Of a stretch of 64,000 bases of DNA, positions 1-64,000 are shown one piece after another (position 1 is the first letter of the stretch; every line of letters starts with the position of its first letter). A program made the translations under genes and the position numbers. The stretch is from an uncultured Staphylococcaceae bacterium (lineage in GTDB: Bacteria; Bacillota_I; Bacilli_A; RFN20; CAG-826), in assembly GCA_964497235.1 (NCBI GenBank), contig CAZCCJ010000001.1, positions 67,910 to 131,909 of the forward strand, in the 5' to 3' direction. Under the pieces are notes generated by a model. That model did no database searches, was not told the origin of the DNA, and saw only the letters and a list, made by a program, of their open reading frames with translations.

Positions 1-472
1 AGCAGAATTTGTCGCAGCCGTCTTGGATTTTCAAATACGCTCTGACGGGAGCGACGGAATAATTCGACATGAGTTCTTCGAAAGGTCCTTCTGTTCTTCT
101 TTTGGAGACGAGGCAAAGCGGTTTTCCTTCTTTTTCGAAACGCGTGATGGCGTCTAGAATCGCCCCTCTGCCTTCCGTTCCAAGAACTATATCAGCTCCC
201 ATTTTGAGGGCCTCTTCCCCTATTTCCTTGGTATAGCATCCCATGGCGATCAAGATGGCATTCGGCGCCAAACGCCTGAACTTCCTTATGTGCTGTCGTG
301 ATTTTTGACCGGCTATCGCGGTGACGGCGCAGGTATTGATCACGATGACGTCGCTTTCGGAGACGTCGAAGGTTTCGCTGTAGCCGTTTTCCTCTAAAGC
401 GGCCATTATATGCGCAGTTTCATAGGCGTTTACCTTGCAACCGAGCGAAAACCCGTAGCACTTTTTGCTCAT
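1..472 (-). CDS. mtaB: Radical-SAM methylthiotransferase, MtaB-like (N-terminal part; gene continues past the window start)
   Basis: Not in the ORF track because it is open at the window edge. My translation from the ATG at 472 reads MSKKCYGFSLGCKVNAYE...VINTCAVT...LIAMGCY...AYLKIQDGCDKFC. That gives the MTTase N-domain Cys pattern and the start of the CxxxCxxC radical-SAM motif. Its position after rsmE matches Bacillus yqeU-yqeV synteny. It shares an ATGA overlap with the upstream ORF. Confidence 0.8.
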   Translation of the reverse strand, partial: MSKKCYGFSLGCKVNAYETAHIMAALEENGYSETFDVSESDVIVINTCAVTAIAGQKSRQHIRKFRRLAPNAILIAMGCYTKEIGEEALKMGADIVLGTEGRGAILDAITRFEKEGKPLCLVSKRRTEGPFEELMSNYSVAPVRAYLKIQDGCDKFC

Positions 473-1224
473 TTCGTCTTTCTTTCCGATGACATGATTT
501 CCTGGATGAGGAAATTCGACACGAGTTTTTCTTCGACCAAAGTCTTTAACAGCGCATCTCTGCTGTAGGAAAAATAGGCGTTTGCGACTTTTTTGAGCCT
601 CGAAGTGAGGTGCGTCTTGGTGACGTTTTCGAGTTTTTTGTCGAATAGCGCTATCTCGGCGTCGAGCCTCCCTTCGTCGTTTATGAAGTAAATGCGGTCA
701 CAATCGAAATCATAGCACGCCATTTCCTTCTCTTTTTTCATAAGCGGCACAAGCGAGGTGAAATAGGAATCGAAGAGAGAGGATCCGTAGAAGTCGAACG
801 GATCGACCAAAATGGCCTGATAATCCTTCAATAGCCTTTTATACGGCTCCGTTTCGAGTTTTAGGAAGTCTTTCGAATACAATAACGATAGGCTCTGCGG
901 CAGAATCGGCACGTAATTGGCTTCACCGTTGACTTTGAGATACGGCAGATCGCTAAGGATTCCTTCGATGAATTCCTGATCTGGCAAGCCATCGGCGTTT
1001 TTGATGTGGTTTTTCACCTCTTTTTCGATGACCTCTTTGTTTTCCAAGCTTCTGGAGACGATGTTGGCTCTGATCACTTCGAATGGGGTCGCCGCTTTCG
1101 AGAGGTGCCGATAGATGTCTATTGAGGCCAAGCGCAGGCTGTGTTTCGAAAAATAAACCGCCTCACTTGATTTGGCGTAGTCATTGGGCCTTTGCTCTTT
1201 GCTTAATTTCTCGAAGATGGTCAT
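469..1224 (-). CDS. Hypothetical protein, 251 aa, no recognisable motif
   Basis: Intact ORF joined to rsmE (upstream) and mtaB (downstream) by ATGA start/stop overlaps. No signal peptide or catalytic motif is recognisable. Confidence 0.6.
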   Translation of the reverse strand: MTIFEKLSKEQRPNDYAKSSEAVYFSKHSLRLASIDIYRHLSKAATPFEVIRANIVSRSLENKEVIEKEVKNHIKNADGLPDQEFIEGILSDLPYLKVNGEANYVPILPQSLSLLYSKDFLKLETEPYKRLLKDYQAILVDPFDFYGSSLFDSYFTSLVPLMKKEKEMACYDFDCDRIYFINDEGRLDAEIALFDKKLENVTKTHLTSRLKKVANAYFSYSRDALLKTLVEEKLVSNFLIQEIMSSERKTK

Positions 1225-1943
1225 TTCCCTGCCTCGATGATTAATGAGAAGACGCTAGCGAAATAGATGCTCGCCGTCTCAGCGCGCAATATCCTTTTAC
1301 CTAAACTGATTGGGAGAAAGCCGGCTTCTTTTGCCTTTTCCACTTCTTTTCCCTCGAATCCGCCTTCCGGCCCGATCAGGCAGATCGTTTTCTCGCCGCC
1401 TTTTATCTTGGATAATTCGCTTAACAACGACGAATCGTCTTTGGATAGCTCCTCATAGGCGATATAGCGGTGATCGGCTTCGGTTTTTAAAACATCATCG
1501 TATATGAGAATCGGCGATACTTCGGGGATGAAAAGCCTTTTCGATTGCGAGGCGGCGCCTTCGACGATCTTTTCGTATCTCTCGAGTTTCTTTTTCTTCC
1601 CCTTTTCGTCTAGCTTTATTATCGATCTCTTGGAAACGAAAGGGATGAATCTCCTAACCCCAAGTTCCGTCCCCTTTTGCAACACCAGTTCATCGTGCCC
1701 GTTTTTCAAAAGGGAAAAGGCGAGGCATAAATCGGAAGGGAGCTCGCTATGACATTCGATCTTTTCGTCTATCTTTATCTTAAGAGGGTCAGTTGCCTGA
1801 ATGGAACATAAAAAAAGGTCGCCATCATCGGCCACTTCTATCTTTTCTCCGACTTTCATTCGCAAGACGTTCAAAAGATGATGCGCGTCTGGAGCGCTTA
1901 AAAACGCTTCCGCCCCTTGCCTATGGCCGAAAAAGCGGTTCAT
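1221..1943 (-). CDS. rsmE: 16S rRNA (uracil1498-N3)-methyltransferase RsmE
   Basis: 240 aa. An N-terminal PUA-like region (HHLLNVLRMKVGEKIEV) is followed by a C-terminal SPOUT knot (IGPEGGF...ISLGKRILRAETA). The position is syntenic with Bacillus yqeU. Confidence 0.9.
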   Translation of the reverse strand: MNRFFGHRQGAEAFLSAPDAHHLLNVLRMKVGEKIEVADDGDLFLCSIQATDPLKIKIDEKIECHSELPSDLCLAFSLLKNGHDELVLQKGTELGVRRFIPFVSKRSIIKLDEKGKKKKLERYEKIVEGAASQSKRLFIPEVSPILIYDDVLKTEADHRYIAYEELSKDDSSLLSELSKIKGGEKTICLIGPEGGFEGKEVEKAKEAGFLPISLGKRILRAETASIYFASVFSLIIEAGK

Positions 1944-2386
1944 CAGCGCAAAAACTCCCCATGCGCGTCTTTCAAGGAATCCTTGACGAAGTATTTGATG
2001 GAGAATGCGGCGTAGAAAAGGAAGACGATCGCGAAGGCGATTAGATATGATAGCGCAGGCGAGATCGGCAATTTTATCGCGAAGGCGAATATCGATCCGA
2101 TGGCGGAAATCAAGATGATCGTCGCGATTAGCTCGATTAGCCCTCTTTTTTTGAAGCCCAAATAAAAGCTATGGGCGCCGAAAGAGCCTAGAAAGAGACA
2201 TAAAAGCGCGCAAACGCGGCGCGATTTGCTTTTCATAAGCTTATAATCGCCGGTAACGGGATTTATGAATTGGGTCATGTCCTTCGTTTCATACCCTTCG
2301 TCGATTGGATTTTCCTCGCCGCAATATGGGCAAAGGTCTTTGTCGAAGGAAGAAATGGAATGGTGACAGCGTTTGCAGATCGGCAT
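1943..2386 (-). CDS. Zinc-ribbon plus TM2-domain membrane protein
   Basis: An N-terminal CxxC...CxxC (CKRCHH...CPYCGE) is followed by the TM2 signature (LGSFGAHSFYLGF) and two or three hydrophobic helices. Confidence 0.7.
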   Translation of the reverse strand: MPICKRCHHSISSFDKDLCPYCGEENPIDEGYETKDMTQFINPVTGDYKLMKSKSRRVCALLCLFLGSFGAHSFYLGFKKRGLIELIATIILISAIGSIFAFAIKLPISPALSYLIAFAIVFLFYAAFSIKYFVKDSLKDAHGEFLR

Positions 2387-2463
2387 AATTGCTCTCCGTG
2401 CTTATTAGATTAGCACAATATTTTTTCTTCTTTTATCTTTTTTAGATAAAATCGTTATGGCCG

Positions 2464-3597
2464 TTATTTCTTGAATGCGCCTTTCCACCACTTGTTCTTT
2501 TTCGCGTCTTCCTCTTTTTGGAATTGCGTCAAAAGCTCTTTTTGCGTGGAGGAAAGGTTGGTCGGGGTTTGGACCTTTATATGCAGATATTGGTCGCCCG
2601 GCTTTTCGGTTCGAAGGTCTTTGATGCCTTTTCCCTTTAGTTTTAGTACTTGCTCTGGCTGGGTGCCGGCCGGAATGTCGACGCTTACCTCGCCATAAAC
2701 GGTTTGGACGTCGATTTTGACGCCTAAGGCGCAGGAAACGAAGCTTAGTGGCAAATCCAAATGTATGTCGTTGCCGTCGCGTCTGAAGTTTTTGTCCGCT
2801 TTAATGCGGATTTCTACGTACAAATCGCCGTTTTCTCCGCCCATAGACCCACGTTCGCCTTTGCCTCTGACGCGAATTTGCTGCCCGGCGTTGATGCCGG
2901 CTGGCACATTGACGTCAAGGTCCTTATGGACGCGATGATAGCCGCTGCCACTACAAGCGGAGCAGGCTTTTTTGATTATCTTGCCGGTGCCATGGCAATA
3001 TTCGCAAGCCTCTTCCGACTGCATGACGCCGAAAATCGTCCTTTGTTGCTTCAAAACGGTTCCGCGCCCACCGCAATGTGAGCAGGTTTGGATGTCGCTT
3101 TGGCTTTCGGCGCCGGTGCCATGGCAATGTTCGCATGGTTCGTCATATGTCAAAGGCACGCTTATGTGGCAGCCGTTGATGGCGTCCATGAAGGAAATGG
3201 TCGCTTGGTAGAGCGTGTCGCTTCCTTTTGAAGGGCCGCTCGAAGAGCTCCTCCTTCTTCCTCCGCCGAAGAAAGAGTTGAAAATGTCGCCCAAATCGAC
3301 GTCGCCGAAGCCTTGGCTTGAGAAACCTCCGCCGAATGGGCCTCCGGCTCCGCCGCCCATGCCTGCCCCCTGTTCGAAGGCGGCATGACCGAATTGGTCG
3401 TACCTTTTTCTCTTCTCATCGTCGTAAAGAACGTCATAAGCCTCTTGGATTTCCTCGAATTTCTTCGGGGCGTCAGGGCTCTTGTTGATGTCTGGGTGAT
3501 ATTGCTTGGCCAATTTGCGGTATGCGCTTTTGATCTCGTCTTTTGATGCACTTTTATTGACGCCAAGCACATCGTAGTAATCGCGTTTTTCAGCCAT
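2464..3597 (-). CDS. dnaJ: Molecular chaperone DnaJ
   Basis: Contains a J-domain (DYYDVLGV...YHPD), a G/F-rich linker and four CxxCxGxG zinc-finger repeats. I moved the start to the ATG at 3597 (MAEKRDYY), which has an AGGAG 8 nt upstream. The ORF-track start at 3606 is a GTG. Confidence 0.95.
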
Positions 3598-3624
3598 GTT
3601 ATTCACTCCTTTCTAAAGCACGAA

Positions 3625-3650
3625 TAGACGCCCGGTTTCCCAGGCGTCTA
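3625..3650 (-). terminator. Intercistronic stem-loop between dnaK and dnaJ (possible partial terminator or processing site)
   Basis: TAGACGCC-N10-GGCGTCTA forms an 8-bp stem in the 67-nt dnaK-dnaJ spacer. The T-rich tail that follows is weak (TTCGTGCTTT). Confidence 0.4.
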
Positions 3651-3667
3651 CGCGGCTATCTTGATTA

Positions 3668-5500
3668 TTAGGCTTTTTTGTCGGTGAAATCGGCATCGAC
3701 GACGTCATCGGCGTTTTCGTTGCCGCTTGCGCTTCCGGTGTTTCCGGCATTCGCCGCGCCGGCGGCTTGCTGTTGATATGCGGCAGCTTGGCTTGCGGCG
3801 TCTTCGAGACGTCCGACGATCTCACGTAGTTTGTTGATGTCGTCGCTTTGGATGGCGCCTTGGGCTTCGTCGCGAAGCTTCGTGAGCTGATCCTTTTGCT
3901 CTGCCGACATCGATTCGCCTTTTTCGACGAGGGTGCGGTTTATCTCGTCGACGTAGGTTTGGGCCTTGTTTTTGACTTCGATGTCGCCCTTCCTCTTTTC
4001 ATCGGCCTCTTTATTGGCCTCTGCGTCCTTGATCATGCGGTCGATGTCCTCTTTCGAAAGTCCGTTCGATCCGCTGATGGTGATGTCTTGCGATTTTTGG
4101 GTATCGAGGTCTTTGGCCGTGACTTTGACGATGCCGTTGACGTCGATTGAGAAGGTGACTTCGATTCTCGGTTGCCCTTTCATCGCCGGTTTGATGCCGG
4201 AGAGCTGGAAGTGGCCGAGAAGCTTGTTGTCGTGGGCCATTTGCCTTTCGCCTTGGTAAACCATGATGTCGACGGCCGGCTGATTGTCTTGTGCCGTGGA
4301 GAAGACTTGGCTCTTGGTGGTAGGAATCGTGGTGTTTCTCGGAATGAGAGGAGTCATGATTCCGCCTAAGGTTTCAATGCCCAAGGTAAGAGGAGTGACG
4401 TCGAGCAATACGACGTCTTTGACGTCTCCGGCGATGACGCCGCCTTGGATGGCGGCGCCGATTGAAACGGCTTCGTCTGGGTTGACAGAGAGGTTGATTT
4501 CGTGGCCGGTGACCTTCTTGACCATCTCTTGGACGGCCGGCATACGGATGGAGCCGCCGATCATAAGGATGTCGCCGAGTTCGTTATAGCTGAGCTTAGC
4601 GTCGGACATGGCTTTTTCCATCGGGATTTTGCAACGTTCGAGAAGATTTCTCGTCAAATCCTGGAATTTGGCGCGGGTGATCTTGCCTTCCCAGTTGATA
4701 GGTCCGTTCGCGCTCATGCCGATGAATGGGAGGGAGATGGTGGTCTCTAAGCTGCTCGACAATTCGATTTTGGCTTTTTCGGCCGCATCGAGGAAACGCT
4801 GCTTGGCCATTTTGTCGGTCAAATCGGCGCCGGTTTCCTGAAGGATTTGGGCGTGGATCCAATCCGCCAAGGCGTTGTCCCAATCGTCGCCTCCTAGGTG
4901 CGTGTCGCCGTTGGTCGAGAGGACTTGGAAGGTTCCATCGCCGATATCGAGGATGGAAACATCGAGTGTGCCGCCACCTAAGTCGAAGACGAGGACTTTC
5001 TCGCTCTTATTGTTCTCTAAGCCGTATGCAAGGCAGCTCGCCGTCGGTTCGTTGATGATGCGGACGACTTCGAGTCCGGCGATCGTGCCGGCGTCTTTGG
5101 TGGCTTGACGTTGCGCGTCGTTGAAATAAGCAGGGACGGTGATGACCGCTTTCGAGACCGGTTGCCCTAAGCTCTTTTCGGCATAGGACTTCATATAGGA
5201 TAAAACCTTTGAAGAGATCTCTTGCGGCGTGTAGTCCTTGTTAAGGCAATTGATGTGGAATTTTTCCGATGTGCCGATATAACGTTTGGCGCTGCGAACG
5301 GTGTCCGGATTCGTGATCATTTGGCGTTTCGCCGCGTTGCCGACGATTTCCTCGCCACTCCCCTTGAAAGCGACCACGCTTGGGGTGGTGTTAGTGCCTT
5401 CTGGGTTCGGGATGACCTTCACCTTGCCGTCCGCTTGAAGATAGCTGATGACGCTGTTGGTGGTACCTAAGTCGATACCTACGATGATTTCTTTTGCCAT
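3668..5500 (-). CDS. dnaK: Molecular chaperone DnaK (Hsp70)
   Basis: Shows Hsp70 signatures ([20 protein letters not shown]). The start is set at [12 protein letters not shown] (ATG 5500), with an AAGGAGG upstream. Confidence 0.97.
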
Positions 5501-5513
5501 TGTTTTTTCCTCC

Positions 5514-6143
5514 TTAGGCCTTATTCGCGGCCTCATTTTCGATGGTAGAATCTTTGTTTTCTTCTTTCGTCTCCTCTTTTTTCTTCGGATAGACCGCTAC
5601 TTTGACCGGCGAGACGATGCGGTCGTGTAGTTTATATCCCTTCGCGTATATTTTCGCGACGAGTCCTTCCTTTCCTTCGGCATACGGCGCCATGTCGATG
5701 GCGTGCATATAGGAAGGATCGAATTTGTCCCCTTCTTTTGGGGCTAATTCCGTGACGCCTTCCGCTTCTAGGCTCGCCAATATCTGGTTATAGATGAATT
5801 GGAAGCCTTGACGGTAATTCTTCGCCTCTTCGCTATTCGGCGTGGCGGAGAGAGCCATGTGGAAGCTGTCTAGGGCTGGGAGAAGCGATTCGAGGAATCC
5901 TTCGGCGCGGTAACGCAAGGCTTCGCGGTGATCGCTTTCAAGCGATTTCCTGAGGTTTTGCGTATCGGCGAAGGCCATATAGTATTTGTTTTTCCAGTCT
6001 TCGCATTCTTCTTTCGCCTTTTTTAGCTCTTCCTCGAGCTTCTCTTCGTTCGAAGGCTCTTTCTTTTCTTCCTTTATTTCTTTGTTGTCTTCTTGTTCGC
6101 TTGCGGTTTTGTCGTTTTCCCGCTTTTTGTTTTTTTCGAACAT
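5514..6143 (-). CDS. grpE: Nucleotide exchange factor GrpE
   Basis: 209 aa, with an acidic and Lys-rich N-terminus and a GrpE core ([17 protein letters not shown]...[12 protein letters not shown]). An AGGAG lies upstream of the ATG at 6143. Confidence 0.93.
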
Positions 6144-7174
6144 TCTTTTTCTCCTTTCGTCGCCGTTTCGAAGTAACGATCGAGCTCTTGGGCGAAGTAT
6201 TGAAGGGTGCTTACGACGCGGTCGTAGTCCATTCTGCTTGGTCCTAGGACCGTCAAAGCGCCTTCATGCTCGCCTGGGAGGCTGATTTTTGCGCTCACCA
6301 TCGCCAAGTCGTCTAGTCCTTTTGAATCGGAACCTATTTGGACGATGATGTCGTTTTCTCCATTTTTGGCGGCTTTTTCAAGCTCTTTTTTGAGTTTGTC
6401 TGGATCGTCGAGGAAGCGAAGCAATTCCCGTAGCTTCATCGCGTCGTTCGCGAATTCAGGTTGAGAATACAGCTCATCTTTCCCGAATAATTCGAGATGC
6501 TTTGAAGCAAAGCTCGTGAAGGCTCCTAGGATCGCGTCGAAGACGATGCGCTGCCCGACTAGATAATCCGTCAATGCCGGCCTCATCGCCTCCATCATCG
6601 GGACGACGGAGACGATTGGGGTACCCGATAGCCTCTCGTTAAGCAATTTGACCGTTTTGGCGACGTCATCGACGCTAACGGCCTCTTGGATGATGAAGGT
6701 TTTGCTTTCGACATGCCCCTTATCGGTCACGAATATGGCGGTCGCCGTATTGCTTCCGATCGGGATGATTTGAATCGAGACTAGCCTTTCTTCGCTGGCC
6801 TTTTGCCCGATGACGCAGGAAGCCAAATTTGTCATTTGGCTCAAGATCTGGCAGCTTTCCTTCATAACCTCTTCGACGGATTTGGCTTTTTCGCTTAGAA
6901 TCGTCTGCAAGGCGTTTTTGGCTTTTTCGTCCACGCTGCCGCTGCGGAGGTTCTCAACGTAATATTGATATCCTTTTTCCGAGGGGATGCGCCCGCTTGA
7001 TGTGTGCGTCTTCTCGAGATAGCCGTCTTTTTCCAAGGCGTTCATCTCGTTTCTGATGGTGGCGCTGCTGACATCGAGTTTATAGGCTTCTTGCAGGGTT
7101 TTGCTGCCGACGGGTTCCGCCGTTTTGATGAAATGCTCGACGATAAGCTTCAATATTTCGTCGCGTCTGGTCAT
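6074..7174 (-). CDS. hrcA: Heat-inducible transcription repressor HrcA
   Basis: N-terminal wHTH (ILKLIVEHFIKTAEPVGSKTL) at the head of the hrcA-grpE-dnaK-dnaJ operon, with CIRCE operators upstream. Its Lys-rich C-terminal tail overlaps the grpE start by 70 nt. Confidence 0.92.
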   Translation of the reverse strand: MTRRDEILKLIVEHFIKTAEPVGSKTLQEAYKLDVSSATIRNEMNALEKDGYLEKTHTSSGRIPSEKGYQYYVENLRSGSVDEKAKNALQTILSEKAKSVEEVMKESCQILSQMTNLASCVIGQKASEERLVSIQIIPIGSNTATAIFVTDKGHVESKTFIIQEAVSVDDVAKTVKLLNERLSGTPIVSVVPMMEAMRPALTDYLVGQRIVFDAILGAFTSFASKHLELFGKDELYSQPEFANDAMKLRELLRFLDDPDKLKKELEKAAKNGENDIIVQIGSDSKGLDDLAMVSAKISLPGEHEGALTVLGPSRMDYDRVVSTLQYFAQELDRYFETATKGEKECSKKTKSGKTTKPQANKKTTKK

Positions 7175-7188
7175 TGTTCACGTCCTTT

Positions 7189-7215
7189 CTGGCAGTCGTT
7201 CTTCCTGACTGCTAG
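7189..7215 (-). promoter_or_regulatory. Second, degenerate CIRCE-like inverted repeat in the hrcA leader
   Basis: CTGGCAGTC-N9-GACTGCTAG. It has the same 9-N9-9 geometry as CIRCE and lies just downstream of the -10 box, near the predicted transcription start. Confidence 0.5.
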
Positions 7216-7219
7216 GACT

Positions 7220-7247
7220 ATTATATGCAGGCTTTTAGCACTGTCAA
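7220..7247 (-). promoter_or_regulatory. Sigma-A type promoter of the hrcA-grpE-dnaK-dnaJ operon
   Basis: On the minus strand: TTGACA (7247-7242), a 16-nt spacer, then TATAAT (7225-7220). Both hexamers match the consensus perfectly. Confidence 0.7.
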
Positions 7248-7261
7248 CCTTCTAGTGCTAG
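7235..7261 (-). promoter_or_regulatory. CIRCE operator (HrcA binding site)
   Basis: TTAGCACTG-N9-TAGTGCTAG compared with the consensus TTAGCACTC-N9-GAGTGCTAA. It overlaps the -35 hexamer. Confidence 0.8.
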
Positions 7262-7268
7262 TTTTTTC

Positions 7269-8357
7269 TCAAAATAATTTTAAGAGGACGCTGTCGAGGA
7301 TTTCGATTCCTGTGTCGGTGCAAAAGAAGCGACCGCGCTCGTGTTTCATGAGCCGGTTTCTTTCGAGTTCTTCGAATTCTTCTTTGTACTTCGAAAGGAA
7401 AGCGAAGCCGAAGCGCTTTTCGAAAACGTCTTCCGAGAAACCGTCGTCCAAGCGAAGATTGGTCAGAAAATAGTCCTCCAATTCGCTTTCGCTTGATAAT
7501 TTATCCTCTTTTTCCCTGTGTTTGCCGCTTAAGTACTTAGTTAAGTTACGCGTATTGTCAAAGCGGATGCCGTCGACGTATCCGGACGCTCCAAGCCCCG
7601 CGGCGTAATATTCTTCGTCCCTCCAGTAAACCAGATTATGTTCGGAATATTCGCCGTTTTTGGCGAAATTGCTCACTTCGTAGCGGCGATATCCAGCATC
7701 TCTTAGTGCTTTTAATATCGTTTCGTATTGCTCGCCGGCGCTTTCTTCGTCCATTTCCGAATATCCGGCGTTATGGAAGGCGGTTCCGGGGTTAACGGAC
7801 AGGCAATAAGTCGATATATGGTTCACGCCTAGCCCTATGAAGGCGGATAGGTCTTTCTCGACTTCCTCTTTCGTCTCATTGGGCAAACCATAGATCATAT
7901 CGACGGAAACCCTGGCGAATCCGGCGTTTTTTATCAATGAAACGGCCTTTTTGGCTTTCTCGAATGTGTGGTTTCTTCCCATCAAGGCGAGTAGTCTCGG
8001 AGAGGAGGATTCAACACCCAGCGAAATGCGGTTCACCCCGCATCTTTCTAGTATTCTCAGTTTCTCCTCGTCTATGTCTTCGGGATTGGTTTCGATCGTG
8101 AATTCGTACCTCTCATCCAAAAACGGTTTTAAAAAACCTAACAGTTCTTCGAGCGCCCCATTTGGAAGGATTGAGGGCGTGCCTCCGCCTAGGTATATCG
8201 TCTCTAACGGTTCTTTTATCCCTATCGAAGCGATTTCCCTTTCGATTTCCTTGACATAAGAAAAAGCCCACCGCTCTTCGTAAAGGACTTTGGCGAAGTC
8301 GCAATAGGCGCAGATACGGTGGCAAAAAGGTATATGGACGTAAAGGGATTTAGCCAC
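7269..8357 (-). CDS. hemW: Radical-SAM heme chaperone HemW (HemN-like, oxygen-independent coproporphyrinogen oxidase family)
   Basis: Contains the CHRICAYCDF radical-SAM motif and GGGTPS, and follows lepA as in Bacillus. It uses a GTG start with a 1-nt overlap on the upstream stop codon. Confidence 0.9.
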   Translation of the reverse strand: MAKSLYVHIPFCHRICAYCDFAKVLYEERWAFSYVKEIEREIASIGIKEPLETIYLGGGTPSILPNGALEELLGFLKPFLDERYEFTIETNPEDIDEEKLRILERCGVNRISLGVESSSPRLLALMGRNHTFEKAKKAVSLIKNAGFARVSVDMIYGLPNETKEEVEKDLSAFIGLGVNHISTYCLSVNPGTAFHNAGYSEMDEESAGEQYETILKALRDAGYRRYEVSNFAKNGEYSEHNLVYWRDEEYYAAGLGASGYVDGIRFDNTRNLTKYLSGKHREKEDKLSSESELEDYFLTNLRLDDGFSEDVFEKRFGFAFLSKYKEEFEELERNRLMKHERGRFFCTDTGIEILDSVLLKLF

Positions 8358-8776
8358 TATTTCCCTTCTTTTTCGCTTTCTTCGATGGCGGTTTCCGCCT
8401 CTTCTGGGTGGTTCTTGGCATATTCGTCCATCGCTTCGAGCGCTTTGGCGTCTTCGACTGGCTCCACCGTTCTATTCATCTCGTCTTGGAGGATCTCTTC
8501 TTCCGACGGTTTGATTTCCTTCGATTTTTTCTTGATTTCCTTCGATGCCTCTTCCATTTCTTTCTTGGCTTCGTCATCCTCTTCGATGTCGACTAGGATC
8601 CTATTGACTTCCTCTTCGGCGATCTCGCGGTCGCTTTTCGGCTTTTCGTCGCTCTTGAAGTGCTTGCTGTATTTCTTGACCAAAATGACGGCGATGACGA
8701 TGATGCCGAATATCGCAAGCAGCATCACGATGATGAACCATGGCTGACTGGTGATTGAAGAAAGCGTGTTAAGCAT
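8357..8776 (-). CDS. Single-pass membrane protein with a long acidic, Lys/Glu-rich tail
   Basis: 139 aa. One N-terminal TM helix (PWFIIVMLLAIFGIIVIAVILV) is followed by charged low-complexity sequence. An AAGGAG lies 9 nt upstream of the start. Confidence 0.6.
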   Translation of the reverse strand: MLNTLSSITSQPWFIIVMLLAIFGIIVIAVILVKKYSKHFKSDEKPKSDREIAEEEVNRILVDIEEDDEAKKEMEEASKEIKKKSKEIKPSEEEILQDEMNRTVEPVEDAKALEAMDEYAKNHPEEAETAIEESEKEGK

Positions 8777-8781
8777 TGTTT

Positions 8782-10350
8782 TTAGCTCCTTTTCTTTGGC
8801 GTGTAGACGAATTTGTTCTTGACCTGCAGTTTCTCATAATATCCCTCTACGACCAATTTATCCATAGAAGTTCTTGCGGTTTCGTAGACGCAATGGGCGT
8901 GGGTTTTGAATTGCTGGATGCTATAGAATCGGCCTGGCGTGCAGTGCGTCGATAGGAATGAGGCCTGTTTTTTGCTGATGTTCGGATTCGTTTCGAGGAG
9001 GTAGCGCATATATTCCTTCGCTTCCTTCTCAGTCAGTATATCGGGCTCAAAAGACAGTGTTTTCGAGACTAGGGAGCTCGCTTTCATTTCCTCTTCGGTG
9101 ATGCTTGCCGTCGGTTTAACGGTCGTTTTGCTTTCCTTTTCGGGCGCCGGCGCTAGAGGAGTCGCATCTTCTATTATCGGGTTTTGCTCTTCTTTCTCCG
9201 TCTTCGTTTCTTCGACTTCTTCATTTGTCTCTTTTTCCTTTGCTTCGCCGAACAGCGAATCAAGCGTCAATTGCTCGTTTTTCGGCGGCTCAGGCTGGGA
9301 GAGGGCCTTCCTTTCGGCGAGGGCCTTTTCTTCTTCCGACAATTGATCGTATTCCGGCGAATAGACGGATATTTTCGCATCGTTTACGGCTTTGTCGACG
9401 TTTTCGAGGACCTTATCGGTTTTGGGAAGAAGGTAATCGACGAAATAAGTCAAATCGCCGCTACTACGAACGTTTTTGATCGCCTCCTGATAACCTCTCG
9501 AATTATTCAAAAGCAACTCGTCGAATGGCAGATAGAAGACTTCTTTTCCATATATTGACGCAAGGTATTCCTTGGCCATGACGAGGGCAGTCAGTTTGTT
9601 ATGATTTGCGAATGGGGCGATGTATGGGATATAGAAAAGAGCGATCGCGAAGATGGCGAATGGCGGCAAATCGTTATCGCCCATGAACGCGAGGAAAGGA
9701 TCCATGAATTCGCTTATGTGGCCATCGGGCGCTTTTTCGTAATCGTAATTGGAATTGTAGTAGAAATTCTGTGGCTTTCCGAAAAAGCTGTCGGATTCGC
9801 GGTAGAAGGAAGTGAGTTCCTCCTGCCCGGTTAATTTCATATAGGCTTCGGCGAGGAAATCCTCGTTCGCGTCCATTGGCGCTTTTTCACTATAGACGTC
9901 GAGCGTCGAAAGATAATTCAGCACGCCTTGATGGCTTTCTTTATTTTCGCCATAGGTGCCGTTGAGCAAAGCCTTTAACGACATGTCGCTGATATCGCTT
10001 TTCTCGAATGCGGCGGCGGTTTTTAGCATTGGGAAAAACAATATTTTCCTAGCTTCTTTGCGTTCTTTCTCGCTTAGCCTTTTGTTGAAAGCAGCCACCG
10101 TTTTGCCGATCTTTTCGGAAGCGTTTTCCCATTTGCCTTTCAAGACCGGCGTCACGGTCAAGGTAAGCGGGCTGCCGTTGATTCTGCGGAATCCCATGCT
10201 TTTGCGATGCTCTTCGCGATAGGAAAGAGTTTCTTTCCAAAAGACTTCCGACGTTCCAAAGCCGAGCATTTTCGAGACGCCGTTTTGGTCGAGGTAATCG
10301 ACGTCGGTGCTCGTGATTGCGAAATTTGAATATCTGTTTTCTTTTTCCAT
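8782..10350 (-). CDS. Fic-fold protein with a degenerate catalytic motif, an acidic linker and a C-terminal wHTH-like domain
   Basis: The region PPFAIFAIALFYIPYIAPFANHNKLTALVMAKEYL...GDLTYFVDYLL aligns to the Fic core. The motif HxFx(D/E)GNGRxxR reads APFANHNKLTAL, so only P, F and N are retained. A roughly 100-aa E/K/T/P-rich linker follows, then a C-terminal wHTH-like segment. Confidence 0.6.
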   Translation of the reverse strand: MEKENRYSNFAITSTDVDYLDQNGVSKMLGFGTSEVFWKETLSYREEHRKSMGFRRINGSPLTLTVTPVLKGKWENASEKIGKTVAAFNKRLSEKERKEARKILFFPMLKTAAAFEKSDISDMSLKALLNGTYGENKESHQGVLNYLSTLDVYSEKAPMDANEDFLAEAYMKLTGQEELTSFYRESDSFFGKPQNFYYNSNYDYEKAPDGHISEFMDPFLAFMGDNDLPPFAIFAIALFYIPYIAPFANHNKLTALVMAKEYLASIYGKEVFYLPFDELLLNNSRGYQEAIKNVRSSGDLTYFVDYLLPKTDKVLENVDKAVNDAKISVYSPEYDQLSEEEKALAERKALSQPEPPKNEQLTLDSLFGEAKEKETNEEVEETKTEKEEQNPIIEDATPLAPAPEKESKTTVKPTASITEEEMKASSLVSKTLSFEPDILTEKEAKEYMRYLLETNPNISKKQASFLSTHCTPGRFYSIQQFKTHAHCVYETARTSMDKLVVEGYYEKLQVKNKFVYTPKKRS

Positions 10351-10469
10351 GCTTACATCATAAAGCCAATGCGAATAAAAATAAATAAAATACTAATTTT
10401 TGACTATAAAAATGCCATTATATTCTGTTTTGCTCGTTTAAATGCCAGCGTTTGTCGAGAAAAAACTAT

Positions 10470-12287
10470 TTATTTGCTTTTATCGTCGTCTAGCGACAAA
10501 ACAGCCATGAATGCCTCTTGCGGGACTTCGACTGAGCCAATCGCCTTCATGCGTTTCTTGCCTTCTTTTTGTTTTTCCAAGAGCTTTTTCTTACGTGAGA
10601 TATCGCCGCCATAGCACTTAGCCAAAACGTCTTTGCGCATGCTCTTGATGTCGGCGCGGGCCACCACTTTTCCGTTTATCGCCGCCTGGACTGGCACTTC
10701 GAACTGCTGCTTCGGTATTATTTCCTTCAATTTCGAAACGATCGCGATGCCGCGTTGATAGGCGAATGGGCGATAGACGATCGACGATAAAGCGTCGATT
10801 ATCTCGCCATTGAGCAATATGTCCATCTTCGCCAAATCGCTCTTGCGATAGTCGTCTATCTCATAGTCAAGCGAAGCGTATCCTTTGGTCGCGCTTTTGA
10901 GGCGATCGAAGAAATTGAAGACGATCTCGCTTAGAGGAAGATGGTATTTGACGACTTGCCTCGTGTCGTCGAAATAGATCAAATCGTCGTAGATGCCTCG
11001 CCTTTCCTGGCATAATTCCATAACTGAGCCGACATATTCCTTTGGGGTCATGATGGAAGCGGCGACATACGGCTCTTCGATGGCTTTTATCTTCGTTGGC
11101 TCGGGAAGATCGCTAGGATTGTCGACCATCATCTCGCTTCCGTCGGTCAAGATTATGCGGTAACGGACGCTCGGGGCCGTCAATATCAAATCGAGATCGT
11201 ATTCCCTTTCGAGCCTTTCTTGTATGACGTCCATATGGAGCAAGCCGAGGAAGCCGCAACGGAAGCCGAATCCGAGCGCTTTCGAGCTTTCGGGCTCGTA
11301 AGTCAAAGAGGCGTCGTTTAGCGAGAGCTTATCGAGCGCGTCCTTCAAATCTTCGTATTTACGGCTGTCGACCGGGTACAAACCGCAGAAAACCATGGGG
11401 TTTATCTTGCGATATCCGGGCAATGCCGTATCGCATTCGTTGCCATAGGAAGTGATGGTTTCGCCCGGGAATACGTCTTTGATGTCTTTGATCGTTGCCG
11501 TCAAGTACCCGACCTCGCCAGCCGATAGCTCCTTCACCGGTATTTCTTTGGGCGTCCTTATCCCGAGTTCCGTCACGACGTAGGTTTTGTTCGTCGCCAT
11601 AAGAAGGATCTTATCGCCGACCTTCACCGATCCGTCCTTGATCCTTATCAAAACGACGACCCCTCTATAGGAATCGTAATAGGAGTCGAATATCAAGGCT
11701 TTCAAAGGCTTTGATGGATCTCCGCTTGGAGAAGGGACCAAATCGACGACCCTTTCGAGCATTTCGTTTACGCCGACGCCGGTTTTGGCGCTTACTAGCG
11801 AAACGTCCTCGACGCCGATTCCGATTCTTTCCTTGATTTCCTCTTCGGCGCGCTTAATGTCGGCGCTTGGAAGATCGATTTTATTGATGACTGGCAAAAT
11901 CATGAGATCGTTATCCAAGGCCAAATAGACGTTCGCCAACGTCTGGGCTTCCACTCCCTGCGTGGCGTCGACGACAAGCAACGCGCCTTCGCACGCCGCT
12001 AGGCTTCTCGACACTTCATAGCTGAAATCGACGTGCCCCGGGGTGTCGATGAGGTTAAAGATATAGGATTCGCCGTTTTTCGCTTTGTAAGTCACGGTCA
12101 CGGCGTTTAGCTTGATGGTGATGCCTCTTTCCCTCTCTAGCGCCATGTCGTCAAGCATTTGGGCTTGGAGGTTCCTTTTTTCGACGGCTCCGGTATTCTC
12201 CAGTATGCGGTCGCAAAGAGTGCTTTTGCCGTGGTCTATATGGGCGATGACGCTGAAGTTTCTGATGTTTTTCTGTTCGAATGGCAT
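10470..12287 (-). CDS. lepA: Elongation factor 4 (LepA)
   Basis: Translational GTPase motifs are present ([18 protein letters not shown]) along with the LepA-specific C-terminus ([22 protein letters not shown]). Confidence 0.97.
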
Positions 12288-12304
12288 AGCGCGGTGATTA
12301 TATC

Positions 12305-14701
12305 TTATTTTTCCCGTTCTTTATAGAACGCTTTAACCTTTTCTTTTATTTCGGACGGTTTTCTCACGATTTCATAATTGCTCCAGCGTTTTAAGAAGAC
12401 GTCTTTGTATTCGTGATACAAATATCTGTCGTCGATCAAAAGGGCGATTCCGACGTCTTTTTCCGAGCGGATAAGACGACCTACCGCCTGCATGACTTTG
12501 TTGATTCCTGGATTTCTATAAGCGTAGTCGAAGCCGGCGGAAAGCTTCTCGTCGTAATGCTTTTTGAGCTCTTCCGTGTCGAAGGCGATTTGTGGTAGGC
12601 CTAGCCCCACTATAGCCACGCCGATAAGCCTATCGGATGGCAAGTCGACTCCCTCCCCAAAGCTTCCGCCGATGACTAATAATGCGACGTTGGATTCGTT
12701 TGGATTGGGGGTGAAATGCCCCAAAAGCTCCTCCTTCTCATCCGGATCCATCGACTCTTTCTGCATATAAACGTTCGTTTCTTCTCCAAAGTTCAATAAC
12801 GGCGAAATATTTCTCAAATATGCGAAACTTGGGAAATAAATGAAATAATTGCCCTTTTTCGAGGAAACGAAGGAAACGAGGTAATCGGCGACTTCGCCAT
12901 AGGTCTTTTCCCTGTCTTTGTAACGGGTACTCACATTCGAAGCCAATAAGATTTTGAAGTTCTCCCTAGGAAAAGGCGAAGGAAGCAATAGATAAGGACG
13001 ATCTTTCTCGCCCAATATCCCTTCCATGAAATAATCGACTGGAGAGAGGGTGCCGCTAAGGAAAATGGCGCCTTTCACCTTCGAAAACGATTCTTTTAAC
13101 ATCGAGGAAGGATCAAGGCAAAGGACTCCGATCGATGTGGCGTTTCCCTTTTTTGAGACATATGGCAAAAGCTCATATCCCCCATCGATCAATTCGCTTA
13201 GGCGATAGCATTTTCTGGACAATTCGTTCACTTCTTCAGGTAGTCTAGGGAGTTTTTCGTCGTTTTGAACGTTCCTTTTCGTTTCCATGAAGCGTTCTAT
13301 GCGCTTTAGGAATTCTTCTGGAAAAGACGGCAACGCCTTGCTTTCGTCGTTTGTTTCCATGGCCAACGCATCTAGTTCCTTCGATAGCCTGGTGATTCGC
13401 GTTTTGATGGTTGTGTTCGGATATTTTCGAAGCGCCGCTTTGGCGACGGCAAGGTCGCTAGAGGAGATGCTTTCGCTATAGCTTTTCCGGCCTCTCTCGA
13501 TGATGTTATGGGCTTCGTCGGCTATGACGAAGAAAGAAGAAGGATCGGCTTCGTCTCCGAAGTAGCGTTCAAGCTTGACGAAAGGGTCGATGAAGTAGTT
13601 ATAGTCGGCGATTATGACGTCGCTATCGAGAGATAAGTCGAGCTGGAATTCGAAAGGGCAGATTTTGAATTCGAGAGCCAATTCCTTTATTTCGGCGCTT
13701 CCGAAATGGGTGTAGCGTTTATGTGCCTCTTCTCTCGCCGATGGATATATTTCGTAATAGGATTTGGCGAATGGGCAATCGGAAGGGTTGCATTCCGAGC
13801 CCTTCGATAAGCAGATTGCCTCTTTCGAAGAGAGAGTCGAACTATAAAGACGCGCTCCATTTTCGGTAAGAATATCTATAGCTTTTTCCGCACTTTGTTT
13901 ACCGCTATTCTTAGCCGTTAAAAAGAATATTCTATCTATTTTAGTTTCTGAGAACGCTTTTATGGACGGATATAAAGAGGACATGGTTTTTCCAATTCCT
14001 GTCGGCGCTTCGAAAAAGAAGAACCCGCCCTTTTTGGCGGTATGGTAAATATATTTCGCCATTTCCCTTTGACCCTTTCGAAAGCTTTCGAAGGGGAAGG
14101 CAAGTCGCTTGACACTTTGATTTCTATCTTCGAAATGCGCATATATGGCTTCTAGCCTCCAAAGGAATTGATCGATGAGTCCTTCCACCCTCTCTCTCAA
14201 TTCGTCGATTCCGAAGGTCCAATCGCGGACTTTTTTCTTATTGTCCTTTTGCGAGATATAAGTGAGCCGCACCCCCGCTTTCTCGCCGCCATTCTCTAGT
14301 AGATACATGAGGGCGTAGCAACAAGCTTGCCCCAAATGCCATTCTTTTTGCTCCTCGTAAAAAGCGTCGAGATCCATCACCGTGCTTTTGATTTCGTCTA
14401 TTATCGGGCGTTTCCCCGTCAATATGATGCCGTCCGCCCGCCCTTCGAGGGTCACGATGGCGTTTTCTCTTTCGAAAGAATGGCGCAAAAACATCTCGGA
14501 TATATAGGAATTCCCCTGCGCTTCTTGATATGAGGCGTGAATTTTACTCCCTAGTTGCATCGTGTCTTTGTTATAGACGCGGTTATCGATGTCGCCCCTT
14601 CTTAAAAGAGTGTCGACGAGCATATGGACGCTTAAAGTGATGTGCCTTTTCGCTTTGGGCATATTAACGGAGCTTGCTTCCCTCTTCGATATGGTGTCCA
14701 T
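12305..14701 (-). CDS. Fusion of a RecB-type PD-(D/E)XK nuclease domain and a DinG/XPD-family Fe-S SF2 helicase
   Basis: The N-terminal 190 aa carry GRADGI (motif II), DEIKS (motif III) and QACCYALMY (QxxxY). The helicase part has Walker A (APTGIGKT), four Cys between Walker A and B (C-x7-C-x4-C ... C), DEAH (IADEAHN) and motif VI (QAVGRLIRS). An alternative start at the ATG at 14662 (MPKAKRH) would remove the 38-nt overlap with fmt. Confidence 0.8.
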
Positions 14702-15608
14702 TTAGGAAACTTGGCGCATCCATCGGCTTTTTGCCCTCTGGTTGGATGTTGGTCAAGGACAAAACGCCGTCTTTGAGATTCAAATAGAGATGTTTTTTGT
14801 CGGCGAATATGGTCCCTGGCTCATCGCTAGGCTTTAGCAAGGTCATCTCGGAACGAAGGATCTTTATCTTTTTATCCTCAAAATATGCATATGCGCCAGG
14901 TTCTGCGCTTAAAGCGCGGATATAGTCGTGGGTTTCTTTTGCGCTTAACGAAAGAGGGAGTTTTTCGTCGTTTGGGAGTATTTTCGCGGCAAAAGTGATT
15001 TCGTTTGGATTTTGCGGCGTCTCTTTTAATTCCCCATTGGCCAGTCTCAAAAGATCGGCGACGATGAGTTTACCGGCGGCATCGGCCATTTTTTGGCATA
15101 TCGTGGTGTAGTTGTCGCTTGGGTCTATCGGGAAGGAAAGGCTATCGTAAACTCCTCCCGCATCCATTTCGGAGACCATTTTCATTAGGCAAACTCCGGT
15201 TTCCGTTTCCCCGTTCATAATCGCCCTTTGCATCGGCGCGGCGCCGCGGTATTTCGGCAAAAGCGAGCCGTGCAGGTTGAAAGCGCCGAGCGCACACGAG
15301 GACAAAACGTCGTCCGGAACGATTTGACCATAAGCCACGCAGACGATGATGTCATAATGGAGATTCTTCAAAAAGTCATGGTCTTTTCTGATTCTATGCG
15401 GTTGGAAAACCGGGATACCGTGCGATAAAGCCACTTCTTTCACTGGCGTGGGGACCAAGATTCTCTTTCTCCCCTGTTCCTTATCCTCTTGCGAGATAGC
15501 CGACACGACGTCGAAACCGGCGTCAACCATCGCTTTCAAGACGCTGGCCGCCAAAGATGGCGTTCCCATGAACAATATTTTCAAGTCGCTTGGTTTGTTG
15601 AAATGCAT
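14664..15608 (-). CDS. fmt: Methionyl-tRNA formyltransferase
   Basis: 314 aa. It has the formyltransferase N-domain (ILFMGTP, NLHGSLLPKYRGAAPMQRAI) and the Fmt C-terminal domain. Confidence 0.93.
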   Translation of the reverse strand: MHFNKPSDLKILFMGTPSLAASVLKAMVDAGFDVVSAISQEDKEQGRKRILVPTPVKEVALSHGIPVFQPHRIRKDHDFLKNLHYDIIVCVAYGQIVPDDVLSSCALGAFNLHGSLLPKYRGAAPMQRAIMNGETETGVCLMKMVSEMDAGGVYDSLSFPIDPSDNYTTICQKMADAAGKLIVADLLRLANGELKETPQNPNEITFAAKILPNDEKLPLSLSAKETHDYIRALSAEPGAYAYFEDKKIKILRSEMTLLKPSDEPGTIFADKKHLYLNLKDGVLSLTNIQPEGKKPMDAPSFLNGHHIEEGSKLR

Positions 15609-15706
15609 ATGTCATATATTAACCCAAACTCGCCCGAAAAGAGAGAGTGCCGTTTTTATCTTCCGCAAGTTATGGTAAACTTACCGCGTTTGAAAAGGAT
15701 TTTCCT

Positions 15707-17728
15707 ATGTATTCTGCAAGAGATTGTCAAAGGCTATTAGACGTTTCGCTGAGACTAGATGACACCGAAAAAACATTCAAAGACATTTATGACGATCTGA
15801 TTAAGCGCAATTTAACCAAAGTGGCGTCGATTTATTTCGACGAAGACGACCGCAAAAAAACGATAACCTATAAGGAACTATCGCTACGCGTCGATTACAT
15901 TTCGAGGCATCTGAATGGCGCTCTCGAAAAATACGAGAAAGGCTCGATAATCGCTTTGAAAGTCAAGAATTGCCCGAATTGGCCGATACTTTTTTGGTCG
16001 ATTCTCAAAAGCGGATACGAAGTGCTTTTAATCGATGCGCGCTTGCCTTTCGAAAATACCGAGAACCTCCTTTCCCAAGCCGGAGCCAAGGCCATCATCG
16101 CGTCTGAAGAGAATTCATACAAGGTTCCTTTGCTTAGGCTTAACGACATCATCGCCGCGCCGGAAAAAGCAATGGAAAGCGACTCCGTTTGGGGCAATAA
16201 GGCGCTCTTTTGCTCAAGCGGCACGACGGGCGAGGTCAAAATAATGGTGATGGATGGCGAAAACATGGTCGCCCAAATCCAGAGCGCACGCGTTTTGCCT
16301 CGCGACAACTTATTGATCATGCACCCTGGCAAGATTCGCATTTTGGCCATGATCCCTTTCCACCACATCTTCGGTTTCGTCGCCGTTTTCCTATGGTATT
16401 CCTACTTCGGTAAAGCCATCGTCTATCCAAATAGCATCTCTTCTAAAGATGTTCTTAGAGCCGTCCATAAGGCCAAAGTTACCCACTTATACAGCGTTCC
16501 GCTCTTTTGGGACGGCTTGGCGCAAAACGTCTCCCGCGCTTTTGGGATGAAAAAGGAAAGCAGACAAAGGATGCTTGAGGATATGATCGCCTATAACAAC
16601 GGCCGCATAACTTCCGCCGAAGCCGGCGTCGCCTCTTGGAAACCGGTTCAAAGGAAAGTTCGCGCGAAGGTGCTTGGGAATTCGATTGAATGGTGCATTT
16701 CCGGCGGCGGATATTTGCAAAAAAACACTTTGGGATTCATCAATGGCTTGGGATATAGGTTGGCCAATGGCTATGGTATGACGGAACTGGGCGTGGCGTC
16801 GGTCGAGACTTCCCACGATAACGAAGATCTGCTGAAAGGATCGATCGGCAAGCCCTTTGGCGGATATGAGTTCAAGATAATCCCAGCCGCCAACGACTCG
16901 CATGGCGATGGTGAGTTGCTAATCAAGAGCAAAACCACGCATAAGGAAGAGATAATCGGCGGGTTAAAGAGAAAGACGTCATTAGACGATGGCTATTTCC
17001 ATACCGGCGATATCGCACGTGTTGATGGCGATGGCCGCTACTACATCAAAGGCCGCATGAAAGACACCATCATATCGAGCAATGGCGAAAACGTTTATCC
17101 CGATGAAATCGAGAGTTATTTCCACGATTTGCCGCACGTTCTAGGCTTGGCCGTCATCGGCGTGCAAAACGAAGGGAAAGAAGACGTTTGCCTGATCCTC
17201 GATCTCGACAATTCGACGGATGAAGCGGTTTTGAAGGATATCAAAGGCAAGATAGATGCGATAAATTCCTCTTTGTCGAGCGAAAAGAAAGTCAACCGCG
17301 TTTTGGCTTATCGCGAATCCTTGCCGATGGCCAATAACATGAAGGTCAAACGCTTCGCTCTCAAGGAAGAGCTTAAGAATAGGCCTGAGAACTTCTATGA
17401 TTTGGACAAAAAAGAGAAAACGGTGATCTCATTCGATGGATTCGATGAAAAAGAGGTCAAAGAAACATTGGATGCCGTTCGTTCGATCTTCTCTAAGATC
17501 CTTTTGCTTCCGGAATTCAAAATCGGCGACAACGACATTTGGAATAAGACGCTCGGAGGAGATTCGATGTCTTACGTCTCAATGGTGAACGACATCGATG
17601 AGGCCTTCAATTTGACGATTCCCGATTCGCTATACGGAAAGTTAGGAAGCGTCGCGGATTTCGCATACGAAATACTTTGCCTTAGGCATCCGTCACCCGC
17701 TTCGGCCGAGACCAAAAAAGCCGGCTAA
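15707..17728 (+). CDS. Adenylate-forming enzyme (acyl/aryl-AMP ligase family) fused to a C-terminal carrier-protein (PCP/ACP) domain
   Basis: ANL-family motifs are present: SSGTTGEVK, GYGMTE, YFHTGDIARVDGDGRYYIKGRMKD and MKVKR. The C-terminal roughly 80 aa contain LGGDSMSYVSM, a GGDS phosphopantetheine Ser motif. The start is set at the ATG at 15707, which has an AAGGA upstream. The ORF-track start is 15647. Confidence 0.8.
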   Translation: MYSARDCQRLLDVSLRLDDTEKTFKDIYDDLIKRNLTKVASIYFDEDDRKKTITYKELSLRVDYISRHLNGALEKYEKGSIIALKVKNCPNWPILFWSILKSGYEVLLIDARLPFENTENLLSQAGAKAIIASEENSYKVPLLRLNDIIAAPEKAMESDSVWGNKALFCSSGTTGEVKIMVMDGENMVAQIQSARVLPRDNLLIMHPGKIRILAMIPFHHIFGFVAVFLWYSYFGKAIVYPNSISSKDVLRAVHKAKVTHLYSVPLFWDGLAQNVSRAFGMKKESRQRMLEDMIAYNNGRITSAEAGVASWKPVQRKVRAKVLGNSIEWCISGGGYLQKNTLGFINGLGYRLANGYGMTELGVASVETSHDNEDLLKGSIGKPFGGYEFKIIPAANDSHGDGELLIKSKTTHKEEIIGGLKRKTSLDDGYFHTGDIARVDGDGRYYIKGRMKDTIISSNGENVYPDEIESYFHDLPHVLGLAVIGVQNEGKEDVCLILDLDNSTDEAVLKDIKGKIDAINSSLSSEKKVNRVLAYRESLPMANNMKVKRFALKEELKNRPENFYDLDKKEKTVISFDGFDEKEVKETLDAVRSIFSKILLLPEFKIGDNDIWNKTLGGDSMSYVSMVNDIDEAFNLTIPDSLYGKLGSVADFAYEILCLRHPSPASAETKKAG

Positions 17729-17762
17729 GCCGTTCTTATAGGCAAAATCGAAGAAAAACATG

Positions 17763-17791
17763 TTGCGACAGCCTCGTTAAAAGGGTAAAAT
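17763..17791 (+). promoter_or_regulatory. Candidate sigma-A promoter of rpsT
   Basis: TTGCGA, a 17-nt spacer, then TAAAAT, ending about 35 nt upstream of the rpsT ATG. The same hexamer pair is seen upstream of typA. Confidence 0.5.
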
Positions 17792-17825
17792 CATGCTCGC
17801 ATAAATAGGAAAAGGATTACGAACT

Positions 17826-18086
17826 ATGGCCAACATCAAATCACAAGAAAAACGCATTGACATCTACGCCCGCAATAACGCCCGCAACAGCTCCCGCAAA
17901 TCCGAGACCAGAACCGCCGTTAAGAAAGTCGCCGTTTTGGTTAAGGAAGGAAAGAAAGAAGAAGCCGTTGCCGCTATGCGCCATGCCATCTCGCTTCTTG
18001 ACAAGCTTTCGCTAGACGGAATCATCAGCAAGAACGCCGCCAACCGCAAGAAAGCGCAGCTCGAATCGGCTGTCGCCAAGATGTAA
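17826..18086 (+). CDS. rpsT: 30S ribosomal protein S20
   Basis: 86 aa, starting MANIKSQEKRI...N...KS, a typical S20. Confidence 0.95.
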   Translation: MANIKSQEKRIDIYARNNARNSSRKSETRTAVKKVAVLVKEGKKEEAVAAMRHAISLLDKLSLDGIISKNAANRKKAQLESAVAKM

Positions 18087-18113
18087 GGGAAACAACGTCA
18101 CATTGCCTTTAAG

Positions 18114-18135
18114 CCCACGTCATCGTGGGTTTTTT
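18114..18135 (+). terminator. Rho-independent terminator of rpsT
   Basis: CCCACG-TCAT-CGTGGG followed by TTTTTT. Confidence 0.8.
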
Positions 18136-18580
18136 ATATGGTTTTGAAGGTTATCTTCTCGCCGCGCTCGCCGCATTCCATTATCAAATATGATCCGTAA
18201 AAGCCGTCGCGCGGTTTACTTAGCGAACCTGGGCAGAGATGGTGTATCCCTCCCCTTATTTCGTCTTCTCTTCTATGCGTATGGCCGTGAATGAAATATG
18301 AGAACCCTTTCTTCGCAATTTCCTCTGCCTCTTGTTCCGTCAATGGGATATGCCGCAAAAACATCGTTTTGCCCGACGGCAATGAGATACATCTCTCGAG
18401 CGGGTAATGATATAACGAGGAATCGCAGTTTCCTTTTATGGCGACGAACGGCGAGATTTCTTCCGGATATGCTTCAACGTCGCCTAGATGCAAGAAAACA
18501 TCGGCGTCGTATTCTCTTAGCGCAACTTGCTTAATCAGCGATAAATCGCCATGCGTGTCCGATATAAAGACTAATTTCAT
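18134..18580 (-). CDS. Metallophosphoesterase, MJ0936/YfcE-like family
   Basis: 148 aa, with the calcineurin-like phosphoesterase motifs ISDTHGD, GDVE, GNCD and HGHTH. Confidence 0.85.
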   Translation of the reverse strand: MKLVFISDTHGDLSLIKQVALREYDADVFLHLGDVEAYPEEISPFVAIKGNCDSSLYHYPLERCISLPSGKTMFLRHIPLTEQEAEEIAKKGFSYFIHGHTHRREDEIRGGIHHLCPGSLSKPRDGFYGSYLIMECGERGEKITFKTI

Positions 18581-18581
18581 G

Positions 18582-19565
18582 CTATGCAGGGAAATTGGCT
18601 ATAAGCAGCGTGAAGGCGGTTTCCTCGTCGCATTTGCCAGTCATTATGGAAAGAAGGGAATCGTATATCATCTCTTGCCCGTCTTCGATTCTTTGCAAAG
18701 ACGTTTTCCTTAGTGAATACATCGCGGAATTGACTCGCCAAGAGCTTACGCCGAGTTCGCGGGCTATCGAATAGGCGTCATAACGGTTTTTGCTATAAAT
18801 CGCGACTTCGTGCATGAAACGGTATTCCTTCGCCAAAAGGTTTAGCAAGGTGACGGCGCTCATCGATTTCTTTTTTAGATCCTTATAAAGCGACAAGGCC
18901 GACCCTTTGTCCCCTCTCGAAAGGTATTTGGTTAAGAGGAATATGTCGTTTTCCATTGGTGCAGGCACCAATTTTTTAACCATTTCATCGGTGATTGTCG
19001 TCTCCTCATCGGCGTAGGCGATGAGTTTGTTCGCCTCATTTAAAAACGTCGAGAAATCGTTCGATATGCGCGATAAAAGCGTCGTCTTTGCGAGCGGTTC
19101 TATCGTGTATCCCTTTTTCGAGAAGAATTTATCGGCATAGGCTCGCCATTCTTCTTCGCTAAAAGGCTTGATCTCTTTCCAAGAGGCGCCGCCTTCTTTC
19201 AAAGCTTTGTAGAATTCGCTTTTCTCATCTAGTTTGTCGGAATACACCAAAAGAAAGACGGTGATATCCGGATTTGGCGATCGAAAATGCCTCAATAACG
19301 GCTCCATATCGTCGTTTTTTTGGATTTTCGGCTTCGTTTTGCTCTTGGCGAGATAAAAGAAGTTCTCGGCGACCACGACCTTTTTGTCGTATCCGAGAGG
19401 AAGCGATTCCGCTTCGGAATATAGATCGATCAATTTCGTCTCCATCATGTCGAGGGATACGAAGTTCATTTCGTCGCGATTTTGTAATTCGGCGTCCAAA
19501 AGCTTTTTAAGGGAGCTTTTGATCATCTTCGATTGTTCTGAGAAAAGGACTTGGATCATTTCCAT
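18582..19565 (-). CDS. holA: DNA polymerase III subunit delta
   Basis: 327 aa. It lies downstream of comEC and opposite rpsT, as in Bacillus, and its length and helical C-terminal domain are consistent with HolA. Confidence 0.8.
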   Translation of the reverse strand: MEMIQVLFSEQSKMIKSSLKKLLDAELQNRDEMNFVSLDMMETKLIDLYSEAESLPLGYDKKVVVAENFFYLAKSKTKPKIQKNDDMEPLLRHFRSPNPDITVFLLVYSDKLDEKSEFYKALKEGGASWKEIKPFSEEEWRAYADKFFSKKGYTIEPLAKTTLLSRISNDFSTFLNEANKLIAYADEETTITDEMVKKLVPAPMENDIFLLTKYLSRGDKGSALSLYKDLKKKSMSAVTLLNLLAKEYRFMHEVAIYSKNRYDAYSIARELGVSSWRVNSAMYSLRKTSLQRIEDGQEMIYDSLLSIMTGKCDEETAFTLLIANFPA

Positions 19566-19592
19566 GCAATTATAATTCCTAACCGCCTTTTC

Positions 19593-21692
19593 CTAAAAGA
19601 AGGAAAAGCCGTTTTTGCCATATCCCGAATAGGTTATCGTCCCTTCAAGGTCCGTTCTCCTTATCTTTACCCCTTTTTCGCTAAGGCGTTTGATGACCTC
19701 GGCATCCGGATGTCCGTATTTATTGTTCTTTCCGCACGAAACGACCGCTTCCAAAGGGGTGACGGCATCTAAAAAGGCGTCGGAAGTGGATGTTTCCGAT
19801 CCATGGTGCCCGATTTTTAAAATGTCGCATTCGGGCGCCCCTTTCGCGATCATCTCTTTTTCCACTTCGACGTCGGCGTCTCCCATTAGCAAGAAATCTT
19901 TGCCTCCGATTCTGAAAGAAAGAACGATGCTGCCTTGGTTTTTGTCGCTATCGGTGCCTTCTTTATCGTTTAGGCTCGAAAAAACGACGCCTCCGACGTT
20001 GAGTGGGAATGGAGTTTTGTCGGTTATCGTTCTTTTGACGTTGAATTCCCTTCTTAGCGAAGCGGATGCTCCAGAGTGATCGAAGTCGTCGTGCGTCAAT
20101 ATCAGAGCGTCCAATTTGTAAATGCATTTCTTTCTTAGGAAGGGAACCAACACTTCTTTCGCCATATCGAAACGGTTATCGCCTCCCGTGTCCACCAAAA
20201 CGCACGAGGTTCCACTTCTAATCAAAATGCTGTCGCCCTGCCCGACATCGATAAACGTGACTTCGTAGTTAAAATGGTTGGTTAACGGCAAGAAAGAAAG
20301 CAAAAAGACCGTAAGCGAGGCAAAAACTATCCCGTCTTTGACGTATTTGATGCCGTGTTCCGAGAAGAATAAGCAAACAAAAACGATTGCATAATAAAGT
20401 GGGTCCATATAAGGCGCATAGCCATAAATCGGCACCGCGACGTGAATTTCCTCTAACCATAGGAAAAAAGCTCTTAAGAAAGAAGAATACGCATCGATTA
20501 AGGAGACGCATGGCGTTACGAAGTATCCGAAATGTCCTAGCGCGGTAAATGGAATGATTAGAGGTGGAAATAAAATCGAAGTGAAAGGCGAAAGGATGTT
20601 GAATGAGCCCTTTTGAATATATAGAGGAAGCAAGAATAGCGAGACGAATAGCCAACCGATGATTTTCTTTTTGATCCGCTTGCCGCCAAGAGCACGCACC
20701 TTTCCTCCTAACGCAAATAGATAAAACGACAAACCAAACCCCAGCAAAAAACCGCTTTGGAACGTGACGAAAGGATCTAATAGCCATAAAAAAGTTCCGA
20801 TTCCGGCGTTCTTTTCAAGTGTAATCGGCTTCTTTTTCTTTCTTAAGGCGCAAAATGCGTCTATCGCCGTTCCCAAATATATTCTTTTTATGCCGACCTT
20901 ATGGAATCCGAACGGAAAGAAGATCGAAAGGATAAGGAAAACATAAAGGTCGTTCGCCTTTTTCTGACCGCGTAACGAAAAAAGCCATAGCAAAAAGCGT
21001 TTGAGGAGGCCGAAATATATTCCCGATGTCGATAAGACGACGAATAGCCCGATTGAGGAGGCGGCGCTAAGGGTTTCGCTATCGCTTGCGCTTTGTGCGA
21101 AGAGCAAGGAATCTAGCAAGGACGATGTCTCTTTGTCGAAATTATCCAAGAAACGAATTTCTGATTCCCTTAGCCTGAAAGGCCTTAGGAAAAGACTTTT
21201 AGTCATTGACGCCGATATCTCTTTTTCCACGCCTTTATAGAATAAATATTCTTCGAAGTCGAAACGGCCTTCTTGGTGTGAGATCGATAAATCCACGCAA
21301 CGCCCGGAAATCGATAACACGTCGCCCTCTTCGCGCACGCAGCCTTTTTCGTAGACTATGTAGCGCTTCCCGCCCGAAAGGAAGATGAAATAATTCTTCT
21401 TGGCTTCCAAGACGATTCCGTCGAATGAAACGGAATTTTCGTCGTATCTAATGGCGAATCTTGCTATTAGAGCCGCCGTAAGTGAAAGAAGAAGGCAGAT
21501 AAGATAGCTTATTAGGCATCTTTTCCCCTTCTTTGCGAATAGAAACGCCAAACCCAGCGATAGGGAGACGAAAAATGCGATCGTCAGTGCATTTCTTTGC
21601 TGCGCTATCCCTATTCCTAGCAAAAGGCCGACGAACCCATGGAATGGACTGTAGCCTTTGATCAATCGTATAAAGTTATGTAATCTTTGCAC
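19593..21692 (-). CDS. comEC: DNA internalization competence protein ComEC/Rec2
   Basis: 699 aa. A polytopic competence domain is followed by a C-terminal MBL domain (VGQGDS, THDDFDHSG, GHHGSETS). Confidence 0.9.
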   Translation of the reverse strand: MQRLHNFIRLIKGYSPFHGFVGLLLGIGIAQQRNALTIAFFVSLSLGLAFLFAKKGKRCLISYLICLLLSLTAALIARFAIRYDENSVSFDGIVLEAKKNYFIFLSGGKRYIVYEKGCVREEGDVLSISGRCVDLSISHQEGRFDFEEYLFYKGVEKEISASMTKSLFLRPFRLRESEIRFLDNFDKETSSLLDSLLFAQSASDSETLSAASSIGLFVVLSTSGIYFGLLKRFLLWLFSLRGQKKANDLYVFLILSIFFPFGFHKVGIKRIYLGTAIDAFCALRKKKKPITLEKNAGIGTFLWLLDPFVTFQSGFLLGFGLSFYLFALGGKVRALGGKRIKKKIIGWLFVSLFLLPLYIQKGSFNILSPFTSILFPPLIIPFTALGHFGYFVTPCVSLIDAYSSFLRAFFLWLEEIHVAVPIYGYAPYMDPLYYAIVFVCLFFSEHGIKYVKDGIVFASLTVFLLSFLPLTNHFNYEVTFIDVGQGDSILIRSGTSCVLVDTGGDNRFDMAKEVLVPFLRKKCIYKLDALILTHDDFDHSGASASLRREFNVKRTITDKTPFPLNVGGVVFSSLNDKEGTDSDKNQGSIVLSFRIGGKDFLLMGDADVEVEKEMIAKGAPECDILKIGHHGSETSTSDAFLDAVTPLEAVVSCGKNNKYGHPDAEVIKRLSEKGVKIRRTDLEGTITYSGYGKNGFSFF

Positions 21693-22204
21693 TTTTCAAA
21701 CGTCGCCGGCCCTATTCCGCTTACGTTTTGGATTTCTTCGATGCGTTCGAACCGCTGGCTCTGGCGGTATTCGACGATTCCGTCCGCTTGGTTGCTTGTC
21801 AATGCCGTCCCTTCCATAAGCGTCTCTTTCGAATCGGTGTTTAGGCAAACCTTTTCGATTGGCGTCGTCGCGCACACGTTCGTCTGATCGAATAGCGGAG
21901 CAATGTAGAAAGTGAGCTTATTCTCTAGTAAAAACGACGTTTCATATGCTTTTTCATCGGCGTTGGATGTCGCGCCGCCAGCGCTTTCTATCAAGTCCAG
22001 AAGCGTCGCGCCTTCGCTTACTAAATAAGTGCCGGGCCGCTTGATTTCGCCGCTTATCGTCACCTCGATTCTCTCGCCTTCGCTTTCCGAGATGTGGCTC
22101 GTTTCGTAATTCTCCCCCACCTCCCCGCTATAGCCGTCGACAACGGTTAAGGCGACTAAGACCACAATCGTCACCACCACAATGGCTATTATCGCTTTGA
22201 ACAT
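21662..22204 (-). CDS. comEA: Competence DNA receptor ComEA
   Basis: 180 aa, with an N-terminal TM helix, an SLBB-like segment (KRPGTYLVSEGATLLDLIESAGG) and a C-terminal helix-hairpin-helix (IQNVSGIGPATFEK). Confidence 0.85.
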   Translation of the reverse strand: MFKAIIAIVVVTIVVLVALTVVDGYSGEVGENYETSHISESEGERIEVTISGEIKRPGTYLVSEGATLLDLIESAGGATSNADEKAYETSFLLENKLTFYIAPLFDQTNVCATTPIEKVCLNTDSKETLMEGTALTSNQADGIVEYRQSQRFERIEEIQNVSGIGPATFEKCKDYITLYD

Positions 22205-22254
22205 TTCTTTTCCCTCCTCAATCTTATATAGGGGGCGAAAGAGAAAAATGATTC

Positions 22255-22278
22255 AAAAAAAGGCTCAATTTATGAGCC
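22255..22278 (-). terminator. Rho-independent terminator of greA
   Basis: On the minus strand: GGCTCA-TAAAT-TGAGCC followed by TTTTTTT. Confidence 0.75.
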
Positions 22279-22301
22279 CTTAATGTCAGGAAGCGATAAC
22301 G

Positions 22302-22790
22302 TTATTCGAATTTGGCGCTATCGATATGGATTTGATATGGTGTTTGGCTTTCAACGACGACATCGTCGCCTGCGGCCTTTCCGATTAAGGCCTTGCCAAG
22401 CGCGCTTTCGTTGGAAACGAGCGGATATGGATTGGCCATTGGGTCGGCTTCGACGGTACCGACGAGCTTGATGGTCATGCTTTCCTTCGAATCTTTCTCG
22501 GTGAAGGAGACGATGTGGCCCAAACCGATCTTCTTGGCTTTGGCTCCCTTTCCTTCGTCGACGATGCGGGCGATGTCTTTGATGTGCTCGATTTCGGCGA
22601 TTCTCGCTTCGATTTGCGCTTGACGGTTTCTCGCGGCCTCGTAATCGGCGTTTTCGCTAAGGTCGCCTTGCGCACGGGCCGCTTTCAAGGCCTCGATTAT
22701 CTCAGGACGCTCGACTTCCAATAAGTGACGGTATTCTTTTTCTAATTTCTCTAAGCCCTTACGGGTCATTTGCATTTTTTCTTCTGCCAT
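22302..22790 (-). CDS. greA: Transcription elongation factor GreA
   Basis: 162 aa, with a coiled-coil N-domain carrying the DLSENADY acidic tip motif and a Gre C-terminal domain. Confidence 0.95.
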   Translation of the reverse strand: MAEEKMQMTRKGLEKLEKEYRHLLEVERPEIIEALKAARAQGDLSENADYEAARNRQAQIEARIAEIEHIKDIARIVDEGKGAKAKKIGLGHIVSFTEKDSKESMTIKLVGTVEADPMANPYPLVSNESALGKALIGKAAGDDVVVESQTPYQIHIDSAKFE

Positions 22791-22823
22791 TTTTTGATCC
22801 TCTTTCGCTAATTTCGCTTTTAG

Positions 22824-22852
22824 ATTATAGGTATCCGACGCCTTTTTCGCAA
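22824..22852 (-). promoter_or_regulatory. Candidate sigma-A promoter of greA
   Basis: On the minus strand: TTGCGA (22852-22847), a 17-nt spacer, then TATAAT (22829-22824), with a 33-nt leader carrying AGAGGA. Confidence 0.6.
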
Positions 22853-23119
22853 CTACGAGCGTAGTTCGCCGATTTTCGGATCGCTTTCGTAGGCCTCTAA
22901 GACCTCTTCCGCTTCCTTCATTTCTTCGTCGCTCACCATTTCAAGCGTCTTGCCGTCTTTCGAGGACATGACGATCAAGGAGTCTTCATCCTCTTCCTTA
23001 TATAGGAAATAGAAGGTCTTTCCTTTTTCCTCGTTCTCGTAATAGAAATAGAGCTTCCAGCTTTCTTCCGTTCCGTCTTCCTTGGTTATCAAGACGGTGT
23101 TGTCTTGTATGTCTATCAT
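22853..23119 (-). CDS. DUF1292-family small acidic protein
   Basis: 88 aa. The pattern (DGTEESWKLYFYYENEE..KTFYFLY...DEDSLIVM...EMVSDEEMKEAEEVL) is typical of DUF1292, which lies downstream of alaS in Firmicutes. Confidence 0.7.
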   Translation of the reverse strand: MIDIQDNTVLITKEDGTEESWKLYFYYENEEKGKTFYFLYKEEDEDSLIVMSSKDGKTLEMVSDEEMKEAEEVLEAYESDPKIGELRS

Positions 23120-23131
23120 CCTTTTCTCCTA

Positions 23132-25738
23132 TTAGGCTAATTTCGCTTCCAATTCTTGGCGGTATTTTTCGAATCCATCGACGCTTTTTAGCATTCCAGA
23201 GGCCATTTGCGACTTGCCTCCGCCGCCTCCTCCAAGCCTTTCGCTGAGCTCTTTTATGATCTTGGAGGCATCGGCTTTTTCTAGCGCTTTGCCGCCGACC
23301 ATCGCCGTCACCGGGCGAGCGTCGCCCTTTCCTCCGACGAGGAGAATCAGGTAATCCGGGGAAACGCTCTTGAAACGGTCGGCTAGCGAGAGAAGTTCAG
23401 AACGGGAGGCCCCATCCTTTAAGATGGCGACGAAATTGATTCCGCCGATGTTTTTCGCTCCATTAGCGAGCGATTTCATATCGAGGGAGGCGATTTTGTC
23501 TTTTAACGCCGCCACTTCTTTTTTGGCTTCTTTTTCACTATTGACTAGGGAATCTATCTTATTGGCGAAAGACGAATCGTCGCACGAGAAACGCGCTTCG
23601 ACGCTAGAAAGCAATTTCTCCTTGTCTTTCAGGTATGAGAGGGCGCCTAAGCTCGTTTTGCCGACGATTCTTCTGACGCCGGCGCTTATGGCTTCGTCCG
23701 AAACGATGACGAAACAGCCGATCTCGGCGGTGTTTTTGACGTGCGTTCCGCCGCAGAATTCTTTGCTATATTCGCCAAACGTCACCACTCGGACCGTGGC
23801 GCCGTACTTTTCGCTGAACTCCATTTCCGCTCCGAGTTTGCTCGCTTCGGAATACGGCAACACCAAGGTTTTCTCCTCTATTCCTTCGCTTATTTTGGCG
23901 TTCACTTCCTTTTCTATCTCGTTTTTCTCATAGGCGCTCATCTTTTTGTTTGCGTCATAATCGAAACGAAGATAGGAATCGTCGACGTAGCTTCCCTTTT
24001 GATCGACGTGCTTGCCCAAAACATTCGACAAAGCGCTATGAAGCAAATGGGTCGCGCTGTGGTTGCGTTCAATGAGCTTTCTCTTGCTTGAATCGATGCT
24101 TGCGGTCAAAACGTCCCCTACTTTTAAGGAACCGTGCTCGATAACGATATGATGGAGGTGTTGCTTATTTGGCGCGACCATCACGGAGACGACTTTCGCC
24201 GACATCTCATCGTTTTCGAATTTGCCAGCGTCGCTAACTTGTCCGCCCATTTCGGCGTAGAAAGGCGTTTTGTCGAGGATTACGTCCCCTTCTTCGTCGA
24301 GCGTATAGACTTTGACGCCGTCTTTGAAGAGCCCGATCGCCTTCGCTTTAGACGCGTATGCGTCATAAAGGAATTCGCTTACGGCCTTATAATCCATCAG
24401 ATCTTTCGACTGCTTATGGAAACTCTCGATCTCGCCACGTGCGTTTCGAGCGCGTTCGCGCTGCTCTTCCATCATTTTCTCGAAAGTGGCCGTATCTACG
24501 TTAACGCCCTTTTCGGCGGCGATTTCCTTAGTCAAATCGAGAGGGAAACCATAGGTGTCATATAGCTTAAAGGCCTCTTCGCCGCTTAGTTCCTTCTTTC
24601 CTTCGAGCATCTTATATAGAAGTGCTTCTCCGCTTGAGAGGGTTTTGACGAACCTCTTTTCCTCCTCTTCGATTAGAGAAGCTACGAAAGCCTCCTTTTT
24701 GACGAGCTCAGGATAGAAATCGCGGTACTTGGCTACGACCGTCGGCACGAGTTTATACATGAAAGGCTCGTTCAATCCGAGCTTTTGGCCATACCTCATC
24801 GCCCGACGGACGATTCTTCTTAGAACGTAGCCACGGCCTTCGTTAGAGAAATAAGCCCCATCGCTTAGGGCGAAGGTGAGGCAACGGGCGTGATCGGCGA
24901 TGACGCGGAAAGGCAAGAGATTCTCGCCCTCGTATTTTTTGCCGGACATCTTCTCGGCTTCTAAGATTATCGGCCTAAATAGATCCGTTTCGAAGTTCGT
25001 TTCGGTGTTTTGGAGGATGCAGGCGATTCTTTCTAACCCAGCACCCGTGTCGATGTTTTTGCTTGGAAGTTCCTTATAATCCTTCCTATCGACGCCATTT
25101 TCCGCGTTATATTGGGAGAAAACGATTCCCCATAGCTCTATATAGCGGTCGTTTTCGATGTCTTCTTCCAATAATTTCTTGCCGAGGTGATCGGGGTCGT
25201 ATTTATCGCCGCGGTCATAGAACACTTCGGTGTTCGGTCCGCATGGCCCTTCGCCTATTTGCCAATAATTGCCTTCCAAGGCGATCAGATGGCTTTCGTC
25301 TATCCCTTGCTTCTTCCATAGTTCGTATGATGCTTTGTCAGAAGGATTGTATGTGACGTAAAGCTTATTGGGATCTAGTCCGAAACCGTCTTTCTCGCTA
25401 GTTAGTATCTCATAGGCCCAAGGGATCACCTCGTTACGGAAATAATCGCCGATCGAGAAATTGCCGAGCATCTCGAAGAAAGTGTGATGACGCGCGGTAT
25501 GGCCGACGTTTTCGATGTCATTGGTTCTGATCGATTTCTGAATGTTGACGATCCTTCTTGAAGGCGGGATTTCACTGCCGTCGAAGTACTTTTTTAATCC
25601 CGTGACGCCGGCATTGACCCATAAAAGGGATTTGTCTCCTTCGGGAACTAGACTTACGCCGGGCATCCATTTGTGGCCTTTGCCTTCGAAGAATCTGATC
25701 CAAGTGCGGCGGATCTCTTCGCCTGTGAGTTTTTTCAT
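23132..25738 (-). CDS. alaS: Alanine--tRNA ligase
   Basis: 868 aa. It has a class II core (FFEMLGNFSFGDYF-like FFEMLGNFSIGDYF), the editing-domain motifs HSATHLLH and CGGTH, and a C-terminal DHHA1 region (GGGGGKSQMA). Confidence 0.97.
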   Translation of the reverse strand: MKKLTGEEIRRTWIRFFEGKGHKWMPGVSLVPEGDKSLLWVNAGVTGLKKYFDGSEIPPSRRIVNIQKSIRTNDIENVGHTARHHTFFEMLGNFSIGDYFRNEVIPWAYEILTSEKDGFGLDPNKLYVTYNPSDKASYELWKKQGIDESHLIALEGNYWQIGEGPCGPNTEVFYDRGDKYDPDHLGKKLLEEDIENDRYIELWGIVFSQYNAENGVDRKDYKELPSKNIDTGAGLERIACILQNTETNFETDLFRPIILEAEKMSGKKYEGENLLPFRVIADHARCLTFALSDGAYFSNEGRGYVLRRIVRRAMRYGQKLGLNEPFMYKLVPTVVAKYRDFYPELVKKEAFVASLIEEEEKRFVKTLSSGEALLYKMLEGKKELSGEEAFKLYDTYGFPLDLTKEIAAEKGVNVDTATFEKMMEEQRERARNARGEIESFHKQSKDLMDYKAVSEFLYDAYASKAKAIGLFKDGVKVYTLDEEGDVILDKTPFYAEMGGQVSDAGKFENDEMSAKVVSVMVAPNKQHLHHIVIEHGSLKVGDVLTASIDSSKRKLIERNHSATHLLHSALSNVLGKHVDQKGSYVDDSYLRFDYDANKKMSAYEKNEIEKEVNAKISEGIEEKTLVLPYSEASKLGAEMEFSEKYGATVRVVTFGEYSKEFCGGTHVKNTAEIGCFVIVSDEAISAGVRRIVGKTSLGALSYLKDKEKLLSSVEARFSCDDSSFANKIDSLVNSEKEAKKEVAALKDKIASLDMKSLANGAKNIGGINFVAILKDGASRSELLSLADRFKSVSPDYLILLVGGKGDARPVTAMVGGKALEKADASKIIKELSERLGGGGGGKSQMASGMLKSVDGFEKYRQELEAKLA

Positions 25739-25750
25739 ATCTCTCTCCTA

Positions 25751-25955
25751 AAAATAAAACACCTAGCGAAGGAACGCTGGCGCGCGGTACCATCCTTCTT
25801 CACCTTGGTGCTCTCAATTTTCTTCTTAACGCGAAGCGCGGGGAAACTACTCCCGACGGATGGAGGTGGCGTGTCCATAGGCCTTCCCATTATGCGACCC
25901 TCCCTTTGATGGACTTATTCTCCGGTGGTATTCTACCACCATCTTCGCATAGAAC
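25751..25955 (-). promoter_or_regulatory. T-box leader (tRNA-sensing riboswitch) controlling alaS
   Basis: The minus strand shows a long Stem-I closed by GCGAAG...CTTCGC. It also shows the T-box core GGATGGTACCGCGCG (consensus GGGTGGTACCGCG). An overlapping terminator CCAGCG-TTCCTT-CGCT(A)GG is followed by TGTTTTATTTTT, and TAGGAGAGAG lies just before the alaS ATG. Confidence 0.75.
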
Positions 25956-25979
25956 AACTTTTTAACGAACGGATTGCGA

Positions 25980-27326
25980 TTATTCGTCGCTCTCTTCTTC
26001 GTCCCTTATCCAAATATGGGCCATTTCGGTTTCGCTTTTCCAAGCCTCCGGCATCGTGCGGTTATTCGTAAACCAAGACGTTTCCTTGAGGATTTTGTCG
26101 GAAGCTGAGCAAGTCACGGCTTCGTTTCCGTCTTTGTCATATTTGAAGACGACGTTCCCATTTAGCGGCGTGTGGTAGCTCTTATCGGTGAAGCTTCCTT
26201 CGGTCGTGACGTAAAAACGGTCGGTGTAGACGGATATCCTGTCGATCGTGGCTTGGCCAGGGAAAGTCGTCTCTTTGCTCGTTTGGTTGAATTCGCAATT
26301 GCCGGCCACGCAAGAGGCGACGACCGCTTTCGGCTTTATCACCGATAGGAGTTTGTCGGTGTTGGCGGTCATAGAGCCATGGTGTCCGGCCTTGAAAAGC
26401 TCGACTTGGCCGAGTTCCGGATTTGATTCCGCTATCGATCGTTCGGCGTATGTCTCGGAATCGCCGGTGAAGAGGAATTGCTTTTCGCCTTGTTTGAATA
26501 ATAACGCCAAAGAGCAATCGTTTTGGTCGCTGAAACCGGATACGGCGTAGCTATTATCGAGGCTTTTGGTCTCGCTTCGCGTATGGTCGTAATAGAATTG
26601 GTAGAGCAACGTTACGGAAAGGTTTTTTCCTAGCGACACCGTCCAATTGTTCCCCTTTTGAGTGAGCTCTTTAGCGATATGATGCACGGAACCGCTTTCG
26701 ACGAGCTTTTCTCTTGCCACCAGATAATCCTGATAAATCTCCGTGCTTTTATTCGTTTCGTCTTCGCTTAAAGTGTGTGCATAGCTATTATCCACCGTCA
26801 CTTTGCTACTCATGAAATACGAGAAATCAATGATGTTATCGACTTTATAGGTGTATAAAAGGCCGTCCCTCGAACCGTTTGAGAGCGATTTTCCGACCAG
26901 TCCGGAAAGGTGATCCTCGTGAGCGTGCGTCACGAAGACGTATTCGAACTTGCCATCGGTCACATAATCGTCGATGTATTTTTTCGCCGTCGCGGCCACG
27001 GCTTTTTTGGCGCCGCCATCGATTAGAATATCGTTATCGCCGGCCTTAACGTAAATCACGTCGCCGCTATTCTGAAGATCTTCTTCGATGAAATGGAAGG
27101 AAATCTCGTCAGATTCGGTCGGTCCTAATGAGGTATCGCTTGAACTTGTCGAAGAGGATTGGCTTTCCGATGTAGATGAATCGTTCGTTTTGTCTTTTGA
27201 CGCGAAAATGAGCGCCACGCATAAGGAAACGGCCAAAATGAGCGCCCCCGATATCGATATGACGACGGTTTTCTTGCCTTTTTTCCTTCTTGCGACTTTG
27301 CTTTTCGCCTTTTTCTTCTTCGCCAT
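25980..27326 (-). CDS. Membrane-anchored, extracytoplasmic ComEC-type metallo-beta-lactamase-fold hydrolase
   Basis: 448 aa. A poly-Lys N-terminus and one TM helix are followed by an S/T-rich linker, then the MBL motifs THAHEDHLSG, GDSE and KAGHHGSMTAN. The last resembles IGHHGSETSTS in the ComEC C-domain of this same window. It has a 1-nt stop/start overlap with mnmA. Confidence 0.75.
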   Translation of the reverse strand: MAKKKKAKSKVARRKKGKKTVVISISGALILAVSLCVALIFASKDKTNDSSTSESQSSSTSSSDTSLGPTESDEISFHFIEEDLQNSGDVIYVKAGDNDILIDGGAKKAVAATAKKYIDDYVTDGKFEYVFVTHAHEDHLSGLVGKSLSNGSRDGLLYTYKVDNIIDFSYFMSSKVTVDNSYAHTLSEDETNKSTEIYQDYLVAREKLVESGSVHHIAKELTQKGNNWTVSLGKNLSVTLLYQFYYDHTRSETKSLDNSYAVSGFSDQNDCSLALLFKQGEKQFLFTGDSETYAERSIAESNPELGQVELFKAGHHGSMTANTDKLLSVIKPKAVVASCVAGNCEFNQTSKETTFPGQATIDRISVYTDRFYVTTEGSFTDKSYHTPLNGNVVFKYDKDGNEAVTCSASDKILKETSWFTNNRTMPEAWKSETEMAHIWIRDEEESDE

Positions 27327-28465
27327 CAGATGTCCACTCTTTCTTCGTTTTTATATACTTCGCCGATTATCGCCCCGCCCCAAAGCACGCCGTTTACATC
27401 GTAAAATACTGCCCATTGCCCTGGCGTGACCGCTTTGACGGGAGGATCGTAGGTGAGATAGCAACCATCTTGAGCGAAATGGATGGTCGCGGGGTTATCG
27501 GGTTGGCGATAACGGAATTTGACCATGATGTCTTTGGAGGCGATCCCTTCTTCCCCAAGCCAATTTAGCGACGACAGGAGGCACTTGTCGCTAAGCAAAT
27601 GCTTGTCCTCGTCTCCGTTTGCGACGTATAAGACGTTTTTCTTCGGATCCTTCTTGCAAACGAACCAGGCGCCGTCTTTTTCTCCCTTGACGCCCCCTAT
27701 CCCGAGTCCATGGCGTTGCCCAAGGGTGTAATAAAGAACGCCGCTATGCTTGCCTATCACACGGCCGGAGTTCACGTCTATTATTTCCCCTTCGTGCGCT
27801 GGGAAATAGTTCATCAAGAATTCGCGGAAGCGTCTTTCGCCGATGAAGCAAACGCCGGTTGAACCGTGTTTGTCGCACACTTCTTCCAGCCCTAGTTTTT
27901 TGGCCAATTCGCGAGCTTCTTTCTTTGTGATGCCGGCCATCGGGAAAAGAGAAGCTTCGATTTGCTCTTCGCTTAAAGCGCAAAGGAAATAAGTTTGATC
28001 TTTGGACAAATCGCTTGGTTTCGAAAGATAAGATCTTCCGCCGATTTCGATCTTTTTGGCGTAGTGCCCCATGGCGATATAGTCATAGCCGTTTTCCTTC
28101 GCGTATTTCAAAAACGGCCCGAACTTGATCTCGCGGTTGCATAAAACATCCGGATTCGGCGTTCTCCCTTCCTTATATTCATCGAGGAAATAGCTGAAGA
28201 CGTTGTCCCAATATTCCTTTATATAGTCGATTCTTATGAGCTTTATCCCGAGTTTCTCCGCCACTTTCTTGGCGTCTTGGTAGTCTTTTTCCTGCGGGCA
28301 TTGGTCGTTATTTACGGTCGGATTGCCGAGATAATCGTTATTTAGTTGGGCGTCCCAATTGCGCATGAAGCAGCCGGTGACGTCGTAGCCGTCCTTCAAA
28401 AGGAGATAAGCCGCGATTGCGCTATCGACGCCGCCAGATAAGCCAAGAAGCACCTTCTTTTTCAT
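27326..28465 (-). CDS. mnmA: tRNA 2-thiouridine(34) synthase MnmA
   Basis: Contains the PP-loop SGGVDSAIAAYLL and conserved catalytic Cys residues. The length, 379 aa, is typical. Confidence 0.95.
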   Translation of the reverse strand: MKKKVLLGLSGGVDSAIAAYLLLKDGYDVTGCFMRNWDAQLNNDYLGNPTVNNDQCPQEKDYQDAKKVAEKLGIKLIRIDYIKEYWDNVFSYFLDEYKEGRTPNPDVLCNREIKFGPFLKYAKENGYDYIAMGHYAKKIEIGGRSYLSKPSDLSKDQTYFLCALSEEQIEASLFPMAGITKKEARELAKKLGLEEVCDKHGSTGVCFIGERRFREFLMNYFPAHEGEIIDVNSGRVIGKHSGVLYYTLGQRHGLGIGGVKGEKDGAWFVCKKDPKKNVLYVANGDEDKHLLSDKCLLSSLNWLGEEGIASKDIMVKFRYRQPDNPATIHFAQDGCYLTYDPPVKAVTPGQWAVFYDVNGVLWGGAIIGEVYKNEERVDI

Positions 28466-28926
28466 CTTTCGCTCCTTTTGAACAGTTCGTCGCTATCGAA
28501 AATTATGGTGAATGGGCCGTCGTTAAGCAGATTGATTTTCATATCGGCTCCGAAGACGCCCTCTTGGACTTTTACCCCGTATTCGCGGAGCTTATCGTTC
28601 CATATGGCGTAGAATCCTTTGGCTTTTTCTGGAGCCATCGCATCGACGAAAGAGGGGCGGTTCCCTTCCTTCATATTCGCGTACAGGGTGAATTGGCTGA
28701 CGGAAAGTATCTCTCCATCGATTTGCGATAAGGAAAGGTTTGTTTTCCCGTTTTCGTCTTCGAATAAGCGGGATTGAACGACTTTTTTCGCCATTTTTCC
28801 GATGGTTTCAATTTCGTCTCCTTTTCCAAAACCGACCAAAAGAAGGTAGCCTTTTCCTATTTCCGCCACCCTTTTGCCACCAATATCTAGAGTGGCGCTT
28901 AGAACGCGTTGCAACAAAACTCTCAT
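28462..28926 (-). CDS. dtd: D-aminoacyl-tRNA deacylase
   Basis: 154 aa, with MRVLLQRV...LLLVGFGKGD...SQFTLYAN and a GPFT motif. Confidence 0.93.
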   Translation of the reverse strand: MRVLLQRVLSATLDIGGKRVAEIGKGYLLLVGFGKGDEIETIGKMAKKVVQSRLFEDENGKTNLSLSQIDGEILSVSQFTLYANMKEGNRPSFVDAMAPEKAKGFYAIWNDKLREYGVKVQEGVFGADMKINLLNDGPFTIIFDSDELFKRSER

Positions 28927-28927
28927 A

Positions 28928-30229
28928 TTATTGGATATAATCCCGTACCATCGGCAGGATCTCCTTCTTTTCGCTAGAAATCCTGAATGCGCCTTTTAAC
29001 ATATCGACCGTTTCCTGATATTCGTTTTTGTTGGTATGAACCTCGAATAACGGCTCGCCTTTGGAAACGTGGTCGCCGACTTTCTTCTTTAGGATGATGC
29101 CAGCGGACATATCGATTGCGTCTCCAAGTTTTTCGCGGCCCGCTCCAAGATGCATCGCCCCTTCGCCGATCAACAAAGAATCGATATGGTCGATGTAGCC
29201 TTCTTTTTCGGAATAAACGTCGAAAACGTGCTTGGACACGGGGAATTTCGAAGTATCGAGAAGATAAGAGACGTCGCCCCCTTGCGCTTTGAAAAGAGCG
29301 ATCAATTTGGCGAATCCGGAGCCGTCTTCTATTGCTTTTTCGATCATCGCCTTGCCTTCGTCGATCGAAGAGGCGATCTTCGCTTGGGTGAGCATTATCG
29401 CGCCGGCGTTAGTGACCAATTCCACGAAATCCTTCGGCCCATGGCCTTTTAGCGTATTCACGGCCTCCATCACTTCAAGGCTATTGCCGATCGCTAGCCC
29501 AAGGGGCTCGTCCATATCCGTTAAGATGGCCCTCGTGTCGCGCCCTAGGGACTTCCCGATTTTAACCATCGAAGTGGCTAATTTCTTGGCCATGTCGATG
29601 TCTTTCATGAAAGCGCCGCTTCCGAATTTGACATCCAAAAGTATGGCGTCGCTCCCTGAAGCGAGCTTCTTGCTCATTATGCTTGAGGCGATCAAAGGAA
29701 TCGAGTCCACCGTGCCAGTCACGTCTCTTAAGGCGTATAGCTTTTTGTCGGCTGGATCGATTTGAAGCGTTTGCCCATTGATCGCAATCCCTATGTCGTT
29801 TACTTGCTTTATGAAATCGTCATCGCTAAGCGAGACGCTCGTTCCGGGCACGCTTTCCATCTTGTCTAGCGTTCCGCCGGTATGCCCGAGCCCTCGTCCA
29901 GACATCTTCGCCAGCTTTGCGCCGCACGCCGCTACGAGAGGACCAAGCGCAAGAGAGGTCTTGTCTCCCACCCCGCCGGTGCTATGTTTATCGACTTTGA
30001 TTCCCGGAATCATCGAAAGATCGAGGATTTCGCCGCTATGGAGCATCGCATCCGTCAAAAGCGACGTCTCTTCCTCGTTCATTCCGACGAAGCGGATGGC
30101 CATAAGTAGCGCCGATACCTGATAGTCTGGTGCCGTCCCATCCGTCACGCCTTTCACGAAGAAATCGATTTCTTCTTTGCTTAGCGCCTCACCCATCTTC
30201 TTCTTTTCGATTAAATCTAGCATTCTCAT
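28928..30229 (-). CDS. pdp: Pyrimidine-nucleoside phosphorylase
   Basis: 433 aa, with the family-3 glycosyltransferase motif (DKHSTGGVGDKTS) and a C-terminal PYNP domain. Confidence 0.93.
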   Translation of the reverse strand: MRMLDLIEKKKMGEALSKEEIDFFVKGVTDGTAPDYQVSALLMAIRFVGMNEEETSLLTDAMLHSGEILDLSMIPGIKVDKHSTGGVGDKTSLALGPLVAACGAKLAKMSGRGLGHTGGTLDKMESVPGTSVSLSDDDFIKQVNDIGIAINGQTLQIDPADKKLYALRDVTGTVDSIPLIASSIMSKKLASGSDAILLDVKFGSGAFMKDIDMAKKLATSMVKIGKSLGRDTRAILTDMDEPLGLAIGNSLEVMEAVNTLKGHGPKDFVELVTNAGAIMLTQAKIASSIDEGKAMIEKAIEDGSGFAKLIALFKAQGGDVSYLLDTSKFPVSKHVFDVYSEKEGYIDHIDSLLIGEGAMHLGAGREKLGDAIDMSAGIILKKKVGDHVSKGEPLFEVHTNKNEYQETVDMLKGAFRISSEKKEILPMVRDYIQ

Positions 30230-30326
30230 CGTTTTTACCTCCGTCTATTATAAATGCTTCGGTCTTTCCTTTGATAGCAAAAGAAAGCGGTATCTCCCTT
30301 CTTTCGCCTCTATTGCTCTCTACGGT

Positions 30327-30355
30327 TTGTCTTTCTCGTCTTTTTTCACTATAAT
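30327..30355 (+). promoter_or_regulatory. Candidate promoter giving a leaderless rsmF-like mRNA
   Basis: TTGTCT, a 17-nt spacer, then TATAAT. The -10 box ends 7 nt before the ATG at 30363, and there is no Shine-Dalgarno sequence. Confidence 0.45.
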
Positions 30356-30362
30356 ACTTGCT

Positions 30363-31652
30363 ATGGATTTGAAGGAATCTTTGCTTAAGTATTTGCCTAG
30401 TGACGAAGTCGACGGATTGCTAGCCTCGCTAGAAAAAGAGGAAGTGACGCACGCTTTGTTGCTCAATACCAAGAAAATGTCGGACGAGGAATTCGTCTCG
30501 CGTTTTCCTAACGTTCGCAAGCACCCTTTCGTGAAACATGCCTATTTATACGACAAAGACGAATACGAATTCGGCAAGAACCTCCTATACGATGATGGCG
30601 TCTATTCGATCGAAGATCCAAGCGCCATGATGGTGAATTATTTCTTAGATCCTAAGCCAGGCGAGGTCATCCTCGATATCTGCGGAGCGCCGGGCGGCAA
30701 ATCGATCGGCGCATCATTGGCTATGGAGGATGAAGGGTTGGTCATCGCCAACGACATCAGCTATCCTCGTGCGAAAGCGATGTCGCAAAACGTCGAAAGG
30801 ATGGGCCGAGGCAACATGATCGTCGCGAGCAACGACTTCGTTTTCAGCCACATCCATTTCGCGAACACATTTGACAAAATCATCCTCGATGCCCCTTGCA
30901 GCGGCAGCGCCATGATCAGAAAAAACGAGAAAGCCGCCAAAGATTGGCGTTATGAGAAGGTGAAATCCTGCGCCAAGAGGCAAAACGAGCTCCTTGAACT
31001 CGCCTATTCCATGCTTAAAGAAGGCGGTATCATCTCCTATAGCACTTGCTCCTTCTCTTACGAAGAGGACGAAGGCGTCCTCCTTTCATTCAAAGAAAAG
31101 CATCCGGAGATCGAATTCGTCTCGCTTCCCGACGATCCTTCTTTCTATCACCTTAAGGAACTCCCTAGCGCCGTAAGGCTCCATCCCAACCATTTCGAGG
31201 GCGAAGGGCAATTCATCGCCCTCTTAAGGAAACCCGGCGTTTTGACGCCGACTCCCAAAACCGTGGTGAGCAATACCCGTTATAAGCAATTCCTAAGCGA
31301 TTATGGCTTGAGCGAGCGAAGCAATGAGATAATGCGCTCGAAATTCTATAGCCTGTCTATGCACTTCGACGTATCGCATCTCAATATATTGCGTTATGGC
31401 GTGAAATTATTCGAAATCCGCGAGATTTATATCCCCGATCACCATCTTTCGCACTTCCTAGGCCCCGAATATGGCTTCGATCTCACGTATGAGGAGTGCA
31501 AAGCGTACATTTCCGGGAATACCTTCCCTTGCGATAAGAAAGACGGTTTCTATATCGTCACCTATGACAATCAGAACCTTGGCTATGTGAAAGTCGTTCA
31601 AGGCACGGCCAAAAACCACTACCCCAAAGGCTTAAGGCGAAGCATCGATTAG
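30363..31652 (+). CDS. RsmB/RsmF-family rRNA (cytosine-C5)-methyltransferase
   Basis: Shows SAM motif I (DICGAPGGKS), motif IV (DAPCSGSAMIRKN) and motif VI (YSTCS), followed by a C-terminal PUA-like extension as in RsmF/YebU. The start is set at MDLKES (30363). The track start at 30177 overlaps pdp. Confidence 0.85.
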   Translation: MDLKESLLKYLPSDEVDGLLASLEKEEVTHALLLNTKKMSDEEFVSRFPNVRKHPFVKHAYLYDKDEYEFGKNLLYDDGVYSIEDPSAMMVNYFLDPKPGEVILDICGAPGGKSIGASLAMEDEGLVIANDISYPRAKAMSQNVERMGRGNMIVASNDFVFSHIHFANTFDKIILDAPCSGSAMIRKNEKAAKDWRYEKVKSCAKRQNELLELAYSMLKEGGIISYSTCSFSYEEDEGVLLSFKEKHPEIEFVSLPDDPSFYHLKELPSAVRLHPNHFEGEGQFIALLRKPGVLTPTPKTVVSNTRYKQFLSDYGLSERSNEIMRSKFYSLSMHFDVSHLNILRYGVKLFEIREIYIPDHHLSHFLGPEYGFDLTYEECKAYISGNTFPCDKKDGFYIVTYDNQNLGYVKVVQGTAKNHYPKGLRRSID

Positions 31653-32458
31653 CGTATCTTCCCCTTGCTTAAGGGGATTTTGTTTAATTTCTTCTCGTAG
31701 AATTCTTCGTCGAGTTTTTTGAATTCCGTTACTTTCTTATCGATTTCATCGTGCACTAGGTTTGCGATTTCCTCCGTCGTCTTCCCTTCGTAATCCTTGG
31801 GATAGATAGGAGAGAGGAAAGCCGCTTCAATCGGTATCCTTCTGCCGTTTGCCCCTGGATCTAGGACGCGGAAGGTGCCATAAATGGCCATCGGAACGAT
31901 TATCGTCTTGGCGCGCATTGCGCTTTTGAAGGAGCCAGGATGAAAAGGGGCGACTGAGGTGTTGATCGGGTCTTTGTTCCTTGTCCCTTCAGGATATATC
32001 GCGTAGTTAGAGGTCTTTTCCGTCAATCTCTTTTCGAGCTCTTTCATCAAAGTCAAGGACGCTCGAAGGTCCTTCCTAGGCAGAAACAAGCCGTCGATCG
32101 AGGCGATCGCCTTGCCGACGAATGGGTAATTCTTCGTTTCCTCTTTCGCCACGAAGGAAAGAGGACGTTTGAAAAACCTTAACGTCATGATCGGATCGTA
32201 ATCGCTTATATGATTGGATACGATGTATAAGGATTCGCCGCTATTCTCGAGCATATCGAGCTTTTCGTATCCTTCGGTATAGACATCTAGCCTCATATCC
32301 CTATCGAGATACAAAGTGAGCGACCGCAAAAGGTCATAACGGCTTTTTAGGCTTTTTTCAGTTGCCTTTTTGGCGTTATGGGCGATTTTCGGGAACGTCC
32401 ATAATAGCCTTGGCCCGAATTTGATCACGACGCGCGGATACTTAAAGGACAATTTCAT
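31649..32458 (-). CDS. plsC: 1-acyl-sn-glycerol-3-phosphate acyltransferase (PlsC family)
   Basis: Contains the HX4D motif (SNHISDYDP) and YPEGTRN. The start is set at MKLSFKY (32458) to avoid overlapping the upstream ORF. Confidence 0.8.
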   Translation of the reverse strand: MKLSFKYPRVVIKFGPRLLWTFPKIAHNAKKATEKSLKSRYDLLRSLTLYLDRDMRLDVYTEGYEKLDMLENSGESLYIVSNHISDYDPIMTLRFFKRPLSFVAKEETKNYPFVGKAIASIDGLFLPRKDLRASLTLMKELEKRLTEKTSNYAIYPEGTRNKDPINTSVAPFHPGSFKSAMRAKTIIVPMAIYGTFRVLDPGANGRRIPIEAAFLSPIYPKDYEGKTTEEIANLVHDEIDKKVTEFKKLDEEFYEKKLNKIPLSKGKIR

Positions 32459-32498
32459 GCGAACATTATAAATGCGGCGTCGAAATAAGCAAAAGCAT

Positions 32499-32789
32499 TT
32501 AGCCGTTTTTATGGCCTCCATAAGCGTTAGAGAATATCTCATGGAGCTCGCTTATGACGTATAGGCCCACCCCTTCTTTGGTTTCTAGCCTCCCTTTCAA
32601 GACTATCAAGGCGCCTAATGGAGCGAGCATGAAATGCGACTCCTTGCCGCCATATGATTTGACGGGAACCCTATCGACTTCGTATTTCCCTCCCATCGGC
32701 GTGTCGATCACGCGGTCGATTTCGACGTAACGCATCGAAGGCGAGATCCTCTCGCCCAATCTTCCTGACAAAGCCACCTCACTGATCAT
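32499..32789 (-). CDS. Small OB-fold, SSB-like protein lacking a C-terminal acidic tail
   Basis: 96 aa. The layout (VALSGRLGE...RYVEI...DRVPVKSYG...GALIVLKGRLETKEGVGLYVISE) mirrors the SSB OB-fold pattern (V.L.GRL...; G..V.V.GRL.T). A GAGAGG lies 8 nt upstream. Confidence 0.35.
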   Translation of the reverse strand: MISEVALSGRLGERISPSMRYVEIDRVIDTPMGGKYEVDRVPVKSYGGKESHFMLAPLGALIVLKGRLETKEGVGLYVISELHEIFSNAYGGHKNG

Positions 32790-32846
32790 AATGAAAACCT
32801 CTCTTTGATCTATGGGGCTATTTAGGATTGAATCCGAATGTCTCGA

Positions 32847-34955
32847 TCAATGGCTTTTTTCGAGGGCGCTAATGAGGATAGAGCATTTCGGAATAAGAAG
32901 GCTCTGTCCTTTGATTCCTTTTGGGAGTGTCTCCCCCGACATTAGAAGGAGACTTTGATCGGAATCGAGCGCATAGACGTAGGGAGACGACGAGGGGTTT
33001 AAAAAGATATTGACCTCTTGATATGGGCAAGAGGGCTCGAAAACGTCTGTTTTTATCCTTAATCCCTTCTCTAAATCCTCGATCGAAGTCGCTTTGGCTA
33101 AAGACGACGGATCTTGGTTATACACACATTGTAACGATTTTCTAATGGTTATGCAATCCTTGAGGTAATGTGCCAATGGCCATCTCTCATCCAGCGTTTT
33201 ATACGATAAAGCGTTATATTCATCGCCTTTATTGTAGGTATTGTCTTCGCCATTTTTGCTTTGCGCCGTTTCTTGCCCCATATGGATGAAGGGGATGCCA
33301 TGGCTAAAAATGACGGAGGCAATTCCCATCTTGCATCTTAGGAAAAGCTCGTCGTCGTCTTTTATGAGACACCCATAATGGAGATGGTCGTAAAAAGTCT
33401 TGTTATCATGGCATTCGATGTAATTTATCGATTGCGAGGCGTCTAAAAACATCGCTTCCTTCTCGTGAAACGGGACGGAAGACCCCAAGAAAGAGAATTT
33501 ATAGTCGTACTGCGCCTTCAAATCGCCGCCGATGTAGCGTTTGTTCGCTTCTCTGAAGAAATCGTTGAAGAAGGAAACGTTTGGCAAGACATCGTGATTC
33601 GTCATGGAGGCATATCGCCCCTCCTTCTCCCCCATCATGTTCCAGCCTTCGCCATAGACGATGAAAGAAGGATCCTTTTTCGATGCGTATTCCTCTATTT
33701 CCTTGATCGTGTCGACGTCGATAAGCCCCATAAGATCGAAACGGAAGCCGTCGACTTCGTAGAAATCGATCCAGAATTCGGCCGCTTCGACGATGAGTTT
33801 CCTTACCATCGGACGAGCGGTGTCTAAGTCATTGCCGCACCAGGAAACGTTGCTTAATTCGCCGTTTCCTTTCTTTCGGAAATAGTAATTCGGCGTCGTT
33901 TTCTCAAAAGAAGAGGAACTCCAGTCATATACGTGGTTGAAGACGACGTCCATGACGACCCTTATCCCCTCTTGATGAAGGGCGTCTATCATCTCTTTCG
34001 CCTCTTTTATCCTAAGATATGCGTCGTTTGGGTCACTACTATAGCTTCCCTCGGGGAGAAAATATTGCGATGGGTCGTATCCCCAATTGTAGGAAGAAGA
34101 AGGATCAAGCTCGTCAAGCGTCGAAAAGTCGAAGATCGGAAGGAGCTGAAGATGCGTTATCCCAAGCCATTTCAGGTAATCTAGTCCCGCCGGATGGCCA
34201 TTCTTTGTCACCTTGCCTCTTTCCGTCAATCCCAAGAAACGGCCTTTGTTTATGATGTTGCTATCATTGTCGCTAGTGAGGTCACGGACCGAGCCTTCGT
34301 ATATTATGGCGTCAGTTTTGTTTCTAAGAGGTGGCAAGCTCCTCTTCGAAGAATGGGAGGCGAATTTCGAGAGGTCGATGACCACGCTTTTGGAGGAGTT
34401 GGCAAGCGACCCCTTAGCATACGGATCGATGCTTTCCATGGTCACTTCGTTATTGGTGACTAAATATGTGTAAACGGCCGATTCATAGTCGCCGGCCAAT
34501 TCCGTTTTCCATACGCCGGAATCGTCTCTAACAAGGGGAAATATGGACGTTTTGCCGTCTTTTTCTATTTTTATCTCTACCCGCGAGGCTAAAGGCGCGA
34601 ATAAAGAGAATGTCGTTTTGCTTGGCGAATAAAAGGCGCCCAATCTCTCGCCAATCGGCGAATATTTCTCGTCGAAACCGGGGAATTCCGTCGCGTTCGA
34701 GACACATAAAGGAAGCATCCCCATATTCGTTTCGAGGAAATAACTATGGCCTAACGAAATCGGATGGCTTAGAACGTATGTCCTTCTTTTTTGGCTTTTA
34801 TCCTTTTCGGCGATCGAAAGACGCTCATTATGATCCTTAAGCAAATAATCCGCTTTGAAATCGTCATCGAGACGCTCAAAAGAGAGCACCTCTATCGTCT
34901 TTTCGTCTAGGAGATTGGCAATTAAGGATAATTTGCTCATTTGTTGGGGAATCAC
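32847..34955 (-). CDS. Type I pullulanase (GH13), cytoplasmic AmyX-like
   Basis: GH13 regions are present (DVVFNHV, GFRFDLMG, YGEGW, YIECHDN), with the pullulanase-type motif YNWGYDP. There is no signal peptide. The track start is a GTG at 34955, overlapping the ftsK stop. An ATG at 34940 is an alternative start. Confidence 0.88.
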   Translation of the reverse strand: MIPQQMSKLSLIANLLDEKTIEVLSFERLDDDFKADYLLKDHNERLSIAEKDKSQKRRTYVLSHPISLGHSYFLETNMGMLPLCVSNATEFPGFDEKYSPIGERLGAFYSPSKTTFSLFAPLASRVEIKIEKDGKTSIFPLVRDDSGVWKTELAGDYESAVYTYLVTNNEVTMESIDPYAKGSLANSSKSVVIDLSKFASHSSKRSLPPLRNKTDAIIYEGSVRDLTSDNDSNIINKGRFLGLTERGKVTKNGHPAGLDYLKWLGITHLQLLPIFDFSTLDELDPSSSYNWGYDPSQYFLPEGSYSSDPNDAYLRIKEAKEMIDALHQEGIRVVMDVVFNHVYDWSSSSFEKTTPNYYFRKKGNGELSNVSWCGNDLDTARPMVRKLIVEAAEFWIDFYEVDGFRFDLMGLIDVDTIKEIEEYASKKDPSFIVYGEGWNMMGEKEGRYASMTNHDVLPNVSFFNDFFREANKRYIGGDLKAQYDYKFSFLGSSVPFHEKEAMFLDASQSINYIECHDNKTFYDHLHYGCLIKDDDELFLRCKMGIASVIFSHGIPFIHMGQETAQSKNGEDNTYNKGDEYNALSYKTLDERWPLAHYLKDCITIRKSLQCVYNQDPSSLAKATSIEDLEKGLRIKTDVFEPSCPYQEVNIFLNPSSSPYVYALDSDQSLLLMSGETLPKGIKGQSLLIPKCSILISALEKSH

Positions 34956-37792
34956 TCGTTATCGCCGGCCAATTTGATTTCGGACGTCTTGTTGGGGTCT
35001 TGGTGAATGAGGACGCGGCATCCTTTGCTAGAGCTTTGGGTATCGGGGGCCGCGGCGACTATGCCGTCTTTCTGAAGGCGGTTGAAGATCTTGCCGGCGC
35101 GTGGGAAGCCGACTGTGAATTGCCGTTGTATTTTGGAAATCGATGTGTATTCGAGCTGCATCACCGCTTCCTTTACCATCTCATAGAACTCATCGTCGGA
35201 TTTCGCTTTGACTTCCGCTCGAGAGAGGGGAACGATGGCCTCTTCCGCCGCTTTCGCCTCTGCCTCGTGATCGACCAAATCCATGAAATCGTTGTTGTAA
35301 TCCGGCTCCATCTGCCCTCTGATATAGTCGCAGACGGCGTTTATTTCGTGCCCGTTGCAATAGCAGCCTTGGCAACGCGTGAAGCCCATGCGCGAAATCA
35401 AAGAGCAATCGACGAGCATGTCGCCATGTCCTACGAGCTCTTCGGCTCCGCCTTGGCCGATTATCGTTTGGCTATCGATGGCGCTCGACATGCTTAGCGC
35501 GACGCGGACGCCGATGTTGGCTTTGATGGTTCCAGTGATTACGGAGACGCTAGGCCTTTGGGTGGCGATGACTAGATGTATTCCAGCCGCACGGGCTTTT
35601 TGGGCGATGCGGACGACGGCGTCGCCAATGTTTTTGCAAGTGTCGCTTAAATCGGCGTATTCATCGATGAAGACGACGATATACGGCATTTTCGCATAAT
35701 CGCTTTCGGGCGAGAATTCGTTATTCCATTCGCCGATGTCCTTGACTCCGGCGATTTCGAACGCTTTGTAACGGCGCTCCATCTCGACGATCAATTTGTC
35801 TAAGCATACCTTCGCCTGGCTCGGCTCTTTGATGATCGGGCATAATAGGTGCGGCAGATCGTGGTATTTGGCCATTTCGACGCGCTTTGGATCGACTAAG
35901 ACGAGTTTGACGTCTTCAGGTCGATTGCGCATGATGATGGACATGATAAGGCCGGTTAAGAAGACGGATTTTCCTGAACCCGTGGTGCCAGCCGTCAAAA
36001 GGTGTGGGAAATCGGCCAAATTGGCGAATATCGGAGCATTGTCGATATTGACTCCAAAAGGGACATAGAGGCCACTGCCAGGCTTCTTTGGCAACGCGTC
36101 GACCATTCTTTTCAAGCTTACGGTCTCGGTTTTCTCGTTAGGCACTTCTAAGCCGGAGGTGCTTCTCCCCCTTACGATTTCCTCAAAACGGATACCAATG
36201 CCGTTAAGCCTCACGGCGATGTCTTTGATGTATTTGTTCAAAGATCCGACGGAGACGTTGGAATCGGTCCGGATGTTATAACGCGTGACGCTTGGTCCGA
36301 TCGTGAAGTCCTCGACATGGGCGCCGACGCCGAAATTGCTAAAGACCTCGTCTATCAGGTTTTTGCGGCGTTCGCAATTGAGCTTCTCTTGCTCGGCGTC
36401 AGGGCTTGGAGGATAGTCTTTGAGGAGATCGAGCGGCGGCATCTGATATGGCTTGAGCTCTTTTTTGTGAGGCATGCCGATGCTATCGAGCTGTTGTTCC
36501 TTCGTCGGTTTGGCGGGCGGGGCCGTCCAAGTTCCTTCGAAATGCTCTTCTTTTTCCTCTGTCGCTTCTATTTTCGCCTCTTTTTCGCTTGTTTTTAGAT
36601 CTTCGGCCGCTTTTTCCATTTCTTGATAGACGTCCTCTTTCGGTGTTTCCGTTGCTTTTTCTTCTTTTTGCGGCTCATCGATCGGGCGTATAGGCGCCGT
36701 TTCGTTTATAGCGCTTTGCTCGGGCTCAAAGAAAATGCCTTCTTCGACGGGCTTACTCGCTTTAGACATCTCGACCTCGGCGTTGATCTCGCTTATCGGC
36801 TTATCGCTGTTCCTATAAGTTTCCAAAACCTCATTTTCTTCGTTTATGGCCGGTTCATTAGGGATCTCGGCGGCGTTTTCGCTATGCGTAACGGATGGCT
36901 CGGGAACGCTTGCCTTCGTTTCGCTCTTCGTTACGGCCACGAAAGGTTCTTGCCGCTCGGATGAAGGCTTATATGCTGTATTTTTGCCGGAGAATTCGAA
37001 ATGCGCTTCCACCAAACCGCTGATCTTTTTCTCCTCTTGCGTTGGCCGGTAATACGAATTCGGGATTTCGATTTCTTTAGGCGTGATCGGAGAATCAAAA
37101 CGTGTTTCGGCGTTTTTGCTCATCCTGGAAGGGAGCGGCTTCGAATAGCAAGACGCATTGCTATCGACATATGACGCTTCTTCTTTTTCTTCATGATGAG
37201 TGGCGTACGCGTCGTTTTGAAGGGCCTTCTCGCTTTCTGAGATCTTCTTTTTGCGCTCCTTGTCGAGCATCCTCTTGCGTAACGCCGGGACGACGAAAGG
37301 AATAACGGCCAAAACGATGGCCGATAAGAAAAGAACGGTGAGAACGACGATTGGAAGCGCAAGCGAAACGCCAGTCAATGCGCCGGCAAGCGAGGTGAAG
37401 GCGACTCCGCCGGAATAGACGATGGAATAAGCCACTTCGCTACGAGGGAAAACGGATGAGAAAGCCGGGAAAAGAGAATTCAAATCGTGGTCCAGGCTTA
37501 GATATGAAAGGAGACCGAACAAAAAGCCGATGGCAAGGAAGGAAAGAATGGCGACCAAATGGAAACGCCAAGGGAGTTTCGGCGCTTTCCCTTTGAACAA
37601 GAGGTAAAAGCCAATCCCCAAAGAGTACGGCAAAAGGAAATAGAAACCCACATAGCCAAGTAGCCAAATGAACCCATACCCCAAAGCGTTAAAAACGCCA
37701 TAGGGAGAGAGCAGCAAAAGCGCGCTTAGCAATATAAGCATCCCGCCGAGCGCTTGTGAAATGTATTTCTTCGGAAACGACTTATCTTCCAT
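34952..37792 (-). CDS. ftsK: DNA translocase FtsK/SpoIIIE
   Basis: 946 aa, with N-terminal TM helices, a long E/K/P-rich linker, a motor domain (Walker A GTTGSGKS; Walker B VVFIDEYADL) and a gamma wHTH domain. Confidence 0.95.
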   Translation of the reverse strand: MEDKSFPKKYISQALGGMLILLSALLLLSPYGVFNALGYGFIWLLGYVGFYFLLPYSLGIGFYLLFKGKAPKLPWRFHLVAILSFLAIGFLFGLLSYLSLDHDLNSLFPAFSSVFPRSEVAYSIVYSGGVAFTSLAGALTGVSLALPIVVLTVLFLSAIVLAVIPFVVPALRKRMLDKERKKKISESEKALQNDAYATHHEEKEEASYVDSNASCYSKPLPSRMSKNAETRFDSPITPKEIEIPNSYYRPTQEEKKISGLVEAHFEFSGKNTAYKPSSERQEPFVAVTKSETKASVPEPSVTHSENAAEIPNEPAINEENEVLETYRNSDKPISEINAEVEMSKASKPVEEGIFFEPEQSAINETAPIRPIDEPQKEEKATETPKEDVYQEMEKAAEDLKTSEKEAKIEATEEKEEHFEGTWTAPPAKPTKEQQLDSIGMPHKKELKPYQMPPLDLLKDYPPSPDAEQEKLNCERRKNLIDEVFSNFGVGAHVEDFTIGPSVTRYNIRTDSNVSVGSLNKYIKDIAVRLNGIGIRFEEIVRGRSTSGLEVPNEKTETVSLKRMVDALPKKPGSGLYVPFGVNIDNAPIFANLADFPHLLTAGTTGSGKSVFLTGLIMSIIMRNRPEDVKLVLVDPKRVEMAKYHDLPHLLCPIIKEPSQAKVCLDKLIVEMERRYKAFEIAGVKDIGEWNNEFSPESDYAKMPYIVVFIDEYADLSDTCKNIGDAVVRIAQKARAAGIHLVIATQRPSVSVITGTIKANIGVRVALSMSSAIDSQTIIGQGGAEELVGHGDMLVDCSLISRMGFTRCQGCYCNGHEINAVCDYIRGQMEPDYNNDFMDLVDHEAEAKAAEEAIVPLSRAEVKAKSDDEFYEMVKEAVMQLEYTSISKIQRQFTVGFPRAGKIFNRLQKDGIVAAAPDTQSSSKGCRVLIHQDPNKTSEIKLAGDNE

Positions 37793-37809
37793 ATAGGCCT
37801 TTCAGTTGT

Positions 37810-39486
37810 TTAGATTTCTAAGATGAGCGGCAAAACCATCGGTTCTTTGCCGGTTTGACGTCTGATCGCGTAAGCGCATTTCTCGTAAGCGCTTTGCCTC
37901 ACTTGCGATAAATTGAAGCCATTGCCCTTTAAGGAGGCATCTTGCAAAGTCGCCGTGAAGACCTTCGTTATCTCGCGAAGGACCGCTTCGGCGTCTTTCA
38001 TGATGAGAAGTCCCCTCATTTGGACGTCCGGGCCAGCGATTATCTGGTGCGTTTTCTTATCGATCGAACAAGCCAAAATCACGACTCCTTCGGATAATTT
38101 CTGGCGATCTTGCAAAACGAGGTCGCCGACGTCGCCGACGCCTGAGCCATCGATTAGGATATCGCCATGGGGAATTGATTCGTTGAGTATATGACCGCCC
38201 GTTTCGTCGAATAAGACGCTTAAGCCATTGTCGAGCAGGAAGATATTCGTGTGATTGAGCTTGCCTTTCATGCTGACGGCGACTTGGGCATTGGCCAACA
38301 GATCTTTGTAGAATCCTTTGATAGGAACGTAATATTTCGGATGCAAGACGGAGATCATCATCTTGATGTCCTCTTCGCTCGCATGCATCAAGAGGAATTC
38401 CTTCTTCGAAATGTTGATGACGGAGCAGCCGCTGCGATAAAGCTCATCAAGCGCGTCGGTCGCTTCGAGTTCCGTATTGTCGTCGCTTGGGGCGGCCAAG
38501 AAGAAAGTATCGCTTTCCTTTAGACGCACTGGGCGTCCGCCTTCGACTTGATTGGCGGCCAAAAGGGCGATTTTCCTATAGATTTTATCGGGATATCCAA
38601 GCAATAAGACGATGATGTCCTGATCGCGGTATCTATTGATGTCGTCGCTTGGGGCGAAGTTGTCGCGCGGGATCATTAGTTGCCCGGAGCGTTGCATTTC
38701 GCTAATGGTGTCGCTCGTTTCCTTGTCGTAAGGGATGATTTTCTTTCTGGTCGCCACGGCCAAGGATATCACCTCGTCTATGTTATAGAAATTCGGGGTC
38801 AATAAGGCTATGAATATCCTTCCCATCGCGTCTTTGAATTTATTCTCGATCAATGGGGTGAGCTTATAGTGCGGGGCGGTATAGCCGCTTCGCTTGGCGT
38901 AGACGCTTTCCATGAATAGGCAAAGGGTCTCTTCCTCCCCTAACTTCGATAAAGCGTTCATATCATGGAGATAATTCTTGTAGGCGTTATTCTCGATGAC
39001 GTAATCGCCTGGGAAAACGAGGTTCCCATAGGAAGAGGAAATCGCGATGCCGCTTGATAAGGCGGTGTTATGCGAGGTTTGGAAGAAAGTGATTTTCCTC
39101 GAGGCGACTTTGAAGGTGCTGCTAGGCAAGACGACATGGAAGTCGAATGATGAGCAATCGATGTCGACGTGATGGCAGAAGTTTTTGAACATCGCGAGGG
39201 TCACGGAACTGCCGTATATCGGAGCCGGGGCGGAGCTATATAGATACGCCAAGGCGCCTATCTCGTCATCGTGTCCATGAGGCAATAAGTAAGCGCGCAC
39301 CTTGCTTTTATGGTCTTTGAGATAAGAGAAATCTGGAATGACGTAATCGACGCCGGGCTGCGTTTTATCCGGCCTTTTGACGCCACATCCAACTACGAAT
39401 ATATCGCCGTCTATCTCGACGACGTAGCAATTCTTTCCTATCTCATCAAGCCCGCCGAGGGCAAATACGCGGATTCTTTCGTTCAT
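37810..39486 (-). CDS. rnj: Ribonuclease J
   Basis: Has an MBL/beta-CASP architecture (LPHGHDDEIGAL). The start is set at MNERIRVFALGG (39486), which has an AGGAG upstream. Confidence 0.9.
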   Translation of the reverse strand: MNERIRVFALGGLDEIGKNCYVVEIDGDIFVVGCGVKRPDKTQPGVDYVIPDFSYLKDHKSKVRAYLLPHGHDDEIGALAYLYSSAPAPIYGSSVTLAMFKNFCHHVDIDCSSFDFHVVLPSSTFKVASRKITFFQTSHNTALSSGIAISSSYGNLVFPGDYVIENNAYKNYLHDMNALSKLGEEETLCLFMESVYAKRSGYTAPHYKLTPLIENKFKDAMGRIFIALLTPNFYNIDEVISLAVATRKKIIPYDKETSDTISEMQRSGQLMIPRDNFAPSDDINRYRDQDIIVLLLGYPDKIYRKIALLAANQVEGGRPVRLKESDTFFLAAPSDDNTELEATDALDELYRSGCSVINISKKEFLLMHASEEDIKMMISVLHPKYYVPIKGFYKDLLANAQVAVSMKGKLNHTNIFLLDNGLSVLFDETGGHILNESIPHGDILIDGSGVGDVGDLVLQDRQKLSEGVVILACSIDKKTHQIIAGPDVQMRGLLIMKDAEAVLREITKVFTATLQDASLKGNGFNLSQVRQSAYEKCAYAIRRQTGKEPMVLPLILEI

Positions 39487-39558
39487 ATAAACTCCTAATT
39501 TCAAACATTATAAAACGGACGGCGGATATTTTAAACGCTTTGGAAGCGTTTTCCTCCC

Positions 39559-40098
39559 TTATGGGAGAAGATCCTTTTCGAGCGTGTTCCCGCTTTCGAG
39601 TTCCTTTAATTTCAATTCCCCTTCTTCGAGGGTCATATAAGTTCTTGGATTTTCATTTTTCGGAAAGCCGATGGAACCGGGGTTGATTTCGTAATGTCCA
39701 CTGCTTTTGACGCCATGGGAATAGATATGCGTATGACCGTAAACGACGATATCGCTCGATTTGATCTCCAAATCGTCATAAACATCGCCATGAAGCAAAA
39801 CGAATTCCCTTCCGAATGCCGTCTTTCGGATATATAACGGCATTTCCTTGCCTAGAAGCATCATATCGACGCGACTATCGCAATTGCCGCACACGATCGA
39901 AGTTTTGTCGATTAGCGGGAGCAACATCTTCGAGACTTCCATTGGCTCATAGTCGCTAGGTACGCCATTTCGGGGCCCGTTATACATGATGTCGCCGAGC
40001 AACCATATTTCGTCAGGTTTCTCGGCTTCTATCCGACGTAACAAAGCTCGACAGGCGTCTTTTCTGCCATGTATGTCGCTCGCTATCAATATCTTCAT
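39559..40098 (-). CDS. yfcE: Phosphodiesterase YfcE
   Basis: 179 aa. It is collinear with E. coli YfcE by motif order: ASDIHG, LGDI..NGPRN, GNCDS, GHTH and NPGS. Confidence 0.8.
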   Translation of the reverse strand: MKILIASDIHGRKDACRALLRRIEAEKPDEIWLLGDIMYNGPRNGVPSDYEPMEVSKMLLPLIDKTSIVCGNCDSRVDMMLLGKEMPLYIRKTAFGREFVLLHGDVYDDLEIKSSDIVVYGHTHIYSHGVKSSGHYEINPGSIGFPKNENPRTYMTLEEGELKLKELESGNTLEKDLLP

Positions 40099-40451
40099 TT
40101 CTCTTCCTTCGCGATTTCCGCGGTCGAGATCAAAGGGACGCCGGTTCCGGCGATGTCATCGATTATCGTTTGGCCCATTGCAATCGGAGCGGTCCTTGTC
40201 ACCGAATTTATTTCCTCCATCGCCTCTTTGATTTTTCCTTTCGGAATCGGTTCCTTCGTTTTGACGGGGCAAAGAGGCAAAGAAGCGCCATTCACCTTTA
40301 TCGTCGAAGTCAATGTCCGCACCGGATTATTGACTTCTTGTGCGCCGTATTTGGCTCCGCGCGGGCAAAAATTGCCTGTCACGCTTAAATCGTCGTCGAC
40401 ATGGAGATGGCAACCGCGTGGGCAGCATATGCAGATCAAATCTCTTGCCAT
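40095..40451 (-). CDS. DUF1667 domain protein (third subunit of the FAD-oxidoreductase cluster)
   Basis: 118 aa, with ICICCPRGCHL...GNFCPRGAKYGAQEVNNPVRTLTST, the typical DUF1667 Cys pattern. Confidence 0.8.
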   Translation of the reverse strand: MARDLICICCPRGCHLHVDDDLSVTGNFCPRGAKYGAQEVNNPVRTLTSTIKVNGASLPLCPVKTKEPIPKGKIKEAMEEINSVTRTAPIAMGQTIIDDIAGTGVPLISTAEIAKEEK

Positions 40452-40452
40452 G

Positions 40453-41712
40453 TTATTCTCCTTTCCTCTCGATATAGACCGTTATTTCATCGCCATCCGG
40501 AGCGAAAGAAGACGAAGGCAACGTCATCGTTTCCATCTCGCTTGGGATGATATACGGCTTATAGAACTTCTTGATTTCCTTTTCGCCTTGCTTGAAGACG
40601 ACGTAAACGTTCTTTAACGGCTCCCTGACGCGGAACTTGAAATCGATTTTCCGCTCGCTTTGGCCTAGATGCAGATAGCTAGGCACGACGTATCCGATGC
40701 CGGAACCCGCTTTGACGGGTGTCACCTTCACGTTCTCCGATTGGCCTTTGCCATTGATATAGTCGGCGATGGCCTTTCCAGCTTTCCTAGCTTCCATCAC
40801 GACATTATCGGCGAGGTCATGCACATGCAAGACGTTCCCAGCGCTATAGATGCCATCAATCGAGGTCATGTAGTTTTCATCGACCGCGGCGCCTCTTGAC
40901 ATGCCTTTCGTCACCCCGATGTTGTCTAACAGAGTGTTATTCGGAATCAAGCCGATGCTAAGGATCAAGGTATCGCATTCGATTATCTTTTCGGTTCCCT
41001 TGATTGGGCGTTTGTTCGCGTCGACTTTCGAAAGCTCGATGGCTTCTAATCTATTTTTGCCGATTGCCTTCGTGACCGTGTGAGAAAGGTATAAAGGGAT
41101 TCCGAAATCGTCGAGGCATTGGACGACGTTTCGATTCAAGCCGTTGCTATAGGGGCAAAGTTCTGCGACGCCAAGGACTTTCGCGCCTTCTAGCGTCAAA
41201 CGCCTAGCCATGATGAGGCCGATGTCCCCGCTTCCTAAGATGAATATCCTTTTGCCTGGCAAATACCCCTGCCGATTGAGCAATAGCTGCGCCACGCCGG
41301 CGTTCATTATGCCGCTTGGCCTATCGCCCGGCAGAGCGATCGCGCCAGCGCTTCTTTCGTAACAACCCGCGGCGAAGAGAATGGCTTTCGCTTTCACTTT
41401 ATGAAAGCCTTCTTCGTTCGAATAGGAGACCACTTTGTCTTTCGTTATGTTCGTCACGTAGGTGTTGCAAAGACATTTGATGTTTCGCTTTTCCGCTTCT
41501 TTCTCAAAACGATAGGCGAATTCCGGACCCGTTAGTTCCTCTTTGAACTCGCCAAGGCCGAAGCCATTGTGTATGCATTGATTGAGGATTCCGCCAAGCG
41601 ATTCATTCCTTTCGATGACCAAAATGTCCTTGACGCCGTTATCGAATGCGCTCACGGCGCCGGCTAAACCGGCGGAACCGCCGCCGACCACCACCAATTC
41701 GACTTCTTTCAT
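40453..41712 (-). CDS. FAD/NAD(P)-binding pyridine-nucleotide-disulfide-type oxidoreductase
   Basis: Two Rossmann motifs are present (VVVGGGSAGLAG; ILGSGDIGLIMARRL). The start is set at MKEVELVVVGGG (41712), which shares an ATGA overlap with the upstream gene. Confidence 0.85.
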   Translation of the reverse strand: MKEVELVVVGGGSAGLAGAVSAFDNGVKDILVIERNESLGGILNQCIHNGFGLGEFKEELTGPEFAYRFEKEAEKRNIKCLCNTYVTNITKDKVVSYSNEEGFHKVKAKAILFAAGCYERSAGAIALPGDRPSGIMNAGVAQLLLNRQGYLPGKRIFILGSGDIGLIMARRLTLEGAKVLGVAELCPYSNGLNRNVVQCLDDFGIPLYLSHTVTKAIGKNRLEAIELSKVDANKRPIKGTEKIIECDTLILSIGLIPNNTLLDNIGVTKGMSRGAAVDENYMTSIDGIYSAGNVLHVHDLADNVVMEARKAGKAIADYINGKGQSENVKVTPVKAGSGIGYVVPSYLHLGQSERKIDFKFRVREPLKNVYVVFKQGEKEIKKFYKPYIIPSEMETMTLPSSSFAPDGDEITVYIERKGE

Positions 41713-43151
41713 CGTTTCTCCCCCTTCGACACTTTCATAAGGACGACTGGCGAATTGGCTTTCCCATATTCCACCTTCGAGAGGTCCCCGCCTTCTTTTT
41801 CGGCTAACATTGCGAGGACTTTGGCCATGCAAAAGCCTCCTTGGCACTTCCCAAAGCCGGCCCTCGTCCTCTTTTTGACGGCTTTGACGGTTAGGCAAGG
41901 GACGCTACGGGATATCGCTTCTTTTATCTCTCCTAGCGAGACTTGCTCGCAATCGCAGATGATATGGCCATACTCCGGATGACGTTTGATGAATTCGTTT
42001 CTTTCTTCCTCTGACATTTCCTTAGGATGGCTATAAGGCTTGATATACGGCGTATAATCGGCATTTTTTTCTGGATTTAGATGTTTGACGACGTATTCCT
42101 CGACTAGATATTCCCCGATCGCGGGCGAGCTTACAAGCCCTGGCGATTCGATTCCGGCGGCGTTAATGAAGGAGGGATCGCCATTAGAAGGCCCCAAAAT
42201 GAAATCATGGGTCGATGGTGTCGCTCTTAGGCCGCTATAGACGCGGATGCTTTGGCCAAATGGGATTGACGGGACTAGGCGCATCGCCTGCTCCTTGACT
42301 TTCGACAAAGTCGGTGCATCGGTCGATAGATCCTCCTTATCTGGCGTCTCTTCGCTGCTTGGCCCGACTAGATAGTTGCCGCTTGTCGTCATGGTGACTA
42401 GCACCCCTTTGCCCTTTTCGGATGGAAGAGAGAAAAGAACATGATTCACCAATCCTTTTGCGTAATGATTAAGGACGTAATATTCGCCTTTTCTCGGTTT
42501 TATTTTCCAATCGATTTCGCCAGCCATCCTCGCTATATCGTCGGAATGGACGCCAGAGGCGTTTATGACGACCTTCGCCTCATATTCGCCTTTCGACGTT
42601 TCTATTCTCCAATACTCGTTTTCCTTAGCCAATGACGTCACTTCTTCTCCCAAATGGAGCTTGACTCCATTATCGACGGCGTTTTCTAACGCGTGGATGG
42701 CTAACAAAAATGGGTTGACGATTCCACCCTCTTCGCATAGTAAAGCCGCTTTCGCTTCTTTATTTACGTTCGGCTCCATCGCGAAAAGCTCGTTTTGATC
42801 CACGATTCTCGCTAGAACCCCGTTTTGCTTCGCTCTATCTTCCAGTTCTTTCAGCCGCTTTATTTCCTCATCGTTGAAAGCGATCGTCAAAGTCCCGCAT
42901 TTTTCGTATGGGACGTCTAACTCTTTGCAGACTTTAGGCATCATTTTGTTGCCGGCGACGTTCATCTTCGCTTTCAAAGTGCCAGGCACTGGATCATAAC
43001 CGCTATGGGAGATGGCGCTATTGGCCATTGTCGTCTCATCGGCGGCATCCAAATCCTTTTCAAGCACCAAGACATCGATTTTGTAGCGTGAGAGATTCCT
43101 GGCCACGAAAGAGCCGACGGCCCCAGCCCCTATGATAACTACGTCGTACAT
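41709..43151 (-). CDS. FAD-dependent glycerol-3-phosphate dehydrogenase/oxidase-like protein with a BFD-like [2Fe-2S] domain
   Basis: Has a DAO-family N-terminus (YDVVIIGAGAVGSFVARNL) and the C-terminal motif CDCEQVSLGEIKEAI...CQGGFC. The start is set at the ATG at 43151, which has a GGAGG upstream. Confidence 0.8.
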   Translation of the reverse strand: MYDVVIIGAGAVGSFVARNLSRYKIDVLVLEKDLDAADETTMANSAISHSGYDPVPGTLKAKMNVAGNKMMPKVCKELDVPYEKCGTLTIAFNDEEIKRLKELEDRAKQNGVLARIVDQNELFAMEPNVNKEAKAALLCEEGGIVNPFLLAIHALENAVDNGVKLHLGEEVTSLAKENEYWRIETSKGEYEAKVVINASGVHSDDIARMAGEIDWKIKPRKGEYYVLNHYAKGLVNHVLFSLPSEKGKGVLVTMTTSGNYLVGPSSEETPDKEDLSTDAPTLSKVKEQAMRLVPSIPFGQSIRVYSGLRATPSTHDFILGPSNGDPSFINAAGIESPGLVSSPAIGEYLVEEYVVKHLNPEKNADYTPYIKPYSHPKEMSEEERNEFIKRHPEYGHIICDCEQVSLGEIKEAISRSVPCLTVKAVKKRTRAGFGKCQGGFCMAKVLAMLAEKEGGDLSKVEYGKANSPVVLMKVSKGEKR

Positions 43152-43238
43152 ATTCTCTAGACCTCCGAAGATCAACGAAAAGATAGTGTTGTTCTATAAA
43201 ATCTCTTCGTTTCTTTGTGAATCATTTTCGATAGGTAA

Positions 43239-43267
43239 ATCATATTTCAACGCCTATGGCGTTTCAA
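43239..43267 (-). promoter_or_regulatory. Candidate promoter of the FAD-oxidoreductase operon, with a palindrome in the spacer
   Basis: On the minus strand: TTGAAA, a 17-nt spacer, then TATGAT. The spacer contains the palindrome AACGCC-ATA-GGCGTT. Confidence 0.4.
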
Positions 43268-43277
43268 GTTCGTTTCG

Positions 43278-43304
43278 AAAAAAAGAGCCCAGTCGCCTGG
43301 GCTC
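43278..43304 (-). terminator. Rho-independent terminator of pnp
   Basis: On the minus strand: GAGCCCAG-GCGA-CTGGGCTC (8-bp stem) followed by TTTTTTT. Confidence 0.88.
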
Positions 43305-43317
43305 ATCTTGGCATTTA

Positions 43318-45573
43318 TTAATGGCGGTTGCCTTTGTTTCCGCCGTGCTGATGGCCGTTATCGCCATAACGCGATCCGCCATGGCGTTGCCCATGGAAGG
43401 AGGAACCGCGATTAGCTGGGCGCTCTGGCGCTTCGACGTAATCGGCCGGCTTTTCCTCGAATTCGCGGTGCGAAAGCTTGATTTTGCCTTCTTCAAGCCC
43501 GATGACGACGACTTTGAGGGTGTCGCCGACTTTGATGACGTTAGTCGCGTCGTCGACGTATTTCCAAGCCAAGCGCGAAACGTGGCAAAGGCCGTCGGTG
43601 TCGCCGAAGAGGTTCACGAAGGCGCCGTAATTCTCGACGCGGGTGACTTTCCCTTCGAAGATCTCCCCTATTTTGGCTTCGCGGACGATGTCATCGATTC
43701 TCGCTTTCGCCTTCTCAATCATCGCTTTGCTAGTGTGATAGATCGTGACTCTGCCATCGTCTTCGACGTCGATCTTGACGTTATCGCAGGTAGCGATGAT
43801 GTCGTTGATGACTTTGCCGCCGGTGCCGATGACTTCTCTGATCTTATCCGGATCGATGGAGAAGGTGACCATCTTCGGAGCGTATTCGCTCACTTCCTCG
43901 CGTGGAGCTGGGATGGCAGCTTCCATCACGTCGCGGATTTCGGCGCGGGCTTTCTTGGCTTGGGCGAGGGCTTCGCTAAGGACCTCACGGGTGACGCCAT
44001 GGATCTTGATGTCCATTTGAAGGGCGGTGATGCCGAGTTTCGTTCCTGCGCACTTGAAGTCCATGTCACCGAAGTGGTCTTCGAGGCCTTGGATGTCGGT
44101 GAGGATCGTGTAATGGTTGGTTTCTTTGTCAGGGCTTCTCGACGGATCGTTGGTGATGAGTCCCATGGCGATTCCGCTTACGACGTTCTTGATCGGGACG
44201 CCGGCCGCCATAAGGGACATGCAACTGGCGCAGATCGAAGCTTGGGAGCTTGAGCCATTGCTTTCGACGACGTCGGCCACGCAACGGATGGTGTATGGGA
44301 AGGTGTTGATGTCAGGGATGACGTATGAAAGCGCGCGCTCTCCTAATGCGCCATGGCCGATTTCGCGACGCCCTGGCGTCCCCATCCTTCCGATTTCGCC
44401 GACGGAATATGGCGGGAAGTTATATTGGTGCATGAAGTGCTTTTCGCCTTCGCAGGTGATGCCATCGATTATTTGAGCATCGCTTAGAGGACCAAGGGTC
44501 GTCGTCGAGATGACTTGGGTTTGGCCACGCGTGAACATCGCCGAGCCATGCGCTCTTGGCAACAAATCGACTTGGGCGTCGAGAGGACGGATTTCGTCGA
44601 CTTTACGGCCATCTGGACGAATCTTTTCCTCGATGATCAAGGTGCGGACGACGTGGGCGACCATTCCTTCGAGGATGCCTTCGACCATCATCATCTTTTC
44701 GCTATGCGTCTTTTCGTCTTCGTCTTTGATCGCATCGTATTCATCGAGTATTTTCTTCTTCAAAGCGTCGACGGCGTCTTGTCTTTCGAGCTTGTCGAAG
44801 ATGCGGACGGCTTTCTCTAAATCGGCCCCGATTTCATCGTTGATATGTTGTTTCATCGACTCATCTGGGGTGAAGAGGGTGATTTCACGCTTCGCTTTTC
44901 CTGCCGCTTTGATGATCTCTTCTTCGAAAGCGCATAATTTCTTGATGGCCTCATGTCCGAACATGATGGCATCGAGCATCTCTTCTTCAGGAACTTCGGC
45001 AGCGCCAGCTTCGACCATCATGATGGCCTCTTTGGTTCCGGCGACGGTCAAATTGATGTCGCTCTTGGCTTTTTCCTCTTCCGTCGGATCGATGATCATC
45101 TTGCCATCGACGCGTCCGACGACGACGCCGGCGACTGGCCCATCGAATGGGATGTCGCTGATGCATAAGGCCAAAGAAGCGCCAAACATCGCGGCCATCT
45201 CTGGGCTATTGTTCTTATCGCAGCTCATGACGGTGCTCACGATTTGGACTTCGTTTCTGAATCCTTCGGCGAATAATGGGCGGATCGGGCGGTCGATCAA
45301 GCGGGCCGATAGGGTCTGATGATCGTCCGGGCGGCCTTCGCGACGAAGGAAGCTCTGCGGGATTTTTCCAGCCGCGTATTGCTTCTCAATGTAGTTGACG
45401 GTGAGAGGGAAGAAATCCCCTCCTTTCGGCTCATCGGCGCAGCAGGCGGTGTTTAAAACCACGGTGTCGCCGAAGCGGACTAAGACCGCGCCATCGGCTT
45501 GTTTGGCGATTTCGCCGGTTTCGACTTTGAGCGTTCTTCCCTCAAAATCGAGTTCGAATGTTTGTTTACTCAT
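43318..45573 (-). CDS. pnp: Polyribonucleotide nucleotidyltransferase (PNPase)
   Basis: 751 aa, with two RNase PH domains, KH (GTGGKVINDI) and S1 (GKVTRVENYGAFV). A roughly 45-aa G/H/R/N-rich C-terminal tail follows. Confidence 0.97.
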   Translation of the reverse strand: MSKQTFELDFEGRTLKVETGEIAKQADGAVLVRFGDTVVLNTACCADEPKGGDFFPLTVNYIEKQYAAGKIPQSFLRREGRPDDHQTLSARLIDRPIRPLFAEGFRNEVQIVSTVMSCDKNNSPEMAAMFGASLALCISDIPFDGPVAGVVVGRVDGKMIIDPTEEEKAKSDINLTVAGTKEAIMMVEAGAAEVPEEEMLDAIMFGHEAIKKLCAFEEEIIKAAGKAKREITLFTPDESMKQHINDEIGADLEKAVRIFDKLERQDAVDALKKKILDEYDAIKDEDEKTHSEKMMMVEGILEGMVAHVVRTLIIEEKIRPDGRKVDEIRPLDAQVDLLPRAHGSAMFTRGQTQVISTTTLGPLSDAQIIDGITCEGEKHFMHQYNFPPYSVGEIGRMGTPGRREIGHGALGERALSYVIPDINTFPYTIRCVADVVESNGSSSQASICASCMSLMAAGVPIKNVVSGIAMGLITNDPSRSPDKETNHYTILTDIQGLEDHFGDMDFKCAGTKLGITALQMDIKIHGVTREVLSEALAQAKKARAEIRDVMEAAIPAPREEVSEYAPKMVTFSIDPDKIREVIGTGGKVINDIIATCDNVKIDVEDDGRVTIYHTSKAMIEKAKARIDDIVREAKIGEIFEGKVTRVENYGAFVNLFGDTDGLCHVSRLAWKYVDDATNVIKVGDTLKVVVIGLEEGKIKLSHREFEEKPADYVEAPERPANRGSSFHGQRHGGSRYGDNGHQHGGNKGNRH

Positions 45574-45643
45574 TTTCTCTTTTTCCTTTTTTATAACGCC
45601 GATAATCTTAGCATGAAACTTGGGATGTTGTTATAAGAAGAAG

Positions 45644-45667
45644 AAAAAAAGCTCCCATTTGGGAGCC
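45644..45667 (-). terminator. Terminator/attenuator between rpsO and pnp
   Basis: On the minus strand: GCTCCC-AAAT-GGGAGC followed by TTTTTTT, 18 nt after the rpsO stop. Confidence 0.8.
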
Positions 45668-45684
45668 TTTGGTTCGGACTATGC

Positions 45685-45951
45685 TTATTTCCTTAATGAC
45701 AAGGAAGCGATGAGCTTTTCGTAAGCCGCGTGGTCGTTCTTTGCCAAGTAAGCGAGTAAAGCGTGCCTTTTGCCGACGAGTTCCATCAAGGAACGCTTGG
45801 CAACCGCATCGCCGTGATTGGCTTTGAGGTGGGCGGTCAAATCGCTGATTCTCTTCGTTAAGATGGCGACTTGGACCTCGGTGCAACCGGTGTCTTTGGC
45901 ATTTTTGCCGTACTTTTGAACGATGACGTTCTTCTCTTCTTTGTTGAGCAT
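45685..45951 (-). CDS. rpsO: 30S ribosomal protein S15
   Basis: 88 aa, with GCTEVQVAILTKRISDLTAHLK..HGD, a typical S15. Confidence 0.96.
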   Translation of the reverse strand: MLNKEEKNVIVQKYGKNAKDTGCTEVQVAILTKRISDLTAHLKANHGDAVAKRSLMELVGKRHALLAYLAKNDHAAYEKLIASLSLRK

Positions 45952-46035
45952 TCTTTTTTCTCCTTTATTTAGCTCTTAGCGATATCAAAGCCAGGTCCTG
46001 GAGAAAGGGCAAGACAATGACATGCCGCAACGGAA

Positions 46036-46064
46036 AATATATAGGCCTATCGCCCTTCTTGCAA
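46036..46064 (-). promoter_or_regulatory. Candidate rpsO promoter
   Basis: On the minus strand: TTGCAA (inside the 14-nt palindrome CTTCTTGCAAGAAG), a 17-nt spacer, then TATATT. This gives a leader of about 80 nt. Confidence 0.4.
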
Positions 46065-46136
46065 GAAGAAAATGATCGTTTAAGCCGAATTTCGGTCGAT
46101 ATAGCGGAGAAAGTATCCGCTTTCAGATGATTTTCG

Positions 46137-46165
46137 TTGCGCTTATGGGCGCACGCGCCTAAAAT
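46137..46165 (+). promoter_or_regulatory. Candidate typA promoter
   Basis: TTGCGC, a 17-nt spacer, then TAAAAT, followed by AGGAGG 9 nt before the ATG at 46199. Confidence 0.5.
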
Positions 46166-46198
46166 TTCGCCGTGCCGTTTGGCAGGAGGCTTTTCTTT

Positions 46199-48040
46199 AT
46201 GGACATTCGAAATATCGCAATCATCGCTCACGTCGACCATGGGAAAACGACCCTCGTCAATTCGCTTTTCACTTGTTCCCACACTTTCCGCGACAACGAG
46301 GCCGTGACCGATCGCATGCTCGATAGCAATCCGATTGAACACGAAAGAGGCATAACGATCTTGGCCAAGACCACCGCCATCCACTATAAAGACAGCAAAA
46401 TCAATATCGTCGACACTCCAGGGCACGCCGATTTCGGCGGCGAAGTCGAGCGCATCATGCATATGGTCGACGGCTGCTTGCTTCTCGTCGATGCGTATGA
46501 AGGGACGATGCCGCAAACGCGTTTCGTTTTGAAAAACGCCCTTGAAAACCACATTAAACCGATCGTCGTCGTCAATAAGGTCGATCGCCCCAATGCCGAT
46601 CCGAAACGGGCGGTCGACGAAGTTCTCGACCTCTTCATCGAACTCGGTGCTCCCGAGGATCTCCTCGACTTCCCAGTCTGCTATGTAAGCGCCCTTAACG
46701 GAACGAGCTCTTTGTCTCCTGATCCAAGCACGCAAAAGCCCGGCATGGACCCGCTTTTCGATATGATTTTGGAGAATATACCCGCTCCGAAATGCGATAT
46801 TTCCGCGCCTTTCCAAATGCAGACGGCGTTACTCGATTACAACGATTTCGTCGGAAGGATCGGAATCGGCACGGTGCGCCGTGGCACGATTTCCGTCGGC
46901 GACACCATAACGGACGTGAGGAAAGACGGCTCCACCGCCAATTTCAAGGTCATGAAGCTATACACGTTCTTCGGCATGAGCCGCAACGAAGTCGGAAGCG
47001 TCAGCGCTCCGGATATCTGCGGCATCGCCGGTTTGACCGATATCGGCGTAAGCGACACCCTTTGCGCTCCCGCTTCCCTCGAAGCCTTGCCCGCTTTGCG
47101 AGTGGATGAGCCGACGTTACAGATGGAATTCGGCACCAATAGCTCACCGATGCGTGGACAAGACGGCAAGAAAGTCACGGCCCGCGTGATCGAAGAGAGG
47201 CTTTTCCAAGAGACGCAAAGAGACGTCTCCTTGCGTTTCACGCGCATTCCGAATAAGGAAAGCTGGATCGTTTCCGGACGTGGAGAGCTCCATTTGGGCG
47301 TATTGATTGAGAACATGCGACGCGAAGGATATGAGCTTGAAGTCTCTAAGCCGCAGGTAATCCAAAAGATAATCGACGGCGTCAAATGCGAGCCATACGA
47401 AGATCTCCAAATCGATGTCCCCAACGAATTCGTCGGCGACATGATGACGACGCTTGGCGATCGTGGCGCAAAACTTGGCGACATGAACGACAACGGCTCC
47501 GTCACAAGATTGAATTACGTCATCCCTTCACGCGGCCTCATCGGATTCGTCAGCAACTTCCTCACGATGACAAAAGGCTATGGCATCATCAACCACACTT
47601 TCAAAGAATATCGCCCGGTCTATGCTCATGATTTAGGCGAAAGGAACATCGGCGTTTTGGTTTCGACGGATAAAGGAGAGGCCACCTCGTACGCTTTGCA
47701 AAAAGTCGAAGAACACGGAACGATGTTCATCGTCCCAGGCGACGTATGTTACGAAGGCATGATCGTCGGGGAGCATCGCTATCCCGTCGATTTGGCCGTC
47801 AATTGCACCCAAGCCAAGCCGATGACCAACGTCCGTAGCAGCACAAGGGAACTAACCATCGTTTTGAAAGCGCCTCGCAAGATGTCTTTGGAGGCGTGCT
47901 TAGACTATATCAACCCCGATGAGCTCGTCGAAATCACCCCTCACGCCATAAGGATGAGGAAGAGAATCCTCAATACCGCCGAGCGAAAGAAATACGACGC
48001 CCATCAAAAAGCGGCCAAAGAAGCCTTATCTGGGAAATAA
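46199..48040 (+). CDS. typA: Translational GTPase TypA/BipA
   Basis: Contains [21 protein letters not shown] and NKVD, with the BipA C-terminal domain. The start is set at [17 protein letters not shown]. Confidence 0.96.
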
Positions 48041-48046
48041 ATCCCT

Positions 48047-48721
48047 TTAAACCAATCTATAAGCGTATTCAGCGAGCATATCGCTAGCTAAACGGACGTT
48101 TTTCTCGTACTCGGAGGCGCTACTCGAAGAATCGCTGATGATTTTGACGGCCGCGAAAGATAAGCCTAGCGTATAGGCTCCGGCGGCAAGTGAGGCACTT
48201 TCCATGTCGCAAGTTAGCGCATTCCACTCCTTCTTAAGGAAATCGCTTTGCTCTTTGCTCGCGATGAAGCAATCCCCGGCTACGGCGACGCCGTTATCGA
48301 CGTGTTTTTCGTCTTTTATTCTCGAAAGCAAGAAATAATGGAGGTCTTTATCGGCCTCGAAATAGACCTTATCGGTTCCAAAAAAGAGGCCGCGAGGATC
48401 TCCTAAAGGGGTCGTATCGATATCGTGGTTTACGAAAGAGGTTGGGAAAAAGAAAGAAAACGGCGGAAGTTTCTCGACGTCTAGCGATCCGCTGACGCCG
48501 AGGTTTATGACGTTATCGACGTTCGGAAACAAAATCGGCAATGCGCTTATCGCCATGGCGCTTAGAGTCTTGCCAATGCCGGAAACGACCAAAACGAATT
48601 CTTCCATTTTGCCTTTCCTAAGCTCATATACGGCCGCGCCGTGTTTAACAATTTTGAGAAGTTCGGTCCTCTCTCTTAATGGATTTGCCTCTTTTTCCAT
48701 GGCATAGATGAACGCTTTCAT
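48047..48721 (-). CDS. mtnN: 5'-methylthioadenosine/S-adenosylhomocysteine nucleosidase
   Basis: 224 aa, PNP_UDP_1 fold, with VVSGIGKT, GVSGSL and the catalytic motif CDMESAS. Confidence 0.8.
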   Translation of the reverse strand: MKAFIYAMEKEANPLRERTELLKIVKHGAAVYELRKGKMEEFVLVVSGIGKTLSAMAISALPILFPNVDNVINLGVSGSLDVEKLPPFSFFFPTSFVNHDIDTTPLGDPRGLFFGTDKVYFEADKDLHYFLLSRIKDEKHVDNGVAVAGDCFIASKEQSDFLKKEWNALTCDMESASLAAGAYTLGLSFAAVKIISDSSSSASEYEKNVRLASDMLAEYAYRLV

Positions 48722-49602
48722 AATTTGCTCCTCATTTGCGATAAATCCGTTTCAAGCTGCTTCTTTAGCTCTTCTAGCGAGCCGAATCGCCTTTCATCCC
48801 TTATTTTATCCGAAAAATCCAAATAAATGGTTTCGCCATAGCAATCGCCTTTATAGCCGTCTAGGTATATTTCGACGATGGAATCGCTCAGCTTTCCAAT
48901 TGTGGGTGCTTTCCCGACGTTTACGATGCAACGATATGGCATCCCTCTAAGAAAAGAAATCCCCGAATAAACGCCGTCTTTTGGAAGCAGATATGGGGCG
49001 TTTAAGGAAAGATTCGCCGTCGGGAAGCCGATTTTGCGGCCGTTTTGGTAGCCTTTTATGACTTTTCCGACGATTTCGTAGCGCCTTCCTAAGGAAGCGT
49101 TGGCTTTTTTTATTTCGCCCTCGCTAAGAAACGCTTTTATCTCCTTTGTTCCGATTTTCGTTCCATCTGGGTCATTTAAAATCGGAACCATCTTCACGTT
49201 GAAATGTCTTTTGAGGTCATTCGCCTTGCCACTCGCCCCATTTCCGAATGTGTAATCTTCGCCGACGACTAGCTCTAGTGGCTGCATCGGAAGCAATATC
49301 TTCTCGATGAATCGCTCGGAAGACATCGCGAAAAAAGAGGCATCCGTTCTTAAGACGTAGACTTTGTCGGCGCCATATCTGGCGAATAAGCGCACCTTAT
49401 CCTCTAAAGAGGTCAAAACCGTGCGAGCGTTTCCTTTTTCTTTCGGGAATGGAGGATCGAAAAGCAATGCGGCCGTTTCTTTTTTGCTTGCCGCCTCAAG
49501 AAGCTTTTGGTGCCCAAGATGAAGGCCATCGAAGTCGCCGAGCAATAATGAGCACCCGTTCGTCATCGGAACGTTGTCGACGGAGAAATCGAATCTTTCC
49601 AT
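48718..49602 (-). CDS. ribF: Bifunctional riboflavin kinase / FMN adenylyltransferase
   Basis: 294 aa, with GDFDGLHLGHQ (nucleotidyltransferase) and GFPTANL...PTIG (riboflavin kinase). It lies downstream of truB. Confidence 0.93.
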   Translation of the reverse strand: MERFDFSVDNVPMTNGCSLLLGDFDGLHLGHQKLLEAASKKETAALLFDPPFPKEKGNARTVLTSLEDKVRLFARYGADKVYVLRTDASFFAMSSERFIEKILLPMQPLELVVGEDYTFGNGASGKANDLKRHFNVKMVPILNDPDGTKIGTKEIKAFLSEGEIKKANASLGRRYEIVGKVIKGYQNGRKIGFPTANLSLNAPYLLPKDGVYSGISFLRGMPYRCIVNVGKAPTIGKLSDSIVEIYLDGYKGDCYGETIYLDFSDKIRDERRFGSLEELKKQLETDLSQMRSKL

Positions 49603-50447
49603 CAGAAGAGCCCCCTTTCGGAATGATAGAGGCCATCATCCTCTTTTTTATAGACTGCGATTGCGCCGCCTAGGTCGGTCGTTAGCAATATCCTTTCATG
49701 GCCCCTCGCATCTAGCTTCATCGATTTGCCATTCATCGCGTCGCGTTTTAATTCTTCGGAGATAATGACTTTGGGCAAACTTAAGAATGGCGTCGGATCA
49801 AGAACGTCGTTTTCGTTTATTTCGTCGATTTTTTTGGCCCTCGAGAGATTCATCCCCGAAATCGTTGTCCTTCTTAATGACGTCAAATGCCCGATGGTGC
49901 CTAACATTTTCGCTATATCTTCGGCTAAAACGCGCATGTAAGTCCCCCTACTTACGTTCGCTTCGAAAGTCAATGTATCGGAAAGGTAGGACTTTAAGGA
50001 TATCCTATGAACGGTTATCTTCCTCTCTTTTCTCTCAATCTCTTTCCCCTGGTGCGCGAGCTTATATAGGGGCTTGCCGTCTATCTTGATGGCGCTCGTC
50101 ATAGGCGGCGTTTGGAATGAATCGCCCAAGAAAGAAGAAAGCGCTTCGTCTATTTCCTTTATGGAATATTCCCTAACCGCTTCTTTCTGAATGATTTCGC
50201 CGTCTTTGTCGCCGGTCGACGTCTTCTCCCCAAGTTTAAGCGTCGCGACGTAAGTCTTATCTTCGTCGTCGAGGTAATTGAGAAATTTCGTGCCCTTGCC
50301 GAGTGCGACGACTAATAACCCCGTCGCAAAGGGATCGAGCGTCCCTAAGTGCCCGACTTTCCTCGTGCCGAAACGCTTCCCGATGGCATTATCGACCCAT
50401 CGCGACGTTACCCCTTCTTCTTTGTCGATCAGAATGATTCCATCCAT
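49602..50447 (-). CDS. truB: tRNA pseudouridine(55) synthase TruB
   Basis: Contains GHLGTLDPFATGLL with the catalytic Asp. 281 aa. Confidence 0.95.
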   Translation of the reverse strand: MDGIILIDKEEGVTSRWVDNAIGKRFGTRKVGHLGTLDPFATGLLVVALGKGTKFLNYLDDEDKTYVATLKLGEKTSTGDKDGEIIQKEAVREYSIKEIDEALSSFLGDSFQTPPMTSAIKIDGKPLYKLAHQGKEIERKERKITVHRISLKSYLSDTLTFEANVSRGTYMRVLAEDIAKMLGTIGHLTSLRRTTISGMNLSRAKKIDEINENDVLDPTPFLSLPKVIISEELKRDAMNGKSMKLDARGHERILLTTDLGGAIAVYKKEDDGLYHSERGLF

Positions 50448-50602
50448 ATTCGAACATTATAGACGGTTATCGTTCTTTCCTTAAAGGGTCTATCGACTGG
50501 CATTTCTTCAAATGAGCGCCAAACCACTCGATTTCATTTTCTTTCCCATCGCATTGAAAGTCGTTCTTAATAGTGAAGTTCCAAGAGTTTATAATTCTCG
50601 CG

Positions 50603-51715
50603 ATGGATCCACTTAGAACCTTATTGTCATCGCTTAGAAAAGCCGATAACGACTATTCGCTTATCGATAATGGCGATCGAATCGCCGTCGGGTTAAGCGG
50701 CGGAAAGGATTCTCTTTGCCTCGTTAGGCTTCTTTCTCTATATAAGTTATTCTCCAAAAAGAATTATGAGGTTGTACCAGTCTTTTTGGATCTCGGCTTC
50801 GAATGGAACCGCGATAAGCTCGCGCCTTTGAAGGATTTCTGCTCGAAAAACGGCACCCCTTTATACATCGAAGATTCCTCTTTCGTCTACGATATTCTCA
50901 AAGCCAACGCCAAAGAAGGAAAACACCTTCCTTGCTCGATATGCTCAAGGATGAAGAAAGCGGGCATCAACCGCTTCGCGAAAGAGCATCGCTGCAACAA
51001 AGTCGCCTTCGCCCATCATAGCGACGACGCCGTCGAAACGCTGCTTATGAACATGATACACGGCGGAAGAGTGGCCACTTTCGAACCGAAGATGCATCTT
51101 GAAAGAGCGGATATCGTCTTCATTAGGCCGCTCATCTACGCGAAAGAGAAAGACATAATCTCTTTGGCAAGAGAAGAGGCGATGCCAATCACCGATACCT
51201 GTTGCCCCGCAAATAAAAAGACGGATCGAGAGGAAATGAAGAAGCTTTTCGCCTCTATCGTTGAGAAATATCCGGAAAGCGACGAGAATTTCCGTTTGTC
51301 TTTATATAATCATGAGCCATTTTGCCTATATTGGAAGGATTATGAGTGGGAAGCTATGGACGACCCTTCCATCGCCATTAAGCCGATAATATCCGCAGAT
51401 GACCTACGTCTCACTAAAGCGGCCGCTCGAAAAAGAAAAGAGAATGAGGAGAATTATCTCATCTATTCGAAACATAAGAGGGTTGGCGAATTCTCGCTTA
51501 CGCGCGACCATAAACATCAAATAACCATTTTCGGCTTCGTCGGCCCCCTTTCAATCGTGTCTATAGCGGTCAAGGAACTTCTAAGAAGGGAAGTCAAGAA
51601 AGTCAATCCATTGAAAGTCTATCTCAAAGGCAATAAAGGCCTCGCAAACGAACTTGAAATGGAAAAAGGTGAAAAGAAAAGCGTCTACTATAGACGCTAT
51701 CTATCATTCAAATAG
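50603..51715 (+). CDS. PP-loop ATPase of the TtcA (tRNA 2-thiocytidine) family with a roughly 120-aa C-terminal extension
   Basis: Contains SGGKDSLCL (PP-loop), PCSICSRMKK (TtcA CxxC) and a third Cys cluster, TCCP. The start is set at the ATG at 50603, with a TATAAT 7 nt upstream. The track start at 50573 is a GTG. Confidence 0.75.
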   Translation: MDPLRTLLSSLRKADNDYSLIDNGDRIAVGLSGGKDSLCLVRLLSLYKLFSKKNYEVVPVFLDLGFEWNRDKLAPLKDFCSKNGTPLYIEDSSFVYDILKANAKEGKHLPCSICSRMKKAGINRFAKEHRCNKVAFAHHSDDAVETLLMNMIHGGRVATFEPKMHLERADIVFIRPLIYAKEKDIISLAREEAMPITDTCCPANKKTDREEMKKLFASIVEKYPESDENFRLSLYNHEPFCLYWKDYEWEAMDDPSIAIKPIISADDLRLTKAAARKRKENEENYLIYSKHKRVGEFSLTRDHKHQITIFGFVGPLSIVSIAVKELLRREVKKVNPLKVYLKGNKGLANELEMEKGEKKSVYYRRYLSFK

Positions 51716-51719
51716 TCGA

Positions 51720-52085
51720 TCAATCGTGCTTTTTCTTCGCCTTTTCGATGTCTTCGCCCTCTTTTTTCAAGATGGCGTCTAGCTTTTCCGCCTCTTCGAA
51801 CCTATCATCGTATACGAAGAGCAAGTCAGGGACTTTATAGACATCCATCTTCTTGGCTAAGGAGGAACGGATATAGCCTTTGCAACGGTTTAATTCCTCG
51901 AGATTTTTTCTTGGATGCGGCGCGCCTAAAAACGAGACATAGACTTTGGCGAGGCTATTGTCCGAATTGACCTCGACTTCGTTGACGCTTGGCAAACCTA
52001 ACGACTTATTCTTAAGCTCGAAAGTCAGGATATCCATAAGATTCCTGGCGATCAAGGATTTTATTCTAAGGCTTCGATTGGCCAT
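51720..52085 (-). CDS. rbfA: Ribosome-binding factor A
   Basis: 121 aa, with a KH-like RbfA pattern (VEVNSDNSLAKVYVSF). It lies directly after infB. Confidence 0.92.
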   Translation of the reverse strand: MANRSLRIKSLIARNLMDILTFELKNKSLGLPSVNEVEVNSDNSLAKVYVSFLGAPHPRKNLEELNRCKGYIRSSLAKKMDVYKVPDLLFVYDDRFEEAEKLDAILKKEGEDIEKAKKKHD

Positions 52086-53953
52086 TATTTCTTCTCCACG
52101 AGGTTATATCCCTCGATGATGTCGCCCTCTTTGACGTCGTTATAGTTCTTGATCGAGAGACCGCATTCATAGCCTTGCTTGACTTCCTTGACGTCGTCTT
52201 TGAATCTCTTCAATCCGGCGAGCTCGCCTTCGTAGACGATGACGCCATCGCGAAGCACGCGGATCTTCTCGTTGGCCAAAAGGGAACCGCTCGTCACATA
52301 GCTTCCAGCGACCGTCCCGACATGGGAGATTTTATAGATATGGCGGACTTCGGCTTGGCCGGTGACTTCCTCCACTTTCTCGATCGTATATAGACCCTTC
52401 ATCGCGTTTTCCATCTCTTCGATTATTTCGTAGATGATACGATGCGGGCGGATTTCGATCTTCCTTTCGTCCGCTTTCTGCTGGATTTGGGCGCTTGGGC
52501 GCACGTTATAAGCGTAGATGATGGCGTTTGAGGCTTCGGCGAGAAGCAAATCGCCGTCGTTAATCGCTCCGGCGTTGGCTTGGAGGACTTTGACCTTGAC
52601 TTGGTCGTTGGAAAGTTTCTCAAGCGAGCTTCTTAAAGCCTTGGCTGAGCCATCGGTATCCGCCTTGATTAAGACGTTGATATCCTTGATTTTGCCGGCG
52701 TTGACGAGGTTATTGAGGTCTTCAAGCGACAAGGCGGCGCTTCTCGAACGCTCTTTGCTTTGGGTTTCGAGAGCGCGCTTTGAAGCGATTTCCTTGGCTT
52801 CTTTCTCAGTCGGGAAAGCCATGAAACGGTCGCCTGCGCTAGGAACACTTGATAGGCCGGTGACGCTCACAGGAGTCGCAGGGCCCGCGCTTCCGACTTG
52901 CTTCGAATTCTCGTCGGTCATCCTTCTGATTTTGCCGTATATGTCACCGACAACGACGTAATCGCTGTGGTTAAGGGTGCCATTTTGAACAAGCAACGTC
53001 GCTTTAGGTCCTTCGCCCTTATCGAGATTGGCTTCCAAGACCGTTCCGATCGCGTAGCGATTCGGGTTGGCCTTTAGTTCCATGATCTCAGCCGTCGTTT
53101 CGATGGCGTCGAGCAAATCGTCTAGCCCCTCACCGGTCTTGGCGCTTACTGGCACCATCAAGACGTCGCCGCCATAGTCCTCGGCGATTACTTCGTGCGC
53201 CATAAGCTCTTCTTTGACGCGGCGCGGATTGGCGCCTGGCTTATCCATTTTGTTGATGGCGACTATCATTTTGCAATTCGCCGCCTTCGCGTGGTTGATG
53301 GCTTCGATGGTCTGTGGCATCACGCCGTCATCGGCCGCGACGACCAAAACGACGATATCGGTGACATCGGCTCCCCTAGCGCGCATGGCCGTGAAGGCTT
53401 CGTGCCCCGGAGTGTCGATGATCGTTATCTTTTTGCCGTGGTATTCTTTTTGATAGGCGCCGATGGCTTGCGATATGCCGCCCGCTTCTCCAGCCGCGAC
53501 ATTCGTTTTCCTAATGGCATCGATGATAGACGTTTTGCCATGGTCGACGTGGCCCATGACGGTGACGATCGGAGCCCTTTCGCGAAGATCGTTCGGATCG
53601 TCTTCGATCTCGAGCTCCTCGAAATGCTCGGCATCCACTATCTTTTCTTTTTTGAAGTCGTAATTGAATTCGAGGCAGATCGTGCCGATGGCCTCGTCGT
53701 CTAGCATCTGGTTGATGGTGACCATCTTTCCCTGCATGAAGAGGAATTTGATGATCGAATTGACCGGCACATTGATGGCTTTGGATAGTTCAAGGACGCT
53801 AAGAGGCTTCGAATAAGTGAAGACGCCGCCGTTGACTTTGGCGAATTCTTCTTTCCGATGCCCTCCTTGCGGGCGGCTCTCGAAATTGGCCTTGCGGTTC
53901 CTCTCTTGCTGCTGTTGTGCGTTTTTCTTAGAGAAATAACGTTGTTTCTTCAT
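52085..53953 (-). CDS. infB: Translation initiation factor IF-2
   Basis: 622 aa, with the GTPase motifs [17 protein letters not shown] and NKMD, and IF-2 domains II-IV. Confidence 0.97.
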
Positions 53954-53964
53954 GCTTTTTCCTC

Positions 53965-54267
53965 CTATCCATTGATCTTCGATATGAGCGCCAAAGCGCT
54001 CTTTTTGTCGGTTATCCCAACGAAAGTGACTTCGCTTTTTCCTAGCGCTCCGCCTAGCTCCTCTTTCGAGAACGGTAATTCAAGATAGGGAAGATGGGCG
54101 TTTTTTATCTTCTTTTCGTAGCGGATGGCTTCTCCGCTATCGGCGTCGGACGCTTTTAAGAAGAGCCTAACCTTCGGCATCTGGTGCCAAAGGGAGGAAC
54201 CGATCTCCAATTTCTTGGCGCGGTATAGTATCCCAAGGAAACCCAAAATCGATTCGGCGCTCTTCAT
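53965..54267 (-). CDS. ylxQ: L7Ae-family RNA-binding protein YlxQ
   Basis: 100 aa. It lies between nusA and infB, and its length and pattern fit the L7Ae/YlxQ family. Confidence 0.75.
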   Translation of the reverse strand: MKSAESILGFLGILYRAKKLEIGSSLWHQMPKVRLFLKASDADSGEAIRYEKKIKNAHLPYLELPFSKEELGGALGKSEVTFVGITDKKSALALISKING

Positions 54268-54278
54268 CGTTCGTCCTC

Positions 54279-56075
54279 TTATTTGTCGTCGTAATAGCTA
54301 TCGTCGTCGTATTCGTCGAAATCCATCTCGTCGTATTCGCTTTGGGCATTCTCTTCTTCCTCTTTGGCGATTTGGGCGAGCTCTTCTTCGCTATAGACTG
54401 GCATAGCTTCTTTCGGCATTTCGGCCGGAGCGACGCGGGAAACCTCGTTTTCGCTGATTTGGTGCGGGCGTTTGCTCTTGCTCCATTTGCCTTTTGGCTG
54501 CGCGTCTTTCTTTTTGGAGCTTTCTTCGAGGTCTTTCTCAAGAGCATCCAAAGTGACGGTCGTCTTGACTTCGACTGGCTTTTCGACGGGTTTCGCCGGA
54601 GCTTTCGGCTCTTCGGCGACCGGTGCCTCAACAGCTTTCGGCGCTTCTTCGGCGACGGCGTTCGCGGTGGCGTCCTTTGCGACTTCCTCGAACTCCTCCT
54701 CTTCTTCGGCCGACATTTCAGGGACGACGGCCTCTTGATAGGCATCAGCGCCTTCTTTGGCCTTCTTCGCTTCCTCTTCCCTGCTCTTCTTGGCGAAAGC
54801 TTCGTGTTCTTTGGCCTTCTTCGCTTCCTCGACTTCCTTTACGAGTTCGTCGTATGGCTTATAGTCGATGTTCTCGTTAACGGCTTCGCTTTCTTCTTTG
54901 ATGTCGATATGGAAGCCGGTGAGCTTATCGGCCAAACGGGCGTTGGCGCCTTTTTTACCGATGGCAAGCGAGAAATCATCGTCTTTAACGACGGCGATGG
55001 CGCTTGGACGCGGCAAAGCCTCCAAGTCGACGATCTTAACGCCTAGGACATGGGCTGGCCTAAGCGATTCGGCGATGAATAAAGCGGGGTTATCGCTCCA
55101 GGCGATGATATCGATTTTCTCTTTCTCTTTGCCATTCCCTAATTGGGAGACGACTTTTTGGATGCGTGAGCCGCCAGGGCCGATGCAAGCGCCGGTCGGA
55201 TCGACGTCGTCGTTCATGCTGGTGACGGCGACTTTGCTTCTGACGCCGGCTTCACGGGCGACGCCTTTTATGATGACGGTGCCGTCATACACTTCGTGGA
55301 TCTCCTCTTCGAAAAGGCGTTTCAAGAAGCCTTCGCTGGCGCGGGTGATCATGATTTGCGGGCCTTTGGCCACTTTCGGGGCGTGTTCGCCGACTTGACG
55401 GACCTCTTGGAGATAGACTTTGACGGTTTCGCCGACGCGGAAATATTCGTCACCGATCATTTCGCGACGGGTTAGTTCGACGGTCGTGCGGCCGATGTCG
55501 ATGAAGGCGCTCCTATCATCGGCTTTCTCGACGACGCCCGATACCATCTCGCCGATATGATCCTTGTAGATATCGTATAAGGCGGTGCGCTCGGCTTCGG
55601 CGATCTTGACCTTCAAAAGACTCTTGACGCTTAATGCGGTGAGCTTAGAGAGTTCGTTTATCGGGCAATATAAGGAATAAAGGCCACCGATGGCGATTTC
55701 GCCTTCTTCCGCTTTGACAAGGGAGATGAGGTTCTTGATCTCGCGGCGTTTGTCCTTCTCTTTCTTCGGATCGGCTTCTTCGTAAGATTCCTCAAGATGC
55801 TCGACCGTTTCTTTCGCGTCTTCCTTGGCGTCTTCTAAGGATATTTCGAGGTAATCGTCCTCGACTTCGTCCTTGACGTATTTCTTCTGAGCCAAGGTGA
55901 TGAAGCCGTTTTCCTCGTCTATCGAGGCTTCGACCATCGCATCGTCTCCGCCGCCCAAATATTTGATGTAGGCGTGCTCGATGGCGTCTTTTAAGGCATA
56001 GACGACGGCTTCGTGGCTGATGCCTTTGCTTTCGGCGATCATGTCGATTGCCGCTTTGAACTGAATTGGATCCAT
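54279..56075 (-). CDS. nusA: Transcription termination/antitermination factor NusA (expanded form)
   Basis: Has the NusA N-domain, S1 (GEMVSGVVEK), and KH1/KH2 (GACIGPGGSRIQ, AIGKKGANARLA). There is an acidic insertion in the N-domain and a roughly 220-aa E/K/A/P-rich C-terminal tail. Confidence 0.93.
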   Translation of the reverse strand: MDPIQFKAAIDMIAESKGISHEAVVYALKDAIEHAYIKYLGGGDDAMVEASIDEENGFITLAQKKYVKDEVEDDYLEISLEDAKEDAKETVEHLEESYEEADPKKEKDKRREIKNLISLVKAEEGEIAIGGLYSLYCPINELSKLTALSVKSLLKVKIAEAERTALYDIYKDHIGEMVSGVVEKADDRSAFIDIGRTTVELTRREMIGDEYFRVGETVKVYLQEVRQVGEHAPKVAKGPQIMITRASEGFLKRLFEEEIHEVYDGTVIIKGVAREAGVRSKVAVTSMNDDVDPTGACIGPGGSRIQKVVSQLGNGKEKEKIDIIAWSDNPALFIAESLRPAHVLGVKIVDLEALPRPSAIAVVKDDDFSLAIGKKGANARLADKLTGFHIDIKEESEAVNENIDYKPYDELVKEVEEAKKAKEHEAFAKKSREEEAKKAKEGADAYQEAVVPEMSAEEEEEFEEVAKDATANAVAEEAPKAVEAPVAEEPKAPAKPVEKPVEVKTTVTLDALEKDLEESSKKKDAQPKGKWSKSKRPHQISENEVSRVAPAEMPKEAMPVYSEEELAQIAKEEEENAQSEYDEMDFDEYDDDSYYDDK

Positions 56076-56094
56076 GTTTTTACTCCATTATTTC

Positions 56095-56556
56095 CTAGAA
56101 TTTGATGGCCAAACGCGCTCTGTCGATGTTGCCGCGCGCGATTTCTATGGTCTTTTTGCGGCTTTTGATTCTGATTCCTAGCTCTATTTTTTCCGAATCG
56201 GCGGCTAAGAGGTCTCCCTCGAGGTCATTTGCGCCTTCGAAGGGGTGAGAGAGATGAAGATGAACGTATTTCCCGATGTGCCGCTCTAACCTGTCTAAGG
56301 CTATTGGTTTCTCGCTCCCTAAGCTAGAGACATCGAGCGTATAAGGTCCTTTTATCGGATCTTCCTTATCGAGAATGGGGTTGATGAGATCGCTGACTTT
56401 GACGATATCGTCGAGCGATATCGGATCGTCGCGGTCCACCGTCACTTCTAGCGTCAAGCCATCCTTTTTACGGATGAGCTTCACGTCGTAAAGCGAATAT
56501 CCGGCTTTTTCGAGAGGTCCGCTAAGGGCCTCCTTCACTTTCGTTACCTCGTCCAT
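56095..56556 (-). CDS. rimP: Ribosome maturation factor RimP
   Basis: It lies upstream of nusA and shows a RimP pattern (LYDVKL...GLTLEVTVDRD). The start is set at the ATG at 56556, with an AGGAGG upstream. Confidence 0.88.
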   Translation of the reverse strand: MDEVTKVKEALSGPLEKAGYSLYDVKLIRKKDGLTLEVTVDRDDPISLDDIVKVSDLINPILDKEDPIKGPYTLDVSSLGSEKPIALDRLERHIGKYVHLHLSHPFEGANDLEGDLLAADSEKIELGIRIKSRKKTIEIARGNIDRARLAIKF

Positions 56557-56566
56557 GACACCTCCT

Positions 56567-56600
56567 AATAATAGAAAGAGTGGCCCATAAAGCGCCACTC
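56567..56600 (-). promoter_or_regulatory. Terminator-like hairpin in the rimP-nusA leader (candidate attenuator)
   Basis: On the minus strand: GAGTGGC-N9-GCCACTC (7-bp stem) followed by TTTCTATTATT, immediately before the rimP Shine-Dalgarno sequence. Confidence 0.4.
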
Positions 56601-56648
56601 AGCCGTTACGAGTATGTTGCGAGCCTGCTCGAGGATCATCGCAGGATT

Positions 56649-56677
56649 ATGATACGAACGATTCAATCGTTTTGCAA
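56649..56677 (-). promoter_or_regulatory. Candidate promoter of the rimP-nusA-infB operon
   Basis: On the minus strand: TTGCAA, a 17-nt spacer (containing the palindrome AACGAT-TGA-ATCGTT), then TATCAT. Confidence 0.4.
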
Positions 56678-56699
56678 CGATGAAAAGCGGAAAAAATCG

Positions 56700-57575
56700 C
56701 TAATTTTTCTTGGCGATCGGATGCTCGCCGTCGTTTAGATAGAGAATTCCGAGGCAATGGGGGCCGCAATGGGTGCTGATGGTCGCTCCGGCCATCGTGC
56801 GGGAGACGTTCCTAAAGCCTCTTTCCTTTAAGCGGTTTTCAACCTTGTCCAAGATTTCGTTTTCCATTGAGCTATAGGTGATGAAAATGCGCTCCAAATC
56901 CGGATTGTTGTTCTCTTCGAGGGTGGCTTCGACATAATCGAGAACCCATTTCTCGGTGTTGCCGCGGAATTTCTTCGCGCTCCTCATCTTGCCTTCTTTC
57001 GGATCCATGATGATCTGCGGCTTGATCTTTAGAAGGTTGACGCCAAGGCGCGCCAAGGCGCTGCAACGCCCTCCTTTATAGAGATATTCGACGTTTTCGA
57101 GGCCGAATGAAGTTTGATCGTTCGGTATTCTTTCTTTGACTTTATCGGCTATCTCGCTTGCGCTATATCCGTCGTCGCGAAGTCTAGCGGCGTAGATGGC
57201 AAGAAGCGCGATTCCAGTTGACAAAACGTGGCTATCGATGACGTGCACTTTGCCTTCGAATTCTTGGCTTGCCGCCATCGCGTTTTGGCAAGCGCTGCTT
57301 ATTCCGCTCGATAACGATATATGGACGATTTCATCGTGTGTTTTGAGCAATTTCTCGAAGAAAGCCTTGAATTCGCTGGCGTTGACGGCGGAGGTACGCG
57401 GAAGCTTGCCGGTTTTCGTGACGTAGGCGAAAAGATCTTCGCTTTTGGCCTCGCCATCTTTCACTTCCTTATCTCCGAGAACGATGGTGAAAGGTATCAC
57501 ATTGATATCGAATTCCTTGATTAGCTCAGGGCTGAAATCGGCGGCCGTTTCCACTGATATGGCTATCTTATTCAT
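56700..57575 (-). CDS. DegV-family fatty-acid-binding protein (FakB-like)
   Basis: 291 aa with a DegV pattern (KIAISVETAADFSPE...TSAVN...HISLSSGISS). Confidence 0.88.
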   Translation of the reverse strand: MNKIAISVETAADFSPELIKEFDINVIPFTIVLGDKEVKDGEAKSEDLFAYVTKTGKLPRTSAVNASEFKAFFEKLLKTHDEIVHISLSSGISSACQNAMAASQEFEGKVHVIDSHVLSTGIALLAIYAARLRDDGYSASEIADKVKERIPNDQTSFGLENVEYLYKGGRCSALARLGVNLLKIKPQIIMDPKEGKMRSAKKFRGNTEKWVLDYVEATLEENNNPDLERIFITYSSMENEILDKVENRLKERGFRNVSRTMAGATISTHCGPHCLGILYLNDGEHPIAKKN

Positions 57576-57690
57576 AATCTCTCCTTAAAATGACGGGCAT
57601 ATTGTAAACCAATCCGCGTTCCTGTCTAAGCGTTAATTTGTTTCTCTCGTCGTTTCGCCGCTTTTTCAGAATCTAAACGCATCGATTTTT

Positions 57691-58137
57691 TTAGCACCAG
57701 TGCGTGATTTTCCCGATGTTGACGTCGTTATATTGCATCGATATAAGTTTATTGATGGATATCTCAAACCCATAGTTCTCTATGGAATACGAATTGGAAT
57801 CGAACGGCTCGATGGGCTTAGGGTCTTTCGTCCCTTCCGATACGTCATAGCAACACGCTGGAGAATTAGAGTTAGAGAAAGATAGCCCGAAGACGATGTC
57901 GTAATTCAGGATAAAGGAGCTATTGTCCTTGAGCACGAATTCGTCATTCTCGCTTCGATAGACGTTATAGTAGATGAATTCATGGCCGTTTATCGTCGCT
58001 TTTTGCTCGCGTTCGACGGCCACATTCGGCAATGAAGCCGCATTAAAAACCACCTTGCCGCCATTCGTCGAAGACCCGCAGGAAGTAATTAAAGAGAGAA
58101 TCGATATGGATATGAATGCCAAAACCGCTCTTTTCAT
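57691..58137 (-). CDS. Small lipoprotein of unknown function
   Basis: Has a signal peptide with a lipobox (ILSLITS-C-GSS). 148 aa, ending in HWC. Confidence 0.7.
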   Translation of the reverse strand: MKRAVLAFISISILSLITSCGSSTNGGKVVFNAASLPNVAVEREQKATINGHEFIYYNVYRSENDEFVLKDNSSFILNYDIVFGLSFSNSNSPACCYDVSEGTKDPKPIEPFDSNSYSIENYGFEISINKLISMQYNDVNIGKITHWC

Positions 58138-58244
58138 GCCATAAGCATAGCATAGACGTCATTTCGGGAAAATATATGCGCACGTGTGATTCGATACTTG
58201 TACCGCTTTGGAACACACAAATCCGTAGAAAATCGAAATTTTAA

Positions 58245-58273
58245 TTGAAAAATATGGCTTCAGCGATTAAATA
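58245..58273 (+). promoter_or_regulatory. Candidate promoter of the 706-aa lipoprotein gene
   Basis: TTGAAA, a 17-nt spacer, then TAAATA, followed by AAGGAGA before the start codons. Confidence 0.35.
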
Positions 58274-58298
58274 TCCTAGTTGAATTTCAAGGAGAATA

Positions 58299-60419
58299 AT
58301 GATGTTCATGAATAAGAAAAGCCTATTGTTAGTCTTAGCCGCGTCTTGTTTGCTCGTCTCTTGCGGAGACGCCGATCAAGAAAACAAAGGCGATAACGGC
58401 GGCGATAACGATTCCTCTAGCCTTCCATACGTCGATCCGAATCCTGATAGCGGCGACATCGTCACCGGCGACGCCGGCTTCAAACTCGTGATGTTCGGCG
58501 ATCTTTACCTCCATCAAATGCGTTCGATCTACGCCGTGCTCGACGATGGCGTCATCGGAAGCGTGACTTTCTCTAGCGACAACGAGGATATCATCGTTTG
58601 CTCGCCGGACGAAAACCGCCTTAACCAAGCATTGCTAAGAGCTAATGGTCTTGGAACCGCCACGATATCCGCTTATATCGAGGGACAAGAGGACAAGGTC
58701 TTAACGAAAACCATAACCGTCTCCTCTGGGACAGCGTTACCGGAAGAAACGTTCAACAAATTGACCGGAGCGATGAAGGTGAACCTGACCGAGAGCCGCT
58801 ACGACTATGACGAAAAACTCAGTCCAACCCTCTATGATTCCTATAACGTCACGACGATTTACGAGGAAAACGAGGATATCGCGTCCTACCCCTATCACAA
58901 CACCGACGCATACCAAATAAATTCGGTCAACATACAAACCGGCGTAAGCGATTATTCCCGTCTTTTCGTGAGGAACGGCACGCGTTTGGCCACCGAATAC
59001 ATCAGTTCCGATAACACCATCGTCAAACAGACCCAATACGACGATGAAGGCGAAGAATACGATTGGGTCAACAGCGCTTACGAAAACCCATTCAAATACG
59101 ATGAGGAAAGCGATGAAGCGCCTAACGTAGTCGCGACCGACTTCGAGACGTTCGACGGCGGCAAAACCTATCACTATGTAGGCGAAGGCATCTATTCCAC
59201 TTTCTATATCGCCAAATCCTTCACTCTCCGCAATAACTTCCCAGATGATTTCGTGATCACGGTGAACGGCGATGACATCGGTTTCCAGATCTTCACAGAT
59301 CCCGCTTCAGCGCTGGGCGAAGATGAAATGGGCGGCACAACCATAAGTGGCAAGTTCTCGGAAATCGGAACGGCGAAAGTCACTCACTTAGAGCCATATA
59401 AACACGAAAGCTACCATGACGCGATCGAATCGGCCCGTTCTAAGATGGCTAGTGCAAGAAACTACACCGCTTCTTATAGCTTCTCCGATTCCGATGGCAC
59501 GATGACCTACACTCACGTCTTCACCGAAGACACGATCGACGAGAAGATCGTCCAAGCCGACGGCACTATTTCCCATACTGGCGTCCATAAGACCGATACC
59601 GGCTATTTCACCTATGAATATGACGATTCCACCGGAGTTTTGACGAAGACGAAAGACTACACCGCCGATTTCTCCAGCGTCAATCGTTATCCTACCTTCG
59701 ACTTTGCGGTTGAGATACTGGGGCAAGGCTCAAAGGATGGCGAATACATCTCACGCGGCAATGAGACGCGTTTCTTCTATTCCTATTGCTGGTATTTGCC
59801 GAGGTTCCTAAATTACTACACCGTCTCCGATGACGTCGCCGTCACTCTGAAGGACGGCTATTTCGCCTCGATGTCGACCGAACTCGCCAGCAACGTCGAT
59901 AGCACCGAAGAACCGGCTTCCTTCGTTGGAAAATATTCTAACTTTGGAACCTCCGCCGTTTCATACGATTGGGACAACATCGTCCTTCCTACCGAACCGA
60001 CCAATTATCCGACCGAATTATTGGCCTCTCTAAAACAGTTCGGCGTTGATGAAGTGATACCGTATCTCTATCCTACGAATGTTGGATACGCCGACAACAA
60101 GGCCACTTGCATCAAAGATAAAAGTAACGATGGATATGCTTCCTATTGCTATTTCGAAACGAATAAATTCGAAACAGATGAATTACGCGACGCTTATATA
60201 GCCAGCTATAAGGAATTGCTCGTCAATAACGGTTGGACTCTAACGACCGAAGTGGACGATCACCTCGGATACGATTATTACATCAGTAACGATGGCAATT
60301 GGAAATTGTCTGTAGGAGCCTATAAGGCTTTCTCGACCGGCGCCGCATGGAAAAACGTCGTCTTCACTTTCAATAGCGCGACCGGGCAAATAGCGATCCC
60401 AGACGGATATCATTCGTAA
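58299..60419 (+). CDS. Large surface lipoprotein with an N-terminal Big_2-like Ig domain
   Basis: Has a lipobox (SCLLVS-C-GDA), a D/N/G/S-rich linker and a Big_2-like segment (VTFSSDNEDII...ANGLGTATISAYI). The remaining roughly 550 aa have no recognisable motif. The start could be any of three ATGs between 58299 and 58308. Confidence 0.75.
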   Translation: MMFMNKKSLLLVLAASCLLVSCGDADQENKGDNGGDNDSSSLPYVDPNPDSGDIVTGDAGFKLVMFGDLYLHQMRSIYAVLDDGVIGSVTFSSDNEDIIVCSPDENRLNQALLRANGLGTATISAYIEGQEDKVLTKTITVSSGTALPEETFNKLTGAMKVNLTESRYDYDEKLSPTLYDSYNVTTIYEENEDIASYPYHNTDAYQINSVNIQTGVSDYSRLFVRNGTRLATEYISSDNTIVKQTQYDDEGEEYDWVNSAYENPFKYDEESDEAPNVVATDFETFDGGKTYHYVGEGIYSTFYIAKSFTLRNNFPDDFVITVNGDDIGFQIFTDPASALGEDEMGGTTISGKFSEIGTAKVTHLEPYKHESYHDAIESARSKMASARNYTASYSFSDSDGTMTYTHVFTEDTIDEKIVQADGTISHTGVHKTDTGYFTYEYDDSTGVLTKTKDYTADFSSVNRYPTFDFAVEILGQGSKDGEYISRGNETRFFYSYCWYLPRFLNYYTVSDDVAVTLKDGYFASMSTELASNVDSTEEPASFVGKYSNFGTSAVSYDWDNIVLPTEPTNYPTELLASLKQFGVDEVIPYLYPTNVGYADNKATCIKDKSNDGYASYCYFETNKFETDELRDAYIASYKELLVNNGWTLTTEVDDHLGYDYYISNDGNWKLSVGAYKAFSTGAAWKNVVFTFNSATGQIAIPDGYHS

Positions 60420-60435
60420 TCCAGCTTTCATTAAG

Positions 60436-60464
60436 AAAAACCGGCGGTCCCCCGTCGGTTTTTT
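60436..60464. terminator. Bidirectional rho-independent terminator between convergent genes
   Basis: AAAAA-CCGGCGG-TCCC-CCGTCGG-TTTTTT, a 7-bp stem with one G-U pair. The A-run and T-run allow termination in both directions. Confidence 0.8.
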
Positions 60465-60483
60465 CATATAACAGCCACAACCT

Positions 60484-60807
60484 CTAAAGTTTGTCGTACT
60501 TCGTCGAAACGCCTTTTGCTTTGGAAACGGGATACTTTTTCTCCGTTTTGTCCATCTTGTCGTTCATTATCTCGATCGGATCGAGATCGAGCCTCATCGA
60601 CATCTGCAGACAATAATTCATGACGTCCGCGAGCTCTTCTTTGACAGCTTCGATATCGCAATCATCGTTCCATTGGAAGCATTCAAGAAGCTCGCCCGCT
60701 TCGATGGAGATGGATTTGGCGAGGTTGGAAGGCGAATGGAATTGGTCCCAATCCCTGGCTTTGTTGAATTCGTCGATTCTTTTCATCAATTTCTCTAATC
60801 TTTCCAT
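60484..60807 (-). CDS. MazG-like nucleoside-triphosphate pyrophosphohydrolase (small all-alpha, DCTPP1/YpjD-like type)
   Basis: 107 aa, with RDWDQFHSP.NLAKSISIEAGELLECFQW...EELADVMNYCL. This gives the EXXE(12-28)EXXD metal-binding pattern of the MazG superfamily. The start overlaps the upstream gene's end by 13 nt. Confidence 0.8.
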   Translation of the reverse strand: MERLEKLMKRIDEFNKARDWDQFHSPSNLAKSISIEAGELLECFQWNDDCDIEAVKEELADVMNYCLQMSMRLDLDPIEIMNDKMDKTEKKYPVSKAKGVSTKYDKL

Positions 60808-62531
60808 TTCTCGATGTATCTCCCCAAATAATCCCTTAAATTCCGGTTATACGCATAAACATAGCAGCCTTTGATGCCGCGCGTCATCATGACTTTGTAC
60901 GAATTTATTATGTATCTCTTAAGCGTTTCCTCATCCGTTCCGTTCTTGACGTTCTTATCGAAGAACTTTTCCTTGTCGATGACTATCTCGTCTCTTATCG
61001 GATCGTAATCTATCTCCCTTCCGAAGATTATGCCGACGTAATTCAAATCATAGCCTTGAAGGGTGTGGATGCAGCCGATTTCGTTGACCGCGTTCTTTGA
61101 GAGGATGAACTCCTCATTCGTCATGTTCCAAACGTAATGATGGCCGTCTATATCGATATCCGCCAAGCCATTTTTCAGGATGTAATCGTATCCGTCCTTG
61201 ATATAAGGCTTGCTCCGCCATCTCCAGGAATAGCCGGCTGCGTTGCGGCATAATCCGTATTTTTTGTCTAGTTCCCTTATCGCGTCGATCATCTTCGCCG
61301 CATCGTCGAAAATCTTGAAGTCGTAATTCTCGATTTCTTCTTTCTCGTGTTGCTCGCAATCGAAGATCCTATCGAGATAATCGGTGTATTCCTCACCGCC
61401 AAGGCACCTCATCTGGGTGGATAATTTCTTAGTAAGTACCGAAGAATCCGATAAAGCGTCGAAGAACTGCTCGTCCGTCAAGTCCGACCCCTTGACCGAT
61501 TGGTTCTTGTCATATACCAAGACGCGATAACGTGATTTCGCCACGATCATGTCGAGTTCCGTGGCCGTCATCGGATCGAGTCCGAGTTTCCTTGCGTTTT
61601 GGTCGAATGTTCCCATGAATGAAATGTTCTTTCTTCTCGCCAAGCGGTGCGCTTCATCGACCAAGAGAACGTCGAACTTATCCTCGCTTCTAAGGATGTC
61701 GAAAGGGCCGATCACCATCTCGCTCTTTAAGCCGTTGGCAGTGAGCCTAAAGACCTTTTTCATCGTCTTTCTTAACGAAGACATCGGGCAAATGTAGCCG
61801 ATTTTAAGCTTTTTGGACCCTTCGCCATGCTTTTTAAGATAATTCTGTATGAGCATCATAAGATGAAGGTATTCGCTCGTGTCAGTATCATCTAGTGAGT
61901 CATCGACATCGAATCTCGTGGCGTTAACGAGCTTATACATGAGGTTAGTGAGAACGATCGTTTTGCCAGTCCCCGCCCCGCCGTTTATGATGGCCGTGCC
62001 GTCTATATTCTTGCTAAGTTTTTCGACTATGTCCTCGATTATCGCGTTAGAGGCCGCGCTTTGCTCGGCAGTCAAAGTGTTATATGGCGAATATTTGAAT
62101 AGATCGGAGTTTCTGATGTCCTCCAAATCATTGACGACGATCTTCTTCTTTTTGAGTGCTCTCCAAATATCGTCGATTTTGTCTAGGTATTTCTTCCTTT
62201 GATAGTAATTATGCTTGCTCGATTGGCCGCCATTGCAATTGATGAGCTTATATTTTCCATCCGCTCCGCATAGTTGGATGAGCGATTGCTCGATGTCGAG
62301 TATCGCCGATTTATTGAATTCGTCGTCATAGATGACGTTTATGACTTTGAGTCCCTTCTTTTCGGGGCTTTTCAGATGTTGTTCGAAACGGACGACGGCG
62401 TTTTGCGTTTCGCCGATATACATCTTCTCATCGCTATTGATGAGATAGACGACCGGCCAATCCTCCGCTTTTTTGTTCTTCGAGAGCATATCTCGGCCCA
62501 GAGAGGAGAATTCGTATGATTCGATATTCAT
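60795..62531 (-). CDS. GIY-YIG nuclease domain fused to a DUF2075/Schlafen-group-III-type SF1 helicase-like ATPase
   Basis: N-terminus: VVYLI-x8-MYIGET...RFEQH...DIEQSL (GIY-YIG with conserved Arg/His/Glu). ATPase core: Walker A (INGGAGTGKT) and Walker B (DVLLVDEAHRL). C-terminus: SF1 motifs V/VI (IHTLQGYDLNYVGIIFG, MTRGIKGCYVY). Confidence 0.8.
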   Translation of the reverse strand: MNIESYEFSSLGRDMLSKNKKAEDWPVVYLINSDEKMYIGETQNAVVRFEQHLKSPEKKGLKVINVIYDDEFNKSAILDIEQSLIQLCGADGKYKLINCNGGQSSKHNYYQRKKYLDKIDDIWRALKKKKIVVNDLEDIRNSDLFKYSPYNTLTAEQSAASNAIIEDIVEKLSKNIDGTAIINGGAGTGKTIVLTNLMYKLVNATRFDVDDSLDDTDTSEYLHLMMLIQNYLKKHGEGSKKLKIGYICPMSSLRKTMKKVFRLTANGLKSEMVIGPFDILRSEDKFDVLLVDEAHRLARRKNISFMGTFDQNARKLGLDPMTATELDMIVAKSRYRVLVYDKNQSVKGSDLTDEQFFDALSDSSVLTKKLSTQMRCLGGEEYTDYLDRIFDCEQHEKEEIENYDFKIFDDAAKMIDAIRELDKKYGLCRNAAGYSWRWRSKPYIKDGYDYILKNGLADIDIDGHHYVWNMTNEEFILSKNAVNEIGCIHTLQGYDLNYVGIIFGREIDYDPIRDEIVIDKEKFFDKNVKNGTDEETLKRYIINSYKVMMTRGIKGCYVYAYNRNLRDYLGRYIEKWKD

Positions 62532-62538
62532 TCCTTGA

Positions 62539-62560
62539 TTATAACATATTTATAACATAT
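62539..62560 (-). repeat. Perfect tandem 11-nt direct repeat carrying extended -10 elements, immediately upstream of the GIY-YIG/DUF2075 gene
   Basis: The minus strand reads ATATGTTATAA-ATATGTTATAA-TCAAGGA-ATG. The proximal copy creates TGTTATAAT (an extended -10, TGnTATAAT) ending 6 nt before the ATG. Confidence 0.6.
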
Positions 62561-62584
62561 AGAGCAGATAAGCCACCATCTATC

Positions 62585-62610
62585 GAAAAAAGCGGCCTGA
62601 TAGACCGCTT
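62585..62610 (-). terminator. Rho-independent terminator after the collagen-repeat gene
   Basis: On the minus strand: AAGCGG-N9-CCGCTT followed by TTTT. It insulates the downstream cassette. Confidence 0.6.
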
Positions 62611-62627
62611 AACTCATACATCGCGCT

Positions 62628-64000
62628 TCAAACTATCTTCACGACCATCGATGGGCAGACGCCGTTGACGACGCTCGCATTTAGGGCGCTGCCCACTTGG
62701 CCCGTCGAGTGGATTTCATGGACCAAGTAGTTGCATTTTTTGTTGGCCGCCGATGGGGAGCGCGTCCAGTAGCCAGTATAGCCATCCGAAGCTTTGCTGA
62801 CACCTCTGCTGAAAGAGTAATCGCTTGGGGCACGTTGCCTAGCGCTATCAGTCGTCCTATCTTCGTCATCGAAACCGTAATCCGGATTGAGGAAATCCTG
62901 ATAGCTAAGGAAAAAGACCTTATCGGATGTGTTCGCCGTCGCCAACCAATTATCGGTGGTTTCTTTGGTCGTGGCCGCGCTATTATCGACATCAGTCGTC
63001 CTTATGCGTTTCCCAGAGCCATAGAAGGCAGAATTCAAGAATCCGTCGTTAAGCCATCTCCTTATCGTCGAATACATCCAATGCGCAGTGTAAGAGTCGG
63101 TGCCGTTATAGTCGTATTCTTTGGAATCCAAGGCCGCTTCGCTTATGACGGTATATAGGTTCCCCTCTTTCTTGAGGACATCCCAAACGATCGGTTCGCA
63201 TTTGAACCACGGCTCTTCTTCTAGCGTCGCATCGGCGCCATCGGAATAGGTGTAAGCGTCTGAGGAGTCGTATAAATAGGACTCGGACTTCATATAATAG
63301 GTATCGCCTAGCAAATACCAGCCATTCGATTCCGCTTTCGCTAGCGCATTGAGCGCGTCTATCGTAGTGGCATCCGATACATGCGTTTGAGGATATATAC
63401 CATAGGTGAAGCGCTTGTCGTCTAAGAAATTAACCACTTCCGTAGGATCGATCTCATAGTCGGCGTAAATGTCTAGGTCATTAGTTATGGTTGAGCCGCT
63501 AAAAGACCAATTGACGTTGGCTTTGCCTTCCTTGGTGTACCAAGCGTTCACGATATAGCCGACCGTATCGTCGTCTTCCGGCATCGTGACCTTTGACCCG
63601 TCTAGGACCGTCACCGTCTTGACGATTTTATCGTCCAAACGGAAATTGACCGTATGGGTTTCGACGCTTTTGAGGAATCCGGCGTCTTTTTCCGTCCCAT
63701 CGCTCATTACGCAGATAAGATGGCCTTGGTCGTTTATATAGGTGCTAGTGATCGAGACGCCGGTATCGCCTTTCGCACCGGTAGCACCGGTGTTCCCCTT
63801 ATCACCCTTGTCGCCTTTGTCCCCTTTATCGCCTTTTTCGCCGTTGGAGCCGTTTGCGCCATTAGTCCCATCGCTTCCTTTGAGATTGGAAACGACAGCC
63901 CACGAGTCGGCGCCTTTTTGCCATAAGTCACCAGTCTCGGTATTGAGATAGAGGTCTCCCGTCACGCCTAAGTCGCCGCTCGGATCGGTGGTTCCGGTGT
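62628..64000 (-). CDS. Collagen-triple-helix-repeat surface protein with a Listeria-Bacteroides repeat and a DUF6273-like C-terminal domain (N-terminus outside the window)
   Basis: The reading frame stays open to the window end. The track start is only an internal GTG. It contains 13 G-X-Y triplets (GSDGTNGANGSNGEKGDKGDKGDKGDKGNTGATGAKGDTG). These are followed by a Flg_new-type repeat (HTVNFRLDD...GYIVNAWYTKEG...LDIYADY). A C-terminal module follows with WDVLKKEG..., IRRWLNDGFLNSAF, DKVFFLSYQD and GYWTRSPS, the DUF6273 pattern. Confidence 0.8.
   Translation of the reverse strand, partial: TGTTDPSGDLGVTGDLYLNTETGDLWQKGADSWAVVSNLKGSDGTNGANGSNGEKGDKGDKGDKGDKGNTGATGAKGDTGVSITSTYINDQGHLICVMSDGTEKDAGFLKSVETHTVNFRLDDKIVKTVTVLDGSKVTMPEDDDTVGYIVNAWYTKEGKANVNWSFSGSTITNDLDIYADYEIDPTEVVNFLDDKRFTYGIYPQTHVSDATTIDALNALAKAESNGWYLLGDTYYMKSESYLYDSSDAYTYSDGADATLEEEPWFKCEPIVWDVLKKEGNLYTVISEAALDSKEYDYNGTDSYTAHWMYSTIRRWLNDGFLNSAFYGSGKRIRTTDVDNSAATTKETTDNWLATANTSDKVFFLSYQDFLNPDYGFDDEDRTTDSARQRAPSDYSFSRGVSKASDGYTGYWTRSPSAANKKCNYLVHEIHSTGQVGSALNASVVNGVCPSMVVKIV
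63759..63878 (-). repeat. Collagen-like G-X-Y coding repeat (including 4x GDK)
   Basis: Directly visible as periodic ggN/ccN triplets. The codons are not identical between units. Confidence 0.85.

Follow-up and report, generated by a model that had tools for sequence, protein, structure and literature searches.

Does a nuclease-helicase gene that overlaps the gene for a small nucleotide pyrophosphohydrolase represent an immune module, and what would the hydrolase contribute to it? The question is raised by a two-gene cassette in a 64,000-nucleotide stretch of DNA from an uncultured Staphylococcaceae bacterium (hereafter the window), which a sequence-only reading had put forward as a candidate uncharacterised defence or nucleotide-surveillance system. 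The cassette (genes A and B) and its borders comprise the following features.

60795..62531, minus strand: gene A, 578 aa, fusion of a GIY-YIG nuclease and a DUF2075 (Schlafen group III type) SF1B helicase
62232..62459, minus strand: GIY-YIG nuclease domain of A (about residues 25-100)
60807..62084, minus strand: SF1B ATPase/helicase core of A (about residues 150-575)
60484..60807, minus strand: gene B, 107 aa, MazG-like all-alpha NTP pyrophosphohydrolase of the DCTPP1/RS21-C6 type
62546-62538, minus strand: extended -10 element TGTTATAAT, candidate promoter, spotted by eye
62590..62610, minus strand: terminator hairpin with U-tract found by a terminator scan, belonging to the upstream DUF6273/collagen-repeat gene
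60435..60464, both strands: bidirectional hairpin between gene B and the convergent gene for a 706-aa lipoprotein

Domain composition and expression signals

Both ORFs, the 13-nt overlap between the end of A and the start of B (60795-60807) and all motif strings quoted in the sequence-only reading are present exactly as it gave them, and its calls of GIY-YIG, DUF2075 and MazG-like domains were borne out. Protein A matches PF09848 (SLFN-g3_helicase/DUF2075) at residues 180-561 with E=1.6e-60 and 205.7 bits (curated cut-off, 24 bits), spanning positions 4-353 of the 354 in the profile. It contains the helicase motifs Walker A (GGAGTGKT, residues 184-191), DEAH (292-295), Q373/R375, HTLQG (489-493) and R551-G552, and the residues G184, G187, T188, T191, D292, E293, H295, R296, Q373, R375 and R551 are unchanged among its homologues; the profile score, the Walker A, DEAH and arginine-finger motifs and the SF1B fold of two RecA domains all place the protein in PF09848. 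The nuclease domain of the window's A scores 20.7 bits against PF01541 (GIY-YIG) at residues 28-88, under the curated cut-off of 22.6, and a precomputed PF01541 match is found in 79 of the 120 best homologues. Moreover, all 83 A sequences that were aligned keep Y29, Y38, G40, E41, R48, H52, E81 and N98, among which Y29, Y38, R48, H52, E81 and N98 are the putative catalytic residues, and by analogy A presents the catalytic constellation of the GIY-YIG superfamily (two Tyr, Arg, His/Tyr, Glu and Asn). In the AlphaFold2 model of the protein (pLDDT 85.8), the beta-beta-alpha-beta-alpha GIY-YIG core has a pLDDT above 90. The GIY-YIG domain was also considered as a homing endonuclease, which was rejected, as it forms one protein with a complete helicase and lies in no intron or intein context.

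The top structural matches of the model in Foldseek are Upf1, human SLFN11 (ranked second, E=2.6e-8), Sen1, RecD, nsp13 and Dda, with Pif1 also matched. These matches were reached by structure prediction and Foldseek, after a profile of A had given no match to PDB sequences at E<=0.01. No recognisable modified-base reader domain (SRA, PUA/EVE, DUF3427, MrcB_N, winged helix and others) was found in A using Pfam, the AlphaFold2 model and Foldseek. In the PADLOC collection, PDC-S14 models cover residues 18-144 of A and PDC-S41 covers its C-terminal part. The NCBIfam profiles gave only weak, meaningless matches, and the PHROGs annotation is the generic 'DNA helicase' and 'pyrophosphatase'.

Protein B belongs to PF12643 (MazG-like; E=2e-17; 63.7 bits, cut-off 27) and is confined to the minimal catalytic domain, lacking any extension for sensing or regulation. 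Its metal ligands, E36 and E39 (EXXE) together with E58 and D61 (EXXD), are unchanged in 67 homologues, as are all its catalytic and pocket residues. Judged from its sequence, B is a homologue of mammalian dCTP pyrophosphatase 1: it aligns over its full length with the archaeal pyrophosphatase 4qgp (1e-18) and with DCTPP1/RS21-C6 (6sqw and 2a3q, 6e-16), and it has in common with them the motifs RDWxQFHxPxNL, ExxE, FQW and EELxD. Unlike these proteins, B is a prokaryotic form of minimal size (107 aa), its gene shares an operon with that of a nuclease-helicase, and its substrate is a predicted one: a non-canonical dNTP, most likely 5-modified dCTP. Enzymes of the DCTPP1 type prefer 5-modified dCTP.

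The cassette had been described as having its own promoter and as bracketed by intrinsic terminators. Both hairpins exist, but they belong to the neighbouring genes. That at 62590-62610 is stable (-19.3 kcal/mol, z -3.8; none of 200 shuffles folds equally well) and shields the cassette from read-through. The hairpin at 60435-60464 is strong on the plus strand (-18.1 kcal/mol, z -5.7) but weak on the minus strand, that of the cassette (about -13.5 kcal/mol, z -1.2), where it is followed by UUUUUCUU. A sigma-70 consensus scan requiring a -35 box detected no promoter upstream of A, whereas the extended -10 box TGTTATAAT could serve as the cassette promoter. Since this box ends 6 nt before the ATG of A, the A-B transcript is probably leaderless. 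The sequence AAGGA touches the same ATG, too near for a ribosome-binding site. The overlapping genes A and B are probably translationally coupled.

Conservation and distribution of the pair

The sequence-only reading had made its proposal depend on the two genes co-occurring above chance, and they do so. Of 80 related loci carrying A homologues, 62 have B immediately next to A and 7 more have it within 2 kb, while only one other B-like match (in locus L055) occurs among about 680 further neighbouring genes; the adjacency is therefore far beyond chance. The adjacent pairs comprise 32 with A before B, 25 with B before A and 5 with the genes on opposite strands, and the gene order flips at least six times on the A tree. 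The distances among A and among B sequences correlate (Mantel r=0.58, equalled by 0 of 2000 permutations), and an A-B pair at 31% identity is found on a Bacillus cereus megaplasmid. A and B thus co-evolve and form a real conserved two-gene module. When all neighbours in the 80 loci were clustered, no third conserved gene was found, and A and B alone are conserved; HNH, SAM-methyltransferase, NUDIX and mREase_IV genes each recur in just 5-8 of the loci. A occurs without B in a Paenibacillus locus and in five archaeal loci that would have space for B, and the ORF lists show no evident substitute NTP hydrolase in these archaeal loci.

The hosts in the 80 loci include Firmicutes, Bacteroidales, Fibrobacter, Spirochaetes, Saccharibacteria and Methanomassiliicoccales, and the pair is frequent in human and ruminant gut microbes. 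It is patchily distributed, reaching across domains, and the similarity of A is incongruent with taxonomy: the window's A shares 51-54% identity with proteins from archaea, Spirochaetaceae and Bacteroidales, but only 42-46% with those from Lachnospiraceae and other clostridial Firmicutes. In addition, the neighbourhoods of the pair differ from locus to locus. The family is nearly missing from phage collections: 50,697 phage records yielded 4 weak matches, and the 2.9 million viral contigs of IMG/VR yielded 3. A replication module of a phage or prophage was rejected on account of this scarcity and of the cellular flanks in the window.

B also occurs apart from the GIY-YIG fusion. Homologues 79-82% identical to B pair with other DUF2075 proteins, one of which gives full-length matches to the PADLOC models for Nhi (1.5e-123) and AbiO (6.4e-128); this full-length Nhi/AbiO gene lies two genes upstream of a 79%-identical B homologue, with one DUF2075 ORF between them. 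Moreover, 4 of 8 sampled close homologues of B stand in a housekeeping context with no DUF2075 gene at all, and such stand-alone copies, about 80% identical, adjoin NAD synthase, HU/DnaD/Nth or HD hydrolase genes. The coupling first proposed, of a MazG-like enzyme with a GIY-YIG/DUF2075 protein, accordingly holds for the DUF2075 helicase and is not confined to the GIY-YIG fusion: B partners DUF2075 helicases generally. Since half of the sampled close homologues are in housekeeping contexts, B need not be specialised.

Genomic context and relation to known systems

The defence setting first proposed holds for many homologous loci, which lie in a defence-island context, but not for the window itself. 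There the cassette, said to lie at an accessory-looking end, in fact sits at the margin of a housekeeping block, with core genes as its flanks and outside any defence island, and the 87%-identical cassette L001 of a related species is also beside housekeeping genes and syntenic with it. Recurrent neighbours of the pair at other loci are a type IV methyl-directed REase (1.9e-221), the PDC-S07 NUDIX protein, SoFic, PDC-S01, PDC-S53, C5 methyltransferases, NERD, Cas3, DRT and GajB. A PADLOC census gave 223 family matches for the 132 immediate neighbours of A-B loci (1.7 families per protein) and, at the same threshold, 10 for 35 housekeeping genes of the window (0.29 families per protein; among them DinG at 1e-113, SspH-like and metallo-beta-lactamase), so that, since the housekeeping control also matched, raw PADLOC HMM matches overstate the defence content and what is usable is the ratio of 1.7 to 0.29 and the identities of full-length matches. 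Modified-base readers are encoded in neighbouring genes of some loci only, and the Paenibacillus copy of A adjoins an MrcB_N-HNH gene. By ORF reading rather than HMM matching, archaeal copies of A adjoin CRISPR-Cas-like gene clusters. The A-B pair of the B. cereus plasmid has genes for a zeta toxin and a SocA antitoxin nearby.

The nearest known proteins in architecture are Nhi (SERP2475 of Staphylococcus epidermidis), AbiO and the 'Nhi-like' protein (Millman et al. 2022), which are anti-phage proteins found in defence islands and, like A, fuse an N-terminal nuclease to a DUF2075 SF1B helicase. However, the nuclease of Nhi and AbiO is of the PD-(D/E)XK type, whereas that of A is GIY-YIG. A genuine Nhi/AbiO member scores 411 and 425 bits over its full length; in A the Nhi model reaches 39 bits at residues 119-203 and the AbiO model covers residues 142-204 only (the P-loop region), so that A is not a full-length member of either family. 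Furthermore, Nhi is described as a single-gene system and its paper mentions no MazG partner, whereas A has B. The group III Schlafens (SLFN5, SLFN11 and SLFN13), which have antiviral or replication-stress roles, have their PF09848 helicase in common with A. The Schlafen relation is limited to this helicase domain and goes no further: A has a GIY-YIG N-terminus instead of the Schlafen core/AlbA_2 RNase domain, and a dedicated pyrophosphohydrolase partner.

Another resemblance is to the type IV enzymes of the SauUSI type (PLD nuclease, SF2 helicase and DUF3427; mREase_IV and PDC-S07 NUDIX in PADLOC), in which the gene after the nuclease-helicase likewise encodes a small (d)NTP pyrophosphohydrolase of the cytidine type, although the two pairs are unrelated in nuclease, in helicase superfamily and in hydrolase fold. 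A reader domain for modified cytosine is known in SauUSI, and none is recognisable in A; with regard to type IV restriction, A-B therefore shows the absence of a cognate methyltransferase from the conserved unit but not the reader. DUF2075 genes beside DUF3427 enzymes have been noted (Lutz et al. 2019). The END-nuclease preprint proved unrelated to A-B. In PADLOC-DB v2.0.0, no named multi-gene system fits both genes, with A giving partial matches only and B matching no model, and the searchable literature holds no description of a pair of DUF2075/GIY-YIG and MazG-like proteins. This agrees with the sequence-only reading, which was aware of no characterised system of this composition, and A-B looks like an undescribed two-gene immune module.

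Possible roles of the pair

On balance, we assume that A-B is a horizontally mobile two-gene module with an Nhi-like (DUF2075) nuclease-helicase that defends against phages or other invading DNA. From the gene context we infer the defence function; the substrates of both enzymes and the logic that couples them are likewise inferred. A would be the effector, its SF1B motor loading on nucleic acid and moving along it, and its GIY-YIG domain cutting the DNA that the motor tracks, which would most likely be that of an invader or DNA under replication. B would be an active house-cleaning enzyme like DCTPP1, converting non-canonical dNTPs, most likely 5-modified dCTP, to dNMP and PPi. In the role that we favour, this would bar modified nucleotides from degraded or methylated DNA from entering the host chromosome, and the host would thereby escape targeting by its own nucleases; in another, phages whose DNA is made from modified dCTP would be starved. 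The sequence-only reading had left open whether B removes phage-type or canonical dNTPs or detoxifies the cell, and detoxification, or removal of non-canonical dNTPs, is to be favoured over depletion of canonical dNTPs because some B homologues of about 80% identity serve as housekeeping genes.

The same homologues, near NAD synthase, HU/DnaD/Nth and HD hydrolase genes, are what an explanation by genome maintenance or nucleotide surveillance would build on, in which B cleans the dNTP pool and A removes damaged or modified nucleotides, or the structures resulting from them, from the cell's own DNA in a repair-like manner. DCTPP1 and the MutT type are classical house-cleaning enzymes, GIY-YIG nucleases include the repair enzymes UvrC and Slx1, and the window's cassette has core-gene flanks that are syntenic in a related species. 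Nevertheless, we regard this explanation as unlikely, considering the patchy spread across domains with A similarities at odds with taxonomy, the variable neighbourhoods lacking any conserved repair partner, the repeated juxtaposition to restriction, Fic, CRISPR-Cas and abortive-infection-type genes, and the anti-phage function of the DUF2075 relatives Nhi and AbiO. AbiO is at the same time classed as an abortive-infection gene, and this, together with the overlapping and probably translationally coupled genes, the co-varying A and B distances and the toxin and antitoxin genes near the B. cereus plasmid pair, would be in line with a toxin-antitoxin or abortive-infection system, where B holds a toxic A in check, either by binding it directly or by removing a nucleotide that activates it, until infection frees A and death or arrest follows. 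Such a system is rather improbable, since the pair does not show the obligate co-occurrence and fixed order of type II toxin-antitoxin systems: A lacks B in Paenibacillus and in at least five archaeal loci where B would fit, and order and strand vary, which is unusual for antitoxin-first autoregulated operons. Moreover, the unchanged catalytic residues of B and its small divergence from housekeeping copies indicate an ordinary enzyme rather than a neutralising binder. Nucleotide depletion is an established defence strategy and B is a member of a dCTP-hydrolysing family, so that B itself could be imagined as the primary effector, depleting canonical dCTP or dNTPs on infection like the dCTP deaminase and dGTPase defences, with A as a sensor or second hit. 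This we hold for very improbable, because B at 107 aa carries no sensor or regulatory extension, the preference of the DCTPP1 type is for 5-modified dCTP, and an enzyme with near-identical copies among housekeeping genes would do harm if it depleted canonical dNTPs constitutively.

If A-B is the defence module that we assume, its interest lies in the partner. DUF2075/Schlafen nuclease-helicase defence proteins have so far been treated as single-gene systems, and a conserved nucleotide-sanitising partner, catalytically intact by sequence, would add a new layer to them, be it the handling of nucleotide debris of restriction or an attack on phage-specific dNTP pools. With its two genes in 2.1 kb, the pair would be a cheap experimental system for the avoidance of autoimmunity with modification-dependent or indiscriminate nucleases. 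It also links bacterial immunity with animal Schlafen and DCTPP1 biology, and could be added to defence-finder tools.

The resemblance to SauUSI extends to the gene neighbourhood. At loci L011, L012, L028, L039, L064 and L069, the A-B pair stands directly beside a SauUSI-like enzyme followed by a NUDIX gene, all in the same orientation, and the best PDB relatives of this NUDIX protein are CTP pyrophosphohydrolases, MutT2 and NudG. With the homology of B to dCTP pyrophosphatase 1, this recurrence of cytidine-type enzymes speaks for the defence module assumed above. A sanitising role would explain why two unrelated folds of cytidine-nucleotide pyrophosphohydrolase are found beside two unrelated nuclease-helicases. 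More tentatively, then, MazG-like enzymes of the DCTPP1 type and, in parallel, NUDIX enzymes resembling CTP pyrophosphohydrolases might be general, unrecognised partners of prokaryotic nuclease-helicase effectors (DUF2075 proteins including Nhi/AbiO, and the SauUSI type), tying DNA-degrading immunity to a policing of the dNTP pool for modified cytosine. If so, pool policing would avert self-targeting after recycling of modified DNA, or starve phages that use modified dCTP, and would be a prokaryotic counterpart of the SLFN11/SAMHD1/DCTPP1 axis of animals. A DpnD-PcfM domain is moreover found fused to a MazG-like protein or encoded before it.

The gene pair and its expression signals

The sequence-only reading had described an insulated two-gene cassette, a candidate for defence or nucleotide surveillance, and both of its ORFs lie exactly at the positions claimed, with the 13-nt overlap and every quoted motif present in the sequence:

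60795..62531, minus strand: gene A, 578-aa ORF, GIY-YIG plus DUF2075 (Schlafen-type) helicase
60484..60807, minus strand: gene B, 107-aa ORF, MazG-like pyrophosphohydrolase, sharing 13 nt with A

The DUF2075 core claimed for A is borne out, as residues 180-561 match PF09848 (SLFN-g3_helicase/DUF2075) in Pfam with E=1.6e-60 and the helicase motifs (Walker A, DEAH, Q373/R375, HTLQG and R551) are invariant. The claimed GIY-YIG module falls below the Pfam cut-off in the window protein itself (residues 28-88, 20.7 bits versus 22.6), but it is rescued at the family level, since by our own count a precomputed PF01541 match exists for 79 of the 120 closest homologues, and Y29, Y38, G40, R48, H52, E81 and N98 do not vary among 83 sequences. 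The best PDB matches to the AlphaFold2 model (pLDDT 85.8, pTM 0.76) are Upf1, human SLFN11, Sen1, RecD/RecD2, nsp13, Dda and Pif1, so A is an SF1B motor. Beyond nuclease and helicase, no other recognisable domain was seen in A by Pfam, the AlphaFold2 model or the PDB structure matches.

The MazG-like identity of B was likewise confirmed (PF12643 in Pfam, E=2e-17). Along its entire length B aligns with an archaeal pyrophosphatase (4qgp, 1e-18) and with the dCTP pyrophosphatase 1 of mouse and human (6e-16), sharing the motifs RDWxQFHxPxNL, ExxE, FQW and EELxD. Its metal ligands E36, E39, E58 and D61 and the residues of its pocket do not vary among 67 homologues. The family of B has very many members and is better conserved than that of A, the best 120 matches being 76–98% identical. 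That B has hardly diverged from housekeeping copies argues that it probably performs its ordinary chemistry.

The insulation of the cassette stands in part. Both hairpins said to bracket it are present, but the good terminator at 62590-62610 (-19.3 kcal/mol, z -3.8) belongs to the upstream DUF6273/collagen gene, and the hairpin at 60435-60464, which is bidirectional, folds strongly in the direction of the convergent lipoprotein gene (-18.1 kcal/mol, z -5.7) but only weakly on the strand of the cassette (about -13.5 kcal/mol, z -1.2). As for the proposed promoter, a promoter scan found no sigma-70 consensus upstream of A, although a putative extended -10 box, TGTTATAAT, can be read in the sequence, ending 6 nt 5' of the ATG. 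Because of this position, and because AAGGA abuts the ATG and leaves no usable Shine-Dalgarno spacing, the mRNA of A may be leaderless. Tandem -10-like boxes, TGTTATAAA and TGTTATAAT, occupy 62529-62560 (minus strand) immediately before the ATG.

Linkage of the two genes across genomes

In GTDB contigs with one genome per species, a profile of A retrieved at least 521 relatives. The 80 loci that were fetched represent Mollicutes-like and clostridial Firmicutes, Bacteroidales, Fibrobacter, Spirochaetaceae, Saccharibacteria and Methanomassiliicoccales archaea, and nearly all of these organisms live in the gut or rumen.

Where B lies with respect to A (80 loci)
Within 150 nt of A: 62 loci
downstream, same strand: 32
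upstream, same strand: 25
opposite strand: 5
Within 2 kb, usually with one gene inserted: 7 loci
Absent despite room (all Methanomassiliicoccales): 5 loci
Contig too short to judge: 6 loci

A and B thus form a conserved unit, and the co-occurrence is far from background: outside the 69 linked loci, the remaining neighbours, about 680 genes, yielded a single further B-like match (L055). Along the UPGMA ordering of A there are at least six flips of gene order, the pairwise distances of A and B correlate (Mantel r=0.58, equalled in 0 of 2000 permutations), and clustering of all neighbours of the 80 loci gave no third conserved gene. The association is kept at 31% identity on the B. cereus plasmid pA, where a 'nucleotide pyrophosphohydrolase' (PF12643, 5e-23) lies directly upstream of a GIY-YIG-DUF2075 gene, near HNH, NUDIX and zeta-toxin genes. 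Moreover, the window A is more like archaeal, spirochaete and Bacteroidales proteins (51–54% identity) than like its counterparts in Lachnospiraceae and other clostridial Firmicutes (42–46%), which indicates, as judged from these identities, that A has been horizontally transferred.

Some loci show variants. In the archaeal L070 (5866-9600) A is split into two ORFs, probably a pseudogene, and is followed by a second, non-GIY-YIG DUF2075 paralogue (628 aa) beside CRISPR-Cas-like genes; in L015 (4369-8358) the order is MazG-like gene, split second DUF2075 gene, A. The gene inserted between A and B encodes a radical-SAM protein whose C-terminal region is DprA-like in L020 (7747-9045), and a Hypoth_Ymh-domain protein in L076 (4840-5970), where a C5 methyltransferase and an AAA ATPase pair flank the module.

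Viewed from B, eight close homologues were sampled, six picked by length of available sequence and P0237 as a DpnD fusion. Four stand alone in ordinary gene contexts and four are linked to DUF2075 genes not of GIY-YIG type, and thus the coupling is of the MazG-like enzyme with the Schlafen-type helicase family in general.

B homologues linked to non-GIY-YIG DUF2075 genes
P0144: 624-aa DUF2075; 742-aa PDC-S41 protein
P0237: 493-aa full-length match to PADLOC Nhi (1.5e-123) and AbiO (6.4e-128), then a second DUF2075 ORF, then a DpnD-PcfM-MazG fusion
P0128: 618-aa DUF2075; HNH_2; two C5 methyltransferases
P0186: 628-aa DUF2075, DpnD-PcfM minigene, B, HNH_4, SAM-methyltransferase, another DUF2075; adjoins a GmrSD_N-HNH protein

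The 166-aa fusion of DpnD-PcfM (PF14207) with a MazG-like domain occurs in P0199, P0204, P0218, P0235-P0237 and L090 (5001-5501), while in L099 (3331-3824) a separate 55-aa DpnD-PcfM gene precedes the MazG-like gene; in both cases they come after a DUF2075 gene. DpnD, which partners the methyl-dependent DpnI, is not known to have been characterised.

Gene neighbourhoods in the window and in relatives

A neighbourhood of defence genes is found in many relatives but not at the cassette itself. In the window no defence island surrounds the cassette, which sits between a housekeeping block (DegV, RimP, NusA, IF2 and RbfA, with the dnaK operon and others further upstream) and an accessory stretch (DUF6273 protein, small unknown genes, transposase, PDC-S01-type ATPase), an arrangement syntenic in an 87%-identical relative. 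Positions 1-57600 are housekeeping (HrcA, GrpE, DnaK, DnaJ, LepA, AlaRS, FtsK, NusA, IF2, TruB, RNase PH). Two lipoprotein-like ORFs, both with a Cys at the end of the signal peptide and neither with a Pfam match, lie at 58299-60419 (plus strand, 706 aa) and 57691-58137 (minus strand, 148 aa), and are kept in the same relative at 78% and 68% identity. At 62628-64000 (minus strand) a surface-type protein, which combines collagen-like GxK/GxT repeats with a Listeria-Bacteroides repeat (Flg_new) and has DUF6273 at its C-terminus, runs past the window end, reaching 524 aa in the contig's continuation (L083). Related genomes (L098, L100) likewise have stand-alone MazG-like genes flanked by DUF6273 proteins. 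Just past the end, L083 carries an rve-family transposase (3919-4704) and an AAA_14 + DUF4143 ATPase of the PADLOC candidate PDC-S01 type (798-2126), so the cassette borders an accessory region.

In the relatives, recurrent neighbours, each in 3–11 loci, are a SauUSI-like PLD + SF2 + DUF3427 enzyme (PADLOC mREase_IV, 1.9e-221), NUDIX (PDC-S07, 2.6e-48), SoFic, AAA_14 + DUF4143 (PDC-S01), PDC-S53, NERD, an HNH_4 protein, a small SAM-methyltransferase and C5 DNA methyltransferases. Cas3, DRT and GajB also occur as neighbours, as do an MrcB_N-HNH protein in a Paenibacillus locus and, by reading of ORFs, CRISPR-Cas-like clusters in archaeal loci. At a threshold of 1e-10, 132 immediate neighbours matched 223 PADLOC families versus 10 for 35 housekeeping genes of the window, about six-fold fewer per protein; the control matches mean that raw HMM matches include cross-hits and the enrichment is semi-quantitative only. 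Raw PADLOC matches should not be counted as defence genes. Strong matches by window housekeeping genes include typeIV_DinG (1.2e-113), SspH (2e-55), LmuA and RTasMBL. In the phage collections searched, the family is essentially absent.

In six loci (L011, L012, L028, L039, L064, L069) A-B adjoins, in the same orientation and often with overlapping stops and starts, a SauUSI-like type IV enzyme with a NUDIX gene after it, so that each nuclease-helicase has its own small (d)NTP pyrophosphohydrolase. L028 (2333-7722), like the other five, is a co-directional run of four genes: SauUSI-like (PLD + SF2 + DUF3427), NUDIX CTP-pyrophosphohydrolase-like (candidate PDC-S07), MazG-like and GIY-YIG-DUF2075. 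The best solved relatives of the NUDIX protein are a putative CTP pyrophosphohydrolase (3gwy, 4e-28), MutT, MutT2 and the E. coli CTP pyrophosphohydrolase NudG; together with the likeness of B to DCTPP1, this places two unrelated hydrolase folds, both homologous to (d)CTP-acting enzymes, beside two unrelated nuclease-helicases, one each. DCTPP1, NudG and MutT2 hydrolyse 5-methyl-dCTP, and SauUSI cuts DNA with 5mC or 5hmC.

Novelty and proposed function

The sequence-only reading knew of no characterised system with this composition, and none turned up in PADLOC-DB v2.0.0 or in the literature searched: B has no PADLOC match, those of A are partial or to candidate models only, no paper describing the pair was found, and the one on Nhi names no pyrophosphohydrolase partner. 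Lutz et al. 2019 had already reported GIY-YIG-DUF2075 fusions, as well as DUF2075 genes adjacent to DUF3427 enzymes. Membership of A in the Nhi/AbiO family was rejected (partial match only, 39 bits, different nuclease); its architecture is analogous to Nhi with a different nuclease module, and with group III Schlafens it has only the helicase domain in common. We place the pair among candidate nuclease-helicase defences, distinguished by its new nuclease module and by an accessory enzyme that had gone unnoticed.

We consider a defence module somewhat the better bet. A would be an Nhi-like effector, its ATP-driven SF1B motor and GIY-YIG nuclease degrading invading or replicating foreign DNA. 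More tentatively, and at rather less than even chances, B would hydrolyse non-canonical, probably 5-modified dCTP. Its favoured role would be self-protection: without B, nucleotides recovered after modified DNA is degraded, or recovered from the methylated DNA of the cell itself, would be re-incorporated at random, and the chromosome would thereby become a substrate of resident nucleases. Alternatively, B might act against phages by attacking their modified-dNTP pools. That B depletes canonical dNTPs appears very improbable. For the pair as a whole, a repair or nucleotide-surveillance module is unlikely, and a toxin-antitoxin or abortive-infection pair is more doubtful still.

An HNH_4 protein of 320–370 aa, its N-terminal domain lacking a Pfam match, often directly follows an A-B or DUF2075-B pair (L011 8043-9568; L013 6364-7898; L099 3841-5365; L052 8135-9244). 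It is often accompanied by a small (~185 aa) class-I SAM methyltransferase, not recognisable as a DNA methyltransferase, and together with the pair these two may make up a longer, four-gene version of the module.
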